DNA from: Candidatus Saccharimonadota bacterium
GTDB taxonomy: Bacteria; Pseudomonadota; Gammaproteobacteria; Enterobacterales; Enterobacteriaceae
NCBI RefSeq assembly: GCF_039383305.1
Contig: NZ_CP135010.1
Location: forward strand, 1-6,641
DNA length: 6,641 nucleotides
Reading direction: 5' to 3'
Shown here: positions 1 through 6,641 of the stretch, one piece after another
Numbering within the stretch: position 1 is the first letter of the stretch
Layout of the letters: each line of letters starts with the position of its first letter
Notes under the pieces: model-generated
What the model saw: only the letters and a program-made list of their open reading frames with translations
Told to the model about the DNA's origin: nothing
The model's database searches: none
Made by a program: the position numbers and the translations under genes

Positions 1-112
1 CTTTTTCTTCTTTTTTGTTTTTTCTTTTTCTTCTTTTTTGTTTTTTCTTTTTCTTCTTTTTTGTTTTTTCTTTTTTGTTTTTTCTTTTTTCTTTTTTGTT
101 TTTTCTTTTTTT
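1..112. repeat. 23-bp pyrimidine-rich tandem repeat, G-variant: CTTTTTCTTCTTTTTTGTTTTTT, 3 perfect copies (1-23, 24-46, 47-69), then truncated or degenerate units (CTTTTTTGTTTTTT at 70-83 and 91-104)
   Basis: Counted directly. Only 5 purines (G at 17, 40, 63, 77, 98) occur in 112 nt of the plus strand. It is the same unit family as the array at the window end. Confidence 0.95.
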
Positions 113-120
113 AAAGTAAT

Positions 121-181
121 ATGTTATTTTGCATCTATTTCTTAAGAAGCATGTATTTTGAAAAAGTATATGCATCTATTT
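121..181. repeat. Short direct repeats GCAT(C/G)TATTT at 131-140, 149-158 and 172-181, plus related ATGTTATTTT at 121-130, surrounding a 10-bp palindrome TTCTTAAGAA (139-148)
   Basis: Read directly. TGCATCTATTT is identical at 130-140 and 171-181. The palindrome was checked by reverse complement. Confidence 0.7.
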
Positions 182-205
182 TAAAAATATATAAATTTTT
201 TTTTA

Positions 206-239
206 TTTTTTTTTTTTTTTTTAATAAAAAAAAAAAAAA
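206..239. repeat. Inverted homopolymer pair T17-AAT-A14 (pure A/T, hairpin- or melt-prone)
   Basis: T run 206-222, AAT 223-225, A run 226-239, counted from the sequence. Confidence 0.9.
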
Positions 240-240
240 T

Positions 241-350
241 GAGAAAAAATGAGAAAAAATGAGAAAAAATGAGAAAAAATGAGAAAAAATGAGAAAAAAT
301 GAGAAAAAATGAGAAAAAATGAGAAAAAATGAGAAAAAATGAGAAAAATT
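241..350. repeat. 10-bp tandem repeat GAGAAAAAAT: 10 perfect copies (241-340) plus 1 variant copy GAGAAAAATT (341-350). Each unit carries an A6 tract.
   Basis: Counted directly. The array ends 19 bp from the repA stop codon (370-372). Confidence 0.97.
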
Positions 351-369
351 TTTTATAAAAAAAAATTAA

Positions 370-1203
370 TTATAAATTTGCTAATTTTCGTAATTTAAAA
401 TATTCAATATTCACCTGTCGTTTTAACGCATCCACGCCCATTTCACAAAGTTCTTCAATCGAATAACGTTTAATTAACATATTTAAAATATAAGAACGTG
501 CTTTTGTTTCTTTTAATTTAATAATTTTAATAGCATAATTTTTTTGTTTTTTTATTACATGTTTAAATTTTCTTGCTTGAAAAGCGTAATAAATATGTTT
601 TTCTTTAGCCCGTCTTTTAGCTTCTAAACTTGTAATTTTTTTTAAACCGTTTTTCAATAATTTTTTATTGATCCAATCTAATTGTCTTTTTCGAACTTGT
701 TTGAATTTCATTTTCGAAATGTTACATAATAAAAAAAATAAAGGAGTTAAAAAAATCATTTTAGGAATATACATACCTAAAACTTTATCCCATACTTTTT
801 CACATTTTACAAAACCCATCGGTTCCATAAATTGTGTAATTAAACGAGAAGCACGAGTAATAGATTTATTACCAGCTTTTGATTTAGTGGATAATCCACA
901 TTGATCAGAAAGTTTTTCTACAGATGCCATAACTAAAGTAGAAGCAATATTAAAATAATATAACATTGCTTGCACCATAGCACGAAAAGCTCTAGCTCGA
1001 TGTTCATTTAAACGTCTTAAACGAAAAATAGTTTTACCAGTTTTTAAATCTTTTAATTGTCTTGTATAATTAATTTCATGACGTGCTACATCTATTTTTA
1101 AAGCACATTTCATAGCATATCGAATAAAAGCCGGACGTTTTTTAGAATTTAATAATGGTACAAACATTGGATATGGATTATATACATATTTTTTTCTAGA
1201 CAC
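370..1203 (-). CDS. repA: Plasmid replication initiator, IncFII-family RepA (RepA1-like), 277 aa, GTG start
   Basis: By eye, YVYNPYPMFVP and the block QCGLSTKSKAGNKSITRASRLITQF...MYIPK align with R100/R1 RepA1 as I remember it (NPNPVFTP; ECGLATESAAGKLSITRATRALTFL; CYIPT). An in-frame TAG lies 3 codons upstream, so GTG at 1203 is the only start that keeps the conserved N-terminus. AGG (1211-1209) sits 5 nt upstream of the GTG. Confidence 0.9.
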   Translation of the reverse strand: MSRKKYVYNPYPMFVPLLNSKKRPAFIRYAMKCALKIDVARHEINYTRQLKDLKTGKTIFRLRRLNEHRARAFRAMVQAMLYYFNIASTLVMASVEKLSDQCGLSTKSKAGNKSITRASRLITQFMEPMGFVKCEKVWDKVLGMYIPKMIFLTPLFFLLCNISKMKFKQVRKRQLDWINKKLLKNGLKKITSLEAKRRAKEKHIYYAFQARKFKHVIKKQKNYAIKIIKLKETKARSYILNMLIKRYSIEELCEMGVDALKRQVNIEYFKLRKLANL

Positions 1204-1225
1204 TGTAACCTATACTTAGGCGGAC
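1204..1225 (-). promoter_or_regulatory. repA translation-initiation region: GC-rich box 5'-GUCCGCCUAAG-3' (1225-1215, minus sense), 3 nt, SD AGG (1211-1209), 5 nt, GTG
   Basis: Read directly. The box is an island of G/C in almost pure A/T. It is the reverse complement of part of the E1 loop (1338-1351), with a 2-nt bulge. Confidence 0.5.
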
Positions 1226-1307
1226 AAAAATAAAAAATAATTAGTAATACATATATTTTAAAAGAAAAAACTTTCTTAAAAAATATTAACATAAATTTCA
1301 AAAAAAA

Positions 1308-1372
1308 ATTTATATTTAAAAAACCAAATTTGTATCGGTCCGCCCCTAAAGTGGCAAATCTGATATTTTTTA
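1308..1372. promoter_or_regulatory. Element E1: ATTTATATTTAAA 13-mer, then a hairpin (arms 1325-1332 / 1355-1362, 7 of 8 pairs, 22-nt loop TATCGGTCCGCCCCTAAAGTGG). It is flanked by A6 (1318-1323) and T6 (1366-1371), so it looks terminator-like on both strands.
   Basis: Arms CAAATTTG and CAAATCTG were checked for complementarity. The loop is the only G/C-rich stretch in the 321-bp leuA-repA spacer. E1 is homologous to E2 at 3244-3321. It could act as the leuA terminator, as a repA leader structure, and/or as an antisense-RNA hairpin. Confidence 0.55.
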
Positions 1373-1524
1373 TGCACTTGAAAAAATTTCAAATCTAATT
1401 ATTTTATAAAAAGAATAAAATGAAAAACTTAAATATAAAAATTTATATTTTTAAAATTTTCTTAAAAAATATTTTAATTTTTAATAATAATAATATATCA
1501 TATTCTCTATTAAAAATATAATTT

Positions 1525-3072
1525 TTATTTATTTAATTTTCCTAATTGTTTACCTACTTGGCAAGATTTCCAAATATCATTAAAAACATTAATCAAAGCT
1601 TGAGCTGAAGCTTCAATAATATCAGTAGCTAACCCAATTCCATGAAAATTACGAGTCTTATATTTTACAACAATATCTACTTTACCTAATGCGTCTTTAC
1701 CTTCTCCATTAGCTTCTAAATGAAACTTTTTTAAAATTATTGAATATAATGTAGCTTTATTTAAAGCGTGATATAAAGCATCTACAGGTCCATTAGAAGT
1801 AGTAGATTTTTGGATATTAATTTGTGTACCACATAATAAAACAATTGAAGCCGTGGCTAAACCTGATAATTTAGATTCAATATGAAAATATTCTAATTTA
1901 AAATATTCTTTTTTAACTTGTTGTTGATTAATAAAAGCTAAAGCTTCTAAATCATAATCAAAAATTTGTCCTTTTTTATCTGCTAATTTTAAAAAATCAA
2001 TATATAAAATATCTAAATTGTAATCATGTTCTAAATATCCCATTTCTTTCATACGATATTTAATAGCTGCTCGACCTGATCTAGAAGTTAAATTTAATTG
2101 ACTATTTTTTACACCAATTTTAATCGGATTTAAAATTTCATAATTTTCTCTATTCTTTAAAACACCATCTTGATGAATTCCAGAAGAATGTGAAAATGCA
2201 TTTTTTCCTACAATAGATTTATTAATAGCTATAGGAGTATTACATAAATGACTAATTATTTTACTAGTTCTATAAATTTCTTTATGTTTTATTTGAGTCA
2301 TTACACCTAATCTATTTTTATGTATTTCTAATGCCATAATAATTTCTTCTAAAGCAGTATTCCCAGCTCTTTCCCCTAAACCATTAATTGTACCTTCAAT
2401 TTGACGAGCCCCCGCTTCAATTGCGCTAATAGAATTTCCAACAGCCATACCCAAATCATTATGACAATGTACCGAAATGATAGATTTATGAATATTAGGA
2501 ACTTTTTCAAATAATGTCTGAATAATATTTTTAAACTGAGTAGGTATAGTATACCCTACTGTATCTGGAATATTAATAGTATTTGCTCCAGCTTGAATTG
2601 CTTTTTCTACAATATAACATAAATTATTTAATGAAGTACGTCCAGCATCTTCGCAAGAAAATTCTATATCATTTGTATATTTTTTAGCATATTTGATAGA
2701 ATTTAGCATCATCTCTACAATTTCTGAAAAACTTTTTTTTAATTTAGATTGTATATGTAATGCAGATGTTCCTAAAAACAAATGTATCCTAAAATTTAAA
2801 GATTTTTTCATAGCTTTAGCTGCTATATCAATATCACCTTTTAAACAACGAGCTAAACTACAAATTTTACTATCTTTAATCTCTTTTGCAATCATTTTAA
2901 TAGAATTATAATCTCCTGGAGAAGATATTGGAAAACCAACTTCAATAATGTCAACTCCTAAGCGCTCTAAAGCACGTGCAATTTGTATTTTTTTATTGAT
3001 ACTTAAACTTGCTTGTAATGCTTGTTCTCCATCTCGTAAAGTCGTATCAAAAATTATAACTTTTTGATTCAT
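1525..3072 (-). CDS. leuA: 2-isopropylmalate synthase, 515 aa
   Basis: The N-terminus [24 protein letters not shown] is nearly identical to E. coli LeuA ([24 protein letters not shown], from memory). The [11 protein letters not shown] metal-site motif is present. It is full length including the C-terminal regulatory domain. AAGGG SD-like sequence lies 4 nt before the ATG. Confidence 0.97.
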
Positions 3073-3155
3073 AGTACCCTTATTATTTTATTAATTTAAA
3101 TATTTTTTATATTTTTTATAAAAATTTTAAAAATATATATTTTTTAAAGAATTTT

Positions 3156-3184
3156 ATTATATCATATTTTTTTTTTTTTGTAAG
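3156..3184 (-). promoter_or_regulatory. Candidate leuA promoter: -35 CTTACA (3184-3179), 17-bp spacer, -10 TATAAT (3161-3156)
   Basis: The -10 is perfect and the -35 matches 4 of 6, with correct spacing. It lies about 85 nt upstream of the leuA ATG. TATAAT-like hexamers are common by chance in DNA this AT-rich. Confidence 0.35.
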
Positions 3185-3213
3185 ATTTTCTATTTTTTTT
3201 TTAAAAAAAAATA

Positions 3214-3241
3214 TTGATATTTTTTTAAAATACTATATAAT
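3214..3241 (+). promoter_or_regulatory. Near-consensus sigma70-type promoter on the plus strand: TTGATA (3214-3219), 16 bp, TATAAT (3236-3241), preceded by an A9 tract (3203-3211)
   Basis: The -35 matches 5 of 6, the -10 matches 6 of 6, and the spacer is 16 bp, all counted directly. It is divergent from the candidate leuA promoter. It points at the E2 hairpin and not at any ORF. Confidence 0.5.
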
Positions 3242-3247
3242 TTATTT

Positions 3248-3320
3248 ATATTTAAATTTTTTTTAAGCCCTCAGAATTATATCAGGCCCGCCCAAGCATT
3301 GGTAATTCTGAGGGTTTTTT
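3248..3320 (+). ncRNA. Candidate small RNA of about 70-75 nt (element E2): AU-rich 5' tail, 12-bp perfect stem, 23-nt GC-rich loop, U6 tail
   Basis: The 5' end is predicted about 7 nt after the -10 at 3236-3241, and the 3' end at the T-run 3315-3320. There is no ORF. All boundaries are predicted, not observed. Confidence 0.4.
3268..3320 (+). terminator. Intrinsic-terminator-like hairpin oriented for the plus strand: CCCTCAGAATTA (3268-3279) / TAATTCTGAGGG (3303-3314), loop TATCAGGCCCGCCCAAGCATTGG, then T6
   Basis: The stem is a perfect 12-bp complement with three G:C pairs at its base. The T6 follows on the plus strand only. On the minus strand the stem is followed by CTTAAAAAAAA. Confidence 0.65.
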
Positions 3321-3357
3321 AATTTTTGTTTATTGTAAAATATTAAAAAATTTTTAA

Positions 3358-3981
3358 TTAAAATAAATTTTTTTTCAAAATTTCATATTTAGAAATTTTA
3401 TCTTTATATTTTAAAGTATTATCAATCATATCTAATCCTAATATAATAGAATTTTTTTGTATTGAATTCATAGAAAATTTTATAATTAATTTATTTAAAA
3501 AAATTTTTTGTTGTATTAAATCTATTGTACATAATAAAGTTGGATTTTTTTTTAAAATATCAAAAATTTTATTAATATAAAATTCTTTAACTTGAATTAA
3601 TATTAATCCATTATTTAAACTATTATTAAAAAAAATATCAGAAAAACTAATTGCAATTATAATTTTAAAACCAAATTCTAATAAAGCCCATACAGCATGC
3701 TCTCTAGATGAACCGCATCCAAAATTTTCTCTTACTAATAAAATATTTGAATTTTTATATATTACTTGATTTAAAATAAAATTTTTATTCTTTATTTTAC
3801 CTTTAGAATCTATAAACCTCCAATTATAAAATAAACTTTTTCCAAAACCTGTTTTTTTAATTTTTTGTAAAAATTGTTTAGGAATAATAATATCAGTATC
3901 AATATTAGAAATATTTAACGGAGTTATTATTCCATTATATTTAATTATTTTATTCATATTTTTTCTTTTTTTAAAAAACAT
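3358..3981 (-). CDS. leuD: 3-isopropylmalate dehydratase small subunit, 207 aa as drawn. An alternative start at the second Met (3957, MNKIIKYNG...) gives 199 aa and aligns better with the E. coli LeuD N-terminus.
   Basis: Motifs DTDIIIPKQFLQKI and RENFGCGSSREHAVWAL match LeuD. The ATG at 3981 lies only 3 nt after the leuC stop. Confidence 0.93.
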   Translation of the reverse strand: MFFKKRKNMNKIIKYNGIITPLNISNIDTDIIIPKQFLQKIKKTGFGKSLFYNWRFIDSKGKIKNKNFILNQVIYKNSNILLVRENFGCGSSREHAVWALLEFGFKIIIAISFSDIFFNNSLNNGLILIQVKEFYINKIFDILKKNPTLLCTIDLIQQKIFLNKLIIKFSMNSIQKNSIILGLDMIDNTLKYKDKISKYEILKKNLF

Positions 3982-3984
3982 TTT

Positions 3985-5376
3985 TTAAAATGAATATAAT
4001 TTTCCATATAATGCAATATGAGCGGCTAACCAAGGACTCATTAAATGAGTACGTCCTTTAGAACCTTGCCGCCCTTCAAAATTACGATTACTAGTAGAAG
4101 CACATCTTTGATAAGGTTTTAAATAATCATCATTCATTCCTAGACACATTGAACATCCCGGATGTCTCCATTGAAAACCTGCATTTTTAAAAATTTTATC
4201 TAATCCTTCTTTTTCAGCTTGTTTTTTTACTAATTTAGAACCAGGAACAATAATAGCTTCTAAAGTATTAGAAATTTTTTTATTTTTTACTACTGTAGCC
4301 ACAATACGTAAATCTTCTATTCTAGAATTAGTACATGAACCTATAAAAACTTTATCAAATGTTAAATTAATTAAACTTTGTCCATTTTTTAACCCCATAT
4401 ATTCTAAAGATCGTTTTATATCTTCTTGTTCAGATAGAGTAGAAAAATTTTTTAATTTAGGAATTTTTTCTGTAATAGAAATTACTTGAGAAGGATTAGT
4501 GCCCCAAGTTATTTGAGGTAATAAAGTTGTAATATCAAAACATATTTTTTGATCAAAAAAAACATTAACATCCGATTTTAAAAAATTCCATTTTTTAATT
4601 ATATCTGTCCATATATAATTTTTAGGTATAAAATTTTTATTTTTTAAATAAGAATAAGTAATATGATCAGGTGGAATTAATCCAGATTTTGCGCCCATTT
4701 CAACTGCCATATTACAAATTGTCATACGACTTTCCATACTTAGTTGTTTAATAACTGATCCATTAAATTCAATAACATAACCTACACCTTTAGAAGTACC
4801 TAAAGTACGAATTAATCCTAAAATAATATCTTTTGAAAAGATTTTTTTATTTTGTTTTCCAATAATATTAATTAACATATTTTTCATACGTTTTTGTCGT
4901 AAAGTTTGTGTAGCAAAAACATGTTCCACTTCTGAAGTTCCAATACCAAAAGATAAAGTTCCAAATGCTCCATGTGTAGAAGTGTGAGAATCACCACATA
5001 CAATTGTCATGCCAGGTAAAGTCATACCTTGTTCTGGTCCCATTACATGAACAATGCCTTGATTAGGATGAGATATATCATAACAAGGAATATTATAATC
5101 TACACAATTTTTAATTAAAGTTTCCATTTGTAAACGAGATTTTTTTTTTATTAAATTAAAATTTTGGTGTAATGTAGGTACATTATGATCCATTGTAGCA
5201 AAAGTTTTTTGAGGTTGTCGTACTATCCGATTTTTCAAACGTAAACCTTCAAAAGCTTGAGGAGAAGTTACTTCATGAATTAAATGTAAATCTATGTACA
5301 AAAGAGGTAATTCATTTACAGACTCATATACAACGTGTTTATCAAAAATTTTTTGATATAAAGTTTTTTTTTTCAT
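3985..5376 (-). CDS. leuC: 3-isopropylmalate dehydratase large subunit, 463 aa
   Basis: Aconitase-family motifs are present: [67 protein letters not shown]. It appears collinear with E. coli LeuC (466 aa, from memory), and the three Fe-S cysteines are retained. Confidence 0.97.
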
Positions 5377-6461
5377 TATAATATCTTCAATAAATTTTCA
5401 GAAATTTTAGTACCCATAGTACTTGTAGTCACAAAATTTAATCCATTAGAAAGATCTTGTGTAAAATATCCTTGTTTTAAAGTTAATAAAATAGCATTTT
5501 CAATAGCTAATGAAATATTTGTTAAATTAAAAGAATATTTAAATAACATTGCCAATGATAAGATTTGAGCAATTGGATTAGCTAAATTTTTATTTTGTAA
5601 TTCTGGAGCAGATCCACCAGCAGGTTCATATAATCCAAATTTTTTTTTATTCAAAGAAGCAGATGGTAACATACCTAAAGAACCAGTTAAAATAGCACAC
5701 TCGTCAGTTAAAATATCACCAAATAAATTAGGACATAAAATAACATCAAATTGAGAAGGATCTTTTATCAATTGTATAGCAGCATTATCTACATATAAAT
5801 GTGTTAATTGTACTTCAGGAAAATCTTTAGAAACTTTTGTAACCACTTCACGCCATAATATAGAACTTTCTAACACATTGGCTTTATCTATTGATACTAT
5901 TTTTTTTTTTCTTTTTAAAGCTTGTTTAAAAGCAAATTTAGAAATTTTTTTAATTTCATTTGTACTGTATATAGCAGTATCAAATGCGCTTATGTTTTCT
6001 GGATTTAAATTATTACGTCCTTTAGGAAGTCCAAAATAAATTCCTCCAATTAATTCACGTATAAATAAAATATCAAATCCATTTTTTATTATTTTTTCTT
6101 TTAAAGGAGATAGATTATTTAAATTTTTATATAATTTAGCAGGTCTAAGATTAATAAATAAATTAAAAAATTTTCTTAAAAATAAAAGAGAAGAAATTTC
6201 TGGTTTTTTTTCAGGTAATAAATAATTCCATTTAGGACCACCTACTGCTCCAAATAAAATTGCATCAGATTCTTGACAACCTTTTAAAGTATTTTTAGGT
6301 AATGCAGTATTATATTTATCTATAGCTTTTCCTCCAACATCAAATTCTTTAGTATATATTTTTATTTTTTTTTTTTTTTGTATAACAGAAAGAATTTTAT
6401 ATGCTTCTGTCATAATTTCTGGTCCAATACCGTCTCCAGGTAAAATTGCAATTTTATACAT
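5376..6461 (-). CDS. leuB: 3-isopropylmalate dehydrogenase, 361 aa
   Basis: Motifs [45 protein letters not shown] and [10 protein letters not shown] match LeuB. The stop TAA overlaps the leuC ATG by 1 nt (minus-sense TAATG at 5378-5374). Confidence 0.97.
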
Positions 6462-6522
6462 ATTTTAAATACTCAATTAAAATAAATTTTTATGTTTTTA
6501 AAAAAAATTTTTAAGAATTTTT

Positions 6523-6528
6523 ATTATA
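6523..6528 (-). promoter_or_regulatory. Possible -10 hexamer (TATAAT, minus sense) for leuBCD. There is no recognisable -35. The upstream DNA is the A-rich (minus-sense) repeat array.
   Basis: A perfect hexamer lies 62 nt upstream of the leuB ATG. The -35 position reads AGAAAA. This is weak evidence in AT-rich DNA. Confidence 0.3.
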
Positions 6529-6549
6529 TACTATTTTTTTCTTTTTTTT

Positions 6550-6641
6550 CTTTTTCTTCTTTTTTATTTTTTCTTTTTCTTCTTTTTTATTTTTTCTTTT
6601 TCTTCTTTTTTATTTTTTCTTTTTCTTCTTTTTTATTTTTT
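6550..6641. repeat. 23-bp pyrimidine-rich tandem repeat, A-variant: CTTTTTCTTCTTTTTTATTTTTT, 4 perfect copies (6550-6572, 6573-6595, 6596-6618, 6619-6641), preceded by T7-C-T8 (6534-6549)
   Basis: Counted directly. The last unit ends exactly at the last base of the window. The unit differs from the array at 1-69 at a single position (A versus G at unit position 17). Confidence 0.95.

Follow-up and report, generated by a model that had tools for sequence, protein, structure and literature searches.

The window, the whole 6641-bp stretch of DNA analysed here, is the complete pLeu leucine plasmid of Buchnera aphidicola of the aphid Nippolachnus piri. Its five genes all lie on the minus strand in the order leuB-leuC-leuD-leuA-repA (Table 1). 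The preliminary description of this DNA had taken the repA product to be of IncFII type, and this is confirmed by a match to Pfam PF02387 (IncFII_repA) that covers 274 of its 277 residues (E = 2.2e-131); blastn of repA against E. coli genomes gave no match. The sequence NZ_CP135007.1, in which repA is annotated as such, is 99.9% identical to the window over its full length, the two differing by substitutions at window 820 and 2365, both in unique DNA, and by 41 bp in an array of 23-bp units. Both ends of the window fall inside this one array, so the sole long non-coding region of the circle, 549 bp, runs from the repA stop (370) through the 1/6641 junction to the leuB start (6461).

Table 1. 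Features of the N. piri pLeu plasmid and related elements in other sequences
Feature	Sequence	Position	Strand	Description
leuB	window	6461-5376	minus	
leuC	window	5376-3985	minus	
leuD	window	3981-3358	minus	
leuA	window	3072-1525	minus	
repA	window	370-1203	minus	IncFII-family replication initiator, 277 aa, GTG start; stop codon 370-372
Hairpin	window	3265-3317		between leuD and leuA
Inverted repeat	window	1219-1234 / 1329-1344		just upstream of the repA start
Gap from repA stop to array	window	351-369	minus	19 bp
Variant eleventh unit	window	341-350		GAGAAAAATT, A5 tract
10-bp array, exact units	window	241-340		ten head-to-tail GAGAAAAAAT units, one A6 tract per 10.0 bp
A14T run	window	226-240		ends in array register; in right arm of the palindrome
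T-run/A-run palindrome	window	195-222 / 223-250		all-A/T, left and right arms
Origin core	window	123-177	minus	three boxes and AAAATAAC (123-130); conserved across replicons
Box 1	window	171-177	minus	AGATGCA
Box 2	window	148-154	minus	ACATGCT
Box 3	window	130-136	minus	AGATGCA
23-bp array, first half	window	1-111		far side of the origin core, A-rich flank; A/G-rich on the repA-sense strand
23-bp array, other half	window	6537-6641		across the circle junction
Origin core	L013	1934-1996		
Origin core	L014	1911-1977		
Kurisakia 20-bp array	L027 (NZ_CP135034.1)	7643-7690 joined to 1-77		likewise in L028
Metagenome decamer array	L016	9727-9776		
Metagenome decamer array	L017	1456-1521		
Metagenome decamer array	L018	7413-7482		

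Near its repA end the non-coding region contains an array of 10-bp units whose exact copies start at 241, 251 and so on to 331. The unit reads ATTTTTTCTC on the repA coding strand, where its tracts are T6. The earlier reading of ten copies without a single substitution plus one variant copy holds, both in the exact starts and in Tandem Repeats Finder (234-348, period 10, 11.5 copies, 100% matches, score 230), as do the A-run that precedes the array in the same register and the distance of 19 bp from the repA stop. Ten exact head-to-tail decamers are not attainable by chance. The gap next to the stop codon forms with the variant unit an all-A/T palindrome (AATTTTTT...AAAAAATT in repA sense), and no terminator with a G+C stem is present at 351-369. 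The array is identical in NZ_CP135007.1, its only second assembly among the matches listed; the same number of units there makes an assembly artefact private to the window unlikely. A literature search found no published description of this 10-bp array.

Two further structures accompany the genes. The inverted repeat upstream of repA has G+C-rich ends (GGCGGAC...GTCCGCC) that enclose about 94 nt of AT-rich DNA; it is probably the counterpart of the inverted repeat at the 5' end of repA1 in Tuberolachnus pLeu (PMC4898801) and is perhaps part of repA control. The hairpin between leuD and leuA contains G+C, has 15-nt arms (93% complementary) and a 23-nt loop, and is followed by a T-run on the plus strand, antisense to the genes. 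It may act as an attenuator, as a terminator of antisense transcription or as a processing site.

The origin core and the spacer that separates it from repA

The region after repA was compared, in repA sense, in 20 IncFII-family replicons, the relatives being gathered one by one from a plasmid collection, since a scan of genome contigs with RepA had yielded just one locus. Most of them have a core of three ATA(G/A)ATGC boxes 17-24 bp apart, with AAAATAAC after the last box and an A-rich stretch beyond it. The three boxes are common to the seven Buchnera pLeu plasmids of the first set and to seven more from later samples, with AAAATAAC after the third box in most, and are found beyond Buchnera in IncFII-family plasmids of Fukatsuia, Sodalis and Proteus; the positions of the core in L013 and L014 are listed in Table 1. 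In the window, box 1 is 193 nt past the repA stop and the core begins about 53 bp beyond the first exact array unit, the T-run/A-run palindrome separating the two. The array thus lies wholly between the stop codon and box 1, in the repA-to-origin spacer that is the counterpart of the IncFII CIS spacer. It had been presumed to be the origin itself, which has to be abandoned: the conserved boxes at 130-177, overlooked at the time, mark the origin core. On the basis of a conserved motif, Manzano-Marin et al. (PMC4898801) likewise located the origin of Tuberolachnus pLeu in the interval from repA1 to leuB. The palindrome next to the core (T9AT17 / AATA A14, 28-nt arms, 89% complementary) is a candidate for an element that melts easily or forms a cruciform, and in Cinara and Neophyllaphis similar T-run/A-run palindromes immediately precede box 1.

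Buchnera pLeu shares with the IncFII plasmids R1 and NR1 the RepA family and the position of the origin downstream of repA. In oriR of R1, a DnaA box is followed by boxes and then by an A-rich stretch (PMC5883639), an order that is matched in the relatives of normal G+C content. Candidatus Fukatsuia symbiotica p5D-2, the closest non-Buchnera relative (RepA 58% identical), has a perfect DnaA box, TTATCCACA, directly before the three boxes, and Sodalis pSG1 has TTATCCACC, a DnaA box with one mismatch, just before box 1. No DnaA box with up to two mismatches is found in window positions 1-420 and 6463-6641, and the count over the whole window is at chance level. The window therefore differs from R1/NR1 in that its DnaA box appears to have decayed, judging from the sequence, as well as in having nearly the whole spacer made of a perfect tandem repeat. 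An Rfam search of the window revealed no CopA-like RNA and no match at E <= 1, although a diverged homologue could be masked by the extreme AT bias.

In 12 of the 20 replicons box 1 lies 161-193 nt from the stop codon. The full range is 73-251 nt, with shorter distances in the Cerataphidini (Hormaphidinae) and Mollitrichosiphum (73-106 nt) and in Aphis glycines (148 nt), and longer ones in Schizaphis (220 nt) and Greenidea (about 251 nt). A strict constraint on spacer length, as the 175-193 nt of the first ten replicons would have had it, was ruled out by this wider sampling. The spacers are pyrimidine-rich on the repA-sense strand in all ten examined (56-73%) and, past the boxes, purines predominate in the next 60 nt in most replicons. 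The window is extreme in both respects, its spacer (181 nt in repA sense) having 22 C, no G and 73% pyrimidine.

Repeats are found on both flanks of the core. The 23-bp unit of the far side, GAAGAAAAAGAAAAAACAAAAAA in repA sense, is present in about 9.5 copies; the array is shorter and differently arranged in NZ_CP135007.1, and Tuberolachnus has only A-rich unique sequence at this site. The pLeu plasmids of Kurisakia onigurumii (NZ_CP135034.1 and NZ_CP135037.1) carry in the same repA1-to-origin spacer a perfect array of six 20-bp units, GTAAAAAATCTTCTATTGCT, with the same unit count in two strains that are 0.66% apart (46 substitutions). It resembles the Nippolachnus array in being perfect, in its length of about 120 bp, in the single A6 tract of each unit, in a period divisible by 10, and in the position of box 1, 190 nt after the stop. 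However, the two units are unrelated and the Kurisakia A6 tract is on the opposite strand. A 38-bp repeat directly follows repA in Ceratoglyphina, and Greenidea has an array of 9-bp units, (GATAAAAAA)n, past the boxes, about 340-385 nt after the repA stop. Together with the 23-bp array of Nippolachnus, the repeats of these three lineages indicate, at the level of sequence, that pLeu origin flanks are repeat-prone. The decamer GAGAAAAAAT itself is found in 5-7 tandem copies, in intergenic positions, in three unrelated AT-rich metagenome contigs. This rules out a decamer specific to the pLeu replicon and points to a generic expansion-prone motif of AT-rich DNA.

Predicted curvature of the array

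The helix axis was traced by a dinucleotide wedge model with Bolshoy-Trifonov parameters, absolute values being approximate. The bend amounts to 17-29 degrees per unit and to 190-320 degrees in total over the array, about 315 degrees with unscaled wedges and about 190 degrees with wedges scaled to the bend commonly quoted for an A6 tract, about 18 degrees. Along the array the curvature levels off at about 30 degrees per helical turn against a plasmid mean of 9.7 +/- 5.6, and the ratio of end-to-end to contour length in 120-bp segments reaches its minimum there (0.33; plasmid median 0.94, next lowest in the plasmid 0.72). In-place shuffles of positions 231-350 have a ratio of 0.92 +/- 0.05, compared to 0.385 for the real sequence, and setting the period to 8, 9, 12 or 13 bp removes most of the model curvature. 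The array is thus predicted to be by far the most curved part of the plasmid, while the neighbouring 23-bp array has no predicted curvature (2-12 degrees per turn).

Within the limits of a model, these results uphold the strong curvature proposed in the preliminary description. Its eleven phased A6 tracts are indeed phased, at exactly 10.0 bp, but the correct tally is ten tracts of A6, one of A5 and the A14 run. The superhelical twist that it expected is also found in the model, although it is not slight: the bend plane turns by -12 to -16 degrees per unit in every model variant, which describes a left-handed superhelix rather than a planar arc, because the period of 10.0 bp is below the helical repeat.

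The usual models of phased A-tracts are synthetic A6N4 repeats and the bend of kinetoplast minicircles. The Buchnera array has in common with them A6 tracts at about one helical turn, and differs in being a perfect 11-unit tandem on a bacterial plasmid, with a period of 10.0 bp and a left-handed superhelical path. A6 tracts spaced in this way are a classic cause of intrinsic curvature (PMC7229863). In plasmid pMV158, intrinsic curvature is located between two RepB-binding loci at the origin (PMC1851628). The curved DNA of Buchnera pLeu also lies beside candidate initiator-binding sites, but the pMV158-type bend belongs to a studied origin whereas the Buchnera array is lineage-specific and missing from sister plasmids. 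Curvature from phased A-tracts is a known kind of feature, as are bent DNA next to a plasmid origin and origin regions rich in repeats on Buchnera plasmids, and the array is an unusually clean new example.

Curvature of the spacer was ranked in other pLeu lineages, each within its own plasmid. It is in the top 0.2-1.2% in the Tuberolachnus plasmids, both of which have their most curved 120-bp segment directly after repA as well, and in the top 0.3-1.4% in Kurisakia, where it is weaker than in the Nippolachnus array (ratio 0.72-0.77 against 0.33-0.41). The rank is 6-35% in Cinara cedri, C. fornacula, Mindarus, Neophyllaphis and Acyrthosiphon pisum. Spacer curvature, as modelled, is therefore not generally conserved among pLeu lineages.

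How the array arose and what it may do

Three pLeu records of Tuberolachnus salignus were compared to the window and the array site was read in two of them, NC_013549.1 and NZ_LN890286.1. All three are about 81% identical to the window in nucleotide sequence (82% for RepA), with the same gene set, gene order and origin core. Neither the 10-bp nor the 23-bp array is present in NC_013549.1 and NZ_LN890286.1. The plasmids of T. salignus (pLeu, pleu-BTg) and of Cinara cedri (pLeu-BCc) share with the window the origin core and an origin that lies between repA1 and leuB, but differ from it in their spacer of unique T-rich sequence free of both arrays, the spacer of Cinara carrying in addition a small G+C hairpin. 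About 110 bp of the array align with unique Tuberolachnus sequence, gap-free and colinear, and the sole length difference in the alignment is 18 bp within the homopolymer palindrome. This implies a post-split origin of the array within the Nippolachnus lineage, in situ and with little lengthening of the spacer. Opposite the last array units Tuberolachnus reads ATTTCTAATTTTTT, a sequence that could plausibly be a seed-like motif for expansion. Since the array is missing from maintained sister plasmids, it is not a required element of the replicon; such an absence from normally replicating sisters had been named beforehand as evidence against an essential role or iterons.

The perfect identity of the units had been taken to mean recent expansion, ongoing homogenisation or selection, and comparison with Tuberolachnus agrees with the first two. 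Pairwise divergence between the two pLeu plasmids is about 19%. Several substitutions would be expected in 100 bp that had diverged since the split free of homogenisation, the probability of zero being exp(-100 x 0.095), about 7e-5. The uniform units would thus be either far more recent than the split or continually homogenised by slippage.

On balance we lean towards a young, lineage-specific array produced by slippage, which the fast-evolving spacer tolerates and whose curvature is a by-product. Identical head-to-tail units that are missing at the orthologous site of a sister plasmid, where a seed-like motif is found, are what slippage is expected to leave, and we infer both this origin and the neutrality of the array. 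Replication slippage from a seed like ATTTCT(A/C)ATTTTTT most likely generated the units, which would have replaced the non-coding DNA that separates the repA stop from the IncFII-type origin core. The array probably acts only as other spacers of the family do, keeping repA apart from the origin boxes, and on transcription would give the repA message a 3' tail of G-free, U/C-rich, unstructured RNA. Strong curvature would then follow from which unit happened to expand and not from a need of the replicon. If so, the three conserved boxes mark the origin of pLeu, repeat expansion freely rewrites what flanks the origin on a vertically inherited symbiont plasmid, and the array offers a handy length marker for Buchnera populations of N. 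piri.

Some observations sit uneasily with this neutral slippage array. Its copy number is 10 + 1 units in both assemblies (two only) while the neighbouring 23-bp array varies between them, a pattern not readily expected of free slippage. In Tuberolachnus, too, no part of the plasmid is more curved than the spacer, and Kurisakia has acquired independently a perfect 20-bp array with equal unit counts in two strains. Taken together, they faintly suggest that phasing or curvature is under selection in some lineages. A static bend of about half to a full turn in the 110 bp from the end of repA to the boxes could fold the site of RepA synthesis onto the boxes, favouring cis-action, or could stand in for the bend of a nucleoid protein lost from these very reduced genomes. 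The predicted bend is extreme and sustained, bends between initiator-binding loci are known in other plasmids such as pMV158, and Buchnera strains vary in the nucleoid proteins they keep, strain BCc of the Lachninae lacking HU (PMC3571970). We nevertheless consider selected curvature unlikely, as plasmids of sister lineages are maintained without the array, the spacer is unremarkable in five other pLeu lineages and the range of stop-to-box 1 distances shows that geometry is not conserved. Were it correct, the array would be a natural case of DNA shape as a conserved feature between an initiator gene and its origin, bearing on how the cis-acting IncFII RepA finds its origin, a question hard to study in an unculturable symbiont. 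A broader version, in which several Buchnera lineages have repeatedly remade the spacer into A6 arrays of 10- or 20-bp period by selection for a curved, left-handed superhelical spacer, strikes us as rather improbable; DNA shape, not sequence, would in that case be the conserved cis element of the replicon.

An equally doubtful proposal is that (AUUUUUUCUC)n in the 3' tail of repA is a Rho loading site that reproduces the Rho-dependent terminator which Masai and Arai are said to have reported in 1988 for the CIS region of R1 (cited in PMC3495755). A terminator in that region would be needed for cis-action of RepA and would keep transcription out of the origin, and the terminator scan downstream of repA in the window found no intrinsic terminator. 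A rut site spans at least 70-80 nt of unstructured RNA in which C far exceeds G. The array RNA has the rut-like traits of being G-free and predicted unpaired, and the pyrimidine bias of the spacers extends to clearly C-rich, G-poor ones in Sodalis and Fukatsuia. However, C makes up only about 12-20%, which is low for known rut sites, G equals or exceeds C in the spacers of C. cedri and Mindarus, and mutational skew could explain the strand composition equally well. Other pLeu plasmids have instead a small G+C hairpin and a T-run after repA1, and a rho-independent terminator of repA1 is reported in A. pisum (PMC3229713).

It is very improbable that the array is real but of a length merely estimated by assembly, short reads having collapsed or mis-sized a perfect repeat of about 120 bp and its homopolymers: the 23-bp array does differ by 41 bp between the two assemblies, yet these agree on exactly 10 + 1 units while differing by two substitutions. 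Least credible of all are decamers serving as iteron-like binding sites on one face of the helix for RepA or a host protein, an alternative offered in the preliminary description that draws its sole support from the regular 10-bp spacing and the nearness to repA and the origin, and that we reject since the units are missing from sisters with an 82% identical RepA, the initiator belongs to the IncFII and not to an iteron-type family, unrelated contigs share the same decamer array, and the conserved candidate RepA boxes lie elsewhere.

Follow-up and report, generated by a model that had tools for sequence, protein, structure and literature searches.

Antisense-RNA/pseudoknot control of rep translation has been worked out in ColIb-P9 (IncI-alpha), pMU720 (IncB) and the IncL/M plasmids. 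A leader-peptide ORF (repY, repB or RLP) is a defining and essential part of the classical IncI-alpha/IncB circuits, where it provides translational coupling. To our knowledge, R1 uses no activator pseudoknot. Incomplete secondary IncF replicons, such as RepFIC remnants, still express an incompatibility RNA that also acts on the leader of the functional replicon.

The window analyzed in this study is the whole 6,641-nt pLeu plasmid of Buchnera aphidicola from Nippolachnus piri. In the pea aphid, the copy number of pLeu responds to leucine demand, and the control elements found there were promoters and stem-loops only (PMC3229713). In the Tuberolachnus plasmid, an inverted repeat partly overlapping the 5' end of repA1 was flagged as a putative regulatory element, with no mechanism given (PMC4898801). 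An earlier note on the present DNA proposed that the repA leader carries the parts of an IncI-alpha/IncB-type pseudoknot and antisense circuit, and took this to be new for endosymbiont leucine plasmids. In line with this, a search of the accessible literature, which included few subscription-journal papers, found no description of the mechanism for Buchnera plasmids.

RepA of the window belongs to the IncFII_repA family (PF02387; Pfam, for the window's RepA cluster and 88 of 88 homologues), which bears out its assignment to the Rep family of ColIb-P9 and pMU720. It is 99.6% identical to the RepA of NZ_CP135007.1. The nearest non-Buchnera protein is encoded by a plasmid of Fukatsuia symbiotica (58% identity to the window RepA, 58-65% to Buchnera proteins), and the Hamiltonella RepA shows 57% identity; its gene begins at base 1 of the record, and the leader comparison covers the other relatives. 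A tblastn search with the window RepA matched thousands of IncFII-family repA genes; a scan of the genome contigs based on the RepA alignment gave two loci only. The motif UAAG-N3-AGG-N3-6-GUG was kept in 17 of the 17 leaders compared, and the GUG start with its weak Shine-Dalgarno (SD) sequence agrees with ColIb-P9 as described in PMC4705826. Translation of repA is the putative regulated step. The features of the locus are collected in Table 1.

Table 1. Features of the repA leader and of the hp2 locus in the window, with loop/box sequences of the window and related leaders.
Feature	Position	Strand	Description
repA	370..1203	minus	277 codons, GUG start; IncFII_repA-family replication initiator; ORF list and translation
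SL-I, target hairpin (E1 of the earlier note)	1362-1325	minus	loop carries UUUAGGGGCGGACCGAUA; core GGCGGAC at 1344-1338
Pre-SD box	1225-1215	minus	GUCCGCC (1225-1219) and UAAG (1218-1215); complementary to the SL-I loop
Weak Shine-Dalgarno AGG	1211-1209	minus	5 nt 5' of the GUG start (1203-1201); read from sequence
Second leader hairpin (SL-II equivalent)	1316-1288	minus	AU-only; in the MFE and centroid folds of the leader
Leader-peptide ORF remnant	1252-1241	minus	AUG-UAU-UAC-UAA, at the site where relatives start an 18-19-codon peptide
T6 run	1366..1371	plus	follows the SL-I complement; possible cis-antisense 3' end; homologous to the hp2 terminator T-run
Sigma-70-type promoter of hp2	3214..3241	plus	TTGATA-16-TATAAT; 11/12 matches, best site in the spacer; predicted start ~3248
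hp2, SL-I paralogue	3268..3314	plus	12-bp stem (CCCUCAGAAUUA/UAAUUCUGAGGG in sense), 23-nt loop with UUGGGCGGG
hp2 terminator T-run	3315..3320	plus	completes an intrinsic terminator; read from sequence
Loop/box, window			GGCGGAC/GUCCGCC; read from sequence
Loop/box, Mindarus			AAUUUGGGCGG/CCGCCUAAGUU; read from sequence
Loop/box, Greenidea			GGCGG/CCGCC; read from sequence
Loop/box, Mollitrichosiphum			GACGG/CCGUC; read from sequence
Loop/box, Fukatsuia			GCGGG/CCCGC; read from sequence
Loop/box, lgnP0016 (close Fukatsuia relative)			GGCGGAU/GUCCGCU; read from sequence
Loop/box, jgiP0061			GGC-C-GGCG/CGCC-U-GCC; read from sequence
Loop/box, Sodalis			GGUCGG/CCGACC; read from sequence
Loop/box, Erwinia haradaeae			GGCAGA/UCUGCC; read from sequence

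On the minus strand, the SL-I arms CAGAUUUG (1362-1355) and CAAAUUUG (1332-1325) form 8 bp, one of them G-U, around a 22-nt loop, CCACUUUAGGGGCGGACCGAUA (1354-1333). Upstream of repA, this stem-loop with GGCG displays GGGGCGGAC in its loop. The box GUCCGCC, 112 nt from the loop core and 7 nt 5' of the AGG, is the predicted 3' partner of a long-range, pseudoknot-type helix. The hairpin, loop, box, SD and GUG on the repA-sense strand, and T6 on the plus strand, all lie where the earlier note had placed them, and its perfect 7-bp complement is present. The note also described the two sites as almost the only G/C clusters in the leuA-repA spacer (321 nt, 15.3% G+C). In that spacer, 7-mers with at least five G/C occur only at the loop core and the box, and the 20-nt G+C profile peaks there at 55% and 40%, versus 0-15% elsewhere. 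Among the 89 Watson-Crick complementary 7-mer pairs of the spacer, GGCGGAC/GUCCGCC is the only one with at least four G/C.

The loop-box duplex has a predicted energy of -17.1 kcal/mol. Folding was nested, with constraints; in this nested-only ensemble of the 211-nt leader, the long-range helix has a pair probability of ~0.39, and constraining it gives a leader MFE of -40.5 versus -41.0 kcal/mol unconstrained. SL-I as drawn is not the thermodynamic favorite (stem probability ~0.11): the 45-nt SL-I segment favors two small helices (-9.1 kcal/mol, z = -1.1), which sequester part of GGCGGAC. Within the whole upstream leader, the hairpin loop is the best partner for the box in the window, and likewise in 13 of the 17 leaders tested. 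About 5% of dinucleotide-shuffled boxes pair equally well with the upstream leader in the window, and the shuffle test was non-significant for several other leaders. This test is weak and was not relied on, since a box rich in G/C can pair with a G/C loop even after shuffling. As the complementarity within a single sequence is only marginally above chance and the hairpin fold is marginal, the weight is carried by the comparative data. The 3' end of the box and the next U (GCCUA) can also form a local hairpin with the SD region (UAGGU; -5.2 kcal/mol, z = -0.9); Fukatsuia and Sodalis have this hairpin as a 6-bp G/C version, read from sequence. The weakness of the putative masking structure in the window counts against a need for relief by the long-range helix.

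Loop and box remain complementary in Lachninae, Mindarinae, Greenideinae, Fukatsuia, Sodalis and Erwinia haradaeae. About 12 lineages maintain the complementarity, with compensatory changes. Double substitutions that preserve pairing are found in Mollitrichosiphum (GACGG/CCGUC), Erwinia haradaeae (GGCAGA/UCUGCC) and Sodalis (GGUCGG/CCGACC), and in lgnP0016 versus Fukatsuia. The pairing statistics come from an anchored alignment and from alignment-free duplex tests; a MAFFT alignment of the hairpin and box segments was set aside, as it misaligned the loop cores and ignored a 1-nt deletion before UAAG in Buchnera. Cognate loop-box duplexes summed to -140.9 kcal/mol versus -119.5 +/- 6.4 for permuted ones (permutation p = 0.0008). 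In the anchored alignment, 77% of cells pair versus 25-56% with the partner slid; Sodalis is misplaced in this alignment and scores badly there, and its loop and box were taken straight from the sequence. The margin over a column-shuffle control was modest, with the observed value attained in 65 of 2000 shuffles. Because the five core pairs hardly vary, strict same-column covariation comes from few lineages. The comparison of related leaders for covariation, which the earlier note had proposed, thus found pairing held through compensatory changes, and cognate pairs better than non-cognate ones. This suggests that the loop-box pairing is under selection.

Between the window and Tuberolachnus, SL-I is 94% identical, while many indels separate the spacer sequences upstream of it. 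Mindarus, Greenidea, Mollitrichosiphum and the non-Buchnera relatives carry a hairpin with a GGCGG-type loop at the SL-I position, although the sequences of the stems differ widely; in all, a hairpin with differing stems was found at this position in 13 lineages. A search of metagenome contigs for the box-SD-start pattern gave no match.

It is improbable, though not negligibly so, that SL-I, the box and the paralogous hairpin hp2 (described below) are ancestral leftovers that have not yet decayed and that repA is expressed constitutively. All these elements have been lost in most Buchnera lineages, where the plasmids are kept; both boxes are gone from Cinara, Aphidinae, Hormaphidinae, Thelaxinae and Eriosomatinae, whose plasmids still replicate, which indicates that the control is dispensable. 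The leader peptide and the CopB-like gene have already been lost, and SL-I has a weak AU stem. However, G/C-rich 7-11-mers persist at 15% G+C in three aphid subfamilies, beside neighboring sequence saturated with changes and indels, and the double substitutions that keep pairing (Mollitrichosiphum, lgnP0016 versus Fukatsuia, Erwinia haradaeae) argue against simple persistence. So does hp2, which is 100% identical in Nippolachnus and Tuberolachnus, has stems that covary in Mindarus and Greenidea, and keeps its promoter hexamers.

The G-U pairs between loop and box are those of the mRNA sense, as would suit pairing at the RNA rather than the DNA level. This bears on a further, very improbable explanation, that SL-I is a terminator or insulator between leuA and repA, or that the G/C boxes are protein sites in the DNA, with their complementarity incidental. 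A U-run follows the hairpin both ways (GUUUUUU at 1324-1318 in the mRNA sense, T6 in the antisense), and SL-I lies ~160 nt past the leuA stop. But the stem has only 8 mostly A-U pairs under its 22-nt loop, the terminator scan reports nothing, and Mindarus, Greenidea and Fukatsuia have no such U-run in the sense direction. Upstream of SL-I, the leader shares homology with the transcribed Mindarus and Fukatsuia leaders. Neither version explains the pre-SD box, the cognate-specific complementarity or the restriction of G-U pairs to the mRNA sense. The promoter-like site TTGAAA-16-AAAAAT at 1392-1365 would, if it served repA, truncate SL-I; this was judged unlikely because its TTGAAA lies in a small hairpin that resembles, by eye, one in the transcribed Mindarus leader.

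The window leader shares homology with rep leaders from plasmids of symbionts and enterobacteria in which Rfam CopA, PK-repBA or PK-repZ is matched. The Fukatsuia leader aligns with it at the box, the SD, the start region and the loop; the alignment places the window box opposite CCCGCCAUAAG in Fukatsuia and opposite UCCGCCAU, the 3' end of the PK-repZ consensus in Rfam. The Fukatsuia plasmid encodes a CopB-like protein and an 18-19-aa leader peptide and has weak Rfam matches to CopA (29 bits) and PK-repZ. The RepB-RCR_reg/CopB-like gene (PF10723) was found in Fukatsuia and three metagenomic relatives. CopA exceeds the Rfam gathering threshold in three Serratia plasmids (69-88 bits), and PK-repBA does so in Sodalis pSG1 (51.4 bits). 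In the window repA leader, an Rfam search at E <= 10 gave neither PK-repZ nor PK-repBA, only chance-level matches to unrelated families, and CopA (RF00042) had no match at E <= 10 in 1100-1600 or 3190-3345. The AU-rich stems account for the failure of the PK-repZ covariance model on this leader. A covariance model built from the non-Buchnera rep leaders did not match the window repA leader either; it matched the Mindarus repA leaders over their full length, weakly (15.2 and 12.9 bits; E 0.08 and 0.28).

The Fukatsuia and Serratia leaders also have a second hairpin, and that of the window is placed like theirs. The two-hairpin layout and superfamily descent are shared with the CopA-CopT-tap-CopB system (RF00042) of R1/R100 (IncFII), and relatives of the window have the CopB-like gene, a tap-like peptide and CopA matches. 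Unlike R1/R100, the window has no copB, tap or CopA match; its small ORFs include neither a copB-type gene upstream of the leader nor tap, and the end of leuA lies 321 nt 5' of repA. The Serratia CopA-type relatives have no G/C loop-box pairing.

In the relatives, the leader peptide starts at an AUG at -49/-46 and its stop overlaps the rep start. This ORF is intact in nine of nine non-Buchnera relatives and absent in the window. The remnant in Tuberolachnus reads AUG-UUU-UAC-UAA. The window frame ending at UAG 1198-1196 holds no start codon and is open only back to -37. Thus, the full IncI-alpha/IncB parts list claimed for the leader fails at the leader-peptide ORF, which all non-Buchnera relatives have. 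The claim of inherited pseudoknot control stands for the homologous, conserved loop and box, not for the leader peptide, which is lost, or for a cis-antisense promoter, which was not detected.

The earlier note expected a plus-strand antisense RNA to end at T6. The T6 is present after the SL-I complement, which folds into a weak terminator-like hairpin on the plus strand (-9.3 kcal/mol, z = -1.8), but a promoter was not detectable: there is no plus-strand promoter-like site in 1204-1325, and no antisense site with at least 9/12 matches downstream of SL-I in the window, Tuberolachnus or Mindarus. The hp2 locus (3214-3320, plus strand) appears to be a much better candidate for the antisense-RNA gene than this cis site. 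It sits in the leuD-leuA spacer, 1.9 kb from SL-I and outside the positions covered by the earlier note. On the plus strand, hp2 would form the body of a candidate ~75-nt RNA whose loop carries CCCGCCCAAG. Folding of hp2 gave z = -4.7 for the plus strand and z = -3.2 for the minus strand, and the T6 (A6) run at SL-I lies within the colinear match to this RNA. In a scan of the whole plasmid for targets of the predicted hp2 RNA, the best non-self target was SL-I (-43.6 kcal/mol; mean -15.1, sd 8.3), and in each lineage SL-I pairs best with the hp2 RNA of its own lineage. The likeness of hp2 and SL-I within lineages could also stem from gene conversion instead of selection for pairing.

The promoter and terminator motifs of hp2 are kept in four aphid genera from three aphid subfamilies. 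Tuberolachnus has the same promoter hexamers at the same spacing, Mindarus japonicus has TTGATT-16-TATTAT with a TG extension as the sole promoter-like site of its spacer, and Greenidea has TTGACT-17-TATTAT, read by eye. Promoter motifs alone are weak evidence in ~90% A+T DNA. A T-rich tail follows the hp2 stem in five of five lineages (T10 in Tuberolachnus, T8 in Mindarus keteleerifoliae, T5/T6 in M. japonicus, T4 in Greenidea, besides the window); the terminator scan did not report the hp2 terminator because the loop exceeds the scanner's 8-nt limit. In the window, hp2 was the only significant match of the non-Buchnera-leader covariance model (23.4 bits, E ~5e-5), and its Rfam matches were sub-threshold (PK-repBA 18.8 bits, E 0.032, the best E-value; PK-repZ 18.3 bits; thresholds 45 and 44). 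The locus appears to be what is left of the leader of a former second rep copy. In the set of whole plasmids compared, a separate hp2 was confined to lineages with both SL-I and the box; Mollitrichosiphum keeps both with a single hairpin and no separate hp2. The 97-nt stem-loop upstream of leuA in the pea aphid was rejected as an hp2 homologue, because it is a perfect palindrome of 45 bp that closes on 3 nt and lacks a G/C loop.

That the repressor is instead a cis-encoded plus-strand RNA over SL-I, ending at T6, with hp2 employed otherwise, for example in processing or stability of the leuD-leuA transcript, is unlikely but deserves weight. It is the arrangement of all characterized relatives (CopA is antisense to the Serratia leaders; PMC4705826); besides the folded complement and T6, a -10-like TATATT at 1252-1257, read from sequence, matches the position of the antisense -10 in relatives. 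However, the -35 equivalent has decayed, the three lineages searched have no site of at least 9/12, and hp2 has a near-consensus promoter and a strong terminator in all lineages that keep SL-I except the single-hairpin Mollitrichosiphum.

We consider it fairly probable that the repA leader descends, in reduced form, from the antisense-RNA/pseudoknot control region of IncFII-superfamily replicons, and that the long-range helix activates repA and the hp2 RNA probably represses it. We infer every functional step, including the transcription of either small RNA, from the computed leader homology, pairing conservation and covariation, promoter and terminator motifs, and complementarity of the hp2 RNA to SL-I. 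The repA initiation site, AGG with GUG, would be a poor one. The box GUCCGCC may pair locally with the SD (CCUA/UAGG) or, over 112 nt, with GGCGGAC in the SL-I loop; the long-range helix would free and organize the initiation site, and repA would be translated. A small RNA with a CCCGCCC loop would bind the SL-I loop and block this helix, lowering RepA synthesis and providing feedback on copy number. It would most probably be transcribed from hp2 (plus strand, ~3248-3320); a cis-antisense transcript ending at T6 is possible, with no recognizable promoter. The leader peptide has been lost, and the AU-rich leader presumably opens without a ribosome.

The closest described counterpart is repZ of ColIb-P9 (Inc RNA, repY, GGCG/CGCC pseudoknot; PK-repZ, RF01087), with the same PF02387 Rep family and a GUG start with a weak SD. 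In both, a target hairpin ~100-150 nt upstream carries (U)UGGCGG in its loop and CCGCC lies immediately 5' of the SD; GGCGGA/UCCGCC of the window is the hexamer pair of the Rfam PK-repZ consensus. As in ColIb-P9 (PMC4705826), a small RNA with a CGCC loop would compete for the target loop. Unlike ColIb-P9, the window has no repY-type leader peptide, the inhibitory structure at its initiation site is weak, and there is no evident cis-antisense promoter, the candidate repressor RNA being encoded 1.9 kb away at a paralogous hairpin. The repBA/RNAI system of pMU720 (IncB) and that of pMU604 (IncL/M; PK-repBA, RF01089) work on the principle of ColIb-P9. The PK-repBA model scores above threshold in the related Sodalis pSG1 (51.4 bits) and matches hp2 below threshold, and the window has no translational coupling of the repB type, unlike pMU720. 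Like the RepFIC remnants, hp2 would be a duplicated-replicon remnant that retains only its antisense-RNA gene; unlike them, it may be the main or only source of the regulator, and it lies within the leuD-leuA spacer of an obligate-endosymbiont plasmid.

Buchnera amplifies its leucine-biosynthesis genes on pLeu, and how dosage is set in such a regulator-poor organism is an old question. The likeness of RepA ties the Buchnera repA1 replicon to plasmids of the facultative aphid symbionts Fukatsuia and Hamiltonella, and the loop, the box and the candidate ~75-nt RNA gene are concrete, mutable RNA elements that could set RepA synthesis. The sequence data point to an obligate endosymbiont that may still regulate its plasmid by RNA. 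A bolder version, to which we give little credence, is that RNA copy control has been kept but rewired, with no leader peptide, the target in the repA leader, hp2 as a repressor in trans, and leu transcription coupled to replication. Given the place of hp2 between leuD and leuA, sense transcripts reading through from the leu genes would be a perfect complement of the repressor RNA. If this is true, read-through could collide with repressor transcription or titrate the repressor RNA, and this effect would couple leucine-gene transcription to plasmid replication. The elements are kept in Lachninae (Tuberolachnini), Mindarinae and Greenideinae and lost in Cinara, Aphidinae, Hormaphidinae and others. 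This makes it testable whether obligate endosymbionts retain antisense-RNA regulation, and whether loss of the control goes with plasmid copy number or the possession of two rep genes.

The repA leader of this plasmid most likely carries a reduced form of the rep control known from ColIb-P9 (IncI-alpha), pMU720 (IncB) and pMU604, wherein an antisense RNA and an activator pseudoknot act on rep translation (I-complex or IncL/M-type control). The plasmid is pLeu of Buchnera aphidicola from Nippolachnus piri (99.9% identity to NZ_CP135007.1 across 99% of its length), and its whole gene set lies on the minus strand. The finding concerns the leuA-repA spacer, which is 321 nt long with a G+C content of 15%. 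The earlier note had described a leader hairpin (SL-I), a box complementary to its loop core just before the Shine-Dalgarno (SD) sequence and GUG start of repA, and a plus-strand T6 run; re-reading of the sequence found all of these parts where it had placed them.

Genes and control elements of the window
Feature	Position	Strand	Detail
leuB, leuC		minus	
leuD	3358-3981	minus	
leuA	1525-3072	minus	
repA	370-1203	minus	GUG start
SL-I stems	1362-1355 / 1332-1325	minus	CAGAUUUG / CAAAUUUG
SL-I loop		minus	CCACUUUAGGGGCGGACCGAUA, 22 nt
Loop core	1344-1338	minus	GGCGGAC
Box	1225-1219	minus	GUCCGCC, 112 nt beyond loop core
Leader end	3' of box	minus	UAAG, 3 nt, AGG (1211-1209), 5 nt, GUG
T6	1366-1371	plus	
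hp2 stem	3314-3303 and 3279-3268		CCCUCAGAAUUA/UAAUUCUGAGGG, perfect 12 bp
hp2 loop			CCAAUGCUUGGGCGGGCCUGAUA, 23 nt
hp2 promoter motif	3214-3241	plus	TTGATA-16-TATAAT, 11/12 matches
hp2 T-run, candidate terminator	3315-3320	plus	

Throughout the spacer, 7-mers with at least five G/C are confined to the loop core and the box, which form the sole G/C-rich pair among 89 complementary 7-mer pairs. Their duplex is worth -17.1 kcal/mol. The long-range helix reaches a pair probability of about 0.39 in the nested ensemble of the 211-nt leader, and forcing it under nested folding is 0.5 kcal/mol worse than the MFE; the local box-SD hairpin is weak (-5.2 kcal/mol). Locally, SL-I has a stem probability of only about 0.11 and is outcompeted by two small alternative helices (z = -1.1), and about 5% of shuffled boxes pair with the upstream leader as well as the true box. 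From the window sequence alone the case is suggestive, not decisive.

For comparison, 40 rep leaders were collected from plasmids of Buchnera and of relatives. UAAG-N3-AGG-N3-6-GUG served as an anchor in all 17 leaders still recognisable, and in 13 of these the best partner of the pre-SD box within 185 nt upstream was a hairpin loop at the SL-I position. Leaders of the CopA type in Serratia are without this G/C loop-box pairing.

Loop and box sequences by lineage
Lineage	Loop	Box	Remark
Window	GGCGGAC	GUCCGCC	plus UUUA / UAAG
Tuberolachnus	GGGCGG	CCGCCU	plus UUCU / AGAA
Mindarus, three	AAUUUGGGCGG	CCGCCUAAGUU	11 contiguous pairs
Greenidea	GGCGG	CCGCC	
Mollitrichosiphum	GACGG	CCGUC	
Fukatsuia	GCGGG	CCCGC	
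lgnP0016	GGCGGAU	GUCCGCU	close relative of Fukatsuia
jgiP0061	GGC-C-GGCG	CGCC-U-GCC	matched insertions
lgnP0064	GGCGG	CCGCC	loop same as ColIb-P9
Sodalis	GGUCGG	CCGACC	
Erwinia haradaeae	GGCAGA	UCUGCC	

With its marginal fold, SL-I, together with the box and the second hairpin hp2 (below), might be read as a functionless relic. A permutation test over 11 lineages gave a total of -140.9 kcal/mol for cognate loop-box duplexes and of -119.5 +/- 6.4 for permuted pairs (p = 0.0008). In its core the earlier interpretation is upheld, the homologous pseudoknot parts being under selection. In the anchored alignment 77% of cells pair, versus 25-56% with the partner slid by 1-3 columns; a column-shuffle control was only modestly exceeded (65/2000) because the core pairs are almost invariant. 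SL-I, neighboured by T6, could also be taken for a terminator, or for a DNA site; several loop-box pairs are G-U when read as mRNA, however, and this points to pairing within RNA of that strand. We consider the loop-box pairing probably functional in the window.

The window RepA falls in PF02387. Its closest counterpart outside Buchnera (58% identity) is encoded on a plasmid of Fukatsuia symbiotica, a facultative aphid symbiont, where a CopB-like gene is followed by a 257-nt leader; no copB-like gene was found in the window. The two leaders end alike at the equivalent position (GCCCGCCAUAAGUGUAGGGUGGGGUGACUAGA in Fukatsuia, UGUCCGCCUAAGUAUAGGUUACAGUGUCUAGA in the window), and so do their hairpin loops correspond (CUUUAGCGGGUUAG and CUUUAGGGGCGGACCG). 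The Fukatsuia leader has two weak Rfam matches, to CopA (antisense strand, 29 bits) and to PK-repZ (sense strand, 25 bits), and it is precisely with its loop and its leader end that the PK-repZ consensus loop UUGGCGGAA and 3' end UCCGCCAU align. Scores above the curated thresholds were obtained in other relatives, namely 69-88 bits for CopA in Serratia entomophila, S. marcescens and S. symbiotica and 51 bits for PK-repBA in Sodalis pSG1; the window repA leader matched no Rfam family. A covariance model of our own, with eight non-Buchnera leaders as sole input, scored an Enterobacter control at 53.5 bits; its matches to repA leaders of two Mindarus plasmids covered the full length with low scores (15.2 and 12.9 bits), and it did not match the window repA leader. 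Homology of the window leader to these rep leaders is, in our judgement, nearly certain.

The biotin/thiamine plasmid pBioThi of Erwinia haradaeae, a Cinara co-symbiont, shares the leader design with its leader peptide intact (L024, ~880-1000). The nearest non-Buchnera RepA proteins are those of facultative aphid symbionts: Fukatsuia (L014, NZ_CP021661.1; three copies in one record, 58-65% identical to Buchnera proteins) and Hamiltonella (L032, CP001278.1; 57% identical to the window RepA). No plasmid of a free-living enterobacterium is as near to either of them as Buchnera is, which bears on the origin of the repA1 replicon or its exchange among aphid symbionts.

The non-Buchnera-leader model unexpectedly matched the leuD-leuA spacer of the Tuberolachnus plasmid, and with filters off its sole significant match in the window was a minus-strand one at 3318-3227 (23.4 bits, E ~5e-5). 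This is hp2, a paralogue of SL-I, on which the Rfam matches with the best E-values, PK-repBA and PK-repZ, are both sub-threshold. hp2 is 100% identical in Tuberolachnus; Greenidea and the two Mindarus plasmids inspected in full have it too, and the stems covary (CCCCUCAAAGUUAU, CCCUUCAGAGUUAU, CCCCUUUAAAAUUAU). In the set of whole plasmids examined, every lineage with hp2 as a separate second hairpin also retains SL-I and box. Its plus-strand promoter has identical hexamers and spacing in Tuberolachnus, and reads TTGATT-16-TATTAT with a TG extension in Mindarus japonicus and TTGACT-17-TATTAT in Greenidea. The RNA layout is a 7-30-nt tail, a stem-loop and a T-run, and the plus strand folds at -24.4 kcal/mol (z = -4.7). 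Judged by sequence, the locus (3214-3320, plus strand) looks like a small-RNA gene; the predicted RNA of about 75 nt carries CCCGCCCAAG in its loop.

When this predicted RNA was scanned against all 1316 70-nt windows from both plasmid strands, its best target, its own locus aside, was 1381-1312 in the repA leader, at -43.6 kcal/mol where the windows averaged -15.1 (sd 8.3). The pairing is colinear: the U-tail with the A6 run 1366-1371, then the loop, then the 5' tail, whose partner UUUAAAUAU directly follows SL-I on its 3' side. In every lineage tested, the hp2 RNA pairing best with SL-I was its own (Mindarus, -42 to -44 kcal/mol versus -25 to -30 with the RNAs of other lineages; Greenidea, -29.3 versus -23.5; Nippolachnus, -26.5 versus -24.3 and -13.7), and lineage-specific residues are common to both loops. 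That hp2 RNA acts on SL-I is a tentative proposal, with the odds slightly below even. In Greenidea hp2 sits between a full repA and a repA fragment, and Mollitrichosiphum has a single hairpin with the Greenidea-hp2 stem ahead of a full repA. From this placement, the best reading of hp2 is that a second rep copy once had it as its SL-I, and that the antisense-RNA gene is all that Lachninae and Mindarinae have kept of that copy.

A promoter-like CTTACA-17-TATAAT with a TG extension (3184-3156, minus strand; 10/12 matches), about 85 nt upstream of the leuA start, suggests that leuA has its own promoter downstream of hp2; hp2 sense RNA would then arise from leuBCD read-through only. A pea-aphid pLeu palindrome considered as an hp2 homologue (L012, 2894-2986) proved not to be homologous. 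It is a perfect 45-bp palindrome with a 3-nt loop (-57 kcal/mol, z = -15) between repA2 and leuA, evidently the '97-nt stem-loop' of PMC3229713.

The regulator might instead be a cis-antisense RNA only, and the earlier note had proposed a plus-strand RNA ending at T6. The SL-I complement does give a weak fold followed by T6, but downstream of SL-I the antisense strand shows no promoter-like site, whether in the window, in Tuberolachnus or in Mindarus. In relatives, the antisense -10 (TATACT) is the complement of the leader-peptide SD region and the -35 (TTGAAT or TTGACC) that of codons AUUCAA or GGUCAA; as read from the window, the -10 equivalent persists as TATATT and the -35 has decayed.

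Every non-Buchnera relative has this leader peptide, of 18-19 codons, starting at -49/-46 after GGAG and with its stop overlapping the rep start. In the window, its frame has no start codon and is open back to -37 only. At the old start position lies AUG-UAU-UAC-UAA (1252-1241, minus strand), with no SD ahead of it; Tuberolachnus has AUG-UUU-UAC-UAA (L001 ~5465-5476), and no such three-codon ORF was found in Mindarus. This conserved mini-ORF is probably a leader-peptide remnant. Loop and box are both lost in Cinara, Aphidinae repA1 and repA2, Hormaphidinae, Neophyllaphis, Thelaxes, Kurisakia, Baizongia and Pemphigus. The Cinara leuA-repA spacer is shortened to 48-175 nt, and hairpin, box and hp2 are absent from all five plasmids (L003, L008, L027, L028 and that of Cinara cedri, L004, 1551-1600), three of which have AUG as the repA start codon. 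The smallest Buchnera genomes thus seem to have lost the control region wholesale. Aphidinae repA2 (L010, L012, L013) keeps the leader end UAAGUGUAUU..GUG(U/C)CUAGA and the GUG start, with G/C box and hairpin lost; repA1 has lost even the leader end and starts with AUG.

Two repeat arrays were also observed. A T-rich 23-nt unit, CTTTTTCTTCTTTTTTGTTTTTT, occurs in 5 copies at the window start (1-111) and 4.6 at its end (6537-6641), probably as one array running across the circular junction. The other array, 11.5 perfect copies of AAAAAATGAG, lies directly downstream of the repA stop (234-348). Both lie between repA and leuB, where the origin of related plasmids has been placed (PMC4898801), and may be iteron-like or origin repeats.

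In sum, pairing of the SL-I loop with the pre-SD box would activate the weak AGG/GUG initiation site, and a small RNA with a CCCGCCC loop would compete for the SL-I loop. The most probable source of this RNA is hp2, acting in trans; a transcript made in cis and ending at T6 would be a second, unproven source. Translational coupling to the leader peptide would have been lost. On balance we favour this combined account in its essentials. Of the circuit proposed in the earlier note, the pseudoknot core stands, but the leader peptide is lost and the repressor-RNA locus probably lies elsewhere, at hp2. The design and the hexamers GGCGGA/UCCGCC agree with ColIb-P9 (PMC4705826), and the predicted hp2 RNA agrees in size and layout with Inc RNA and RNAI; strict I-complex membership, however, fails for the window, with the leader peptide absent and the Rfam models unmatched. 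Our analysis presents the region as I-complex-like in its working, of common stock and in stripped-down form.

The full texts searched gave no account of antisense or pseudoknot rep control in Buchnera. The pea-aphid pLeu re-annotation lists promoters, terminators and stem-loops, and not antisense control (PMC3229713); the Tuberolachnus genome paper names an 'inverted repeat' partly overlapping the repA1 5' end as a putative regulatory element, with no mechanism (PMC4898801). For the biology of Buchnera plasmids, the account offers a circuit of copy-number control that is concrete and testable, and shows clearly which aphid lineages have kept it and which have lost it.

Follow-up and report, generated by a model that had tools for sequence, protein, structure and literature searches.

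A candidate antisense RNA gene between leuD and leuA of a Buchnera leucine plasmid resembles plasmid copy-control RNAs

Results and Discussion

Organization of the leuD-leuA spacer

The stretch of DNA analyzed here (6,641 nt, hereafter referred to as the window) corresponds to pLeu, the leucine plasmid carried by Buchnera aphidicola of the aphid Nippolachnus piri. All five of its genes, i.e., repA, leuA, leuD, leuC and leuB, are located on the minus strand, and the gene list of the window contains no copB. The GC content of the window is 23%, falling to 13% in the spacer between leuD and leuA, while the loop of a hairpin within this spacer reaches 61%. This hairpin is part of a plus-strand module, designated E2 (positions 3214 to 3320), whose promoter, stem, loop and T-tract could all be read where the first-pass annotation had placed them, with the promoter indeed facing the opposite way to every protein gene. 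The module commences with a -35 hexamer, TTGATA (3214–3219), which is separated by a 16-nt spacer from the -10 hexamer TATAAT (3236–3241), and which is directly adjoined by an A-rich tract (3203–3213, with nine successive A residues at 3203–3211) that may function like an UP element. Following a further 26 nt, a perfect 12-bp stem enclosing a 23-nt loop is encountered (3268–3314), with CCCTCAGAATTA as its 5' arm (3268–3279), the loop at 3280–3302, in which GGCCCGCCC occupies positions 3285–3293, and TAATTCTGAGGG as its 3' arm (3303–3314). The six T residues that follow (3315–3320) would provide the terminator tail of the plus-strand RNA. Transcription probably starts at approximately position 3248–3250, which would generate an RNA of ~70 nt with an AU-rich 5' tail (3248–3267) that is unpaired in the predicted fold, while in plus-sense RNA the stem can extend to as many as 16 bp (3265–3280/3302–3317). 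A Logan contig (L029, from a DNA or RNA run) begins at window position 3297 within the E2 loop; it is not counted as evidence here.

The E2 promoter was originally put forward as the best promoter match in the window. It does score 11/12, but it shares this score with one other site, and the promoter-like sites in the window (49) do not exceed those in shuffled sequences (54.9 ± 8.4), so that in a sequence of 23% GC the match is not significant by itself. A candidate leuA promoter, CTTACA-17-TATAAT with TG upstream (3156–3184, minus strand), was also found by the promoter scan; it is divergent from, and back to back with, the E2 promoter, and the region in which it lies can be aligned between Nippolachnus and Tuberolachnus.

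The predicted plus-strand RNA (3248–3325) folds with -24.1 kcal/mol (z = -5.2), a value not attained by any of 200 shuffled sequences, and is 4.3 kcal/mol more stable than the minus strand of E2 (-19.8 kcal/mol, z = -2.9). In a sliding 80-nt scan of both strands E2 represents the minimum (-24.4; mean -7.6, sd 3.9), and it is thus the strongest structure in the window, as had been claimed, although narrowly so, given that the runner-up inside repA reaches -24.1. The wobble pairs within the 13-pair stem, including an intermediate in the third Mindarus plasmid, are all G.U in the plus sense and would read as A.C mismatches in the mRNA. Beyond the stem, the minus strand continues with CUUAAAAAAAA rather than with a U run. 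A simple terminator scan made no call at E2 despite the T6 that follows the stem on the plus strand, because the 23-nt loop exceeds 8 nt.

The repA leader contains a related hairpin and a complementary box

A second hairpin, designated E1, is located in the leader of the repA mRNA (1321–1371, minus strand). It resembles stem-loop I of known replicons, can be aligned with E2, and scores 62 bits with the covariance model (77 bits for E2); its tendency is opposite to that of the E2 wobble pairs, and its better fold is in the mRNA sense. The E1 loop, GGGGCGGACC on the minus strand (1337–1346), is the proposed trans target of the E2 RNA. The GTG start codon of repA (1201–1203, minus strand) is embedded in a conserved GTGTCTAGA context, and 16 nt upstream of it a GUCCGCC box is present (1219–1225, minus strand), which is complementary over 7 bp to GGCGGAC in the E1 loop and is therefore proposed to be its pseudoknot partner. 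The CCGCC box is found in every plasmid that has E1, with one compensatory change in Mollitrichosiphum, where loop GGCGG and box CCGCC have become GACGG and CCGUC, and the same box is present in a Fukatsuia relative, in which it is aligned by the Rfam model PK-repZ. Upstream of leuA, neither a CCGCC box nor a rep-like start context was found in Nippolachnus, Tuberolachnus or Mindarus, indicating that leuA is not under rep-style pseudoknot activation.

Two further elements of such leaders were sought in the vicinity of E1. An intact leader peptide was ruled out, since the corresponding frame of the window has no start codon; this decayed frame is closed by a TAG at +5 of repA. The frame is intact in Fukatsuia, retains only a TTG start in Mindarus, and is broken by stops in Tuberolachnus, Greenidea and Mollitrichosiphum. 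A conserved antisense promoter adjoining E1 was likewise rejected, as no site scores 9/12 or higher and the best sites (8/12 or fewer) are at positions that are not shared among relatives. A T-run is absent at E1 of Mindarus, while T6 is present in Lachninae, where E1 could have a weak promoter of its own. It would appear that E1 no longer produces its own antisense RNA.

Conservation of E2 among aphid-symbiont plasmids

A scan of genome contigs by RepA alignment returned a single locus, and further taxa were obtained from PLSDB and through contig look-ups with exact proteins. The E2 module is retained in the plasmids of Nippolachnus, Tuberolachnus, three Mindarus and Greenidea, representing six orthologues from three aphid subfamilies. 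In Lachninae and Mindarus it is situated between leuD and leuA, while in Greenidea it is found downstream of repA1, so that a function tied to one neighbouring gene is unlikely. The first-pass annotation had proposed to compare related plasmids with respect to the promoter hexamers, the stem and the loop, and these comparisons favour the module on each count. The hexamers are present upstream of the hairpin in all six orthologues as TTGAYW-16/17-TATWAT (TTGATA, TTGATT or TTGACT at -35; TATAAT or TATTAT at -10), and each is preceded by an A-rich stretch, with the distance from the -10 hexamer to the stem ranging from 14 to 38 nt. The T-rich run that follows the hairpin varies, being T8–T10 in Tuberolachnus and M. 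keteleerifoliae, split as T5/T6 in M. japonicus, and only T4 in Greenidea.

The loop core GGCCCGCCCAAGCAT (3285–3299) is identical in Nippolachnus, Mindarus and two of the three T. salignus records; it reads GGCCGCCAAGC in the third of these (NC_013549, pleu-BTg) and AGCCCGCCTAAGCAT in Greenidea. Across the six orthologues, the 15-bp consensus stem contains no broken pair, while six pairs have changed on both sides. When ten E1 and E2 sequences are considered together, 89% of positions in the 13-bp stem are paired and eight pairs have changed on both sides; the stem covariation score was not reached by any of 500 shuffles, and in a slide control the signal has a sharp maximum at the correct register. 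Between Nippolachnus and Mindarus keteleerifoliae, identity amounts to 76.8% for the module and 82.6% for the hairpin, compared to 67.6–69.5% for leuD, leuA and repA and 59.5% for the remainder of the spacer. E2 thus evolves more slowly than leuA, leuD or repA.

Outside these six plasmids, the loci of Aphidinae, Thelaxinae, Hormaphidinae, Neophyllaphis and Fukatsuia gave no match to the covariance model; Mollitrichosiphum has two decayed copies, and in Cinara the matches are weak and confined to the stem. The E2-like hairpin of Mollitrichosiphum has a decayed loop, yet E1 and its box are kept, demonstrating that E1 can persist without E2. The Cinara plasmids, which also lack E1 and the box, possess a hairpin after leuD with a related or compensated stem, an AT-only loop and no recognisable promoter. 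This loop-less hairpin shows that the stem has some value apart from the loop, and part of the conservation described above may consequently reflect a second role of the stem.

E2 is related to E1 and is predicted to pair with it

As shown by the shared alignment and covariance model, E2 is a paralogue of the repA-leader hairpin E1, located ~1.9 kb from that leader. Each E1 is closest to the E2 of its own lineage, with eight hairpin columns in which a lineage-specific letter is common to both, a likeness that could stem from gene conversion and not from selection for pairing. Reading of the sequences bears out the original claim that the E2 loop (GGCCCGCCC) pairs with GGGCGGACC of the repA leader at eight of nine positions; the complementarity between E2 RNA and E1 in the window is imperfect, with a perfect core of 6 nt. 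Cross-inhibition in I-complex and IncF systems can be lost through one to three mismatches in the loop (PMC10724649; PMC6961859). Partial complementarity to the repA leader had been proposed for the entire RNA as well, and E1 is in fact the best predicted off-locus duplex partner of E2 RNA on the plasmid (-41.5 kcal/mol; mean -13.0, sd 4.7), whether the full RNA or only its loop is considered. Predicted E2 RNA-E1 duplexes range from -39 to -52 kcal/mol in Lachninae and Mindarus, with -30 in Greenidea, while shuffled sequences give approximately -11 to -16.

A focused Rfam scan of the window returned just two families with E < 0.1, i.e., PK-repBA (RF01089, E = 0.031) and PK-repZ (RF01087, E = 0.035), at bit scores far below the gathering thresholds (18.8 versus 45 and 18.3 versus 44, respectively). 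Both matches are on the minus strand, which makes the plus strand the countertranscript, stem-loop I falls on E2, and in the PK-repBA alignment the complement of the RNAI promoter region falls on the E2 hexamers. A build like that of Inc RNA, RNAI and CopA had been noted from the shape of E2; the paralogy with E1, together with the fact that the lowest Rfam E-values belong to the IncL/M and IncI rep-leader models, indicates that this resemblance is by descent and not by shape alone.

Interpretation of the E2 module

The preferred reading, to which we give an even chance, is that E2 is a stand-alone gene for a ~70-nt countertranscript of the RNAI/Inc-RNA/CopA type, which acts in trans on the translation of repA. 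In the repA mRNA, the E1 loop GGCGGAC would pair with the GUCCGCC box by the ribosome-binding site, forming a pseudoknot that permits translation of RepA. The E2 RNA, transcribed from a separate site on the plasmid, would make a kissing contact with the E1 loop through its CCGCCC core and proceed to a longer duplex, which would block the pseudoknot, reduce the amount of RepA and thereby set the copy number of the leucine plasmid. We infer that the E2 RNA is made, that it binds E1 and that binding inhibits translation; its target would be either repA in trans or leu read-through in cis. The joint loss in Cinara of E1 and the box on the one hand, and of the E2 loop and promoter on the other, is counted in favour of a trans role.

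An extension of this trans-acting scheme, which we advance tentatively as a possibility of lesser probability, holds that a cis-antisense pair was split by duplication and subfunctionalisation, leaving E1 with the target and pseudoknot functions only, and E2 as the sole inhibitor, acting in trans. Since E2 and the leuBCD unit are transcribed convergently, and the 3' end of the latter is perfectly complementary to E2, leu transcription could titrate or occlude E2 and raise the copy number.

The same convergent arrangement invites an explanation purely in cis, in which E2 RNA pairs with leuBCD read-through transcripts, so that duplex formation, RNase III or convergent interference sets the 3' end or limits read-through into leuA, with no role in replication. 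The first-pass annotation had described perfect antisense complementarity to a leuD-to-leuA read-through transcript, and this holds by construction. Furthermore, the E2 promoter converges on leuD and stands back to back with the candidate leuA promoter, so that leuA seems to be transcribed from a promoter of its own located past E2, as would suit a boundary element. We nevertheless consider this explanation unlikely: in Greenidea, the module complete with promoter and loop follows repA1 and adjoins neither leuD nor leuA, so that the cis target would differ by lineage; an invariant GC loop that matches a replication-control motif would be needless; and neither the lineage-specific letters common to E1 and E2 nor the disappearance of loop and promoter alongside E1 in Cinara would be accounted for.

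It is less probable still that the functional unit is the minus-strand or DNA hairpin, i.e., a 3' stabiliser of the leuBCD mRNA, an atypical terminator or a DNA structure, beside which the promoter is fortuitous. Such a role would suit Cinara, where a hairpin with an AT-only loop and no recognisable promoter is retained at the same place, and it gains from the facts that Watson-Crick compensation alone does not reveal the selected strand and that promoter-like sites are no more frequent than in shuffled sequence. It leaves unexplained that hexamers and spacing persist across three subfamilies when the surrounding spacer is barely alignable, and that the 15-nt loop core is invariant and GC-rich, and it conflicts with the wobbles that all favour the more stable plus-sense fold, with the lack of a U run after the minus-strand stem, and with an element in Greenidea that is not downstream of leuD.

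Finally, E2 could be the decaying, functionless control region of a lost repA2 that has had too little time to erode, a reading which we regard as very improbable, since the module is more conserved than protein genes of the same plasmid, every change in its stem is compensated, its loop has stayed GC-rich against a strong AT bias, and the decayed loops of Cinara and Mollitrichosiphum, where selection has evidently lapsed, show what neutral decay looks like. Gene order does make it plausible that E2 originated as the leader of a lost repA2: Aphidinae pLeu plasmids carry a second repA directly upstream of leuA, the deletion of which would leave E2 next to leuA, and in Greenidea E2 is found ~400 nt upstream of a truncated second repA. 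No recognisable repA remnant was found in the leuD-leuA spacer. IncF plasmids are known to contain orphan inc-RNA genes that belonged to defunct replicons.

Significance for leucine plasmid control

Buchnera possesses very few regulators, having lost almost all of its transcription factors. The present findings suggest that leucine gene dosage is still under small-RNA control in this symbiont, and that E2 is a displaced copy of an antisense switch that limits replication. The few documented responses of the symbiont to host leucine demand include changes in the copy number and expression of pLeu, a plasmid whose replication control has been described as unknown (PMC3229713). If E2 acts as proposed, an RNAI-type gene combined with a stem-loop and pseudoknot in the repA leader would constitute a concrete control mechanism for several aphid subfamilies, and the loss of E2 in Cinara and Aphidinae would mark lineages with changed copy control. 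It would also offer a natural case in which a cis-antisense regulator has become trans-encoded by duplication, and would indicate that a small RNA gene is able to survive extreme genome erosion for longer than protein genes do. Should titration by leu transcripts occur, copy number, and thus leu dosage, would rise with strong transcription of the operon, providing a feedback made of RNA only.

Hairpins have been noted on pLeu before. Manzano-Marin et al. (2016) reported an inverted repeat over the 5' end of repA1 on the Tuberolachnus salignus plasmid as a putative regulatory element (PMC4898801), and Vinuelas et al. (2011) reported a conserved stem-loop upstream of leuA on the pea-aphid plasmid (PMC3229713); the two papers mention neither the leuD-leuA module nor an antisense promoter, and they draw no link to RNAI or pseudoknot control. 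Homology between E2 and the pea-aphid stem-loop was ruled out, the latter being a 45-bp perfect palindrome with a 3-nt loop that has no similarity to E2 and no match to the covariance model. A full-text literature search returned no paper tying Buchnera plasmids to antisense or pseudoknot control; older subscription papers might mention hairpins.

Comparison with known copy-control systems

The closest parallels are the replicons of the I-complex (ColIb-P9 repZ, IncB/O, IncK) and IncL/M (pMU604 repBA), with background on their mechanism given in PMC10724649. Together with the E1 loop and the CCGCC box, the hairpin follows the RNAI/stem-loop I/pseudoknot layout seen in replicons of IncI/B/K and IncL/M. 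The RNAI of these plasmids is a single long stem-loop of ~60–75 nt with its own sigma-70 promoter and a U tail, an anatomy which the predicted E2 RNA fits, and the target hairpin E1 is likewise in the leader of an IncFII_repA-family initiator, and its loop has a second complementary sequence in a CGCC box next to the ribosome-binding site of rep. The E2 loop contains CGCCCAA, opposite UUGGGCG; in I-complex stem-loop I, the loop motif is UUGGCG, with CGCCAA as its complement. The complement of the E2 loop core, UUGGGCGG, is thus a near match to this motif: relative to UUGGCG/CGCCAA, the window reads UUGGGCGG/CCGCCCAA, with one extra G/C. An exact match, GCCGCCAAGC, is present in the older T. 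salignus record NC_013549, and the form seen in the window recurs in two newer assemblies of this species. Unlike the RNAI genes of these replicons, E2 has the leuD-leuA spacer, and no rep leader, on its sense strand; its proposed target is located elsewhere on the plasmid and is only partly complementary; and the equivalent of the repY/repB leader peptide has decayed in the window.

E2 also shares features with CopA/CopT of the IncFII plasmid R1. CopA restricts the translation of an initiator of the same Pfam family as RepA (PF02387, carried by all retrieved RepA homologues), and its major hairpin, like that of E2, has a loop resembling CGCCAA and runs into a stretch of U residues. CopA, however, consists of two stem-loops, whereas the predicted E2 RNA has one and an unstructured tail, and the CopA model (RF00042) gave no match in the window at E-values of up to 10. 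Control in R1 involves coupling to a leader peptide (tap) and not a pseudoknot between loop and box. The plasmid of Fukatsuia, a facultative-symbiont relative, encodes a RepA that is 58% identical and a RepB/CopB-like gene, and its homologous leader has weak matches to CopA (29 bits versus a threshold of 60) and PK-repZ.

Copy-control antisense RNAs can act in trans from another replicon (PMC6961859; PMC10724649), and cloned copA and IncK antisense elements block their target replicons in this manner (PMC6961859). E2 resembles such incompatibility determinants, and the copA/inc cassettes employed in plasmid curing, as an RNA gene that is separate from its rep gene and that would work by diffusion. 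The known trans-acting cases involve two plasmids, or a leftover beside an intact cis copy, a comparable case of the RNA gene of a defunct replicon being the RepFIC remnant of F; in E2, the conserved promoter apparently belongs to the separate copy alone, and the plasmid, which comes from an obligate endosymbiont, has a single replicon.

Plasmid layout and anatomy of the E2 module

The 6641 bases of the window are 99.9% identical to the full-length pLeu plasmid (NZ_CP135007) of the Buchnera aphidicola hosted by the aphid Nippolachnus piri; the GenBank record is 41 bases shorter, presumably due to differing repeat numbers. All five protein genes were confirmed on the minus strand, as proposed in the first-pass annotation, in the transcription order leuB (6461-5376), leuC (5376-3985), leuD (3981-3358), leuA (3072-1525) and repA (1203-370), the last of which specifies a member of the Pfam family IncFII_repA. 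The putative origin, i.e., the repA-leuB region, carries tandem arrays at 1-111, 234-348 and 6537-6641, with a 10-mer (AAAAAATGAG) present in 11.5 perfect copies and two related 23-mers, of approximately five copies each, located at the window's two ends. A separately assembled contig of this plasmid (Logan SRR28869277) corresponds to window positions 3297 down to 350, starting inside the E2 loop and ending in the 10-mer array; this could mark the end of a transcript, or stem from coverage or from the assembly itself.

The plus-strand promoter-hairpin-T6 module, designated E2, is located within the 285-bp leuD-leuA spacer, and each of its elements was found where it had originally been placed: an A9 tract (3203-3211) upstream of the -35 hexamer TTGATA (3214-3219), a 16-nt spacer, the -10 hexamer TATAAT (3236-3241), a 12-bp stem without mismatches (3268-3279 paired to 3303-3314), whose 23-nt loop includes GGCCCGCCC, and a T6 run (3315-3320). 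The assertion that this is the best promoter match in the window is correct as regards its score (11/12), yet the rank is shared, as two 11/12 matches exist. Furthermore, promoter-like sites are not in excess in the window (49, versus 54.9 +/- 8.4 in shuffled sequence), and in a plasmid of 23% GC the E2 promoter match alone thus proves nothing. The hairpin is significant by itself, the promoter aside: a folding energy of -24.1 kcal/mol was obtained for the plus-strand RNA (z = -5.2, equalled by 0 of 200 shuffles) and of -19.8 kcal/mol for the minus-strand RNA (z = -2.9), while E2 is indeed the most stable 80-nt window when both strands are considered, with one inside repA narrowly behind. Back to back with the E2 promoter, the minus strand carries a candidate promoter for leuA (3184-3156; CTTACA-17-TATAAT, TG upstream), and E2 is thus probably outside the main leuA leader. 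The leuA and E2 promoter regions also form a 64-nt inverted repeat (3116-3179 and 3203-3266, 72% complementary, centre ~3191), which may be mere AT-rich low complexity.

Conservation of E2 in related plasmids

The window could be aligned to the leuD-leuA spacers of two Mindarus species and of Tuberolachnus salignus, the latter from three records, over E2 only, where the -35 and -10 hexamers and their spacing, as well as the stem and loop, are conserved. E2 was also identified on a third Mindarus plasmid and in Greenidea ficicola. Its promoter conforms to TTGAYW-16/17-TATWAT in the six orthologues compared, scoring 11/12 in Lachninae, 10/12 in Greenidea and 9/12, with an extended TG, in Mindarus, while a T-rich run follows the hairpin in all six (merely T4 in Greenidea). 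The stem covariation for which the first-pass annotation proposed a test was likewise observed: of 15 consensus pairs in the six orthologues, six differ on both sides and none is broken. In the comparison of Nippolachnus with M. keteleerifoliae, identity amounts to 76.8% for the E2 module and 82.6% for its hairpin, compared to 67.6-69.5% for leuD, repA and leuA and 59.5% for the remaining spacer; the GC content is 61% in the loop and 13% in the surrounding spacer. Judged by these comparisons, the conservation of E2 and its GC-rich loop are unlike neutral sequence in Buchnera. The loop reads GGCCGCCAAGC in the older T. salignus record NC_013549 (pleu-BTg; 3283-3295 of that locus) and GGCCCGCCCAAGC, as in the window, in two newer assemblies, a difference due either to compression during sequencing or to a true variant, which would restore the exact CGCCAA motif.

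Paralogy with E1 and relationship to plasmid copy-control systems

Every E2-bearing plasmid possesses a second, similar hairpin of the same orientation in the repA leader, designated E1, together with a CCGCC box some 16 nt ahead of the GTG start codon of repA. When five hairpins of each type were aligned, E1 and E2 were similar throughout the stem and loop, along both of which, on this alignment, the two are of common descent. The 13-bp stem common to these ten sequences is 89% paired, with eight pairs changed on both sides; its covariation score was reached by 0 of 500 shuffles, a slide control gave a sharp peak at the true register, and a covariance model based on the alignment recovered 12 of 12 copies (53-77 bits).

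An Rfam scan of E2 returned no match above threshold. The two lowest E-values in a focused scan, both below threshold and on the minus strand, were obtained with the rep-leader pseudoknot models PK-repBA (IncL/M; 18.8 bits, E = 0.031) and PK-repZ (IncI; 18.3 bits, E = 0.035). In both, stem-loop I with its UUGGCG-type loop aligns to E2, and in PK-repBA the complement of the RNAI promoter falls on the E2 hexamers. Moreover, a plasmid of Fukatsuia symbiotica encodes a RepA with 58% identity and a RepB/CopB-like gene, while its repA leader gave weak CopA and PK-repZ matches and has the box and start context of the window. The E1 paralogy, the Rfam alignments and this relative together indicate that the plus strand of E2 corresponds to a countertranscript and its minus strand to the target hairpin, in line with the likeness to RNAI, Inc RNA and CopA initially proposed, which the rep-leader alignments and E1 paralogy uphold.

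As Watson-Crick covariation is blind to strand, wobble pairs were used to assess which strand is under selection. Those in the 13-pair stem of the E2 orthologues are solely plus-sense G.U pairs, which would become A.C mismatches on the mRNA strand; one of them, in the third Mindarus, is intermediate between the A-U pair of one species and the G-C pair of another. E1 wobbles are mostly of the opposite kind, and E1 folds better in the mRNA sense. Being small and partly non-independent, these counts are at most suggestive of the plus strand of E2, in agreement with its conserved plus-strand promoter and T-run.

Predicted target of the E2 RNA

From these sequence comparisons we conclude that E2 is a predicted stand-alone gene for an RNA of the RNAI/CopA type, which most likely limits RepA synthesis in trans. 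The predicted RNA would occupy the E1 loop, thereby preventing an activating pseudoknot, and less RepA would be made. There is ample documentation of such RNAs acting in trans from another replicon (PMC6961859), while one to three loop mismatches can abolish interaction with the target (PMC10724649, PMC6961859).

The predicted partial complementarity to the repA leader was corroborated by a duplex scan of the whole plasmid (both strands, own locus excluded), in which E1 was the top partner of the entire E2 RNA, at -41.5 against -32.7 for the runner-up (plasmid mean -13.0, sd 4.7), and again the best partner of the loop alone; the loop core would indeed pair with that of E1 at 8 of 9 positions in the window, with a perfect core of 6 nt. 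The extended duplexes predicted between the E2 RNA and the E1 of its own plasmid reach -39 kcal/mol (Lachninae), -51 to -52 (Mindarus) and -30 (Greenidea), versus about -11 to -16 for shuffled targets. No antisense promoter of at least 9/12, and none conserved in position, was found at E1, where the T6 run is still present in Lachninae and no T-run occurs in Mindarus. E1 resembles its lineage's own E2 more closely than it does the E2 or E1 of other lineages, eight hairpin columns being lineage-specific and identical in E1 and E2, which fits co-evolution, although gene conversion would look the same.

E2 could also act in cis on leuD-leuA read-through transcripts, a role compatible with that in trans. 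Its location varies, however, being between leuD and leuA in Lachninae and Mindarus and just downstream of repA1 in Greenidea, so that dependence of a conserved function on one particular neighbouring gene is unlikely. In Cinara, E1 and the box have been lost from the repA leader, and all that the leuD-leuA spacer retains is a hairpin whose stem is E2-like or compensated and whose loop is AT-only, with no promoter recognisable; the E2 loop, the E2 promoter and the E1 target thus disappear together. Mollitrichosiphum has kept E1 although its E2-like hairpin is without a GC loop. From the Cinara hairpin, which persists without the E2 loop, it follows that the stem has some other value; it may form the 3' end of leuBCD transcripts. 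This hairpin is situated just after leuD (L007 5924-6054, L010 3219-3370, L017 3292-3423, L027 3308-3438 and L028 3264-3448; one such stem, E2-like or fully compensated, reads CCTCAGA...TCTGAGG), with no consistent T-run on either strand at these five loci. In Mollitrichosiphum (L011 998-1110), a near-consensus TTGACA-16-TATTAT in the mRNA sense precedes the loop-decayed hairpin, E1 and repA, and the two hairpins would stand in tandem within the repA leader.

As regards origin, Aphidinae carry a second repA directly upstream of leuA, and in Greenidea E2 lies upstream of a truncated second repA; this gene order suggests that E2 may be what is left of a second replication gene, namely its control region; no remnant of such a gene is recognisable in the window. 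The pea-aphid pLeu palindrome between repA2 and leuA (L005 2894-2986; 45 bp, perfect, 3-nt loop, -57 kcal/mol, z = -15), already noted upstream of leuA by Vinuelas et al. 2011 (PMC3229713), was rejected as a relative of E2, its sequence being unrelated.

The repA leader and comparison with known systems

For T. salignus, a previous paper notes an inverted repeat at the repA1 5' end (PMC4898801). In the full-text literature searched, no paper connects Buchnera plasmids to replication control by antisense RNA or pseudoknots.

The repA leader with E1 and the box spans 1201-1371 (minus strand). A frame (..RLS[S/I]GYSV*; 1196-1240, minus strand) that ends at a TAG 5 nt inside repA resembles a leader peptide in decay: the translationally coupled peptide of the I-complex and IncL/M systems is intact in Fukatsuia, where the frame has ATG starts, and has decayed in the window. 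Mindarus has a TTG start only, and the frame is without a start or carries stops in Nippolachnus, Tuberolachnus, Greenidea and Mollitrichosiphum. Mindarus leaders also contain two extra small GC-rich hairpins upstream of E1, absent in Nippolachnus and Tuberolachnus, in an arrangement similar to that of the Fukatsuia leader (L003 ~5430-5500 and L004 ~3280-3350, minus strand of the loci; L016 2290-2345).

The E1 loop GGCGGAC (mRNA sense) and a GUCCGCC box located 16 nt before the GTG are complementary, over 7 bp in the window. In Mollitrichosiphum (L011 ~1208-1330) the loop has changed to GACGG and the box to CCGUC, a compensatory change that supports the predicted loop-box pseudoknot. E1 loop and box repeat the pseudoknot layout of I-complex and IncL/M plasmids, in which such pairing activates rep translation (PMC10724649); what is new is a predicted copy-control countertranscript gene that stands apart from its rep gene and, on the plasmid of an endosymbiont, is conserved as a unit of its own.
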